Shown in pieces: positions 1 to 64,000 of a DNA stretch of 64,000 bases. Source of the stretch: Octopus bimaculoides (Eukaryota); contig NC_068983.1 of the NCBI RefSeq assembly GCF_001194135.2, forward strand, positions 37,867,532 to 37,931,531. Direction: 5' to 3'. The notes beneath the pieces were generated by a model. That model saw only the letters and a list, made by a program, of their open reading frames with translations. It was not told the DNA's origin and made no database searches. A program made the position numbers and the translations under genes. Every line of letters begins with the position of its first letter. Positions within the stretch are counted from its first letter, which is position 1.

Positions 1-228
1 ACATAAAAGACACCATTTCGAGCGTGGCCGTTTTCGTGCGGGTGACACGTAAAAGCACCCACTACACTCTCTGAGTGGTTGGCGTTAGGAAGGGCATCCA
101 GCTGTAGAAACTCTGCCAAATCAGACTGGAGCCTGGTGTTGCCATCCGGTTTCACCAGTCCTCAGTCAAATCGTCCAACCCATGCTAGCATGGAAAGCGG
201 ACGTTAAACGATGATGATGATGATGATA
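1..228 (+). mobile_element. RTE-clade LINE 3' end (young subfamily), cut by the window edge; (GAT)n tail
   Basis: Reverse complement of the copies at 32434-32887 and 59246-59668. Ends ...GGAAAGCGGACGTTAAAC followed by (GAT)n. CpGs are intact. Confidence 0.7.
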
Positions 229-904
229 TCAACTTTTGATAATGTGAATATTGACGACTATCTAAGGAAATGCATACATAATACATAATCTGCCTTACAA
301 TGGTCATTGAAACACATGAAAAGATGGTTTCAATAATATACTGTATCACTATACAGTATATTATGTATAAATGTATAATATACTGTATCAATAACATTTC
401 TTAATATACCCCATCAGACTCTTATGAGATCTATAGCACTTCTATGAACTGTCTTCAATACGAACAAATTGAGTTCTATTAGGTAAATTATCTTTGAGCC
501 ATTCTATTATTTGTATGTTAAAAATATAAAGATTGCAGTATCTGTAGCAGTTTGTTCTTACATAATCAAATGCTTTTACTGTATCATTGTAAAAAAAAAT
601 GACTATAGTGTTATTATCCATTTCCAGTGTCTAGACAAGAGAGTAGTTGAGTAATTGTAGAGTGATTTGGTAGAAAGCCAAGTCATGTGGTTTAATTGAT
701 AAAAGTTGTTTTTTGAGTTTAAATGATTTAGAATATTTTGTCTTACAATGGTTTCAAAATGTTTACTAATAAAGTAATTGGTCTGTAATTACTTACATTA
801 CATGCTAAGTTCTTGTTTATGTAAAAAAATGTACCTCGGCAACTTTCCAAATTGATGGAAATGTTATGAAATACAAGGAAAAAGAAGAAATATAGGATAG
901 AAGT

Positions 905-1290
905 TCATCATCAGAATCATTGTCATCATCATCAATGTCATCAGCGTTGTGATGACAACGCTGATTTAAGGTCTTTGTTCCATGCTGGCATGGGTTGGAC
1001 AATTTGACAGCATCTGACAAGCCAGAGGATTGCTTTGAACTCCAGTGTTTGCTTTAGCATGGTTTTTATGGCTGGACGTGCTTTCTGATGCCGACCACTT
1101 TACAAAGTGTACTGGGTCCTTTCTTTTGTGGCACTGACACAGTGAGATCACTAAGTAATTCACAACTGAGTGGGGATGCAGTATTGAGGGAGGTGACTTT
1201 GTGTCAGGTGTTGAGAGGCTAAATTATGATGAAGGAAAAGTAACAGGTGTATTCATGTAGAAGGGATACATACACTACGCTAGCTGGGAA
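905..1290 (-). mobile_element. Decayed RTE-type 3' UTR variant
   Basis: Carries the CATGCTGGCATGGGTTGGAC and GATGCC-ACCACTTTACA motifs. Similar to 30190-30500 and 33290-33575. Confidence 0.5.
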
Positions 1291-1388
1291 AGGAAAAAGT
1301 ATTGTTGGAGATGAGGTGTAAGGGCATGTTTCCAATGTACAAGAAGGTGGATATAAAACAGAATAGAAATAAAGGAAGGAGGCTGCAT

Positions 1389-1561
1389 AGGCGCAGGAGT
1401 GGCTGTGTGGTAAGTAGCTTGCTTACCAACCACATGGTTCTGGGTTCAGTCCCACTGCGTGGCACCTTGGGCAAGTGTCTTCTACTATAGTCTCGGGCCG
1501 ACCAAAGCCTTGTGGGTGGATTTGGTAGACGGAAACTGAAAGAAGCCCATCGTATATATGC

Positions 1562-1595
<34 letters not shown>

Positions 1596-1800
1596 TTGTG
1601 TGTCTGTGTTTGTCCCCCTAGCATTGCTTGACAACCGATTCTGGTGTGTTTATGTCCCCGTCACTTAGCGGTTCGGCAAAAGAGACCGATAGAATAAGTA
1701 CTAGGCTTACAAAGAATAAGTCCCGGTGTCGATTTGCTCGACTAAAAGGCGGTGCTCCAGCATGGCCGCAGTTAAATGACTGAAACAAGTAAAAGAGTAA
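1389..1800 (+). mobile_element. tRNA-derived SINE family A, full length, with internal (TA)n(TG)n
   Basis: Pol III A-box-like TGGCTGTGTGGTAAG and B-box-like GGTTCAGTCCC, then CCTTGGGCAAGTG, a microsatellite, a conserved 3' body and an AAAAGAGT tail. Repeated many times in the window. Confidence 0.8.
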
Positions 1801-1943
1801 ATACTAATAAAGCTGAACCAAAATCTCGGGGAAAGAGGTTTTAAACCCTGTCTGAAGTTCAAATGAGGATAATTTAGTTCTTACAGAGTAAATTTTTTTC
1901 TTTAAATTTTTATCCACTTCATTATCTTGCTATCTCTCTTTAG

Positions 1944-2123
1944 GAGCCATGCGTATCAGTAATCCTGGACCTCCATGTCAAAGTGTGAACATTCATGATT
2001 TTTCCCAAGAAAGAATGAATTTCTTTCTTGAGAAAGATACAGCAGTAGTTTATAAGGCCCGGTGTTCAAGCATGATAGCAGCGGCCAGCAAAGCTTGTGT
2101 TCACTATATTCTATCCAATTCTA
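1944..2123 (+). CDS. Candidate internal coding exon (180 nt, phase 1-1) of an unidentified gene
   Basis: Long pyrimidine tract ending CTCTCTTTAG, an open frame AMRISNPGPPCQSVNIHDFSQERMNFFLEKDTAVVYKARCSSMIAAASKACVHYILSNS, and donor GTAAGC. No homologue recognised. Confidence 0.4.
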
Positions 2124-2204
2124 GTAAGCAGTGCAACTATTTACCTGTGCACGGTTACATAGGAATATAGACAGTATACTCATTCTAAAATAAAATAAAT
2201 AAAT

Positions 2205-2420
2205 AAATTCCTATGAGTCAAGAGAGAACCTCTACTTGGTCGATCGTCCTGCTAGAAATAGAAATGTTATATCCACTAAATCGTACCTTGTCATCTTAAA
2301 TAATGAAAGAATGCATTGGATTAATATCCTAAATACTCCCTAAAAGACGGGATGGTCGTAGCAGGAATGTCTGTCATTATAGGCCACTCAATCGAAGTTG
2401 TTTTGAGGTTAAACAACTGT
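2205..2420 (+). repeat. Dispersed repeat family E (CTGCTAGAAATAGC...AAAGACGGGATGGTC...GGCTAAACAAC)
   Basis: Related copies or fragments at 2835-2915, 6050-6260, 7583-7750 (-), 8070-8310 and 21700-21870. Confidence 0.55.
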
Positions 2421-2434
2421 TACACAATGCTAAT

Positions 2435-2625
2435 ATTCTTTTCTACTCTAGGCACAAGGCCCGAAATTTTGGGAGAGGGGGCCAGTCGATTAGATCGACC
2501 CAGTACGCAACTGGTATTTATTTTATCGACCCCGAAAGGATGAAAGGCAAAGTCAACCTCGGCGGAATTTGAACTCAGACGTAAAGACAGACTTTTCTGG
2601 CAGCTCGCTGCCTTAAAGCTAATAT
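2435..2625 (-). mobile_element. tRNA-derived SINE family B (tail type 2)
   Basis: Reverse complement of GAGCTGGCAGAA...GAGTTCAAATTCCGCCGAGG...CCCAAAATTTCGGGCCTTGTGCCTAGAGTAG. Confidence 0.75.
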
Positions 2626-3501
2626 TATCAATACCATTGAGGCAACGAACTGGTAAAATCGTTAACACGCCGGGCAAGCAGCATTTCACCTGTCTTTATG
2701 TTCTGAGTTCAAATTCTGCCGATGTCAACTTTGCCTTTCATCCTTTTGGGATGGACAAACTAAGTACCAGCTCTTCTCCCCAAATTCTTGGGCTTGTACC
2801 AAAATTTGAAACTATTATTATCTATACCATCCACATAACAGTCAAATCTCCCTCAAATGACACCCTGCCTGTCTATATATAAAAGAAAAGACACATTGGA
2901 TAGCTTTAGGATAACTAAAATAAATAAATAAATGAAATAAAAAATGAGAGACTATGTGATCACNNNNNNNNNNNNNNNNNNNNNNNNNNNNNNNNNNNNN
3001 NNNNNNNNNNNNNNNNNNNNNNNNNNNNNNNNNNNNNNNNNNNNNNNNNNNNNNNNNNNNNNNNNNNNNNNNNNNNNNNNNNNNNNNNNNNNNNNNNNNN
3101 NNNNNNNNNNNNNNNNNNNNNNNNNNNNNNNNNNNNNNNNNNNNNNNNNNNNNNNNNNNNNNNNNNNNNNNNNNNNNNNNNNNNNNNNNNNNNNNNNNNN
3201 NNNNNNNNNNNNNNNNNNNNNNNNNNNNNNNNNNNNNNNNNNNNNNNNNNNNNNNNNNNNNNNNNNNNNNNNNNNNNNNNNNNNNNNNNNNNNNNNNNNN
3301 NNNNNNNNNNNNNNNNNNNNNNNNNNNNNNNNNNNNNNNNNNNNNNNNNNNNNNNNNNNNNNNNNNNNNNNNNNNNNNNNNNNNNNNNNNNNNNNNNNNN
3401 NNNNNNNNNNNNNNNNNNNNNNNNNNNNNNNNNNNNNNNNNNNNNNNNNNNNNNNNNNNNNNNNNNNNNNNNNNNNNNNNNNNNNNNNNNNNNNNNNNNN
3501 N

Positions 3502-3818
3502 TAGAAAGGTTTATTAGCTACTGCCAATATGCTTCAGCCATTTTTTGATAAGGAAATAATAATTTTATCACCGCCAGAATCGTTTGAAAATCGTTTGTTT
3601 ACGTAGTCAGCACTTAATGTATTCGGCTGAATGGACGTCAGTCATTGGTTGAAATTACAGAAATACGACAACTTTAATATGAAATAAATTGCAATATAAT
3701 AATTTTTCTTAAGAAAACTAAGAGAAAAAGATGTTTTATATGACACATTCTACCAGTGTCCCAAGTTTCAAAGTGTTTCGTTAAGAAAATACTGGTGCCC
3801 CCGTTTTGAACTAGATCC
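3502..3818. mobile_element. GGATC-terminated MITE, one end lost in an N-gap
   Basis: Reverse complement of 43396-43720. Ends GTGCCCCCGTTTTGAACTAGATCC. Confidence 0.75.
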
Positions 3819-4478
3819 AACAAACGAAAAACTATTGTACTTATTTTACTGGTTAACATTCCCGTTACTCTTGACAGTTTTGGTTTGCGTCCCCTATCTA
3901 TGTGTACGGGTCCTTTTATTTTGTTTTTATTATTTCACTCCTTCACCGACATCCATATATACACCTCTGCTCTGATAAATCTGTCAAACGGGAGATGTTT
4001 ATCACACTCACACACATACATATGTATAAAATACACACACTATACCTTTGAATTATTTTCTTCTGTTGGCACAGCCCATGTTTCTCACGTACAAGCTGTA
4101 TCTATCATGTTTCATTTGGGATGTAGGATAACAAACGCTACTACTTAATAACAGTTTCTACGTTAGGTACAAGGTCACCAAATTTTGAGGGAAGTGGCTA
4201 ATTCGATACCATCGGCCCTTGTACTTTACTGGTACTTAATTTTATCGAATCCGACGAGATAAATACTATTAATAATAGTTTCAAATCTTGACACGCGACA
4301 AACAATTTTAGAGGAACGGATAAGTCGAATACATCGACCCCAGTGCTCGACTGGTAAAGCAAAGTCGACTTCGGCGGAATTTGAACTCGGGTGCCTAAGT
4401 TTCTCACGTACAGTGTAGTTGTCATATTTCATTTGGGGTGTAGGATAATAGGCATACGTACATATGTATGCCCTTCCC

Positions 4479-5060
4479 TGACTTTGTTTCCTCAAAACTT
4501 TCAGAAAATGGATATTTTTATAATGAAATTTTCTCTGAATACACTTCAGATGGTGTAAATTTCGATTATATCGGAATTTGTTTTGAAAGATTTTTTCCGA
4601 GGGTGGGGCGAGGAGTTTCGGAAAATTCAAGTCCGGTTTGTTTCCACATAGCATTCAGAAAAATGGTTATTTTTTTAATGAAATTTTCTACAAATGCTTT
4701 TCAGAGGGTGTAGATTACGATTATATTGGAATTTAATTTGAAAAATAGAACTATTGGCCACGTACCCCTACATACTGAACGTACATCACAATTTTATTTA
4801 GAAATTGGAAGTTTCATTTTGTAGATTCTGTAATGTGTGTCTATGTGTGCGAGCTTACAATTTTTTTTTTTTTTTACCTATTCAATTCCGATATAATCGT
4901 GATCTATAACCGTCTGAAAGTTACTTGTAGAAAATATATATTAAAAAACTATTTTTCTGAATATTATGAGAAAACAAAACAGATTCGTGTGAATTTTCCG
5001 AAACTCCTCTCCTCACGCTCAGAAAAAGATTTTTTCACAACAAATTCCGAGGGAAGAAAG
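4479..5060. mobile_element. Foldback-like DNA element with modular inverted arms
   Basis: Direct subrepeats at 4515-4580 and 4680-4735 are mirrored in reverse complement at 4880-4935. 4590-4630 is mirrored at 4990-5018. Confidence 0.4.
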
Positions 5061-5675
5061 CCATGGTGGGGGCACACTTGTGTGGGTAAGCCAAATAGTA
5101 AATGCTATCATTTAATAGCTGTTTTAATGCTCTGAAAAATTTTTTTAGCTGTATATATGCTACTGAAATTGGGGTACGTTTAACATACCCGTGCGTCTTT
5201 TATGTCATCAAATACGGTATAAACTGAAATTATATTTAGATTTTATTATTCGTGCACACATAACAAAATGAAACAAAGGACATTACAGTTTAGATTTTAA
5301 ATAAAATAATGTTTTATTACACCTGTTAACAAATCCGACATAACCATTATACTGGCGCACCTCAACTTACGTCTTTTCCGTCGATTTTTTTTTTGAAGTT
5401 AATGGGGGGGGNNNNNNNNNNNNNNNNNNNNNNNNNNNNNNNNNNNNNNNNNNNNNNNNNNNNNNNNNNNNNNNNNNNNNNNNNNNNNNNNNNNNNNNNN
5501 NNNNNNNNNNNNNNNNNNNNNNNNNNNNNNNNNNNNNNNNNNNNNNNNNNNNNNNNNNNNNNNNNNNNNNNNNNNNNNNNNNNNNNNNNNNNNNNNNNNN
5601 NNNNNNNNNNNNNNNNNNNNNNNNNNNNNNNNNNNNNNNNNNNNNNNNNNNNNNNNNNNNNNNNNNNNNNNNNNN

Positions 5676-5843
5676 TCTCTCTATCTATCTATCTATTACT
5701 CGAAAGTTGAAAATTATATTTTTATATTTTAAATAATTTGCAATTTCAGGAAATATGTTTTTATATTAAATTTGTGTTTTCTACTCACGACTAGCTAGCG
5801 CGGACGCGCGAACTTTCGAGTAATAGATAGATAGAGAGAGAGA
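5676..5843. mobile_element. Small MITE-like element whose inverted arms run into (CTAT)/(ATAG) microsatellite
   Basis: CTATCTATCTATTACTCGAAAGTT (to 5708) and AACTTTCGAGTAATAGATAGATAG (from 5811) are reverse complements. Confidence 0.55.
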
Positions 5844-6526
5844 GAGACAGACAGACATATAGCTCGCTCCGGCCAGTCATGGTATTAGCTGTCAGTAGCC
5901 AAAGAATCGACAGGCATGCAGGCAGACAGACAGATACTTCACTAGCAGGCAGTGAGCACTTTCACTTCTGACAGCTAATAAATAGCATGATAGTGCCAAG
6001 ATAAATATAAGCTAATAAATATTTTAAAATGTTTTCGTATTATATGGGGTACCTAAATCACACGTCCATTCTACGTAATATCCTAGATTATCCCTAAAAA
6101 GACGGTTAGCTGAAGGCTAGAATGTCTTTGATGATAGGTTTGTAGTATCAGGGTAGATTTGAGGCTAAATAACAACAAAATTATTACTGAGACAGACCAC
6201 TGACGGAGTCTGTATGTGGTTGCATGATCTGCTAGAAAAAGTAGCCAAACCTTTTTATGTACAGAGTAGAAAAACCTCTGACACGTTCAACCAGTATCCG
6301 AAGTTTCAAACTGATAAAAAAAAAAATTAATAAAAAAATCTGTAAGATCCGTGAAACTACTTTCGTAGTCAAGGGAATCCCAATATTTGGAATATGGATA
6401 CTTGCTATCTTTTATTCTTTCAACTTTAGCTGCTTCATCATTCAGGGAAGAATATTGTTTTAACCACAGGATAGCTTTGATTGTAATGGATTNNNNNNNN
6501 NNTCTTCGTCACCTGTTGTTTAGTCC

Positions 6527-7582
6527 TGTAATACTTCGACCGTGCGAACCAAAGGAGATGGCGACGTAGACGGGAAAAGGCTCCTTTTTACCATGTCGCA
6601 CGGTTGAACACAAAATAAAGATATATATGATTAGAAGATTCATCGTGAGAGATACGAGCCATGGTGCCAGTAAAAGAACTTAGGACTAACTCAACCGTTA
6701 GATATATAATGAGAATAAATTTATTAACAAAGTGAAACTGTTTGTGTCTGTGTGCGCGTGCATGCGACATATAAAATTAACACAGTAGATAAGTCAGGCC
6801 TTTATGTACAAGAGAATGTATACAACAATGTGAAGTGACGGACAGTCGTATAAACAATAGTGTGTGTACAATATGTGAGAGTACAAGTGTGCGTATGAAT
6901 GAGAGGAAACACAGAATAATAGAAAGAGTGTCTGAAACATAGACAGTAAAAAGTCTCAAACACTGAGATAGAGAAAAACCAGTTCGTATTAAAATTACAC
7001 AAGGAGATAGAATGTTCATACGCAGGAAGTTGTGGCCAAGGAGCAGAGCTGTAGTATCACACTATGTGTGTTGAGCGTCGAATGCTGCGACCTGTGTTAC
7101 CTGGTATAGTATATTCTGGCTGGTTAGTTCTGACTATTATTCGTGAGTGAAAACATCCACTCAAACAAGGTCGAGATAAAACCGCGCTTGTTGATGTTGG
7201 TGTTGCTGGCGACGACAATGGCAGACAGTACATTGGTGGTGAAGACGTCGGCGCTGGAACTGGCTGTAGCTGTGTTCTGTATATGTGTGGTCAACGACCA
7301 GACATGTGAAAGTTCTAGAATCGAAGACCATTGCCGTCGTTGGATCGGGCTTATTTATAGGCGAAAAAGGGCTCACCGGAAATCCAGTAAAACTCTATCA
7401 CGTGACTTTATCTGAAGCCACGATTGGACGTAATGCCCCCTTAGCAAGCAGAACATGGGGACAATTGCCGCGCAAATAAGAACCAATCAGGATGATGGAC
7501 AGAAGGGTCCAAGGCAACCGAAGGCTAGATGTTAGCAGCTTATCATTTATGATTGAATGCCCGAGAGAAAGGTTTCACTACA
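6527..7582 (-). mobile_element. Solo LTR (1056 bp) with 4-bp TSD, probably Ty3/Gypsy type
   Basis: TGTA...TACA termini and TSD GTCC at 6523-6526 and 7583-7586. The minus strand has CCAAT boxes, CACGTG, TATAAATA (7352-7359) and AATAAA (6720-6725). The flanks rejoin into a family E repeat. Confidence 0.8.
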
Positions 7583-10500
7583 GTCCCGAGTTGGATCTGA
7601 TTGAACAGATATGATCAAAGACGTCCCAACTGTGACCATTCCGTCTTTCCACAGGATAGAGATTTTTCTATTCTATATATAAAAAAGTTTGGCTACTTTT
7701 CCTAGCAGGTCATGCAACCACATACAAGCTCCGTCGTTGGTCTGTCTCAAAAACTTTAAGAGTAAACCCTGTTCTATGTGACACATTTTACCAGTATCCG
7801 AAGTTTCAGAGTGTTTAGTTAAAAAAAAAAATAATGAAATATCTGTCCGTCAAATGGAACAGATCCTTATAATATAGCTGCCGACTACAGTACCTATGTT
7901 TATAAGCTGTGAACTATGCTAAATGGCCCTGCTTCCTCGTACCCTTCTGGGTACGAGGTCATCCCCAGAAATGGTTTGTATGCTGGTCCGTTGAGTTTGG
8001 AGATGACAGATGAGATGCATCCGAGTCTGGTATTCTTTTCCATATGTTGAGCACGCATGAGAAGGTGCGGTGCTTGCGGGTACTTACTGGTTAACTCTAA
8101 AGCTTTGCCGAGCGAAATTTCTTTCAAGTCACACTCTACTATATCAAAGAAAAAAAAAAAAAAAANNNNNNNNNNCCCCCCCAAAAAAAAAACAACACAG
8201 GATAATGTCTTAGATAATATATAAAAAATAGATGGGATATTTATGGTTGGAAAGTCTTTAACAATAGGTTTGGGTTAACTTGCAGATTACGGCCGTAAAA
8301 AAAGTGAAAGTTAATTATCCTAAAAATAATGAAAATTATGATAAAAACTGGAAGTGGCGACATTTATATCCTATAATTTCATGTAAACAATGTCTGTAAC
8401 AGCCAATGTATAGAACATGCATGTATTTAATAGAACATGAAAACCGTACATACACATATATATATCCATTCTACTATAAGCACATGGCCTGAAATTTTGG
8501 GGAAGGTGGATAGCCGATTACATCGACCCCATTGCTCAACTAGTACTTAATTCATCAACTCCGAAAGCATGAAAAGGCTAAGTTGATTTCTGAAGATTTT
8601 GAATGAAGAACGTATACGACTGTATATTGCATGCCAACCTAGGTTTATTCGATCAAGGCGGACCTTGACTAAAGCAACGAAAAAGAGAGAAACTAACGCT
8701 TTTTTTGCTACTTATAATCCAAAACAATGGAAACTTCGATGGCAAATGGTGAAGTACCGGTGTTTGATTTATAATTCTAAGATAACTATTCATATTCCCC
8801 AGGATTGATGATATAAACGTTTGCAATTTATTGATTGACTGGAGGATATAGAAAATAGAAATAATGCTGAAATTAGTGTATCGGTTCTGGAGTTTGACTC
8901 TATTCAAAGTTGATGCTGCTTTTCTCAGGCATGATTAAATAAATCCCAGTAAATTCTCAAGTCCGGTTCAAGCGATTGTTTTACGTCATTTTAAAATAAA
9001 GAAAACAAAAACGGCGATGGTGATGATAATATTAATAATAGTATTGGTGATGGTGGTGATGACGCTGTTGTTGTTGATGCGGGTGGTGATGATGATGAAG
9101 GTGATGGTATAGAAATTAAGATAAAAGCAAGAGAACCGTGGATTTGACGGCTTCAAGCTGAAGATGATGAGTGATGAAAATGCGATCAATCATAAAACTG
9201 AAAACGTTTTAATTTCCTGTGACGTGAATGTTAAGATTTTGTTTTATACTTTAATTTTTCAGTCCTATACGCGCTGCGATATCAAAACTACGTGTTTGAT
9301 GTCATAGCAGTATTATTTATTATACAATGAAAAAAAGAACAGACAGGGAAGAGTGAATGAGTGTGTTTGAAAGCGGCACGTGACGATGGGAAAGAAAGAA
9401 TCGGATACGTTGGAGGAAAGAAAGACGGTAAGGGATGCACGTGTTGGAGGAGGTGGAAAAGAGTGAAGTGAGTATGGAAAGGAGAGGGAGAGAGTAAAGG
9501 TGTTTGTGTATGAAACAGTGTGAATGAAGTGTGTTTGAAACGTATGTGTGAAAGAAAGAGTTAGGCCGGGTCTACGAGAGAAAAAAGATAAGGTACGCAA
9601 AAGCTTGAGCTGTGTAAGCAGTTGGTGGGGGGAATGTTGAGGGGGGGGTCTGTTGGAAAAACGGAGAGAGACGGAGAAAGAAAGTGTGTGCGTGTGAGAA
9701 AGGGGTAAAAATAAAAAGTGAGACACGTTTTTAAGGCATGTAGATCTATAAAAATAAGTAGTTCAATTGCGCAGTATGCAAATAAACTGGGGCGAGAGAG
9801 AGGTGGGGTGTGGGAACTAAAATATCAAGACTGTTAGCATAAGAGCGGTAAAGGTAAATTTTCCATTGACCATGGTATTAATACAGGTGTTATAGTTGTT
9901 AATGAAAGACGATATTTCTAGTGTGTATTTTTGTATGTAGGTTTGTATGAGAGTTTATGTGTGTTTATATGTGAGTATTCATATATATATATAGTGTGTG
10001 CGTATGAGTGAGAAAGAGAATTCATATGTGTATGTATGCATATGCTATAAGCACATATATGAATGTGTATACGAGGGATCCATCCGTGTGTACGCGTGTA
10101 CGAAAAGCAAGAAGATACGCATGCGTAAGCACATACAAACACACGCTCACGTTTTGAGAAACTAAATAAATAAAATAAAAACTTTTGATCTCGCTTTGTG
10201 TCTGTTGAACAAGTAACGGTTCAATTGTGGCCTACAGACCCAACACTAATCTGTTTTAACAAACTCGGTTCCTTTCTCACTGCCTGAAGTCGCCTTTTAT
10301 ACAGAATGTCGGTCCCATTATCTCTGCATGTTTTGGGGGCGGAACGCAGGTTGTATTATACATCACACACATACACACACACACAAGATCAAAGACTAGT
10401 GAAGAACCTTGCTGTACTCAGTTGGAGAACCGAAGCTCTACGATTGAGTACAGCCATCTTCTTCACTAACCCTTTGATCTTATATGTACGATATATACTA

Positions 10501-10765
10501 ATTTTCAAAAAAGGAACGACAGGTTTATAAGTTAACCAACATATATCAACGGTAGCCTCCTGTCCTCTTTGAAAACTATCTGTCTGGCTCTCTGCTGCTC
10601 GTCTTGTCTTCTCGACTTGGTTTTGTCAACAGTCCGTCACTCTTCTTCTTTCAACTGTAACTATTTCACTGTTGTTCATGCTTCTAATGTAATATCCGCT
10701 CATTTTTTTTTTTTTATAAAAAAAAAAAAAGAAGCATGAAAATTACACAATATCACATGTCCACT

Positions 10766-10819
10766 AGGGCGGCGATCTGGCAGAGTCGTTAGCACGCCGG
10801 TCGAAATGCTTCGCGGTAT
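10766..10819 (+). mobile_element. SINE-B 5' part, interrupted by the ORF1 element and resuming at 12622
   Basis: The head GGCGGCGATCTGGCAGAGTCGTTAGCACGCCGG...GCGGTAT stops abruptly. GTTCTGAGTTCAAA resumes after the gap at 12622. Confidence 0.6.
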
Positions 10820-10945
10820 AATGGCTCTGTGAATTATTGTGAATACGGTTGTGTTACTTTGTGAATACTGTCTCGGTAAATAATTGTGATTTTTGTGGAA
10901 TTATTACGGTTGCATTTCACGTGAGCTGCTGCATTTTCCCCAGCT

Positions 10946-12266
10946 ATGGCAAGTGGTAGTGTCTCCAGTATGGAGAGCTACGCCAAGGCCACTGCGGTGA
11001 GGAAGCCAGTGCCGCTGGAAACCAAGTTAATCANNNNNNNNNNNNNNNNNNNNNNNNNNNNNNNNNNNNNNNNNNNNNNNNNNNNNNNNNNNNNNNNNNN
11101 NNNNNNNNNNNNNNNNNNNNNNNNNNNNNNNNNNNNNNNNNNNNNNNNNNNNNNNNNNNNNNNNNNNNNNNNNNNNNNNNNNNNNNNNNNNNNNNNNNNN
11201 NNNNNNNNNNNNNNNNNNNNNNNNNNNNNNNNNNNNNNNNNNNNNNNNNNNNNNNNNNNNNNNNNNNNNNNNNNNNNNNNNNNNNNNNNNNNNNNNNNNN
11301 NNNNNNNNNNNNNNNNNNNNNNNNNNNNNNNNNNNNNNNNNNNNNNNNNNNNNNNNNNNNTGAGGTTCGCCACTATAGAAGAGGCAACCAAGCATGCAAC
11401 CAACATACTAAGAAGTGAGAAAATAGCATTGCTACCAAGCTATAGAGGAAGAAGTGTGAAAATACGAATTCCCAGAGTTACACCAGATATTAAACCAGAG
11501 TGGTTGGTTGCAACAGTGCTGGCTGCAACCAAGGAGGAGCCGGAATTGGGACCAGTGGCGAAAACAAAAGTGTGCAAATGGTGGGGATTTGGACTCGAAA
11601 TGTGGCTTTTTGCCACATTCGAGGACAGAATTCCCTACCAGATAGAAGTGGAGGACGAGAAAACGTTAAATGTCGTAGTCGAGGGAAGAAAACCAAATTG
11701 TTATATATGCGGGGCGAGAGTTCATATGAAGACCAAATGCCCTCTATATGAGTTCACACAGCAAGAGAAAGCACAAGCAGAGGAGGAAAACATTGTAGAC
11801 CACACTGAGGAAATAAAAAGAGAGACAGAAGTGTGAAACAGAGAAGACAAAAGAGAAGAACGAAAATGGAGCTACTAACCCTAAACAGCGAAGGAAAAAT
11901 AAGTCAAAGGAACGGTCAACAGAAAACAAAAAAGTGATAAAAAGGCCAGAAACTAATAATGTACAAGAAGAGGAGGAGAGAACGGATAAAGATCTGAAAT
12001 ACAAGGGGCTTTTAATAAAGTACGAAAATTGCGAGCAGATGGAGAGAAAAGTCGAGAGGTTAGAAGAAATAATAAGAGTGAAAATGCCTGAGAAATGTAC
12101 TGAAAAATGCGTTTTGATACGTGAGGAAAGATGCTTCGAGTGCATAAAAGAACTTGGTGAAAATATAAAAACGAAACGGATATGGTTGGTGGAGACACCA
12201 CCCCCTAGAACTGATTATTTGCAGTTGTTAAGGACGGACGTAACAATGATTAATGGAAGAAAGTAA
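10946..12266 (+). pseudogene. LINE ORF1 (L1/Tx1-like gag-type protein with CCHC zinc knuckle), one frameshift near 11815-11836
   Basis: ORF 10946-11836 (with an N-gap) contains VKIRIPRVTPDIKPEWLV and VVVEGRKPNCYICGARVHMKTKC (CX2CX4HX4C). A K/E-rich reading frame continues in the +1 frame to 12266. Confidence 0.7.
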
Positions 12267-12621
12267 CGCGAGTGTTTGGATTTTTTGAGTTACAAAACCG
12301 TTAAAATGTTTACATGACGTTGAACGTAAAAGTGAAAAACTGGATAAATGTAACCACCCGACTTCGGGGATCGAGTGGACATTGTGCCTCATTTTTTTCA
12401 TTCTTTCATATTATCATTTTATTTTAATTACCTCGATTTTNNNNNNNNNNNNNNNNNNNNNNNNNNNNNNNNNNNNNNNNNNNNNNNNNNNNNNNNNNNN
12501 NNNNNNNNNNNNNNNNNNNNNNNNNNNNNNNNNNNNNNNNNNNNNNNNNNNNNNNNNNNNNNNNNNNNNNNNNNNNNNNNNNNNNNNNNNNNNNNNNNNN
12601 NNNNNNNNNNNNNNNNNNNNN

Positions 12622-12790
12622 GTTCTGAGTTCAAATTTCGCTCAGGTCGACTTTGCCTTTCATCCTTTCGGGGTCGATTAAATAAGTACCAGTTACGCAC
12701 TGGGGTCGATGTAATCGCCTTAATCCCTTTGCCTGTCCTTGTTTGTCCCCTCTATGTTTAGCTCCTTGCGGGCAATAGAGAAATAATTAT
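12622..12790 (+). mobile_element. SINE-B 3' part (tail type 1)
   Basis: Ends TTAATCCCTTTGCCTGTCCTTGTTTGTCCCCTCTATGTTTAG...GCAATAGAGAAATA. Confidence 0.75.
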
Positions 12791-12794
12791 TTTA

Positions 12795-13010
12795 AGGCGG
12801 CGAGCTGGCAGAAACGTTAGCACTCCAGGCGAAATGCTTAGCGGTATTTCGTCTGTCTTTACGTTCTGAGTTCAAATTCTGCCGAGGTCGACTGTGCTTT
12901 TCATCCTTTCGGGGTCGATAAATTAAGTACCAGTTGCCTACTGAGTCGATCTAACCGACTGGCCCCCTTCCCCAAAATTTCGGGCCTTGTGCCTAGAGTA
13001 GAAAAGAATA
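12795..13010 (+). mobile_element. SINE-B full length (tail type 2)
   Basis: Runs from AAGGCGGCGAGCTGGCAGAAACG to CCTAGAGTAGAAAAGAATA. CpGs are largely intact. Confidence 0.8.
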
Positions 13011-13186
13011 TTCAAGTTTTGCTGCTTTACGCTCTGAGTTTGAATTCCGCTTTGGATCACAACAAAAAATATAGAGAAGTAGATTCAGTTAATATTCTTT
13101 CTAGTCAATGAGACTAACAGATAATTTAAAGATATTCAAACCTGGCATGAAAAACAGAAGTCCCGACTTCAAATCATGTGTGTGTG

Positions 13187-13939
13187 TTGGGTGGAGTAGA
13201 GAGGACGGACGTTTTTGAAAAATTCACAAAATCATTAATTGTAGCTACAAACAAATTTTATTGACATCAATGTGTTCGTATCGAGAATTAGCATTTGTCA
13301 AAATCAAGTGTGCAAAACAACATCCATCATGTAGTGTCCGTTTTCATTGATGCATATCTGAAGGCGTTCTTGGAAGTTGACCTCCACTCTCTCCAGCACT
13401 GCTCTGTGCATAGTCCCATGGTTTTAACTGTTGCCCAATGATCAATTTGTACGGGTGGAAATGCAGGTCTTCATGCAAAACACGCCTTACTGATCGATTA
13501 CCGATGCCATGTTCAGTGGAATGCTTCCGAGCAGAGCGATTCGGACATCGTATCAAAGCTTATCTGACGCGCTTCACATTTTCCGGAGTCCGCACCGTTC
13601 GTGATGTCCCCATCGCTTTCCTATTCATTAGTGTACCTCGTGTACGAAGTGCATTCACCCAACATAAGATTGTGTTATGGGAGGGAACAGCCTAATTTCG
13701 ATGAATATTGAAGTGACGCCGAAACTCATGCTGAACTGCTGTGACAGACTCGTTGTTCTTCACGTAACAGTCGTAGGCAAACATGCGATGCTCTATTGTC
13801 CACAGTGCCATGGCTTCACCTGAAAAGAAAAAAATGTTAAAACACCACGGACCGAATTGTACCTGTCGGACATATGTCCCTCCACCTGGGGCTGAGCAAT
13901 AGCCATTTCAAAATCATTCGTCCTCTCTGCCCCACCCTG
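13187..13939 (-). mobile_element. Internally deleted Tc1/mariner element with a decayed transposase N-terminus
   Basis: Imperfect TIRs GGGTGG...AGAGAGGACG...TTTTGAAA at both ends and a TA at 13940. From ATG 13811 the frame reads MALWTIEHRMFAYDCYVKNNESVTAVQHEFRRHF...RTVRTPENV...RSARKH...LHEDLHFHPYK, with two in-frame stops. Confidence 0.8.
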
Positions 13940-14011
13940 TATATGGGTTTCGGGATCAAGTAAAACACGATTATTCCTGTAAGTGTCGTTACCTATAAGT
14001 AAATAAATATT

Positions 14012-14244
14012 TATTTCATTATTGCCCACAGAGGGCTAAACATAGAGCGAACAAACAAGGACAGACAAAGGGATTAAGTCGATTACATCGATCCCAGTGC
14101 GTAACTGGTACTTATTTAATTGACCCCGAAAAGGATGAAAGGCAAAGTCGACCTCGGCGGAATTTGAACTCAGAACGTAACGGCAGACGAAATACCGCTA
14201 AGCATTTCGCCCGGCGTGCTAACGATTCTGCCAGCTCGCCGCCC
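14012..14244 (-). mobile_element. SINE-B full length (tail type 1) with 16-bp TSD
   Basis: TSD TAAGTAAATAAATATT at 13996-14011 and 14245-14260. Near-consensus and CpG-rich. Confidence 0.85.
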
Positions 14245-14327
14245 TAAGTAAATAAATATTGTCACTCTACTGTATGTTATTGAGTACTTAACTTTAAATT
14301 GTGGGTCTCCGTTTTATGAAACGGATA

Positions 14328-15408
14328 TCTTATACATAAATGGCAATTTCTGTCTGTCGCTGTCTGTTAGCATCTTACTGCCCACAACAGTGAACCAATC
14401 TTGACGAAACTTTGCATACATGTTAAACTAACATTCAGTTCAATTATAGGCCAATTGGATTTCAATGAAAAGTCTATAATGGGCCTCAAGGTGGAGGGGG
14501 CTATTATTTGATAAAATGAGAAGGGTGCAAAGAGTGTTAGTGTAAGGGAAATGTGGCATAGTGTGGCTGATATTACGGAGAGGAAGATGGAGTAGCAGTG
14601 AGATAGTAACATTAATACAGCTGTTATAAGTAACTTTTAAAACGGCGAGGAAGGGAACGAAAGGTGGGTGTGAGGAATATGTAGCTTTAAGGAGAGAGGG
14701 AGTAGGTGGCTTTTCTGTTGTCCATCGCAAACAAACACTCACACACAAACATATATATATATACATACATATGTCTACTGTACACCATTTTAAACTCATG
14801 ATTACCTGTGTGTACGTTTGTAAATGTTCATGTATGTATGTGTCACGTCCTATAACTGTCTATCTCTACTTTTATAGGGTCTTCTCCGTTGCTGTTACAT
14901 ACTGTGAAATTTTAAAATTACATCAAAATTTTCAAATTTGGTATATTGAAATAATTTTCTATGTTAAATCCGATTTTGTTATTTATTTGTTCCAGAAAAA
15001 TTGAGATTTAAAGTTTAATCAATTTTACCTAATCAGAAAACAGGATTTGGAAGCTGGAATTTTCTGCATGATAGCTCTCTATCAAAAAATGAAAGCAAAA
15101 TCATTACGAAGAGGTATTTTTATTAAACAAACGAAGGCAAATCATTACAACGACGAAAGTTGTAATAACTTCTGAAGTTTCAGTACGTTATAATGAATAA
15201 AGTCATGTGAAGTACTCGAGCAGACATAAATAATTAAAAAAGGAAAAAAAAAATCCTCATCGAAGTTTTTTGTGAAAAATTGCACAAATCTGTCCTGATC
15301 AAGAGGCCGATCTGTCGGGGAAGGCATGGTCTGACGTGGATTAAACAAAAATTTATATAAGACATTCTATTGTAAAAATTGCTCAGCAACAACGGGATAT
15401 TCAGCTGG
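14328..15408 (+). mobile_element. Probable non-autonomous Helitron
   Basis: Starts A|TCTTATACATAAATGGCAATTTCTGTCTGTC...GAACCAATCTTGACGAAACTTT. Ends with a decayed GCAAC..CGGG hairpin-type motif and CTGG|T (CTRR). Contains an internal CA/TA microsatellite. Confidence 0.45.
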
Positions 15409-15519
15409 TGTGTGTGTGTGTGTATACACACACACACACACACACACAGGTGTGTACAAAAGAAGGAATACAGTATCACATCAATGCTATAAAAATGCAT
15501 TAAAATTATTAGCACATTA

Positions 15520-15865
15520 GGATCTTTTTTAAAACGGGGGCCACATTTTTCATTAATGTTTTACGTAGTGTTTTTGGTACCGAAAGACTTTCAAACTTCG
15601 TATACTTATCTATTTTGTGTTATAGAACAGAAAAATATTTTTGTATTCGAATTTATTTCATGTAAAAAATTGTCTTATTTCGATAATTTCAACCAATCAC
15701 TGACAAGTATTCAGTTGTTTATATTTACTCCTTTGGCTGATTAAGCGATGTAAAGCGTATTTAATCTCCATACCTTCGTTTTATTTGCTTTTTTCTTTTT
15801 AAATTTGCTTTAACCTTAACCCCGGGGTTAGGGTTAATTGTTTCAGAATCGTTTGTTTATGTAGT
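15520..15865. mobile_element. GGATC-terminated MITE, telomeric-hairpin subfamily, truncated by a gap
   Basis: Nearly identical to 38063-38420. Contains TTAACCTTAACCCCGGGGTTAGGGTTAA at 15810-15837. Confidence 0.8.
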
Positions 15866-16431
15866 NNNNNNNNNNNNNNNNNNNNNNNNNNNNNNNNNNN
15901 NNNNNNNNNNNNNNNNNNNNNNNNNNNNNNNNNNNNNNNNNNNNNNNNNNNNNNNNNNNNNNNNNNNNNNNNNNNNNNNNNNNNNNNNNNNNNNNNNNNN
16001 NNNNNNNNNNNNNNNNNNNNNNNNNNNNNNNNNNNNNNNNNNNNNNNNNNNNNNNNNNNNNNNNNNNNNNNNNNNNNNNNNNNNNNNNNNNNNNNNNNNN
16101 NNNNNNNNNNNNNNNNNNNNNNNNNNNNNNNNNNNNNNNNNNNNNNNNNNNNNNNNNNNNNNNNNNNNNNNNNNNNNNNNNNNNNNNNNNNNNNNNNNNN
16201 NNNNNNNNNNNNNNNNNNNNNNNNNNNNNNNNNNNNNNNNNNNNNNNNNNNNNNNNNNNNNNNNNNNNNNNNNAAAATCTGTTCCCGAATCCAGTTGCTT
16301 TGGTCTGAATGTATGTTTTAACATCTCCCAGAGGCATTAAGGTAAATAAATCAATCCCGGGTACCCTCCAAGCACCTTTTTTTTTCTTTTAAATTATTTT
16401 TGCATGAATGGAAATTCAGTGATAAGATTAC

Positions 16432-16468
<37 letters not shown>

Positions 16469-16877
16469 TATGCGCGCGCGCGCGCGTTGGTGGGTATTGA
16501 GCTGATGTTAAGTATACCACACTCCAGTGCTTTTGTTGAGGATATGTTAGGCATAGCAATGTGGTTTAAAGCTTGCTTCCCAACCACATAGCTTCGCGTT
16601 CAGCTCCAGTGCGTGGCGCGTTGCACAAGTGTCTCCTACTAAAGTCCCAGGTCTTGTGACCCGGAATCGATTTGGTAGGCAGAAACGCACATACGTATAT
16701 ATATAATGTATGTATACACACGCACACACAAATGAGAATAAAGAAGGAAATGGAGAAATTGACGTATGGACATCAGTTTATTCAAAGATATTCCAATTAA
16801 TATAAAATGAAATTGTTATCCCTACAGCTGTTTCCACACCCAGTTCAAATATACATACATACATACACACACGTGTG

Positions 16878-17115
16878 TGTGTTGACATCGCGTGATGATT
16901 GTAACCGAGCGCCACCATCATACAAGTCATATCGTTAGTTTTTTTACCTTTCGTGATAAAAAAAAATGTCTGGCCATGGGGCAATATTACCTTGTTTGGA
17001 AACAGGTGAAGGTTGACAGTAGGAAGGGCATCTGACCGTAAAAAATGTCTCAACGAATTCCACCCGGCCCATGCAAGCACGGAAAAGCGAACGTTAAAAC
17101 GACGACGATGATGGT
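16878..17115 (+). mobile_element. Repeat sharing the RTE-type 3' end (variant D2)
   Basis: AGGAAGGGCATC...CATGCAAGCACGGAAAAGCGAACGTTAAAAC with a (GAC/GAT)n tail. CpG-decayed relatives at 34905-35140 (-), 49385-49515 and 56640-56905. Confidence 0.55.
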
Positions 17116-17905
17116 TCTTCAGTGCACTGTTAGAAATATAAAAAGTAGAATAGATTTATGTAAGATTTCGATGTAAATGATATTAAGTAGGAGCAGATGT
17201 AATCTCATTCGTTTCATGCTCTAAAACTGAGGATTAAATCGTTGGTACTTAAATGCAGTTTGATTGGCCGAGTGAGTGAGTGATTGATTGATTGATTGCG
17301 AGTGTTTCATTGACTGACTTGAAAAGCTATAAACCGATCAGGTAACTCACCGTATACATATGGTGAGTATTGTTAATCTATTGAGTTAACGAAGCATGAA
17401 GTTGAAAATAACGGCGTGCAAAATGGATGAAATGAAAGTAATAATGATTTATGCATGGTGAATCTTGCAGTGACTGACTGGGAAGACGCTTATCGGCGAG
17501 CGAATAAACCAGAATAAATTACATACATTTGTTGATGTTTAACCAACACCTTGATGTAGGAATCCTATCATTATAAGCATTCCATCCATGGCCATAACGT
17601 CTTTTCCCCTCTGCATTATTCAATGTAGCTTTCCATTTTCATAAAGATAGAGCATGTGAGTCGAGGGAGATTTGGTTGCTATTTCTAGAGGGTCGAGTGA
17701 CCAAGTAGGATTTCTTGATTTGCAGGGAGAATAGACGATGGCATAAAAGATAGCTAAATTACGTGGGTAGAATCCATGGAAAGAAATAATACACAGAAAA
17801 GTGTGGGTGGTCTTTACGATGTTGATTACAGTTCCAGTTCGATGAGAAAACATTTACTTGTCGTTAATATCTCAACCATATTTTTGTATGTACGTCACAT
17901 TGTGA

Positions 17906-18190
17906 AGGCGCGTGGCCCAGTGGTTAGGCATGTTGCACTCACGATCTCATAATCGTGGTTTCGATTCCCAGGCCGGTTGAGCAAAACACTTCATTTCATA
18001 TTGCTCCAGTCCACTCAGCTATAAGTGGTTTACCCTGCTACGGACTGGCCTTCCGATCAAGAGTAGTGCTGGCTTACTTACCCAACCAGCGGGGTGGCTT
18101 CATTCAAAAGCTAAAACGATGCAAAGCGCAATGTGATCAGCGATTTATAATAACGTCCGATAGTCTGTTTGATCACGTGATAAGTTACAT
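17906..18190 (+). mobile_element. tRNA-derived SINE family G
   Basis: GGCGCGTGGCCCAGTGGTTAGG...GGTTTCGATTCCC head, then GAGCAAAACACTTCATTTCA-TTGCTCCAGTCCACTCAGCT. Relatives at 34495-34745 and 25290-25520 (-). Confidence 0.7.
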
Positions 18191-19056
18191 TACTATTTGG
18201 TTTTAACTGAATAAAAAACTGGCGTGCGACTTATACATTAGGTAAAGTTGAAACTACGAAAGGCAAAAAATTTGTACCAAAATTTAACCCTAAATTAAAC
18301 GTGTTATATATATATATATATATATAGTGGTGGTGGTGGTGATAAGAAGGAGGTGCAAAATGGACAGAATTTTCCAAACGTCAGATAATAACTTGTGGTC
18401 TATCGTAACGGATCTGAACTGTGGGTGTTCAAAAGTCGCTGAGGTTAACTTTATCTCTCACGTTTCTGTGTTCGCCAAAATGTATGGCTTTATATATAAC
18501 TGTCTTACATTATTGCGCCACCATAGAATATTTTTAATAGTTTAGTTAGAGGAAGGAAATATACCAATGAAACCTTTTGCAGGGAATTCGGAATTGGTGG
18601 GAGAGAATGAAGGAAGTTGTCTTCAGACCTGAGCTGAATGATTTGGTCAAATTTATGTTAGTGGGAAAGGATCAACTAAATTACCTGCTCTTAGTAAGTG
18701 TACCCTTAACATAATTTTCAAGAAGAATTGCCGTTATAGTGTGTGACATGGTTCCCTAAAAGGGTCCATATGAGCTAGAATGACATTTGTCCAAGTTGCC
18801 ACGCAATGCTATCGAACCTGGGTCCCAGTAGTTGTGAAGCGAATTTCTTAACCATTCAGCTGTACTGCTTGTAATAATGGATAAGAAACTCCTATTTTCC
18901 TTACCGCTGGAATTAATAAGGCTGATCAAATAGTTCGCTCTATCACTTTATGAGTATGGTGGTTGGCAGAACGGTTAGAGTGTCGAACAAACTGCTTGAC
19001 AGCATTTGCTCTGCATCTTTATGGTCTGAGTTCAAATCGAGTCGAGGTTACCAGTC

Positions 19057-19180
19057 CATATCAACATGAGATGGGCTTGCGTAGTACCCCTGAAACCTGA
19101 AACAGAGTTGCTTCTGTTCGATCATCGGAAGTAAACTAAGATCTAACCGCAACCTCAGTGATCAGAGGGTAACTGCGCTA
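19057..19180 (+). pseudogene. Old 5S rRNA-like fragment
   Basis: CCATATCA...TGAAAC...GTTCGATCATCGGAAGTAAACTAAGATC...GAGGGTAACTGC is loosely colinear with 5S rRNA. It follows a SINE-B head at 18955-19052. Confidence 0.35.
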
Positions 19181-20223
19181 CTAAGTCTAATGGTCCCAAC
19201 CAGTATATGCATCAATATTTGCATATATCCTAGAAAAACTGAAACCATTTCAAGAGTTGGAGATCAGGCGCAGTAGTGTAGTCTCAGATTGTGTGCCGTC
19301 ATTAAGTTTCCTCCCACCAGGGCGTCACATCCCTACGTTTTAAACACTTTTATTTCAATACAGGCTTTTACAGCACACCCCAAAATGCCCGCTTCCATAA
19401 AAACATTGCCCAGGGCGGACAGCTCCCTCGCCCCACCCCCATCTAACGCTACCGATTGGAAGCCCAAGTTCGAAAGTTGTGGAGAGAAATGGTTGATTTA
19501 ACTTCGATTCTTCGATGAAAGCACATCTATTTTTTGTTTGCAATTCAATCATATTCCAAACAGTTTTTAGGATGGTGAAGTAACAGAGATTTGTTTGAAC
19601 GTTGGACATGTCTTGCAATATTTAATAACGATCATTCATGTTTTTATTAATCGAATTAGTGAGTGTATGGGAACACATTTATTCTTATAAATCATTAATA
19701 AATCTTTAGCGTATTGGTACAGGACACGAAAATGTATGATAAAAGTAAGTTGATTGATAATGGAATTGAACCAGTATAGTACTAATGTTTATCGAACAAT
19801 GTAGTAGTAACATTAAAAGAGATGGGTGAGTGCAATAGCGTTACTAATAGGGGATCAAGGAAAGAAACTGCTTTTCCCGAGCAATTTTTCGAAATTGGTG
19901 CCATTTCAACAATTTAAAAAAACTCTTTAGCTACTTATATCAGTAGTTGTACGTTCCATATTTAATAACATTGTTACTGAAACATGAAATTAATGAATAT
20001 AGAGTACAATTACATATATTATAGCTAATGAAATATTTCGCGTAATATAAGAGAAATTGGTTAAAAATTGTTTGGTATGGGTCACGGCGCTTTTCTTATT
20101 TGTTTGCTATCCCAAACTTTCGAACCCGACTACGTCCCTGGGTGAGGGTGGGGCTCAGGTAATTTACTTCATGGCAAAAATCTCGTTCACTTTTTTTTTT
20201 TGAGTATCACTCGAAGCTAACTG

Positions 20224-20700
20224 TCAGAGTAGAGAGTGAAGCCTCGCACTCAAGTAAATGTTTGGAAATGTAGACGAGAGAGTTGACGAGTGCACACACA
20301 GTAAGTACTGTGAAGACGATATAGTAAAGCTCCTACAACATATGTTCGAATCCGCGTCGGTCAATTTTCCGTCATTCACTCCTCGTATGATCCAGATGTA
20401 CTCAATAATTTGGAGAAGCATGAGCTCTATCATACTATTCTGATCTTTTAATCTGTAACATCAATATGAAGCTTTCTCGGTTGATCCAACGGCACATTAA
20501 AGATTAAGGAGCGTTATATTTCCATGTCACCTCCTTTAACTGATAGCGTTATCCGAGTGATTAAGATTTAAAAATAAATATACCTATAATCTAGATGAAG
20601 TGGGAGGACAGAAACTGCTCCTTCGCCTCGAATTATTTCCCAAACGATTACATTTAAGCCATCTTTTTATCTTTTCGCTGTCTTTCTCTCTAAGATTGCT
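20224..20700 (-). pseudogene. Possible highly decayed Tc1 transposase remnant
   Basis: Fragments LNVIVWEIIRGEG and LQIIEYIWIIRGVNDGK weakly resemble the Tc1 VMVWG and DLNPIENLW motifs. Confidence 0.25.
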
Positions 20701-21550
20701 TTGGGCTGTGATTGTGAATGAGGCGTGTATAGGGGGAAGAAAGAGTTAGTCATATATTTTTGTCGTTTAAAGCATTGCTCGGGGCGAAAACTAACTTCTT
20801 TTGCTTTGCTTTTGTTTTGTTTTCTGAATTTTTTTTCATATCGTTATCTTCATCACCACCGCCATCGTCATTGTCATCATCATCATTGTCGTCTTGGGTC
20901 ATCAACATCGTCGTCATCATCACTATCACCGTCGTATTGTCGTCATTATTGTCCCCATCTCCACCACCATAATGAATCTTAATATTGTCTCCTGATCCAT
21001 CTCCCTTCCTTAAGTGCACATCGCTTAGGAATAATTTCCTTCAAACGTCCGTCGGATTTTTGCCAGATGTTCTTACTTTCTCTGTCGTTAATGGCAGTTA
21101 TCTTTAATTTTCTGCAGATCTTTTTTGATTATTTAAAATCAGGACTGAAACATTTCGCCACTGCCGCTCCAAATACATTTTTTTTTTTTGTCTCTCGAGA
21201 ATGGAGACGTTTTAAGAAGCTTTGTATGTATGTCAAACATTGAATGATCTATTTGTTTCTCACATGACTGCCATACCAGTGCATCGGCCGTTTCTGAATT
21301 AATTTCTGAAATGACTTCAGGGATTATGCGTTTAGAATTTATAAAATTATTGCTTGAAATTGGAAAAATAATAATAATAAAAAAATAAATAAAGAACCAA
21401 AATCTTTTTCACGATCGACATCGTCATCATGAGTATTATCATCACCGCCGCGTCACCAGCATCACTATTCAGACATCTTCACTATCAATAATATCATTGT
21501 CATCAACACCGCTGCAATTATGTCTTTCAATCCGACCACCTCCTTCTTAT

Positions 21551-21667
21551 CACCACCACCACTATCACTATTACTACAAGCACAGCCACCGCCGCTGCCG
21601 CCGCCACCACCACCACCACTATCACTATTACTACAAGCACAGCCACCGCCGCTGCCGCCGCCACCAC
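21551..21667. repeat. Perfect 57-bp tandem duplication inside a CAC/CCG low-complexity tract
   Basis: CACCACCACCACTATCACTATTACTACAAGCACAGCCACCGCCGCTGCCGCCGCCAC occurs twice. Confidence 0.85.
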
Positions 21668-22060
21668 ATGCTGTCACCGCAAGTATTCAATGCGGGAGCG
21701 TTAAATGGTCGCTCGAAATAGCAGTCAAATATCTTTCAAATCACACGCTGTTTTAAAAAGTGAAAAGAGGAAGATCACATTAGATAATTGTAGTCTTAGA
21801 CAATCATGATAAAGAGGGGATGGGCATAGTTGGGATGCTTTTAAAGATAAGTCTGCTCGATCAGGCTCGACACATGAGACCCACCACCGTCACCACAGTA
21901 ATTATCTTCCTTACCACACCATCAGCAGCAGCATCACGACGACAACGTCCACCACCACTACTATCACAGTAATTACTATTTTCTCCACCGCCACCTTAAT
22001 CATCATTATCAGCAGCACACCCCCCCACCATCACCATCAACATTACCAATCCATATGCTA

Positions 22061-22142
22061 CCTGTCTCTGTCACTACTTCACTCACCTCCCTTCCTCCCT
22101 CTCGACTCTGTCACTACTTCACTCACCTCCCTTCCTCCCTCT
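22061..22142. repeat. About 40-bp tandem duplication
   Basis: CTCTGTCACTACTTCACTCACCTCCCTTCCTCCCTCTCG occurs twice. Confidence 0.85.
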
Positions 22143-22664
22143 CGTCTCTTTTGTTAGTTCTGGTCTTCCTTGTGTGATGCATATCATATACTGTAGTGAA
22201 ACATAATAACTAAAGAGGCCCTGTGTGGCTCGTGGGTGGGGGCGGGGTAAACTATGTGTGTGAGACTCCTTCCCCACTTCTACGTCACACCCTGCCTCTT
22301 AACTTTTATTTTCTTTGTTGTTGTTGTTGTTGTCACTGCTATTGTTAGCAATGTTTAATTTCCTTGTCTAACCTCTCTGGCTACCGCTTCGTCTTCGTCA
22401 CCCCCTCGTCGCTCCTCTTAGTCCCGATCTCACCCCACCCTCTTTCTTCTGGGGGTCCAACACTGTCACTATAGATATTATAGCCCTTCACCCCATCACA
22501 CCCACGTTAATACAAATGCGGGGGAGGGGAGGAAGAGGGAGAAAAGAGGATTACTTTTATCCCTATTTTCTTATTTCAAGGGAGCATCTTATTTTTCAAG
22601 AGTATCCATCCCTCCTGTATACACCCCCCACGCGCACTCCCACACGCACAAACGCACACACATC

Positions 22665-23107
22665 CTTTTCTACTCTAGGCTCAAGGCCTGAAATTTTTGG
22701 GGAGCGGCGTCAGTTGATTAGATCGACCCAGTACGCAACTGGTACTTAATTTATCGACCCTGAAAGGATGAAAGGCACAGTCGACCTCGGTGGAATTTGA
22801 ACTCAAAATGTAAAAACAGACGAAATGCCACTAAACATTTCACCCTGCGTGCTAACATTTCTGCCAGCTCGCTGTCCTTAGCAGTTATATATTCTTTTTC
22901 TACTCTAGGCACAAGGTTCGAAATTTTCAGGGAGGGACCAGTCGATTAGATTGACCCCAGTACGCAACTAGTACTTAATTTATTGACCCCAAAAGTATGA
23001 AAGGCAAAGTCAGCCTTGGCAGAATTTGAACTCAGAATGTAAAGACAGACAAAATACTACTAAGCATTTTGCCCGGTGTGCTAACGTTTCTGCCAGCTCG
23101 CCGCCCT
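22665..23107 (-). mobile_element. Two head-to-tail SINE-B copies (tail type 2)
   Basis: Copies at 22665-22880 and 22895-23107 in the same orientation. Confidence 0.8.
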
Positions 23108-23349
23108 ACACACACATACATATATCCTTTTATCTATTCTCTTTTATTTATCTCTCATTGGACTGTGGCCATGCCGGGGCACTGCCTTGAAGGGTCTTAA
23201 ACTAATCAACCCCAGTTCTTATGTTTTCTTTAAAGTTTAGTATTTTTTCCCACAAAACACTTTTGCTGACAAACAAACCAACACCGGTTTTCAAGCAATA
23301 CATGGGGGATACACACATAAAGACAAACATGTATANNNNNNNNNNNNNN

Positions 23350-23396
<47 letters not shown>

Positions 23397-23428
23397 TACA
23401 CACACACACACATATATACATACATCCG

Positions 23429-23470
<42 letters not shown>

Positions 23471-24824
23471 ATGGACTTTCAGTTTCTATCCACCAAATCC
23501 ACTTACAAGTCATTGCTCAGTCTGGGGACATAAGTAGAAGACACCCAAGGTGCCACACTGAGAGACTGAACTTGAAACTATGTGGTTGAGAAGCAAACTT
23601 CTTAACCACTCAGCCATGGTTGCACTACATATATATAATAAATAATATATAATATATATTTCGTTTTTGGATTTGGTTTGCAAGATTCTTTATGTGAGTT
23701 CGTGTGTTGAAGGTTATTCTGTTGTGTGTGGAGAGAGTCATTCTCTTTTAGTGCCTAGAAGAATAAAGAAAGAAACGAGTGGGAATTTTACCGGTGAATG
23801 TTTTAAACTATAAGGCACTAAAAGAGAATGACTCTCCCCAGACACAACAGAATATGCTTCAACACACACACACACACACACACACACATGCATATATGGG
23901 TACAGAATGTCACCACCGATGCAAATAGCATGAAATATGTAAACAAACAAGTTAAATACGTAAACAACGAGAAAAAAATGGTAAGCAGTATTTCATATAG
24001 ATATTTTTAGATATTTTTATGTAATTTTGTTAAATGTATCCCTTAAAATGAGATGTCAATGTTATTTTCATTTTTGCATAATTTAGACAGTTTATTCACT
24101 GCACCCTGTATAATCTCCCATATATATATATACCCCCATACATACACACAGTCTTGCCAAAACCATCGACCCACCACCATAGCTGGTGATATTACTTATA
24201 TTACCATTTCACAGAACCAATACTGCCATCACCATTACTATAACCACCTTCATCCACCTCATCATGTTTTCAACAAAACCCCCAGTTCTCCAGTACCATC
24301 ATCATCATCAACACAGTCTTCTACACCATCAGGTCAATATCACCATCACTGCCACCACCACCACCATCACAGCACTATTTTTTTCTACTCTAGGCACAAG
24401 GCCCGAAATTTTGGGGTGGGGAGGCCAGTTGATTAGATCGACCCTAGTATGCAACTGATACTTAATTTTTTGACTCTGAAAGGACAAAAGGCAAAGTCAA
24501 CCCTGGCAGAATTTGAACTCATATATGAAATATTGCTAAGCATTTCACCCGGCGTGCTAACGTTTCTACCAGTTTGCCGCCTCACCATCACAGCATTATT
24601 ACAATATGACAACGATAATGACCACCACCACCACCATGTCTTCAGTGTTACGAGGCACCGACACCACCAAGCGCAACTGATTCTCTACCATCACTGCCAC
24701 TGCCACCACTGTCACTACCACTGTCACCAGCACAGTATGGTAATGAGGTTGCATGTTATTCGTGTTTGTCTTTCCTAAAGGAGAATACTTATTACACACA
24801 GACACACACACATGCACATGTGCA

Positions 24825-24863
<39 letters not shown>

Positions 24864-26444
24864 ACATGTAAATGAAGTGAAGTGAAATAGCAAGGACCAC
24901 AGTATGGTGGTGGTGGTGACGGGTAGAGATGAGTGTGTCTCTGGAAGGGTGGGAGGTGGTGGTATTGAAACCAGGTCATGAACTTGGTTTACAGGAACTT
25001 ACATATTTCTACTCCTGACAATGCCTAGCATCACTGCATCACCACCACCACCACCACCACCACCACAACCACAACCACATTCTACTACTGCTGCTACTGC
25101 TGTGCCAACAGCACAGGCAGGACATATGTGAGTGACACAGGAGAGAACAAATTACATGAAGTTCTACAAACAAGATACATCAAGGACTTTGTTATTTTAT
25201 TTGACATGGGCAAGGGCCGGTAGCTGGCATCATCATCATCATCATCATCAACCTTTGGCTATTAATGTCCGGAGTTCTAGAACTCATTGGGTCAGTTCCC
25301 CAGTTTCCATGGCCTATAAATGACTGAGATCATGCCCCCCCCCCCCACTTCTCCGAACTGGACACCAGTACATTGCAAGGTTACTCATTTACAGCTGCAG
25401 GGACTGGAGCAACATGAAATGAAGTGTTTTGCTTCAAAAACATGCATCACCTGCTCTGGGAATTGAAACAGTAATCTTGCAATTATGAGTGCAATGTCCT
25501 AACCATCAGACCACTGGCCTTCACCCGTTTCCTTAAAATTGCCGGTCTTGTGCCTAATTCAGAAAGCATTATTTTTATAAGGCAGGTTCTTAGTTTATTC
25601 ATATTTTCTTAAAACTAGTTTTACTTACACACATGCTACTACAATACACAGATGTGTGTGTATGTATGTATGTGTGTGTATTTGTATGTGTGTGTGTGTT
25701 TGTATGTGTGTGTGTATCTGTATAGGTTTGTGTGTGTGCATGTATGTTTGTAGAATAAAGGCACACATTATTAAGGTATTAGAAGATGGAGCTATTGACA
25801 TTTAAGTAGACCCTGTCCCCTGCCTTTTTCAATCCTTTATCTCCCTGTATTTGCATTACTGTGGTCTTATTATTGTATAGCTTGTTCCAATTATTTGTTC
25901 CTCTTTATGTTACTCTCTTCAGCTTTAAGTGTGATACAATAAACTTCATGTTATTGTTGTGTGATTGAAAAGGAGGATTAATATAGAAATACTGACATGG
26001 TACTAGTTACAGAATTGATAGAGTACCAAGGTTAACAGGTTTACAGGCCTGACCTGGAGTAGATCAAATTATTGGCAATATTTGCTGTTCATAAATTACA
26101 AGTTCAAATTTATTGTAGTCTTTCATTGTTTTGTAGTAAAACATTGTATTCATTGCCTGCAGCCAAGCCAACAATACTTATGCATTTCTCTCTTCTTAAC
26201 TGAAAGACAAGGCATCTGACCTCTTCATTCATTGCCCATACCTAGGGCAACAATACCTTCATCTCTTTTTTTTACTCTGTTTAAAAACTAGATGCCTTCT
26301 CACAGGTAGATCGACAATACTTTACACCTTTTTCTCTCACAGGTAGATTGACAACACTTTACACCTTTTTCTATTTTCATTGAAATCTAAGAATCTGAAA
26401 TGTTATGGACTTTCTATTCCTCATGACAATTCAACTTATATTAA

Positions 26445-26659
26445 CCCTTTAGCATTTAAACCTACCATATCCAGCCCAAATATTCTATCTTTTTTTTGTT
26501 CAAACCAGCCAGATCCAGCCTCTTACACCTACCCTACAATGTTATTCTAAAAATAAACAGTCACATCATCAAAATTCCAAAGCTAGAAGATGATGAATGA
26601 TTAATTCAATGTGAATGAATAAGCATTATGTTTGACAGACTAATTTGAATGCTGAAGGG
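26445..26659. mobile_element. piggyBac-like MITE
   Basis: TTAA|CCCTTTAGCATT...AATGCTGAAGGG|TCAA. The same termini occur at about 33822 and about 34820. Confidence 0.65.
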
Positions 26660-27370
26660 TCAAACATCCAACAAACTTTTTTTTTAAATAGTTTTTTATT
26701 GATGCACTTTCTTCAAATATTTGACCATTATTCTTATGTATAGTTAACCATCAGACTTCTGGGAGAAAGTTTGGTCATGAAAGTTCCAGCAATTATTTTA
26801 GTTTTGTTATCATCTCTATGCTATTAATGGTGTGGTGTTCCTGTGGTCATTCTACACTCTATGATGCTGCTCATCATTTCAAAACATCTTGGAAACAGTA
26901 AACAGAAAATAATTTTTCTTGCTGTAGTCAACAAAATAATGAAACACCCAATATAGTTATATAGTATGTTTTTAGTTTGTAGTAATGAACTGTATCTACC
27001 AAACCATGCTACCATTGTAGTATGTTCTGCAGTGTGACAACATGACAAGGTTTGTCAAGGCAGCGAACTGGCAGAAGCGTTAGCACATCAGGCAAAATGC
27101 TTAGTGGCATTTCATCTGTGGTTATGCTCTGAGTTCAAATTCTACCAAGGACAATTATACCTTTCATCTCTTCTGAGGTCAATAAAGCAAATACCAGTTG
27201 AACCCTGGAGTCGATGCAATCAACTTACCCCTCCCATGAAATTACTGGCCTTGTGCCAAAATATGAGACCAATGTGATGAGATTTGTCTTTCTCACAAGT
27301 TATAACCACAGAACTCATTATACCAAACCAACACAACACTTGTCAGCTTTACTACATTTCTTGTCTTTAA

Positions 27371-27592
27371 CCCTTTCATTACTGTAGTTATTTTGAGATG
27401 CTCTGTGTTTCGTTCAATTAATTTTAAAGGTAACAAAGAATTTAGGAAAATGACTTAGTTATCATTAAGCTAATGTTAGGAACATAAATTGTGCCTAAGG
27501 TTTGGTGGAAGATTTTAATTCAAAACTTATGAAAACAAGACATTTGTAATCCAGAGCCAGAAGTGGTTTCAGCCGGGTTGGGATCAAAAGGG
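27371..27592. mobile_element. piggyBac-like MITE (second family)
   Basis: TTAA|CCCTTT...AAAAGGG|TTAA. Confidence 0.75.
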
Positions 27593-27623
27593 TTAAGAAT
27601 TGTTTCTCTATTATATATTTTAA

Positions 27624-27841
27624 CACTTTTGCTACCATATCTCTGTTGAGATGCTCTGTGTTTCTTTCAACTAATTTTAAATATAACAATGAATTTAGTA
27701 AAATAACTTAGTTATCATTAAACTAGTGTTAGGAACATAAATTGTGAATAAGGTTTGGTGGAAGATTTTAATTCAAAACTTATGAAAACAAAACATTTGT
27801 CTGAGCCAGAGCTGGTTTCAGCCGGGTTGGTAATGAGAGGG
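27624..27841. mobile_element. piggyBac-like MITE, diverged sister of 27371-27592
   Basis: TTAA|CACTTT...GAGAGGG|TTAA with a colinear internal sequence. Confidence 0.75.
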
Positions 27842-27871
27842 TTAAGGCTGCATATTATTCCCATATTTCAG

Positions 27872-27952
27872 TACCTATTTACTTTCGTTGGCAACACACA
27901 CCCTGTCAACTTCACCAAATGTGTACCTCTTGCTGATATTTTCTGTAAATCC
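27872..27952 (+). CDS. Candidate exon (81 nt)
   Basis: Acceptor TTCCCATATTTCAG and donor GTAAGC. Open in phase 0 (YLFTFVGNTHPVNFTKCVPLADIFCKS) and in phase 2. Confidence 0.3.
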
Positions 27953-29132
27953 GTAAGCACATATATGTAGTCTTTACTTTTTACATATATATATGGATAT
28001 ACTGTATAGCCTATAGCTTATCAATGAGTGTATATATAATATGATCTTGTCTATTTATCTTAGTTCTAACTATGTCCTGTATAATTGACGCTATCTAATG
28101 TAGCAATGATCGTGTCACTCATAGGAGAAGCACACATTTCTGTAACTGAACCAACCTAAATGTGCTGCCACAACCCCCAAATATACTCTTAGAGCTGGGA
28201 AAGGTTGAGACAAACTGTTAAAAGTTTATACTGAATTGTAAACATCCTCAACTTTGAAACTGAACAATTTGAAGCAAAACTTTTAGAGTTTTTAAATACA
28301 CAGACACACACATGTGCATTCTTACATATACCCATGTTACAAAATAAGAGAGGAAATGAGGAAAAATATAGAAGTCGATTCTCTTGGTTTCTTTTTACTT
28401 AAATTAAAAAAAAAAAAGTTCCTCCTGGTTATTGTAAAAAATTGTTTATATGGTAACATACAAATAAGTCTGGCTATTTAAGTGCAGTTACTGAAAGATC
28501 AGTTACACAACCATCTTAAGGAACTGTCTGACAATAATAGCTGCAGTACTTTTATCTCTTTCACCCACTGACATCAGTGCAAGCTGTCATGGTGTGTTGG
28601 GACTTATCTTGATTCTCACAATGTTAAACAGTTGAGTGTCCTTACCGAAAAAATATGTACCCAATGAAGGATAAGAACATATTAGTGATCTGGTGTTGAA
28701 TGGTGACTTCCATAACCAGTTGGATTATATAAAAGGGTATTGTAGAAAACTTTATCTTCCTGTAACGTACTTAGGGGGAGTCACCTTTGTTGATGACTTA
28801 TTTCTTTGAACTTTTATACTCAAAGGAAAAGTTGAACTGTACAGAGTAAAATAGCAAAGCACTAAGAAATTTTACAGTGTGTTGTTTCCCCTTGATACCC
28901 TGTGGTATAACTCTTCGAAACGCTTAGATTTAGAATGGTGACAGCTGATGAAGGAAATGTTCTCTATGTGGACTGTGTGTTTTCTGTGCTCTGTTTATGT
29001 TCTGTTTCTCATTTTGTCCACGTTTTTTTTGCAATGTCCTGTACCCAGATATGCATCTATATATACATGTTGATGTAGGTATGTACATACATGTACGTAT
29101 ATATGCATATACTCACATATTTGTATTAATAT

Positions 29133-29370
29133 ATATAAACATAATTAAGGGATCAGCAAACATTTGCTTCACCACATACCGAAGTTCAGAAATAGCAGCT
29201 AAAAAAGCTGAGACTCCAACAGATTTTCAGAAATAGCAGCTAAAAAAGTTAAATAAATTCTCCACCGATAATGGTGTTTACATACCGAAGGGCTTGATAA
29301 AAATTATTAATTGTTGATTTATTAATAAATTAATAAATTGATAAACCTTTACCCTTTTAATTTGTAAATA
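29133..29370. repeat. Bipartite repeat X-Y; the second copy at 39489-39712 has X inverted
   Basis: 29133-29224 matches the reverse complement of 39489-39578. 29259-29370 matches 39603-39712 in the same orientation. Confidence 0.8.
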
Positions 29371-31360
29371 TATATATATAGATATATATATATATATATG
29401 GGAGTTTTGAGATTGGGGAAAGATTAGTATCAGTGAGATGAATATACATCGTTCATTTTCCTTATTTTTGCATGGATTAAATGGATGCATTTTATTGAGG
29501 CATTGTTTTACAACCATTTGTTTTTCTTGTCACTAACCTTTGTCTGTTTTTCACGCAAGAGCTCACTTATTTCACACTGCTTCAAAGGCATGAAATGCCC
29601 AGACAATTTGGTGACAAGAGACTCTGATAACACTTCATATTGCACTTTTGTACAAATGACAACACCACACTATTTTTGTACAAGTGACTGAAAATGTAAA
29701 CACTTACATAGACATGTGCACACACACACACACACACACACATATATACGGAAGTCCTCTCTATTTTTGTTTGTTACTATTTCCATCCCTAAGTACCTCT
29801 GACTTCCATCTCTGCCATTGTAACTGTCTCACCCCTCCCCCACTTCACATCATCTCTGTATTTCTCATCTATCTATGGTTTTATTATACTGGTACTCTCC
29901 CCCACTTTTTCTGTACTATCCCTTATCACCTACAGCTCTCTGACCCACTCCCTATTTCCTTCACCCCCCCCCCCTGCAAAGCTGAGAATCACCATTGAGC
30001 ATGTCATCACCTGTGTTCACAATTCACCCTAATTCACCTTTCTCTTTAACTCCAATCATCTGTGTCACTCTCACACTCTCCAGAACTGACATAACCACTC
30101 CACATTTCTGATCCTCTGTTCCTACTCTCTCTTCCCTGACACCTCATCACTACTATCTTTTCTCCTTTTCCAGGTGGGGGTGGGCATGAATCTCCTCTAC
30201 AGCAATACACCTGTAACTACCCCTCTGTCATCTTTTTAGCTTTTCAACAACTACCACAAAGTCATGTCCCTTAATATTGCACTCTCACTCAGTCAAGAGG
30301 TCTTGGATTATGAGTTACTCAGTCATTTCATAAGTGTAGTGTCACAAAACGTATCTAGTCCACTCTGTAAAATGGTTGATGTTATGAAGGCTATCCAGCC
30401 ATAGAAACTATGCTGAAGCTTAACACAGTCCACTAGCTCATCAGATCCTGTTGAACTGTTCGACCCATGCCGTCATGAGAGGTGGACATTAACTGATGAT
30501 AATGGTGGTGGTGGTTGTCTTTCAGTTTCCTGTTATCAAATCCACTCACTTGGCTTTGGGTGGCCTCCAGAGTTATAGTAGAAGACTCTTGCCCAAGGTG
30601 ACACTCAGTGGGGACTGAACACGAGATGACATAGTGAGGAATAGGATAAGAGGAATGGAGAATGAGGATACGCCTGGATCTGGAAGTTGTCCAACAGAAA
30701 GAAAATTTACAAAGAAATAAGGATAGAAATCCAGTGAAAGAGTTGAGAAAAAATTGTGAAGAAATGATGTTGATGTTTTCTTTCTTCTTCTTCTATATGT
30801 TTGAGGTTAATGGTTAGTAGAAGCAATGAGAAAAAAACAAACAGACTTTTTCATGTTTCTTATTCTATGATTTTCAATTTAAATTGTTTCACATATATCT
30901 CCTTAATGCTCTTGGGGAAGATATGAAATCCCTTACTGTCACTTTTTCCTTATTCCATGAACTTCAGTTTTCATGCCAGAGTAAATAAAAGTCATTATTC
31001 TATATTTTTTCCTGAATCCTGAATACAAAAAAACAAAAACAAAACAACAAAAAGACAAACAAAACTGGGCAGAAATTTTTCAGTGTTTTTTTTTTATCTG
31101 TTCTCTGAAAAAAAAAAATGGCAAAACAATTTCACTGTTGCTGTTTTTTAATTCCTCACCAACTTTGAGATAAATTATGTTATTCTTTTCCTATAAATAT
31201 CCATCCTTGAATAACCAACTATTCATACATTTAATAATCAATTTTCTCTATCAAAGCTAGATAAACATGTGGTAGAATGATTGTAATCCTGTTGGCCCTT
31301 TCATGAATATAAGTACCGTTTTTTTTCATAGTATACTTCTAGACACACATATATCTGTTT

Positions 31361-31408
<48 letters not shown>

Positions 31409-32433
31409 TTTCTTTCTCACCTTTCTCTCTTATCTATTTGTATGTATGAGCATGTTAATTTGTGTATATGTGTATATATGTGTATGTTTATGTATCTGTA
31501 GGCGTAGCCATGGCTGTATGGAAAGGAGCTTGCTTTCCAACCACATGGTTCCAGGTTCAACTCCAGTATATATATAGGTGCAGGAGTGGCTGTATGGTAA
31601 GAAGTTTGCCTTCCAAACACATGGTTCTAGGTTCAGTCCCACTGCATGACACTTTGGTTGTTAATAATATAAAAGTGTTATTTTCTCTGGTTATGCTCTA
31701 CTAAGTTTACTGCGATTTCACTCTGCCTTGTCAAGTAACCCTTCATTAACCATTCTATGGGGCCCATTCTGTATATGAACCCACTGCACTTGATGATTTC
31801 TTCATTTCAAAGGGTTTACTCTCTCCGGGAATTTGGAAAGGTTTTTTTCTTTTTTTTTAGTGGTTGGGAAGATTTTATCTCTGGTTGTCTACCTTTAGGG
31901 AACAACAAGATACTTGTATTTACTGAGATATGGACTCATGGGATTGCTCGAAAGATCTTTCTGGGAAGATTTTCTGCTTTATGATTTCTTACTTTAACAT
32001 CCTTGCATTTACAACTGTGTGTGTGTGTGTGTAAGCAATAAAAGACATACATGCACCCCCCCACGTCATCATTCGGTTGTGGAGACATCCAGTTTATTAG
32101 AAATTTTGCTCAAGCATTCACATTTACATGCACATGTACACATATACACAAGCACACACATACATGCACACACGTATACACACACACACACATACACACT
32201 TGCTTAAGAGAAGAACAAATCAGTCAAAGGAAAGCAACAACGTTTTCATGAACCAAGGAAACTCCCAACTCCCAGTGGTTAGTATCCAGGAGAGTATAGC
32301 TTATCTGTTTACATCTAGCACATTAAAGGAACCCCACACTACAAACAAACAGAAGTGCGCAAAGAAAAATATTATTTTATTTATTTTTTATATTTAGTTT
32401 TTCATCTACGACAAGAGACCTTATCCCCAGCTG

Positions 32434-32887
32434 ATCATCATCGTTTAACGTCCGCTTTCCATGCTAGCATGGGTTGGACGATTTGACTGAGGACTGGTGA
32501 AACCGGATGGCAACACCAGGCTCCAGTCTAATTTGGCAGAGTTTCTACAGCTGGATGCCCTTCCTAACGCCAACCACTCAGAGAGTGTAGTGGGTGCTTT
32601 TACGTGTCACCCGCATGAAAACGGCCACGCTCGAAATGGTGTCTTTTATGTGCCACCCGCACAAGCCAGTCCAGGGGCACTGACAACGATCTCTCTCGAA
32701 AATCCTACGGGAGCCAGTCAGGCGGTACTGGCAACGGCCACGCTCAAAATGGTGCATCTCATGTGCCACCCACACAAGAACCAGTCCAGGGGCACTGGCA
32801 ACGATCTTACTTGGCTTGCCGGGTCTTCTCACGCACAGCACATTTCCAAAGGTCTCGGTCAGTAGTTCCAAAGGTCTCGGTCAGTAG
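32434..32887 (-). mobile_element. 5'-truncated RTE-clade LINE (last codons, 3' UTR and (GAT)n tail)
   Basis: The minus frame reads TDRDLWKCAVREKTRQAK*, an RTE-type C-terminal DRxxW motif. The 3' UTR has internal tandem modules, and a 22-bp tandem duplication sits at the 5' junction. Confidence 0.7.
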
Positions 32888-33996
32888 TGATATGGTAAAC
32901 AATTCCTTCGATATATATTCCTGTTGGATTTAGTTCCACTGATGTGTGTGAAAGAGAGGTAATCCTTTCTACTATAGGCACAAGGCCTGAACTTTTGGAG
33001 GAGGGGACTAGTCGATCGACCCCCAAATGGATGAAAGGCAAAGTCAACCTTGGCAGAATTTGAACTCAGAATGGAGCGACAGGTGAAATACTGCTAAGCA
33101 TTTCGTCCAGCATGCTAACGACTCTGCCAGCTCGCCACCTTTGTGAAAGAGAGATAATGAGAATGTGATGGCATAGAATATCTCAAGTCAAACTGTAATT
33201 CAATTGAAGGCCGAACTCAAAATGCTGAACCTTATGAAATGAAATGATAGAGGACTGAGATATGTGGTGTGTTACTGTATTCAAGAAGACCCACCCACCG
33301 TGACAAAATTGGTATCCTAAAACCAAGGTGACACTTAAAAAGGATGGGTGTGGGTGCTGGTGCCATGTAAAAACCACTGGTCCTCGTAAAAAATGCTGGT
33401 GTCATGTAAAAAGCACCCAGTACACTCTGTAAAGTGGTTGGTGTTAAGGGCAACCAGCTGTAGAAACCAAACCAAAACAGATTATGGAACCTGGTGTGGC
33501 CCTTTGCCAGTTCGTCAAGCCGTCCAACCCATGCCAGCATGGAAAATAGATATTAAATGTTGTCGAGGATGATGCCCATCCTAGGATATGCGTATATGAT
33601 AGGTTTAGATATATATTCCATCTATCAAATTCCACCACATGATATTGGTGAACCTGAGGCTCTTATAAAAGACATTTATTGAAGGTGCTGTGTTGTGGTA
33701 TTGAACCCAGAAACATGTGGTTGCCAAGTGGACTTCTTAACTACATGTCCATGCCACTGCTTTGGGTTAAAGGCCAAAATATCTTTCACATGATTTCATT
33801 TTAGAATTGTAAAGTAAAGCTTAACCCTTTAGCATTCAGATTACTGTCAAATGTAATGTTTATTTATTCACATTCATCATCATCATCCATCATTTTGAAT
33901 CCAGGTTTTGTCCCTGTTAACGGGGGGTGGGGTGGGGGGCTGAATCTACCTCAATGTCATAGCAACCGCCCTCATACCATCTCGCCNNNNNNNNNN

Positions 33997-34035
<39 letters not shown>

Positions 34036-35141
34036 TATATGCACACACGCACATATACACATATATATATACATATATACACACATATATATAAGGTACT
34101 CCGAAATGGGTCTTGGGGAGTAGTGTCCCTGCCTTCCTGAGCTAGTTTTCCACCACATTTCGTAAAAATCATGTTAGAGGCCTTGGTCTCGGGACCACTC
34201 ATGTCTAGAAACTGAGGTTGGGGGTAAGCAAGGGCATGCTCCCTGTAGAAAATCCAGCTATGAAAGAACTTCATGATAATAGCAAAGGAGAATGGGCTCC
34301 AGCCAGCCCAAAGGTTAGGGTGGGCTGCACCTACCCACCTGAAAAAGGAGGGTGCAAACCCTCCTCCTGGGTTGCACAAGCATGCCTCATATTGTTTAGA
34401 ATAAATCATGCATTATTTCATAGCTTTGAAATTTCACCGATGTGATTGTTTATTTTGAGAATGACATTGTAGGATAGGTATGAGAGGCTAAGTGGAGATG
34501 CGTGGTTTAGTGGTTAGGGTGTCAGCATCATGATCGTAAGATTGTGGTTTTGATTTCTGGACCGGGCAATGCGTTGTGTTCTTGAGCAAAACACTTCATT
34601 TCACATTGCTCCAGTCCACTCAGCTGGCAAAAATTAGTAACGCTGCGATGGACTGGCGTCCCATCCAGCTGGTGAACACATATGCCATTGAAACTGGGAA
34701 ACCAGGCCTATGAGCCTGGCTAGGCTTTAAAAGGGCGCATTTATTATTTATTTTATGAGAGGCTAAATCTGTCCAGATAAAATATTTGGGCCTGATATGG
34801 CGAGTTTAAATGCTAATGGGTTAATCATAGAGGCTCTAGGTTATTGAGAATTATCTTTCCATTATGTGTTCTCTATGTGATTGTACTTTTCTACTAAAAC
34901 TTCATCATCATCATCATCATTATTTTAACATTAACTTTTCCATGCTTACATTGGTTGGACTGAGTTTATTGTGGCAGATTTTCTATAGCTAGACACCCTT
35001 CTTGTCACCAATCCCTGGCTGTCTTTTATTCCCCATGGCCAGACATGTTTTTGCAGAAATGAACAACACTGCTTGTATGACAGTGACATTCATTTACAAC
35101 AATCACATGATGTCAAGACAAGGAAATACAAACATATGCGT

Positions 35142-35187
<46 letters not shown>

Positions 35188-36099
35188 TCGTTATCAGTCG
35201 TATTGGTTCAAAATAGCATTCTGTACATCATACTTAATGCAGATATACTACTGAAAGCCTGAAAACTGCAGTCTTGTGGAAGCATCTTGTAGTGACATAT
35301 TGTGTTAAAAAACACAGAAGTGTGTCAGTAGTAGACAAAAGTATCCAGCAGTATCTAGCAGAATTGCTAGATACATATTTCTGTTTCGTTGAGTATCATC
35401 AGTAGCAAGCATTCACCAACAACTGCATGCTAAGACAAATTTAGCCTCTACTGATGCAGAAAAATAGTGGCCTGGCTCTCTGTGGATTATGACAAAAAGT
35501 GTTCCAGTTGATATCAATCAAACAGCTTGCTCATGAAATTTAATGTAGAAGTGGTTGAGCACTCCACTGTAGTTCTCAGGGAGATTCAACATGACACAGA
35601 ATGTGACAAGGCTGGCTCTCTGAGTTACAAGTACTACTCATTTTTGCCAGCTGAATGGACTGGAACAACATGAAAGAAAAGTGTCTGGCTCAAGGACACA
35701 ATGCATCCTCAGGAATTGAACTCACTACATTATGATCATGGGTTGAATACCCTAACCACTTAGCCACATACACCTTCTCAGAAAAAGAGCAAAAATCTAA
35801 TTGACCAATCACTGGTGTTGCAGTTAATTTTTAAAATAATGGTTTCAAATTTTGCCTCAAGGGCAGCAATTTTGTGGAGGTGGGAATGAGTTGATTAGAT
35901 CAACCCCAGTATACAACTAGTACTTAACTTAATCCTGAAAGGATGAAAGGCAGAACTCAATGCGTAGCAACAGGCTTTTAAAATAATGTTGTTATTATTA
36001 AGCTTGTGTTTGGAACATAAATTAACATGAAATTTTGATGCAAGTGGTAAGTTTTAATTTAGATCATTTTAAAAAAGCATGTTTTGTATTATAGAACAA

Positions 36100-36494
36100 C
36101 AGTTAAGTCAAATAAGCAAATACAATCATTCATCAACAGATGCTTGCGTAGTATACTTAAAATCAGATGGCCTGAACACATAAGCAATATGGAGCTATGG
36201 CAAAGAATGAATCAAGTTCCGATTAGAGAGCAAATATTTAAGAAAAAGTGGAAGTGGATTGGTAGCACAATTAGAAAGGACACACCAAATGCAGCGAAAA
36301 GCGCTTTACAGTGGAATCCGGATGGATATAGAAAGAGGGGTAGGCCTGAGAACTCGTGGCGTAGATCAACACAAAAGGAACTAGAGAAAGGAGGACATTC
36401 ATGGCAGAGTATAAGTACAAAAGCGAGAAATTATGCAACATGGAATTCAATTATAAGTGGCCTATACTCCACGCTGGAGGGTTAAAGGCAAGAA
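36100..36494 (+). mobile_element. 5'-truncated RTE LINE encoding the ORF2 C-terminus, with a 14-bp TSD
   Basis: QSFINRCLRSILKIRWPEHISNMELW...KWKWIGSTIRK...ALQWNPDGYRKRGRP..SWRR...; TSD GTATTATAGAACAA at 36086-36099 and 36495-36508. Sits inside a piggyBac-like MITE ending AAAAGGG|TTAA at 36541. Confidence 0.9.
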
Positions 36495-37056
36495 GTATTA
36501 TAGAACAAAAGGCATTCTCAGATGGGTTGGTATGAAAAGGGTTAACATGTTCTAGATTTCAAACCTTCCTTCAAAGTTACTTGCTAATTTATATTCTAAA
36601 CATCATCTTGCTGCGACAGTTATTTTACTAATTTCTTTATCATTTTCAAGATTGATTCAAATAAAAGCAGTGGTATATTTTAACAGAAATATTGTAGTGA
36701 AAAGGTTAAGCTAGTGTCATATTTTGAGGTGGTATTTGGATGTTATTTCTAGCAGGTCAAGTGGCACTATACTGGTTCCTTTGTTCCTGTTGTTGTTGAT
36801 GTTGTTGTTGTTGGCAGAGATGGTGTCTTCTTTTTGCTCATCTTCATATTTTCATTCATCTTATTCTTTCTAATCCTTCTTCCTTTTTCTTTTTTCCTTC
36901 ATTTTCTTCTATTTATTTTCTCTCTTTAATCTCCTTTTTCTTCTTCGTTTTTTGCTTCTCTTCTTTTCTATGAAGAACCAGAGCTAAAATTAACACAGTT
37001 GTATCACCTCCTGCAGTTTATTCACAATTCCAAAAGCAATTTTTTCTTTATTATTG

Positions 37057-37059
<3 letters not shown>

Positions 37060-37111
<52 letters not shown>

Positions 37112-37132
37112 CTACTACTACTGCTGCTGCTG

Positions 37133-37210
<78 letters not shown>

Positions 37211-37212
37211 TT
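37060..37212. repeat. Compound trinucleotide microsatellite (ATT)n(ACT)n(GCT)n(ACT)n
   Basis: Read directly from the sequence. Confidence 0.95.
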
Positions 37213-38062
37213 TTATTTTTTTATATTCTGTATAAAGATTGAATCATTAACTCAACTGGATAATGACATTTTGATTCCAGTTACACTTGACAGCTCCATA
37301 CTGGTACTCATTGACTTTTCTGCAAACCCAAGTTCTTTATATACCACCACCACCACTACCGCCACCACCACCACCACCACCAATATGTAACCCTTTCCCT
37401 CTTCCATTCACTCCCCATTCTCAAGTACACACTTATTGAAATTTAAACTATTAGAAATGACACAAATTTACTGTGGATTTGATGTAATTCTTTTTAGCTT
37501 CCTTCCTTTTTTTTTTCTGTCTCTCTACCCTTCTTCTTCTTCTCTCATCTTGCTCTCTTCCTTCTCTCTCTCTTTTTTCCTCCCCCATTTCTCCCCCTCT
37601 TGCTCTCTCTCTCTCTCTTTCTCAATCTCTTCATATGCAAGAATTTATATGTGTACATGTCAAGTGATCATCAGAGCTTCGAGGATAACACTGAATGACA
37701 CTCAAACGCTACGGCCAAATACCAGGAAACCAAAAGGTACCAGAACTGCAAAAAAATTGTCCTTCTAAGTACTGCCCACATCTTAAGAAAAACATTGTCA
37801 ATAGGCAATGTAGTGTGTAGTAAGAAGTTTGCTTTCCAACTGCATGGTTCCGGGTTCAGACCCAGTGTGTGATACCTTGGGCAAGTGTCTTCTACTATAG
37901 CCCCAGGCTGACTAAAGCCTTGTGAGCAGATTTGGCAGATGGAAACTGAAAGAAGCCTATCATATTGGTGGCACTCTGCCGGTTGCGACAGCAAGGGTTC
38001 CTGTTGATCTTGGCAATGGAACAGCCTGCTCGTGAAATTAACGTTCAAGTGACTGAGAACTT

Positions 38063-38629
38063 GGATCTATTTTAAAACGGGGGCCACGTTTTTCATTAAT
38101 GTTTTACGTAGTGTTTTTGGTACGGAAAGACTTTCAAACTTCGTATACTTATCTATTTTGTGTTATAGAACAGAAAAATATTTTTGTATTCGAATTTATT
38201 TCATGTAAAAAATTGTCTTATTTCGATAATTTCAACCAATCACTGACAAGTATTCAGTTGTTTACATTTACTCCTTTGGCTGATTAAGCGATGTAAAGCG
38301 TATTTAATCTCCATACCTTCGTTTTATTTGCTTTTTTCATTTTAAATTTGCTTTAACCCTAACCCTAACCCTAAGGTTAGGGTTAGGGTTAATTGTTTCA
38401 GAATCGTTTGTTTATGTAGTTGGCACTTAATGTATATTGGCTGAATGGACGTCAGTGATTGGTTGAAATTACAGAAATACGACAACTTTAACATGGAATA
38501 ACTTATGGATTTCTTTTTTTTTAAGAAGACTAAGAGAAAAAGATGTTTTATATGGCACATTCTACCAGTGTTCCAAGTTTCAAAGTGTTTCGTTAATGAA
38601 AAATGTGGCCCCCGTTTTAAAAAAGATCC
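38063..38629. mobile_element. GGATC-terminated MITE with a central telomeric-repeat hairpin, inserted into a SINE-C
   Basis: TIR GGATCT-TTTTAAAACGGGGGCCAC. Degenerate 8-bp TSD GAGAACTT/GAGCACTC. The flanks at 37960-38062 and 38630-38905 rejoin into a minus-strand SINE-C. Confidence 0.85.
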
Positions 38630-40585
38630 GAGCACTCCACAAACACGTGTACCCATAACGTAGTTGTCGGAGAGATTCTGCATGACACAGAGTGTGGCAA
38701 GGCTGGCTCTTTGAAATACAGGTACAACAGAAACAGGAAAGTTGTGGTGAAAGAGTACAGCAGGGTTCGCCACCACCCCCTGGCGGAACTTCGTTGAGCT
38801 TTAGGTGTTTTCACTCAACACTCACAATGCCCGGTCTGGGAATCGAAACTGCCATCTTACGACTGTGAGTTGACCGCCCTAACCACTGGGCCATTGCACT
38901 TCCACCCAATCATATATATGTGAGTGTGTGTGTTTGTTTCCCATCACTGCTTGACAACTGATGTTGGTTTGTTTATGTCCCTGTAACTTAGTAGTTCAGC
39001 AAAAGAAACTGATTGAATAACGCTTAAAAAAAAAAAGTACTGAGGTTGATTCATTTGACTAATACTTCTTCAAGGTGATGCTCCAGCATGGCGACAGTCA
39101 AATGACTGAAACAAGTAAAAGATGAAAGATACCTGATTCTCTTTAATTTAACAGAATCTTCTCAAATTCTGGTCTCCTTTTCCCTATATTCTTTTATTTG
39201 TTCCAGTCATTTGATTGCAGCTATACTTCAGCACCACCTTTAGTTGAACAAATCGACCCCAGGATTTATTCTTTGTAAGCCTAGTACTTATTCTATTGGT
39301 TTCTTTTGCCGAACCGCTATGTTTCGGGCACGTAAACGCACCAATATTGGTTTTCAAGTGATGGTGGGGGGACAAACACAGACACACGAACATATACACA
39401 TACATATATATATATATAACTTCGGAATGGTTAGTTTTCATTGTTTTTTTCTTCTTGTTTTTGCCTTTGTGAGTTACAAGTAATGCTATCTGTTGGAGTC
39501 TCAGCTTTTTTAGCTGCTATTTCTGAACTTCGGTATATGGTGAAGCAAATATTTGCTGATCCCTTAATTATGTTTATAAATGTATATGAACTTTTAAATA
39601 AGTTCTCCACCGATAATGGTGCTTACATACTGAAGAGCTTGGTAAAAATTATTAATTGTTGATTTATTAATAAATTAATAAATTGATAAACCTTTACCCT
39701 TTTAATTTGTAATAATTATATATATATATATATATGATACTCGGGTTTGGTAGGTGAGTTCNNNNNNNNNNNNNNNNNNNNNNNNNNNNNNNNNNNNNNN
39801 NNNNNNNNNNNNNNNNNNNNNNNNNNNNNNNNNNNNNNNNNNNNNNNNNNNNNNNNNNNNNNNNNNNNNNNNNNNNNNNNNNNNNNNNNNNNNNNNNNNN
39901 NNNNNNNNNNNNNNNNNNNNNNNNNNNNNNNNNNNNNNNNNNNNNNNNNNNNNNNNNNNNNNNNNNNNNNNNNNNNNNNNNNNNNNNNNNNNNNNNNNNN
40001 NNNNNNNNNNNNNNNNNNNNNNNNNNNNNNNNNNNNNNNNNNNNNNNNNNNNNNNNNNNNNCACAGCGCATGGAGAAGAAATCATTTAATCCTGTTTTTT
40101 GGTGGATATTGATCAGTTACTGATAGAAATACTGTTTCAGTTTTCTTTTTTCTATTTTTCATTACAAATTCCTGATTTGTAGTGAAAGATCTCAGAATGA
40201 TAAGGTTTCCATTTAATTTTGTCCATATACCATTTTTAAATGGGAAAATGGATATTCTGCTGGTGTTGTTGTTGATAAAGAAGTGTTAAAAAAAAAAATT
40301 TCCATTCTCCTTTTCTTAGATCATAGAAACACGCACGCACATACGTGCACGTGCACACACACACACACACACACACGCTAACATACATACATACTCACTC
40401 TCTCTCTCTATCCCTCTCATACATAGATGTTCATGTATACCCACTAGTATATATATATGTGTGTGTGTATTATGTGTGTATTATACACGTATGTGTGTGT
40501 GTATAAATAGATAGACATACATACATACATACATATCTATCTATCTGTCTATATATCTCTATGTATGCATATATATATATATGTA

Positions 40586-40622
<37 letters not shown>

Positions 40623-41016
40623 TAGAGAGATAATATAACTAGATGGATGAAATTGCTTCTGAAATTGTAATTTTGTAAAAAATGAGTTGTGAAGCGAAAA
40701 CATTATAAGAGAGGAAAAGAGTATGAAAGTATGAAAACAGATCTTGAAGATAGATATGAATGGAACAGAAAGTGAAAATAAAAGACTGGAGTAAAAAAAT
40801 CAAGATATAGAGGAAGAAGAGGGGGATTAATTAGTTTGTAATTAATGTTAAGAGCAACTCCCATTTAGCTTCAGTTGATTTCATCTCACTCCGTTTCTCT
40901 GTTTTATTTTTTTACCAGCCTTTCCACTCAACACTGTTTCCATCCTCTACTCCCTCGCACACTTGTACTCTTCCTGTCACTCATACAGTGAATCGTATAG
41001 TGATTGTTTTAATTAT

Positions 41017-41203
41017 CCTTTCTGCTATAGACAGAAGGCCTGAAATTTGTGGGGAATGGCTAAGTCAATTACATCAACCCCAGTGTGTAACTGGTACTTA
41101 TTTTATCAACCTTGAAAGGATGAAAGGCAAAGTCGACCTCGGCGGAATTTGAACTCAGAATGTAAAAGACAAGCGCATTTCATCCAGTGTGCTAAAGATT
41201 CTG
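41017..41203 (-). mobile_element. SINE-B body and tail forming the 3' part of a 5S-tRNA-SINE chimera
   Basis: Minus strand GCTGGCAGAATC-TTAGCAC...GAGTTCAAATTCCGCCGAGGTCGAC...GGCCTTCTGTCTATAGCAGAAAGG. Lacks the first ~10 nt of the normal head. Confidence 0.8.
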
Positions 41204-41242
41204 CCAGCATGGGGCTCGAACTCATGACTGAGCTAGCCGGGC
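41204..41242 (-). pseudogene. Internally deleted tRNA-Lys(CTT) remnant
   Basis: GCCCGGCTAGCTCAGTC is the first 17 nt of metazoan tRNA-Lys(CTT). It joins ATGAGTTCGAGCCCCATGCTGG, which matches the T-arm region GTGGGTTCGAGCCCCACGTTGG at 18/22. The deletion lies between two GTC triplets. Confidence 0.75.
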
Positions 41243-41354
41243 TTACAGCACGTAGGTTTATCAAGCAGTCACCTATCTAAGTACTCACTAGGCTCAACGT
41301 TGCTTAACTTCGATGATTGGATGGGAACTGGTGTTTTCAACATGATATGGCTGT
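41241..41354 (-). pseudogene. 5S rRNA pseudogene, near full length (114 nt), CpG-decayed
   Basis: ACAGCCATATCATGTTGAAAACACCAGTTCCCATCCAATCATCGAAGTTAAGCAACGTTGAGCCTAGTGAGTACTTAGATAGGTGACTGCTTGATAAACCTACGTGCTGTAAGC is colinear with invertebrate 5S. Box A (AGTTAAGC) is intact and many of the changes are CpG transitions. Confidence 0.85.
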
Positions 41355-41645
41355 TTTAATTATGTCAGACAGGAAACGTACCATGCTTTCCCATTATCAG
41401 TAATTTGTTATTACTAAACAACAAAATGTTAATAACTAATTACTTACTGATCAATTAGAAGGCGAAAGCAACTAATTGTTGTTTGTAGATTGCTATACCA
41501 ATTGAATTTTTTAATTCACAACTGATATTATGACTTTATTAAAATTCGTTTTTTTTTTATTAACCAAAATTTCATGATCAAATAAAATTCGCATTGTTAG
41601 TCATCCATGTCTGTTATTAATATAATCATGCCAAAAATATACACA

Positions 41646-41826
41646 TAGTCGCAGGAGTGGCTGTGTGGTAAGAAGTTTGTTTCCCAACCACATAGTCCCG
41701 GGTTCAGTTCCAGTGCGTGGCACTTTGGGCAAATGTCTTCTATTATAGCTTCGGGCCGACCAAAACCTTGTGAGTGGATTTGGTAGACAGAAACTGAAAG
41801 AAGCCCATCATATATGTATGTGTGTG

Positions 41827-41874
<48 letters not shown>

Positions 41875-42170
41875 TACATATATATATATACACACACACA
41901 TATATATGTATGTATATATTTGTTATATGTATGTATATGTTTGTTATTTGTATGTATGTGTTTGTTATTTGTGTCTGTGTTTGTCCCCCCACCACTTGAA
42001 TGTTGGCGTGTTTACATCCTGCCACCTAGCAGTTCAGCAAAAAGAGAACGATAAGATAAGTACTAGGCTTACAAAGAATAAGTTTTGGGGGCGATTTGTT
42101 TGACTAAAAGTGGTGCTCCAGCATGGGCGCAGTCAAATGACTGAAACAAGTGAAAGAATAAAAGAATAAA
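41646..42170 (+). mobile_element. SINE-A full length with an expanded internal microsatellite
   Basis: Same head and 3' body as 1389-1800, with an internal TA/CA/TG tract of about 170 bp. Confidence 0.8.
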
Positions 42171-42310
42171 ATGAACCAAAAATTGCTGAAAGAGATATTT
42201 TTAGTTTCTAAACACAAAATTACTGAGGTAGATTGTAAATGGTAATTTAATTCATGGAATTGTGGTTAAACACTTAGGTAAACCCTACGTTTTAATTTTA
42301 ATTTTTAAAG

Positions 42311-42360
42311 CTTCGTTGTTTGTGCCATTAAAGTACAACATTTTGTTTGACTGTTGGGCC
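42311..42360 (+). CDS. Candidate exon (50 nt, phase 1-0)
   Basis: Acceptor TTTAATTTTTAAAG, donor GTAAGT, open frame SLFVPLKYNILFDCWA. Confidence 0.25.
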
Positions 42361-42764
42361 GTAAGTGATGTCTTTGACAGCATTTGAACTAGGACCAAAA
42401 GGATCATATGATAGACCTTGTAGACCAGAAGACCATTCATCTACTCATCACTGCTGAAATCTGATAAAATTGGCACCAGCTATTAATGTAGCCAGATTAA
42501 AAAAAAAACGCTGAATAAGAAACAGGTTAGTTTCTTTCATTTTCAGGGTGGGGTTGGTGTGTTTCTTGTAGTCTTTCTTTCTTTGTTCTTGCATTTTTTT
42601 TTGTTTGCTTTGAGAAAGCCATTATAATGAGACTGTGTTCATAGTAATTATTTTTGGCACTAAAGGAATGGTTTGTTTTGGTTGAGTAGCTAGGATAAGA
42701 TGGTTGACTGATGGCTAATGACCTTATGATGAACTAGTGTTGCCTGTACAGCTCTTCTGGTGGT

Positions 42765-42815
<51 letters not shown>

Positions 42816-43395
42816 CAGTGAGTGAAACAGAGGTGAAGCTAAGAGAAAGAAAGAAAACTGTTGAGTGGGGGAGTGAAAAAGTTGTAGGACAAAATAGTTT
42901 ATGTTAGATAAAGGCATTTTATCCCTTTTATTTCATTAACCATTAAATTCCTTGCAAAGACTTTCTTGATTTGTTTTTTTTTCTTTTCTTTTTGTTTTGA
43001 TGGCTAGGAAAGCTTGCAGAAATGGCTAAACTAAATAGATTATAATATTCTAGCTTCTAATGCAATGCTCAACTTCCTTTTACTAATGCTTAAAATACAA
43101 AACAGAAACAATTGTAGCGTCGTTCCAATTAGTTTTTAATATTTCATTGTGTATTATCCTCCTGATTTTCTGTGTTACATATTGTAGATATGATAAACCA
43201 CCTTGTAGTAGTTTTTTTGTAATTCTTCTATCAAAAAGCAAGTTAACATCTTTCAACTATTACAAGTTGTTGTGTGTCTTAAGAAAGCATTCTAATTCAT
43301 TCTTTCCTTGAACCTCTCTTACTAATCCAGTATTCTTTCTATATTCCTCTATCACTACCATTGATGTTTAGAATGAAATCTTCAGAGGTTTATTT

Positions 43396-43974
43396 GGATC
43401 TTGCTCAAAACGGGGGCACCAGTATTTTCTTAATGAAACACTTTGAAACTTGGGACACTGGTAGAATGTGTCATATAAAACATCATCTTTTTCTCTTAGT
43501 CTTCTTAACAAAAAAACGTACATCGCAAGTTATTTCATGTTAAAGTTGTCGTATTTCTGTAATTTCAACCAATGACTGACGTCCATTCAGCCGAATAACA
43601 GTAAGTGCTGACTACGTAAACAAACGATTGTCAAACGATTTTGGCGGTGATAAAATTATTATTTCCTTGTCAAAAAATGGCTGAAGCATATTGACAGTAG
43701 CTAATAAACCTTTCTATTATAGGCACAAGGCATGGTTTTTGAGGGAAGGAGCAAGTCGGTTAGGAGTAACAGTAAACAGCTGAATACTTGTCAGTGATTG
43801 GTTGAAATTATCGAAATAAGACAATTTTTTACATGAAATAAATCCGAATACAAAAATTTTTTTCTGTTCTATAACACAAAATAGATAAGTATACGAAGTT
43901 TGAAAGTCTTTCGGTACCAAAAACACTACATAAAACATTAATGAAAACTGGTGCCCCCGTTTTGAACAAGATCC
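43396..43974. mobile_element. GGATC-terminated MITE (alternative-core subfamily) with a perfect 8-bp TSD
   Basis: TIRs GGATCTTG-TCAAAACGGGGGCACCAG and TSD GTTTATTT at 43388-43395 and 43975-43982. Confidence 0.9.
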
Positions 43975-44040
43975 GTTTATTTGAAACAGTACTGATAAAC
44001 TGCCATAAAATGCTAATTGGATTGGCAGAATACGGCAGAG

Positions 44041-44276
44041 CTGTGGTTCTCAACCATTTTTTGCCTATAGACTCCTTTGGTTCCTATTTTCTCTTCTAGA
44101 CACCCATAACTTTTCAATGTTTAAAAAAAATCTTATATTCTTATTATCAAATATTATTAGGAATTGTATAAAAAAAAATTGCTGAAATATTTTGTGTGTT
44201 GTAGAAGTATTACCAATTATATTACTTGTATGTTTTAACAATGGAATCTTATATGGACCCCAGTTGAGAATCACTG
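44041..44276. mobile_element. hAT (Charlie-like) MITE
   Basis: Termini CTGTGGTTCTCAAC and GTTGAGAATCACTG match the CAGTGGTTCTCAAC type. The TSD is degenerate. Confidence 0.6.
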
Positions 44277-47200
44277 ATGTAGAACAATGGGGGATGAAAT
44301 GCCTTTCTTTACATGTTTTTAAATTGGAATTCAAATTTTGTGAAGGTCAGATCAACTTTGTCTTTTATTCTCTCGAGGTCAATAAAACAAAGTACAGTCA
44401 AGTACTAGTCTTGATATACCATACTCTTCACTTGGTTCTGGGTTCAGTCTCACAGTACTGCATGGTACCTTAGGCAAGTATTTTCTACTGTAGCCCCAGG
44501 CTGACTAAAGTTTTGTGTGTGGTTGTCAAGCAACGGTGTGGGGGCAAATGCAAACATATCTGCACATATATGATAGACTTCCACACAGTTTCTATGTACC
44601 AAATTCACTTACAAGGCATTAGTTGACCCAAGTCTATAGTAGGTGCTGTGCAGTGGGACTGAATCCAAAGCCATGTGGTTGTAAAGCAAGCTTCTAAACC
44701 ACACAGCCATGCTCATGCTTATTGTTAGCGAATTTATTTTTGTATTTCACCAGTGTTAAGTACCGGAGTGAAAGCCAGAAGCTCTACACCATCTTTCGCA
44801 AATTTGTGGTTTTATAACAATGTGAAGAGCTCTTAATTTTATTATCGTTGTAAGAGTGGTGGATTGGCAGAATTAGCTAAATGTTGGACATTTGTGGTAT
44901 TTGGTTATGCTACTTTACATTCTCAGTTCACATTCTGATCATACTTGACTTTCCATAATTCCAAGATCAATAAAATAAATACCACTCACGCATTAAGACA
45001 AACTCTACTCAACTACTTTCTCCACCCAAAATAAACATTTGTATTAAAAAACCTTCCTTATTGCTGTTGTTGCAGTTGTAGAGATGCAGCAATCCTCTCC
45101 TTAAGTTAACCACTGGATTTACTTGAGTATCTTTCTCTTCAGTCTCATGCCTATAGGCATCCACCTACTAAGGATTTCTGTGCCAAAGTCTGAAGGTTCT
45201 TGATTTTTCTTGGGAAATATACTGCCATAGTTTCCTGTTGTCTTCTGCTGGTTTGTTTACAGCAGTGTTTCGCACATATGGATCCCTTTAATTTCTGTTT
45301 TATTCTGGTGAACTCCCATAGCCATTCAATGTTTAAAGATCAGTTTTATAGATACTTCTTTCAAAATTCTTATTTTGTCTTTCACATATTCACTTGTGTA
45401 GGTTTGCAATAGAACTCTTTGTGAGAACATATTCCAGTGGGCAGAAACATGTTGAGGGATGTAGAATGTTAAAGAAAGAGACCTAGTTGTTTCTTGCAAT
45501 ATCTGAAGTACAATTTTTGTATGGATACTTAGAATGCTGCTGAGGATCACCAATTTACTACCAATTTACCAATTTACTGACCAAAGCCTTGTGAGTTGAT
45601 TTGGTAGACGGAAACTGAAAGAAGCCCATCATATATATGTATATATATGTGTGTGTGTGTATGTTTGTGTGTCTGTGTTTGTCCCCCTAGCATTGCTTGA
45701 CAACTGATGCTGGTGTGTTTATGTCCCTGTAACCTAGCAGTTTGGCAAAAGAGATTGATAGAATAAGTACTAGGCTTACAAAGAATAAGTCCCGGAGTTG
45801 ATTTGCTTGTCTAAAAATGGTGCTCCAGCATGGCCGTAGTCAAATGACTGAAACAAGTAAAAGAGTAAAGAGTAGTAAATTCTTCATTATTTTAGAAATT
45901 AATTGAAACAGGCAGTATATTTCAACAGAAATATGGTAAGAAAATGTTTGAAGAATCAATCTTTGGTAACTCTGATTTTAGAAAACAGTTTATTTCAACA
46001 TTTGTCAGTTGATACCTTAATATGATAACAGTATAGATTGGTGATAGTGGAGTGCATAACAAATATGCTTATAAGGGAAACCCAGTTACATGAAATAGTA
46101 AGGGTAGAAGTTAATATTATTAAATAATACCAATTTGAAACAGTGGTCAGCATACATTAGAAAAACGTCCAATAATTGTGAATTATATTTAAATATAAAT
46201 AAGAGGAGAGACCACTAAGTGGATCCCTTGCATGCTAAATATAGACATCAAACCATCCTACCACAAAATATGTGTTTTCAAAGTAGCATGACACTAGATG
46301 TTTACAGACAAATGAAAAGAAATAAGCATAACACTTAATTCCAAACCTTAAATCAATTATAAATTAGGTTAGTGATAAAAGGTCAGAGGTTAACTGATAA
46401 GTAAAGCAAGACCAGATGAGATGCATGGTGTTTCAAATTCATTGGAGTCACATTCAATTAAACATTTGTTCACCATGAATGGAGAACCAGAAACTTTGAA
46501 TAACAGAAATGAAAATAAAACCCATTTTTCACCTTTTTAGCTTTTACTTGTTTTGGTCATCAGACTGCAGTCATGCTGAGGCACTGCCCTGAAGAATTTT
46601 TTAGTTGAACAAATCGATCTCAGTACTTGCTTTACATCTTTAAGCCTGGTACTTATTTTATCAGTCTCTTTTTCTGAACCACTAAGTTAGAGAGGTGTAA
46701 ACGAACCTATACCAGTTGTCAAGCAGTGGTAGGTGACAAACATAGGCTAAAACACACACATACACAGTTTCTTTTGGTTTCCGTTTTCTAACTCCACTCA
46801 CAAGGCTTCGGATGGCCCAAGGGTATAATAGAAGACACTTACCTAAGGTGCTATGTTGTGAGACTGATCCTGGAACCATGTGGTTGGGAAGCAAATTCCT
46901 TACCACATGATGGTATTGGAGTTAATTTATGCATTTCTGTGTGTGTGTGTGTACTAGATGTGGTGAGGACATTAGTGAACATGCAAATGGTAATGTTGGT
47001 AAATTCTTTAGTAGTGATGGTCATGGTGGTTGTAATGATAACGAGGCAGTGATAGAAGAGTAGTGGTAATAGTAGTAAGAGGAGGAGGAGAAGGAAGATG
47101 TGAATATGGTTAACAAATTAATAAGGAAAATATATCACCGGAAAATTAAGAAGCCAGCAGAAAATTAAAGAGCACCAAACAGTAACACCCCCCAACACAC

Positions 47201-47619
47201 ACACAATCTCCCATACACTCTAACACACACACACAGATACACACACATGCTCACAAATTTATATATAAGGCACCAATGTAATAAAAGATGCAAAACATAA
47301 TAATAATAATAATAATGACAACATCATTATTATTATTATTATTTCTTCTGCTGGCACTAGGACACATATTTATGGCAAAGATTTATAAATTTCAATTTAT
47401 CAACCGCAATATATGTTTAGTGCACCTTAAGGTTTAACCCCAGAAGCATGGAAGGGTGGAGCTGACACTGGTTGGATTTCACCCCCTCCCCCCTCCTCCG
47501 AATGTAGTTGGGATAAAAATCTGAATACTGTAAGGGAGCAGTTATCTGACACTGTCAATTCTGCCATTACATGGCCTCATCATTTCCATAATAATAATAA
47601 TAATTTCAACATGGGCAGC

Positions 47620-47870
47620 TTGAAAGAGGTAGGGATGAGTCGATTACATCGACCCTGGTGTGCAACTGGTACTTATTTTATTGACCCTGAAAGGATAAAA
47701 GGTAGAGTCAACCTTGGCGGAATTTGAACTCAGAACATAGTGACAGGCGAAATACTGTTAAGCATTTCACCCAGTGTGCTAACAATTCTGCCAGATCGCT
47801 GCCTTTTTGAATAATAATAATAATAATAATAAACAGCAACAACATCAGCAACAATCATAATTATTTCTCA

Positions 47871-47911
<41 letters not shown>

Positions 47912-48144
47912 AGAAGAAGAAGAAGAAGAATCCTTTCTGTTATAGGCACAAGGCCTGAAGTTTTGTGGGAGGGGGTTACATCGATTACATCGATCCTAGT
48001 GTGTAACTGGTACTTATTTATTTGATCCCGAAAGGATGACAGGCAAAGTCAACCTTGGCAGAATTTGAATTCAGAACGTAACAACAGACAAAATACTGTT
48101 AAGCATTTCGCCAGGCGTGCTAACGATTCTGCCATCTCGCTGCC

Positions 48145-48146
<2 letters not shown>
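47620..48146 (-). mobile_element. Two SINE-B copies separated by (AAT)/(ACT)/(AAG) microsatellites
   Basis: Copies at 47620-47805 and 47935-48146, followed by (AAT)n to about 48207. Confidence 0.75.
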
Positions 48147-48207
<61 letters not shown>

Positions 48208-48947
48208 GTGAAATAGAAATTTCCTATATAGGATTTTATAATATTACATGACAGTATTGTTATTAATTATAAAGGGTAGGGGATGACAGAATTGGTGAAG
48301 TACCAGACAAATGTTTTGCAGTATTTAGTTACATTTTTGTATGCCTTGTAAAAAAAAATGTAGGACCCTTCCTTCAAAATTTATATCCTTGTTCCAAATT
48401 TACAAATCATTCGTACAGTTTGTATGTGAACTGGAAAAGAAAGATGAAGAGAGAGGTGTTGCCCTCTTGTAAATTTGTTGAAAACTGGGTGAGAGTGACA
48501 ACCATGGCCAAATTGAATTAGGTGTAGAAACAAAACTGATATAATATTTCTTTGACACTGATTTCACACCATTCTCTTATGTAATTTGATGTTGGTCTTG
48601 ATAAATTTTGTGCAGAATCTTCAAAAGAATTTGTTTACATATCGGTTCACTTCAGTACTGAATTTCACTGGCTGTACATTCTTGTTTGTTTAAATGCAGC
48701 AGTAAATACTTGGAGGAAGTGACACGATTGGTTAATTTTAGCTAATCAAATTACTTCATTCTGATGCAAAACATTTTTAAGACTCTCAGATGCAGGCATA
48801 GTAGTGTGGTTAAGAATTCACCTTACAGCCATGTAATTTCAGGTTTAGATTCACAGCATGGCACCTTGGACAAATGGCTTTTATAACCCTGAGCTGACCA
48901 AGGCCTTTTGGTAGACAGAAACTGAAAGAAGCCTTTCAATCTGAAAG

Positions 48948-49177
48948 GTGGCGAGCTGGTAGAAACGTTAGCATGCCGGGTGATATGCTTAGCGATATTT
49001 CATCTGCCGCTACGTTCTGAGTTCAAATTCCACCGAGGTCGACTTTGCTTTTCATCCTTTCAGGGTCGATAAATTAAGTACCAGTAATGCACTAGGGTCG
49101 ATGCAATCGACTTAATCCCTTTGCCTGTCTTTGTTTGTCCCCTCTATGTTTAGCCCCTTGTGGGCAGTAAAGAAATA
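48948..49177 (+). mobile_element. SINE-B (tail type 1) inserted into a SINE-A
   Basis: The host sequence AGAAACTGAAAGAAGCCT-TCAA is duplicated on both sides. Confidence 0.8.
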
Positions 49178-49200
49178 AGAAACTGAAAGAAGCCTGTCAA

Positions 49201-49271
<71 letters not shown>

Positions 49272-50399
49272 TATGCGTGCGTGTGTGTGTGTCTGTGTGC
49301 ATTGATGGTAAATGAAAGCATGGGCATTCCTACAAATGGTATTTGTTTGTTTACAATTCTCTGCAAACTGTCCAGGTTTTTTGTTGTTAGATAGACTGGG
49401 AAAACTATTGTTTTGCTTGGAAGCAGACGAGGGTTGACGTGAGGAAGGGCATCTGATTGCAGAACAATCTGCCTGAATGAATATTAGGTTTTAAAATGTT
49501 GACAATGATGACCATTGAGAACATATCCTCTGTTGTAAAAAGCTGCGTATTCACAGATTTAATGAGACTGAGAAATACTTAGTTTGGTCTTCATTGATAG
49601 GAGTGAGGCAGGGAAATAAAATGGCATTCTCTCTCTCTCTCTCTCTCTCTTTCTCCCTCTCCCTTTTTCGCCCCCTCTCCCTTTTTCGCCCCCTCTCCCT
49701 TTTTTGCCCCTCTCCTTTTTTCACCCCCTCTCTCTCCCTATCTCTTTCTCTCTATCCCTATCTCTTTCTCCCTCTCCCTGTTCTCTCTCTCTCCCTCCCC
49801 TCTGCCTCCCCTCTGCCTCCTTCTCTCACTCTCTCCCTTTCTCCCCCTCTCCCCCTCTTCCCCTCTTTCAATCTACCTGTCACTGTCAATCGCACAGCAT
49901 ATTTTATCTTGTACTTGTTTCAGTCATTAAGACTGCAGCCATTTTGGGGCACCAATTTGAAGAGTTTAGTTGGAGGAATCAATTCTGGTTGGTTTGAGAA
50001 TGTAAAGACTGTTCTTCCACAGACATATACCGAACAGCATACACACCATATAAAAAAAAACACATACCCATATACATAGATGTACATTGGCGCACACACA
50101 TACTCCACTCACACATATGCACACACACTTTGATGCGCACACACTTTGATGCGCGCGCACACACACACACACACACACACATTATGACATGATACAAATC
50201 ATTTTATATTGTCACTTAAGTATTGTTCTTTACTGCTATCACCCGCTTCTGGTGAAGAGCAACTAAATATTTTGTGTGTGTGGTTTGGTTGATAAACCAG
50301 AGTGGTACTTGGTACTTGAGTGGCTCTTTGTGAGATAAGACAGAGTAGAATCTATTAGAATTTGAGCTGAAAATGTAGAGGGATGTAACTAAATACAGC

Positions 50400-50735
50400 A
50401 AGGCATTTTGTTAGGTACCATGTCAATTATACCATTCACGGGAGCCCCCTGACTGGCTCCCGTGCCAGTGGCACGTAAAAAACACCATCCAAACATAGTC
50501 AATGCCAGATTCACCTGACTAGCTCCCGTAAGCACCATCTGAATGTGGCCGATGCCAGTACCCCCTGATTGGCTCCCGTGCTGGTGGCATGTAAAAAACA
50601 CTATCTGAACATTATCGATGCCAGGCCCGCCTAACTGGCTCCTGTGCTGGTGGCACATAAAAAGCACCCACTACACTCTCAGAGTGGTTGGTGTTAGGAA
50701 GGGCATCCAGCTGTAGAAACATTGCCTGATTAGAT
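50400..50735 (+). mobile_element. RTE-type 3' UTR with an amplified GCCAGTGGCACGTAAAAA-CACC module
   Basis: Several degenerate tandem modules precede AAAGCACCCACTACACTCTCAGAGTGGTTGG-GTTAGGAAGGGCATCCAGC. Confidence 0.6.
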
Positions 50736-50757
50736 TTCTTTGTTAATTTTTTACAAG

Positions 50758-50946
50758 GTCTGTGATAGACCACTCCCAACTGGTTACCTATGGCATAATG
50801 CAAGGGTGGGGATCAACAAACCTATCATCCAGCAAGCAGTTCTATGGGTAAATGAAATGACAAAGGCAGAAGATTCCCATACCAGCTTAGATGTTGCCTG
50901 TGTAAAGGTCTGTGCTGGCTTGCTTTGCTCTGGCAGCCAGTGGAGA
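50758..50946 (+). CDS. Candidate exon (189 nt, phase 0-0)
   Basis: Acceptor TTAATTTTTTACAAG, donor GTAAGA, and the only open frame VCDRPLPTGYLWHNARVGINKPIIQQAVLWVNEMTKAEDSHTSLDVACVKVCAGLLCSGSQWR. Confidence 0.35.
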
Positions 50947-51222
50947 GTAAGAATGAACACAGATAAACAATGACTATTGATTTCAAATTTTGGCACAAGG
51001 CCAGCAATTCAGAGTTTGTTGGATAAATCGATTACATTGATCCCCAGTGCTCAACTGGTATTTATTTTATCGACCCCAAAGGGATGAAAAGCAAAGTCAA
51101 CCTTGGTGGAATTTGAGCTCAGAATGTAGAGTTGGATGAAATGCTACTAAGCATTTTGCCTGGCATGTTAACAGTTCTGCTAGCTCGTTGCCTTATACAG
51201 GTAAACAATCAATATTGATGAA

Positions 51223-51339
51223 TGGAATGTTAGAACAAGACTTGATAAACCACAATCTCAAAGACATGAGCATCAGACTGCTCTAGTTACCAAAGAATTA
51301 GATAGATACAACACTGACATTGCCATTTTGTGTGAAACG
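51223..51339 (+). pseudogene. RTE LINE AP-endonuclease N-terminal fragment
   Basis: WNVRTRLDKPQSQRHEHQTALVTKELDRYNTDIAILCET matches the RTE/BovB-type motif WNVRTL...ERRTAL...EL.RY.IDIAAL.ET. Confidence 0.8.
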
Positions 51340-52048
51340 TGAATATGTGTCCTTCATGCTGTAATTGTTTTAGTTTCAACTCATGGTTTCTGATCGAACC
51401 ACTTGCCCAGACAAGTACATCTCCCAAATTAGCAAGTTTATAAAACCTGGTCTGCAATACTTATTTGCTTGTATTTTTCATTTATCAATAGATATGGTTG
51501 TAATTCTGGCTTACATGTTTATTTGGAACATCAGAAGAGTTATGGCATCATCTGGTAACTATTATAAGTATTTGTTACATCAGACACAAACAAGAAAGAG
51601 ATAAATATCAACAACTACTCAGTTTATTCAGGAAAGGTTACAGTTCAATAAGAAGGAATCTTCCATTTGTTGGAATCACCGACACACTGCTTCTATGACT
51701 TAATACTTTTCTCATTATAAAGCATTCTTCCTTCTCTCTACACCACTCTCCCCACTCTGTCTACATCAGTCTCCCCCTCTCTCTCTGTTCAGTCTTCACT
51801 TTCTTTGCATCATCCTTCTTCTCTCTTAACTATTCTTATCCTCTACTTAGACTCCCCATCTCTCTGCACCTGCCTTCCCACTCTCTCTTCCACTCCCCCC
51901 TCCACTTTTCCTTACCTCTCTCTATTCTTTCTACACTCTCTTTTCTCCCTCCTCTCTCTACATCAGCCTTTCCTCTCTACAGTACTTCCCCTTCTTCCAC
52001 TCTCTTTACACCAACCTTCCATCACTCTACCACACTCCCATTGTTCTA

Positions 52049-52091
<43 letters not shown>

Positions 52092-52469
52092 ACCATTCTT
52101 TCTTCTCAGTAGATTTTGCTGTCACTGGATAATACACAAGTCTATTGCAAGCAACTCACTATATTTATGACATATCTAAAACTAATTCACTATATCAACT
52201 GCATATCTGAGACCCTACATAATATCTATTGCTCTCAGTGTGCAGAGGTCCTCCTGAGAAAAACAGTGAAATATTCAGAGCTGATTTGAACTCGTTCACT
52301 GGTACTCAGTCAGTTATGACCATGGGTGTTCCAGTTGATCTGATTAACAGAATAAGCTAGCTATCCACTTTTTATGCTTTATTGAATTCTTAGATTAGTA
52401 TTTTTATAGTGTATTTTTTTCTGGATGATGTCATTAGGGTTTTTCATTGTCTGAATTGTATAATATATT

Positions 52470-52858
52470 GGTGGAGGCGCAATGGCCCAGTGGTTAGGGC
52501 AGCGGACTTGTGGTAATAAGATCGCGGTTTCGATTCCCAGACCTGGCGTTGTGAGTGTTTATTGAGCAAAAACACCCAAAGCTCCACGAGGCTCCGGCAG
52601 GGGATGGTGGTGAACCCTGCTGTACTCTTTCGCCACAACTTTTTCTCACTCTTACTCTCTGTTTCTGCTGTGCCTGTAATTCAAAGGGTCAGCCTTGTCA
52701 CACTGTGTCACGCTGAATATCCCTGAGAACTAACTACGTTAAGGGTACACATGTCTGTGGAGTGCTCAGTCACTTGCACGTTAATTTCACGAGCAGGCTG
52801 TTCCGTTGATCGGATCAACTGGAACCCTCGACGTCGTAAGTGATGGAGTGCCAACAAA
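52470..52858 (+). mobile_element. tRNA-derived SINE family C, full length, 10-bp TSD
   Basis: Head GGAGGCGCAATGGCCCAGTGGTTAGG...GGTTTCGATTCCC and TSD ATAATATATT at 52460-52469 and 52859-52868. Confidence 0.85.
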
Positions 52859-54809
52859 ATAATATATTAACGTTAATTAGTATTTGCTCCAGGTTTATAA
52901 ATTCCAAGTTTAAAGGACACCAAGATCAACATTACCTTTCATTTCTCGTGGGTCATCCTCATCAACATCAGCATCATCATTAAATGTCATATTCCTATAC
53001 TGACATGAGTTGGATGGTTTGACAGGAGCTAGCAAACTGGAGAGCTATCTGGGCTGTGTTGTCTGTTTTGGCATGGTTTCTACAGCTGAATGCCCTTCCT
53101 AACATCAACCACTTTACAGAGTAGACTGGGTGCTTTTTATGTGAAACCAGCGTTAAGAAGGGCATCCAGCTTCTTCCCTCCCAGCCCTACATACCATTCA
53201 TTCAACACTTGTTCTTTGTACATTATAGCACTCGCTCATGCTGGTGATACAAAAAAAAAAGACAAAAATCATCCAATATGTGCTGTAAAGTGGTTGGCAT
53301 TAGGAAGAGCACAAAGCTGTAGAAACCATACCAAAGCAGACAGTGGAGCACACAGCAGGCCTTGGAACTGTCAGATCCTATCAGATTATACAACTCATGG
53401 CAGCATGGGGCATGGACATTAATTGATGATGATGATGATGATGGTGGTGGTGTGTGTATTTATATTTATACATACCTTCCTACATACATACATACTCATT
53501 CACACACACACACACACACACATGTACATACATATATACACATGCACAAGAGGTTACTATATTTAAAAGTAGTCAAAACTTCTTCAGGAGGAATTTAGCC
53601 TATTTCTTGTCTCTATGACTTCCTCTGTTATTATTCTAAGTAGCAATTCCTTTAACGATTTCACTAATTGTTTTCATGTTCTAATCAGAAATTATCCAAA
53701 CCAACATGTCAAAGAACAAAAAGAGAAAAAACAACAACAACACAACAAAAACATAATAAAGACCAAAACAACAAAAAATACATAGATAAAAATAAAAATC
53801 TAAATGAAGTCAATGTATATCATCATTGAGTAACTGTTGGTTAAATTTGTTGTAAGAACACACTGCATGGGGTACAGTATACACTAGGAACTAACAGGAA
53901 GCATGCTTGCCCTTTTTTTACTATGTGCCATATTGTTCTAGAATATGAGAGGATGTTTTGTCATGCTAGTTGGTTTATATATTTTCAAAACTGCAAAACT
54001 TTTTGTGTTTTTCTTTAATTATCTCTAGTATTTCTTTCAACTATTCTACACTGTTGTGAAGATTTGTAACCTTTTTACTGCAACTGAAAAGAGGAACATA
54101 TGTGTTGTGCTGAACATCACAATTTTACTTTCACCTATTGCAGCAATGTGCATGAAAACAAACATTATATACACGTGTGGTTATGTTGTGTCTGTCTGTT
54201 TGCCTGTCTGCCTGCCCATCCGTCTGTCTGTGTATCTATCTATCTGGGCATCTACTTATCTCTCTTCTCTCTCCCTCCCTCTCCCCTCCCCAATCTCTCG
54301 TTCTCTCTCTTTCTATGTATATATATATCTATAGTAATAAATGCCAAAATGAATTTCTGTGTGCCAGTGTGTCACACTTTGGCCCCTTCTCTCACTATTC
54401 AGTGACACTTCTACTATTCCTCATGTTAGGGTGAGAGTAATAGTAGGCATAGAGACAGTGAGGGCACTAATAGATTGATGGTTGTGATGGTAATGGGGTG
54501 ATAGCTGTAGTTGTGATAGAAGCAGAAGCGACGGTGGCGGTGGTAGCTGAGGCAGTCAGGGATGACAGTGATAGTAAGAGATGTGAAAGACAGTGGTGAT
54601 GGAGGGCAAGGCAGCAAAGTCAAAGGTATTGATGGTGGTGGCGTCAGTTGTCTGAATGGTGTGTGTATGGCAGATGTGGTGATGATGGGGAAGGAGAGAG
54701 AAAGAAAGAGGTTAGATAGAAAAAAAAATTGTACTGACCCCCAAATGGGAAGACAAAAAATGTTGTTTATCATGCAGCTTTGCAATAAGTTCGAAGTCAA
54801 CAAATGATA

Positions 54810-55058
54810 TCATTGTTTTGATGAAAATTGTTCATTGCTTGGAAAATATTGGTCAAGTTTAATAAAATTTAATATTAGATCTTCAAGTATGAAATTTGTA
54901 GAAAAGAAAAAAAAGTTTGCTAATGTTTTATAAATACAAGGAATAGTTTTATTCATCAGAGTATGCACCCATACTGTCAATACACTTTTGCCATTTCGGT
55001 GGTAGCTTGTCCAGCCCAGAACTGTAAAAGCCTGGCAATCTAGAGTCAATAAAATCAA
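54810..55058 (-). pseudogene. mariner transposase C-terminal fragment plus 3' region
   Basis: The minus frame 55056-54949 reads DFIDSRLPGFYSSGLDKLPPKWQKCIDSMGAYSDE*, matching the mariner FY..GI.KL..RW.KCI...G.Y motif. Confidence 0.75.
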
Positions 55059-56587
55059 GGGAAGCGCGATTGCTGTTCTTTCCTTCTTTACACATATTTT
55101 ATGTAATTTTGTACTCTCCTTTCTTTTTCAACCGTTTTAAATTTCTTCTTCTTCTTCTTCTTCTTCTTCTTCTCGTAAATTTCCATTTCTTAGTGTTGGC
55201 CACACATTGGTATAGTCACTAAATTAGAACTTGACAGAGAGATATAATCTCCATATAAACCTCTCAAGGGTGTTAATCAGTCAAGAAGGTTTGATATAAT
55301 CTCCGACCCAGCTGGGTTATTGTGGGATAATTGTTTGCTATGCTAAGTACTAAATATACATAACATACATACTATGTCGTGGGGAAAAGTTGAGAGTGGG
55401 ACGAGCAGTGTAACCTTGTCATCTCATTTGCAGTTTGTGCGGAAAGTTATGGTATAAAAAAAAATACTACACAGCTTGGAGGGTGTCTTTGGGTGTGGTT
55501 TGGTTACTGTTCTGAGGAGACAAGAATCACTGCTGCATCCACCTCTTGGAATTGTCATTGATACCCCAATAGGGAGTCATAAATTGCCTGCAAATACATC
55601 ATTGTTTGAGGAAACACTTAGAAATGGAAACTGTCTAAAATGCTGTCTTAATTTTTTCCTTGCTAATTGGTAGCCATTGCTGTCTCATGTGTTAACGACT
55701 ACACTATTCCATTAGCACCCTTGAGGAGCTGAGAATGTATGCTAATAAGGTGTCTAATTCTTTAGCTTTGCTGATAGACCAATTAATCAGAGATCCTTGG
55801 GTGTGTCTGGTTCCATTATAAATCCTGATTGTTAAAATATATTTTTCCCTATTCCCTGCAATTTTTCTTCCAGTCAGTATGAAATAGTATCCATTTTCTC
55901 CTCTTCCATCTCTATCTTAAATTTATTTATCTTATATTTATCTATTTATCTTATTTATTTATTTATCTTATATTTATCTATTTTATTTATTTATCTATCT
56001 ATTTATTTTTTATTTATTTATTTATTTATTTATCTATTTATTTATTCTCTGGAGAAGAAACTTATTTATAAGCCAGCAGCATATGATGATGTGTATAATT
56101 TTTTATGTCCATTTTGGGTCACATGTCAAGTCCATACCATTCCTTGTGACATATCCAAGTCACTAGAATTCCCTATCTCCCTCCCTCTATCCCTCTTTCT
56201 CCTCTCCCTCCATCCCTCTTTCTCCTCTCCCTCCATCCCTCTTTCTCCTCTCTCTCCATCCCTCTTTCTCCTCTCTCTCCATCCCTCTTTCTCCTCTCCC
56301 TCCTCTCCTTGTCTTCTTTCTCTTCTCCCACTTCTATCTTCCTTTCTTGCTCTCTCTCACAAGAGCAGCCATTAAAATATCTTATTTTCAAGATACTTTC
56401 TCAGAATCTATCATTCAAATTCACAAGTGCACCTCTGTCGAGTGGTTAAGAAGCTTGCTTCCCAACCATGGGGTCTTGAGTTCAGTTTCACTGCAAATTA
56501 GGCTCGTATCTTCAAATCTTGCCCCAGGTCATCCAAACCAATTTAGTATGTATCTGTTTGTCTATCTGTCTTGTCTTCCTCTGTCCA

Positions 56588-56619
<32 letters not shown>

Positions 56620-58084
56620 TGTGTGCATGAGTTTGTATGGTTTTGTTTTGACATTACTTGATGGCTTGTTTCCAATCTTCAGAGAAAATTATGTCCAGCT
56701 ATGGGGAAATATTACCTTGCTTGGAAACAAGTGAAGGTTGGCAACAGGAAGAGCTTCCAACCATAGAAAATCTGCCTCAATGAATTCCATCTGACCTATG
56801 CAAGATTGGGAAAATGGCTACTAAATGATGACGGTGATGCTGATGTTTGTTACGGTTGTGATGATGATGATGATGACGATGACAATGATGATGACGATGA
56901 TGATGATGACGAATTCAAGCCAGTCACTCACAAAGGGTTGTGAGTCTTTTGTTTGAGCCAAGACAGTTTCTGGGATTTGTGGGGATTATGTGAATCAGCG
57001 TAGGTATATGTGTGAATAAACTTTTACACGTGTTATGGGTGTACATGTATGTATGTATGCAAATGTGTATATGTAAGGGTGTGTGTGTGTGTGTGTACAT
57101 ATGTATACATGTGTAACTGAGAGCAGTTATATTATGAACTGTGTATCTTTGATACATCCCACTAAAATGTGTGACCTTAATTATTAGTAGAGGTAGGTCT
57201 AGTGATAGCAATACCCCTATTATTTATGAAAGGCTTGCATAAAATGCTGCAGGGTACAGTACATATTCAAATAAGTTGATATATATATTATATTTCTCAT
57301 AAGTAACAAACCATGAATCAGGGAGGGAAAATTAAGTTTTAATTTTTATTTTGATACTTGCATTTCTCCTCCTGTGTATACAATATTTTCTTGTCTGTCT
57401 TCAGCATGTTTGACAAGTTAATTAAAATATATATAGATATAGTTGTAGGTTTTTAATATATAAATATAGTTTACATATCCCTTCAGGGCTTCATGCGGTA
57501 GTCTTAGTGGATCGCATCATGCCTGCTGGCTATATACTGTGTGCAGACTTGTCTAAGGTAGAAAGCAATTATCAGAAGTATGATGTGGTATGGCAGTGAA
57601 AGATAACTGAAAAATAGAGGTCATGTAGCAACTGGAAGAAGACAAGTAGGTCTTTGAGAAATAATTGGAATTTGAATATAAAAGAAGCTGGTTCGAAAGA
57701 GATGAGGAAATGGTTGCATATTAAAGATATTAGCCATTGTATGCAAGAAATGTAGGATGTGCATAGGTATTTAGGTATTCTTTTACCGGATTTAGTCATT
57801 GGATTGCGGTCATGTTTGACCACTGCCTTATTGAATGCTTAGTCAGTCATATTGACCCCAGTAATTACTTCAGTCTGATGGTCTCCATTTATTGTGGCTT
57901 AGTAACTTTTGACATAGAGGGTTGCAACATCAGTAAATATAAACATGACCCCCCACTAACCCATTACATATTTGCATATATGTTGTCCTTCAGCACCTAA
58001 TTGCACTTGGAACACCCACTATAAAGGTTATAAATAACCACAATGGTTTAACGTGTATCTGTGTGTGTGTGTGTGTGTATGTAT

Positions 58085-58465
58085 GTGGAGGTGCAATGGC
58101 CCAGTGGTTAGGGTAGCGGACTCATGGTCGTAGGATTGCAGTTTCGATTCCTAGACTGGTTGTTGTGAGTATTTATTGAGCGAAAACACCTAAAAACTCC
58201 ACGAGGCTCCAGCAGGGGGTGGTGGCGAATGCTGCTGTACTCTTTCACCACAACTTACTCTCACTCTTTCTTGCTGTTTCTGTTGTACCTGTAATTCAAA
58301 GGGCCAGCCTTGTCACATTCTGTGTCATGCTGAATCTCTCCGAGAACTATATTAAGGGTACACGTGTTTGTGGAGTTCTCAGCCACATGCACGTTAATTT
58401 CACAAGCAAGCTGTTCCATTGATTGGATCAATTGGAACCCTTGTCGCTGTAACTGACGGAGTGCT
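58085..58465 (+). mobile_element. SINE-C full length
   Basis: Colinear with 52470-52858. Confidence 0.8.
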
Positions 58466-58501
58466 ACGATATATGTATGTATATACATGCACATATATAT
58501 G

Positions 58502-58550
<49 letters not shown>

Positions 58551-59174
58551 GCACACATATACATGTATATGTTATATGTGTGTATAAGAGTTATACTCTG
58601 AGGAAAGGCCACAAAGTGGTTTTCTTTCATGCTAGAAATGGGAGTTAAATCCCAAAGTATGAAAAATCTATTCTTATTTTGGCATACTAAATATAGGCAG
58701 GCAGGACTATTTGAGAGATTTCAAAAAAAATTAGTCATTCCTGTACTTTGCAGTTTCGCCCTTAAGGATTAAATACACTAATTAATAAATTAATCAATGC
58801 ATTAAACTATCTATGGCTCGGAACCATGTGGTTGGAAGCAAGCGTCTTACCACACAACCACTCATGCGCCTATATATTCATGATGGGCTTCTTTCAGTTT
58901 CCATCTACCAAATCCACTCATAAAGCTTTGGGTGGCCTGAGGTCATGGTAGAAGACACCCAAGGTACCAAGCTGTGGGGCTGAACCTAAGACTACATGGT
59001 TGGGAAACAAACTTCTTACCACACAGCCATGTCTGAACCTTAGAAGCTGCACCTAACCCCTAACCACACACACACACAACACAATGGGTTTCTTTCAGTT
59101 TCTGCCTACCAAATCTACTCACAAGGCCTTGGTCAGCCCAAGGCTATAGTAGGAGATACTGGTGCTATGCAGAT

Positions 59175-59218
<44 letters not shown>

Positions 59219-59245
59219 CATGGTTTCTGTTATATTAGTGAGAAT

Positions 59246-59668
59246 CATCATCATCATCATCATCGTTTAACGTCCGCTTTCCATGCTAGCATGGGTTGGA
59301 CGATTTGACTGAGGACTGGTGAAACCGGATGGCAACACCAGGCTCCAGTCTGATTTGGCAGAGTTTCTACAGCTGGATGCCCTTCCTAATGCCAACCACT
59401 CAGAGAGTGTAGTGGGTGCTTTTACGTGTCACCCGCACGAAAACGGCCACGCTCGAAATGGTGTCTTTTATGTGCTACCCGCACAAGCCAGTCCAGGGGC
59501 ACTGGCAACGATCTCGCTCGAAAATCCTACAGGAGCCAGTCAGGCGGTACTGGCAACGGCCACGCTCAAAATGGTGCATCTCATGTGCCACCCGCACAAG
59601 AACCAGTCCAGGGGCACTGGCAACGATCTTACTTGGCTTGCCGGGTCTTCTCACGCACAGCACATTTC
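59246..59668 (-). mobile_element. 5'-truncated RTE-clade LINE 3' end (young subfamily)
   Basis: About 8 substitutions over about 410 nt relative to 32434-32860 (counted by eye), nearly all at CpG. Confidence 0.75.
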
Positions 59669-60117
59669 CATGTATGTAGCTATGTGATTAGTGTGTTGAA
59701 CTCATGATCATAAGGGTGTAGATTCAATTCCCGGACTGGGCGTTGTGGTGTGTCCAAGAATCAAACAAGGAATGAAACTGAAGTAAGATGACATGATGTG
59801 CCTTGAGAAAGGTACTTCATTTTATATTACTCAGTTCTATTCTTGAGTACTGAAAATGAGTACTAGTTGTCTGCTAGTGCAGCTCTCTCTCTTTCTTTCA
59901 TTCTCCCCTTCTATCCCTCTGTCTCCCACTATCTCCTCCCTCAGGCTGTCACAAGCTCAATGTTGCACTGGATTATAGGTGGGAGAGCTGAAAAGGTATC
60001 CGTGTCTGTTTATAATTAGAGAGGTACCTCCAACAATTAAAGAAAATGTGGTATAAATTACCATCTCGTCCTCACCAGCAATTGGAACCCTTGTCGCATT
60101 AATATCACTAAAAGATG

Positions 60118-60490
60118 TTGTAGTGACGCCTTAAATAGCAGACAACATTTCCGGAAAGCTTATCCATGCATGCACAGGGACTGGTTCTGGAGGGAATACT
60201 GGAAGAGTCTCATGCGCATGCGTGGTCATTCGATATCCAAGCTTCGCGCCCTTATTCATTCTCTTTCTCAGCCGGCCGGCGAAGAGCCAAGACGTTGTAG
60301 CAGTCTCTCTCCAACATTCCAACTCTGGAGTGAGACAAATAACCACTCAACATCATTGACGGCGTCTCAGCAACCAAAGGGCGAAGTGCTGCCTATTTCC
60401 TCTGTAAATAAATATCGTTGTGTTGATAGTTCAGAATCTGCGTTCCGTTGTTTCTTCTAGAAATTTAATGTGCGGAAGCGGTATACACGT
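60118..60490 (+). promoter_or_regulatory. CpG-rich island: solo-LTR-like or promoter
   Basis: Starts TGTAGTGAC (the solo LTR starts TGTAGTGAA) and carries TGCGCATGCG, CCGGAAA/GCGGAAG, CCGGCCGGCG and AATAAA near 60405. Ends ...TATACA, but no clean TSD. Confidence 0.4.
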
Positions 60491-60714
60491 AATGGTGTAT
60501 AAACACTTTCCCATAATGTAAACAGTGACTAGAAAAAATCTCAAGCAATATATTTTTTATGCATCACATTATAGATACTTCCTTGTTAGGTTGATCTGAA
60601 ATCCACTGGATCAATAATTGATCTGTGAGAAACTTATAACCTGAGGTATGAAATTAAGAAATAAATCTGTAAGATAGACATGCTTCAATTCAAGTAAAAT
60701 AAAATTGAGAAATG

Positions 60715-61345
60715 TGTTAGATGTTACATTTGTAGGCACAGACAGACATGACTGGTTGGTGAACAAGTTTACTTGTTTACATGCAATATGTTACATTTGT
60801 AGGTGCAGGCAGACATGAGTTGTTGGTGAACAAGTTTACTTGTTTACAAGTTGCATGTTACATTTGTAGGTTCAGGCAGACATGACAGGTTGCTGAACAA
60901 GTTTACTTGTTTACATGTTACATGTTAGATTTGTATGTTCAGGCAGACATGACAGGTTCGTGAACAAGTTTACTTGTTTACATGTTACATGTTACATTTG
61001 TAGGTCCAGGCAGACATGAGTGGTTGGTGAACAAGTTTACTTGTTTACAAGTTACATTTATAGGTGCAGACAGACATGACAGGTTGGTGAACAAGCTTAT
61101 TTGTTTACATGTTACATTTGTATGTTCAGGTGGACATGACTGGTTGGTGGACAAGTTTACTTGTTAACAAGTTACATGTTAGATTTGTATGTTCAGGCAG
61201 ACATGACTGGTTGGTGAACAAGTTTACAAGTTACTTGTTACATTTGTAGTTGCAGGTAGACATGACAGGTTGGTGAACAAGTTTACTTGTTTACATGTTA
61301 CATTTATAGGTGTAAGCAGACATGACTGGTTGGTGAACATGTTTA
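60715..61345. repeat. Minisatellite of 10 units of 59-68 bp (mostly 60 or 67)
   Basis: Unit TTACATTTGTAGGTNCAGGCAGACATGACTGGTTGGTGAACAAGTTTACTTGTTTACATG. Length varies mainly by a 7-bp GTTACAT module. Confidence 0.95.
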
Positions 61346-62427
61346 TTTCTTAACTATGTGGTTTCGAGTTCAGTCCTACTGTGCAGGAACATAGCTTGGT
61401 AAAGTATCATCTGCTACAGTGGTGGTGATGGTTATGGTAATGAAGATGATAGCGGTGATAATGGTGATGGGGTTGCTGCTGCTGCTACTTAGGATAATGG
61501 TAGTGGTGATGATGGTGATGATGATAGTGGTGGTGGTGATGATGATCATGATAGTGGTGGTAATGGTACTGTTGGTGGTGGTGGTGCTGCTGCTGCTGCT
61601 GCTGAAGATACTGACAGTGTTGGTGGTGGCAATGATAGTGATAGTGGTGGTGGTGATGATGACAATAACATTGACTGTCAGTGTTGATAGGATGGTGGTG
61701 GTGATGATGACTAAAGATTCAGGTGAGCATTTATTTCTTTGGTGATGTTGGTTATTGCTTACTAAATACAACAGTGCCGCTATCTTTAGTTTCTATAGGA
61801 AATCAATACAATTTCTATATTGACCTAGATCCATCAACTGTCTCTGTTTCGTTTATATTCTCTTTAAGCAACTATTTGGTTATCATTATTCTTTGAGATT
61901 AATTGATGCTTTGTTAAGCTTGTTTCTTAACGGTATTATTTTCTCTTCCTCATTTTATCACGATCCCTCTTTTGTTGTTATATAAAGATATTCTTTGGGC
62001 GATAATGCTGACGCTTGTGACACCTAGAAAAGATGAAATTTAAAAGTTTCTGATGTAGAGTAAGTACTAGTAGTTTTAGATGTAAGGTAAAGTTAATTTT
62101 GGTAGGATTTGAAATCAGAGCATAATAAAAATAATATTAATGATAACTGCCCTGATGTAGTACCAAGCAGTGGTTCTCCTGGCTTTTGATTTTAACCATT
62201 TGAAAGTGTTATCATGTACATATTTTGTCTTGGTATATTTGCTACAGCAAATATTCTGCTCAATACTTCAGATTTGCTTGTCAGTTGTTTGACCATAACC
62301 AGTTGAGCATGTCCCTTAGTGGCTGACGATATGCGCATTCGTGATCATGAGCAGAAGTAGTTGGGGAGCATCATAGCCATGTATTGAGAGGAATTCTTTG
62401 GGGTTTGGATAATTCACCTTCGGAAAC

Positions 62428-62826
62428 AAGCGTAGGAGTGGCTGTGTGGTAAGTAGCCTGCTTACCAACCACATGATTCTGGGTTCAGTCCCACTGTGTG
62501 GCACCTTGGGCAAGTGTCTTCTACTATAGCCTCGGGCCGACCAAAGCTTTGTAAGTGGATTTGGTAGACGGAAATTGAAAAAGCCCGTCGTATATATGTA
62601 TATATTTATTTATGTATGTATGTGTGTCTATGTTTGTCCCCCCCCAACATCGCTTGACAACCGATGCTGGTGTGTTTACATCCCCGTAATTTAGCGGTTC
62701 AACAAAAGAGGCCAATAGAATAAGTACTAGGCTTACAAAGAATAAGTCCTGGGCTCGATTTGCTCGACTAAAGGTGGTGCTCCAGCATGGCCACAGTCAA
62801 ATGACTGAAACAAGTAAAAGCGTAAA
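62428..62826 (+). mobile_element. SINE-A full length
   Basis: Colinear with 1389-1800, with a short internal microsatellite. Confidence 0.8.
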
Positions 62827-63094
62827 GATTATCCTTAAACAAGGACCTTTTGAGTGTGATGGGCTACTCAACCTGAAGAAAATTCTGAGCCCCACCTGCA
62901 AGGTCATGCGCTGTTTATCTTGATATGAGATCACCATGTTGTGCACATATGGTTGTGATGCATGTGCCTGCTGTGTACCCTTACTAGACGGGTAGTCATG
63001 ATGGGTATTCTGGGCTTTGTATATTTTACCCCAGTATCACAGTGTATTGCTCTCTCACTTAATAATAATAATAATGATAATAATAATAATAATC

Positions 63095-63945
63095 TTTTCT
63101 ATTGTAGGCACAAGGCCTGAAATTTGGGAGAAGGGGATAGTCGATTACATCAACCCCAGTACTCAACTGGTACTTAATTTATTGACCCCAATTACACCAA
63201 CCTTACTGCTTAACTGGTGCTTATTTTGAGCCCCAAAAGATGAAAAGTAAAGGCAACCTTAGTGGAATTTGAACTCAGAACCTAAGAAGTCAGAAGAAAT
63301 TCCATTAAGTGTTTTGCTCAATGTGCTAACGATTCTATCAGCTTCATCACCTCACAACAAAAATACTCTTTTACTTGTTTCAGTCATTTGACTGTGGCCA
63401 TGCTGGAATACCGCCTTTAGTTGAACTAATCGACCCCAGAACTTATTCTTTGTAAGCCTAGTACTTATTCTATCGGTCTCTTTTGCCAAACCACTAGGTT
63501 ACAGGGACGTTAACACACCAACATCGGTTGTCAAGTGATGGATGGGAGATAAACACAGACATACAAATACATACATATTCTTTTCTACTCTAGGCACAAA
63601 GCTCGAAATCTTTTGTGGAGGGGCCAGTCAATTAGATCGACCTCAGTACCCAACTGGTACTTAATTTATCAACCCCAAAAGGACAAAGTTGACTTGGCGG
63701 AATTTGAACTCAGATTGTAAAGACAGATGAAATACTGCTAATCATTTCGCCCAGCATGCTAACATTTCTTGCCAGCTCACCACTTTATAAATACATATAC
63801 CAAATCTACCAAATCCACTCACAAGGCTTTGGTTGGCCCAAGGCTATAGTAGAAGACACTCACCCAAGATGCCATACAGTGGGACTGAACCCGGAACCAT
63901 GTGGTTGGGAAGCAATCCTCTTAGCAAACAGCCACTCCTGTGCCT
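63095..63945 (-). mobile_element. Cluster of minus-strand SINE-B (63095-63350, 63577-63785) and SINE-A pieces (63365-63560, 63795-63945)
   Basis: Reverse-complement matches to the family motifs described above. Confidence 0.7.
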
Positions 63946-64000
63946 AATAATTTTTCTTTTTATAGTCTTATTTTCTTTTTGTATTAATGTTATTTGGGAT

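Follow-up and report, generated by a model that had tools for sequence, protein, structure and literature searches.

SINEs with exchanged heads and products of template switching are already known in other animals, and the octopus element described here is a tidy example of these phenomena rather than a surprise. Fruit bats have a SINE, MEG-TR, that is a hybrid of tRNA and 5S. In the Deu-SINEs, such as AmnSINE1 and OS-SINE1 (Nishihara et al. 2006, summarised in PMC4758252), the tRNA head is preceded by a directly joined 5S sequence; these composite heads have lost some of their tRNA region, and the 5S promoter is thought to have taken over transcription (PMC4758252). Heads of 5S type placed on the body of a co-resident tRNA-SINE have been described for HaSE3/HaSE1 in Helicoverpa and for CoeSINE5/CoeSINE4 in the coelacanth (PMC5786205, PMC3272025). 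A review table of 5S-derived SINEs published in 2024 covers fish, insects and mammals and contains no molluscs (PMC10946416). For Magnaporthe a double switch is documented by the tripartite chimera WEIRD/Mg-SINE/MGL, which is flanked by a 14-bp repeat; its authors also describe two new tripartite elements from mammals and refer to two human ones known before (PMC2104539).

The locus studied here lies in a 64-kb stretch of the Octopus bimaculoides genome (hereafter the window) and is a minus-strand retroposon of about 340 bp (41354..41015), old and decayed, which derives from a single insertion event. Its module order of 5S, tRNA remnant, and SINE body with tail is the same as in AmnSINE1 and OS-SINE1, which are structurally closest to it. 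Unlike the Deu-SINEs, it has two tRNA-related modules after the 5S, namely a gutted tRNA-Lys and the own head of the SINE (here called SINE-B), and its host is a mollusc. With HaSE3/HaSE1, CoeSINE5/CoeSINE4 and zebrafish SINE3 it shares a 5S head joined to 3' sequence of a tRNA-SINE with which it coexists. In HaSE3, CoeSINE5 and SINE3, however, the tRNA head has been replaced, whereas in the octopus element nearly the whole tRNA-SINE is kept, from position 11 onwards, and an extra tRNA-Lys remnant stands between the 5S and the SINE. Like chimeras of the U6-L1 type (Buzdin et al. 2003) and WEIRD/Mg-SINE/MGL, it has all parts in one orientation, the retroelement 3', the small RNA 5' and one TSD. 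Those chimeras are unique, non-propagating products of L1 or MGL, whereas the octopus composite may have propagated; it also differs from them in that its 3' partner is a SINE and all three of its parts are Pol III-type RNAs. We consider this copy, with a probability of about 0.6, to be a decayed member of a 5S-headed octopus SINE family that is listed by automated annotation and otherwise undescribed.

Anatomy of the composite element

In 5' to 3' reading of the minus strand (41363 to 41005), the locus consists of a repeat, the 5S module, the tRNA-Lys pieces, the SINE and the repeat again. The following features show directly which modules are present, how they are ordered and joined, that one duplication flanks them and that the copy has decayed:

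41352..41363, no strand assigned: upstream TSD copy, ATAATTAAAACA in minus-strand reading, an exact 12-nt match to 41005-41016
41241..41354, minus strand: 5S rRNA module, 114 nt, about 5S positions 5-118 (RF00001, 75.4 bits, E = 3.8e-14)
41226..41242, minus strand: tRNA-Lys(CTT) positions 1-17, GCCCGGCTAGCTCAGTC, 17/17 identity to human tRNA-Lys(CTT)
41204..41225, minus strand: 3' part of tRNA-Lys(CTT), positions ~49-70, ATGAGTTCGAGCCCCATGCTGG, 18/22 identity
41015..41208, minus strand: SINE-B copy, consensus positions 11-217, GCTGGCAGAATC to CAGAAAGGAT, 78.7% identity
41005..41016, no strand assigned: downstream TSD copy, an exact repeat, again ATAATTAAAACA on the minus strand

The covariance search that the original prediction had proposed clearly recovers its 5S portion: RF00001 matches 41358..41240 on the minus strand over model positions 1-120 and scores 75.4 bits, where the gathering threshold is 38. 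This is the sole Rfam match above gathering in the 64 kb. A permissive Rfam scan gave no second 5S match at E <= 1 in the window, and its other 84 matches are microsatellite look-alikes of miRNA and snoRNA models. The real 5S homology covers the predicted 114 nt, from ACAGCC (41354) to GTAAGC (41241), bounded by ACAGCCATATC and GCTGTAAGC; the first 4 nt of the 5S are absent, and the model was aligned there to the flank. The 3' boundary of the module coincides with the mature 3' end of 5S rRNA and is followed by no T-run, i.e. the terminator is missing. Pairing is lost in helix I and at about seven further pairs, and the box C region carries several substitutions in this copy. The module is a decayed retro-copy and not a functional 5S gene, because its 5' end and terminator are gone and its helices are broken; neither a complete 5' end, nor helix I, nor a T-run was found, and the single 5S of the window is not part of a tandem array.

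The tRNA-Lys module was compared with human tRNA-Lys(CTT) (PMC8216282). The piece GCCCGGCTAGCTCAGTC (41242-41226) is identical at 17/17 positions to the tRNA 5' end, beginning at mature nucleotide 1 with no leader and overlapping the 3' end of the 5S by GC, whereas ATGAGTTCGAGCCCCATGCTGG (41225-41204) agrees at 18/22 positions with tRNA positions 49-70, which make up the T arm and the 3' strand of the acceptor; two of the four mismatches are transitions of the CpG-decay type. The 3' part lacks GCG-CCA, and the anticodon arm is deleted. Gapped local alignment of the 39-nt stretch scored 50.2, compared to a maximum of 25.6 in 2000 shuffles, a best tRNA-Lys(CTT) score of 26 elsewhere in the window, and scores of 12-23 for the initiator Met, elongator Met and Asp tRNAs against the same stretch. 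By sequence the module is thus tRNA-Lys(CTT), beyond chance and above the other tRNAs tested. The anticodon itself is lost, and the "CTT" identity is therefore to be read as that of the acceptor and T-arm sequence.

The predicted tRNA-Lys match accordingly held up as a sequence alignment and failed as a call by dedicated tools: ARAGORN reported 0 tRNA genes anywhere in the 64-kb window, and the Rfam tRNA model did not match the tRNA-Lys stretch even at E <= 10. Both outcomes are expected because positions ~18-48 are missing. The middle of the tRNA is absent, as had been proposed. The single cut between two GTC triplets has an equally good alternative, an alignment with two deletions that keep CATGA of the anticodon stem; the aligner prefers the two-deletion version, and the alternatives are indistinguishable. 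In 1994 Ohshima and Okada reportedly traced the octopus "OK" SINE to tRNA-Lys, and the tRNA-Lys piece could in principle stem from the RNA of a tRNA-Lys-derived SINE such as "OK" instead of from a tRNA.

The SINE-B consensus, built from nine window copies, has 29 blastn matches in the window, where SINE-B is the commonest repeat; the two SINE families together account for about 47 matches in 64 kb. The body and tail assigned to SINE-B in the original prediction were recovered at 41208..41015 on the minus strand, with 78.7% identity over consensus positions 11-217, i.e. with the 5' end short by ~10 nt (other near full-length copies: 77% to 92% identity). GCTGG (41208-41204) is common to SINE-B and the tRNA part. 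The composite is one of the 17 head-bearing SINE-B copies in the window. The other 16 all start at (A)AGGCGGCGAGCTGGCAGAA straight after unrelated flank; 5S or tRNA-Lys sequence lies upstream of none of them (0/16), and the 12-nt internal deletion seen in the SINE-B of the composite is absent from them. Pairwise alignment of SINE-B with a MIR consensus scored 20 (shuffle mean 19.9), and the alignment of the second SINE family with the same consensus was not significant; the literature places an octopus OR-type SINE in the CORE superfamily. No similarity was found between the SINE-B tail and the only LINE fragment of the window (36.06-36.49 kb). The reverse transcriptase fragment of this LINE matched one gastropod protein in a set of 5.8 billion proteins, and the LINE is mollusc-like.

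Proposed origin by template switching

Template switching, Pol III read-through and membership in a family are inferences, the first of them from the anatomy of the element. The junctions sit at landmarks of RNA molecules (nucleotide 1 of the tRNA, and the mature 3' end of 5S rRNA without a U-run), which suggests that the modules were fused as RNA or cDNA rather than by rearrangement of the DNA. In the simplest model a LINE reverse transcriptase would prime on the SINE tail by target-primed reverse transcription and leave the SINE RNA ~10 nt before its 5' end, switching to tRNA-Lys near the 3' end of the latter, where G(C/T)TGG is common to both. A second switch would lead from the mature 5' end of tRNA-Lys to the mature 3' end of 5S rRNA, with GC in common, and the cDNA would be attached to the target, with ACA in common, when the first 4 nt of the 5S were still uncopied. 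Each jump would thus land at 2-5 nt of microhomology, and the microhomologies originally noted at the junctions (GC at 5S/tRNA and G(C/T)TGG at tRNA/SINE) are present. The middle of the tRNA may have been lost by a jump over the structured core during reverse transcription, or by later deletion. The proposed path agrees with what is documented for LINE enzymes, the tripartite Magnaporthe chimera included (PMC2104539).

We prefer the view that these switches occurred once, in a progenitor that then multiplied. A Pol III transcript initiated from the 5S internal promoter could read through the composite, including the SINE tail that the LINE recognises; a progenitor of this kind could have multiplied because a 5S head without terminator permits read-through to the SINE tail. 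The chances seem to us about even that the element represents an undescribed octopod SINE family whose head arose by two successive template switches, with the intermediate, the gutted tRNA-Lys, still visible.

Family member or single chimera

The main rival to family membership is that the element is a tripartite chimera produced only once. By this account, which we regard as possible and rather unlikely, a double switch involving SINE-B RNA, tRNA-Lys and 5S took place during this very insertion and the product never multiplied, being a dead-on-arrival pseudogene like mammalian U6-L1 or Magnaporthe WEIRD/Mg-SINE/MGL. The orientation of the parts, the microhomology at the junctions, the small-RNA 3' end, the 5'-truncated partner and the single TSD fit a unique chimera equally well, and the tripartite chimera with its 14-bp flanking repeat provides a documented precedent (PMC2104539). 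The tRNA remnant is useless as promoter, and the 12-nt SINE deletion occurs in this copy alone; both the deletion and the gutting of the tRNA could be private to the copy at hand. A second copy with these junctions, expected at about 1 per 1000 SINE copies, was not seen in the window, which is weak evidence against a family.

Against a unique event stands the fact that such an element is hardly ever expected in one 64-kb window. In a genome of ~2.5 Gb, sampling arithmetic gives a probability of ~2.5e-5 that a unique element lies in any one stretch of 64 kb, compared to 0.03-0.5 for a family of 1e3-3e4 copies; this objection would be weaker only if such chimeras were very frequent here or if the window had been chosen for its oddity. 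De novo octopus repeat libraries also include 5S-class SINE families, and the composite has what propagation needs, a terminator-less 5S head and an intact SINE tail. Family membership is favoured because of the sampling odds together with the published SINE/5S annotation.

In the curated annotation of O. vulgaris, SINE/5S comprises 4 consensus families and 9,831,953 bp (PMC13282606, Table S1). These 9.83 Mb amount to about 0.35% of the O. vulgaris genome, or ~0.7 elements of the present size per 64 kb. In an independent annotation of O. bimaculoides, SINE/5S and SINE/5S-Core-RTE make up 0.030% and 0.021% of classified copies, respectively (PMC8967140, Table S2), which would be of the order of a thousand copies per class, provided that these percentages refer to the 3.64 million elements in Table S3 of the same paper. 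The abundance of these octopus classes is compatible with one element per 64 kb; they have been published as labels and totals only, and may be identical with the composite. The labels are products of automated classification and may include 5S pseudogenes or rDNA arrays, and the "recently active" 5S class of O. vulgaris, with 7 insertions over 42 kb, looks like arrays. In the giant squid genome ~24,000 5S-derived loci were judged by the authors to be likely SINEs (PMC6962438).

Searches of sequence collections carry no weight in this question. A 25-mer spanning the 5S/tRNA junction had 0 matches in metagenome and viral contigs, collections without detectable octopus DNA, as a SINE-B 40-mer used as control had 7 matches in the window and 0 in genome_contigs and viral_contigs. 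A six-frame junction query against the set of 5.8 billion proteins gave nothing at E <= 10 in a collection that holds essentially no octopus repeat ORFs, and an exact-protein look-up returned no record for the junction-spanning ORF 41106-41264(-) or for the neighbouring 142-aa ORF, likewise without weight. A gapped pattern joining a 5S box and a SINE-B box matched once, in a bacterial-looking contig (L001), and this match was dismissed as chance.

Insertion as one unit

That the composite entered the genome as one unit, as the original prediction had held, and not stepwise is supported by the boundaries. The forward-strand repeat TGTTTTAATTAT is exact at 41005-41016 and 41352-41363, and the predicted 12-bp flanking duplication thus exists, including its partial overlap with the element ends. 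The last 3 nt (ACA) of the upstream copy may double as 5S positions 5-7, and the first 2 nt (AT) of the downstream copy may be the end of the SINE-B tail (...GAAAGGAT); since these 3 and 2 nt could belong to the element, the TSD is 7-12 nt long. When 30-nt segments at a distance of 347 nt are compared along the window, a repeat of at least 12 nt is common to both at 0.27% of positions (empirical p ~0.003), most of which are microsatellites. TSDs of other SINE-B copies in the window are 8-15 nt long, e.g. the 13 nt TGCTGTGATGGTG of the ordinary copy at 24381-24582, with further examples of 9 and about 15 nt. One-unit insertion is supported because the 12-nt TSD brackets the whole element and no sub-part, the junctions are direct, the 5S 3' end and the tRNA 5' end are those of the mature RNAs, and ordinary SINE-B TSDs are similar. 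The locus has a 5S head placed 5'-most and oriented like body and tail, together with a TSD typical of SINE-B copies, as in 5S-headed SINEs; it equally has different RNAs fused directly in one orientation, with the retroelement 3' and one TSD round all, as in chimeric retrogenes formed by template switching.

The stepwise alternative, which we hold to be very improbable, is that a 5S-tRNA piece and a SINE-B landed side by side in independent events or were brought together by DNA-level rearrangement. Adjacent SINE-B copies are indeed common in the window (22662-22872 with 22893-23105, 47632-47805 with 47930-48146, and 12622-12728 with 12794-13009), and neighbouring insertions do occur. These pairs, however, are separated by spacers, and their downstream heads, where kept (22872, 48146 and 12794), are complete or nearly so, whereas in the composite the parts abut and ~10 nt are missing from the start of the SINE. 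When the four boundaries (5S start, 5S/tRNA, tRNA/SINE and SINE end) are taken in pairs, the outer pair alone has a repeat, of 12 nt, and all others share 5 nt at most, so that neither the SINE alone nor the 5S-tRNA part alone is flanked. All modules abut directly with no spacer, tail or poly(A) in between, and the 5S-tRNA part is without any 3' tail by which it could have recruited a LINE enzyme independently.

An assembly artefact, for which the draft state of the assembly, the 2062 N in the window and a gap ~1 kb away (39.7-40.1 kb) might speak, or a genuine 5S gene locus beside repeats is barely credible, as the whole 359 bp are contiguous with 0 N, three microhomology joins with a matching outer duplication are unlike a mis-join, and the 5S copy has lost 5' end, terminator and intact helices and stands outside any tandem array. 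On this evidence a functional 5S gene, sequential insertion and an assembly artefact were all rejected, and everything besides family membership and the unique chimera is, taken together, unlikely.

Promoters and age

At the time of insertion the composite would have carried the 5S internal control region, the B box of the tRNA remnant and the A-like and B-like boxes of the SINE. The internal promoter region of the 5S (box A, IE and box C) is present, with box C substituted. The spacing of ~10 nt between the A-like box and the B box of the tRNA remnant is too short for TFIIIC, and the remnant is useless as promoter. No T4 run occurs at either junction on the sense strand, making read-through from the 5S head to the SINE tail possible, and the sole sense-strand T4 (41167-41164) falls where the SINE-B consensus has T3. 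The "stacked promoters" of the original prediction may be a fair description of the ancestry of the element, as distinct from a demonstrated function. The present copy is almost certainly dead, given the substitutions in box C and a divergence of about 21% for the element.

The SINE part has a JC distance of ~0.25 from the consensus, a crude measure of age because the consensus comes from nine copies and the distance is inflated by CpG decay. According to the O. vulgaris paper, a JC distance of 0.2 corresponds to ~56 My, and O. vulgaris and O. bimaculoides separated 13-33 My ago. By this measure the insertion would be older than their separation, and a filled orthologous site is therefore predicted in both species.

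Implications for octopus SINEs

Whichever of the two leading readings proves right, the view of SINE biogenesis is unchanged, and a characterised octopus family would be new in detail, not in kind. If the element was a unique chimera, double template jumps from one Pol III RNA to another occur with the LINE machinery of octopus SINEs, just as they do with L1 and MGL. Membership in a family would extend 5S-headed elements of the SINE3 type to molluscs, and the copy would then document with unusual clarity how template switching replaced the head of a SINE, in a SINE-dominated genome. An undescribed octopod family, if real, would be the first characterised 5S-headed SINE of a mollusc and would catch in the act how a type 2 SINE acquires a type 1 Pol III promoter by grafting. 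Annotators of repeats should avoid labelling such copies as 5S or tRNA genes, and for octopods the copies may serve as a phylogenetic insertion marker.

Repeats and composition of the window

The window is draft-quality sequence, with 2062 N spread over several gaps, a G+C content of 37% and a CpG observed/expected ratio of 0.54. This CpG depletion fits a history of CpG decay through methylation, a process that also accounts for most substitutions in the 5S rRNA, tRNA-Lys(CTT) and SINE-B modules of the composite retroposon.

Besides SINE-B, the commonest SINE here, another tRNA-like SINE family (GTCGCAGGAGTGGCTGTGTGGTAAGAAG...CACTTTGGGCAAATGTCTTC...) is abundant in the window. One copy lies approximately 250 bp from the composite element and is followed by a TA/CA microsatellite, and about 18 more copies were found elsewhere in the window. 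The alignment of this family with a MIR core was not significant.
41640-41815, plus strand: copy near the composite element
1386-1557, 37814-37965, 58872-59029, 62431-62601: example further copies

Sub-threshold Rfam matches (84 in total) to mir-297, mir-3149, mir-466, mir-1277 and similar models all sit on TA/CA/TG microsatellites; these are artefacts of composition rather than miRNA genes.
23396-23469, 34002-34072, 41810-41878, 49223-49302, 58499-58585: example matches

LINE fragment and ORFs

A LINE fragment retains just the last ~133 aa of its reverse transcriptase ORF, for which the sole database relative is a hypothetical protein of Elysia chlorotica (DUF6451, 48% identity). Since no similarity was found between its 3' region and the SINE-B tail, this LINE is probably not the partner of SINE-B. 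Two near-identical ORFs, 27 kb apart, either belong to some repeat present in several copies or arose by duplication of a local segment. A third ORF has a CCHC-like zinc-knuckle motif (CYICGARVHMKTKCP) and looks like a fragment of a retroelement gag/ORF1.
36060-36485, plus strand: 5'-truncated LINE (…RWPEHISNMELWQR…GRPENSWRR…)
32497-32865 and 59319-59687, both plus strand: 122-aa ORFs (MKPDGNTRLQS…LENPTGASQAVLATATLKMVHLMCHPHKNQSRGTGNDLTWLAGSSHAQHIS)
10946-11836, plus strand: 296-aa ORF with an internal N gap

SINE-B pairs

Head-to-tail pairs of SINE-B are frequent in the window, their members separated by a spacer or microsatellite of ~20-120 bp.
12622-13009, 22662-23105, 47632-48146: head-to-tail SINE-B pairs
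This arrangement suggests that SINE-B inserts preferentially beside earlier copies or their simple-repeat tails.
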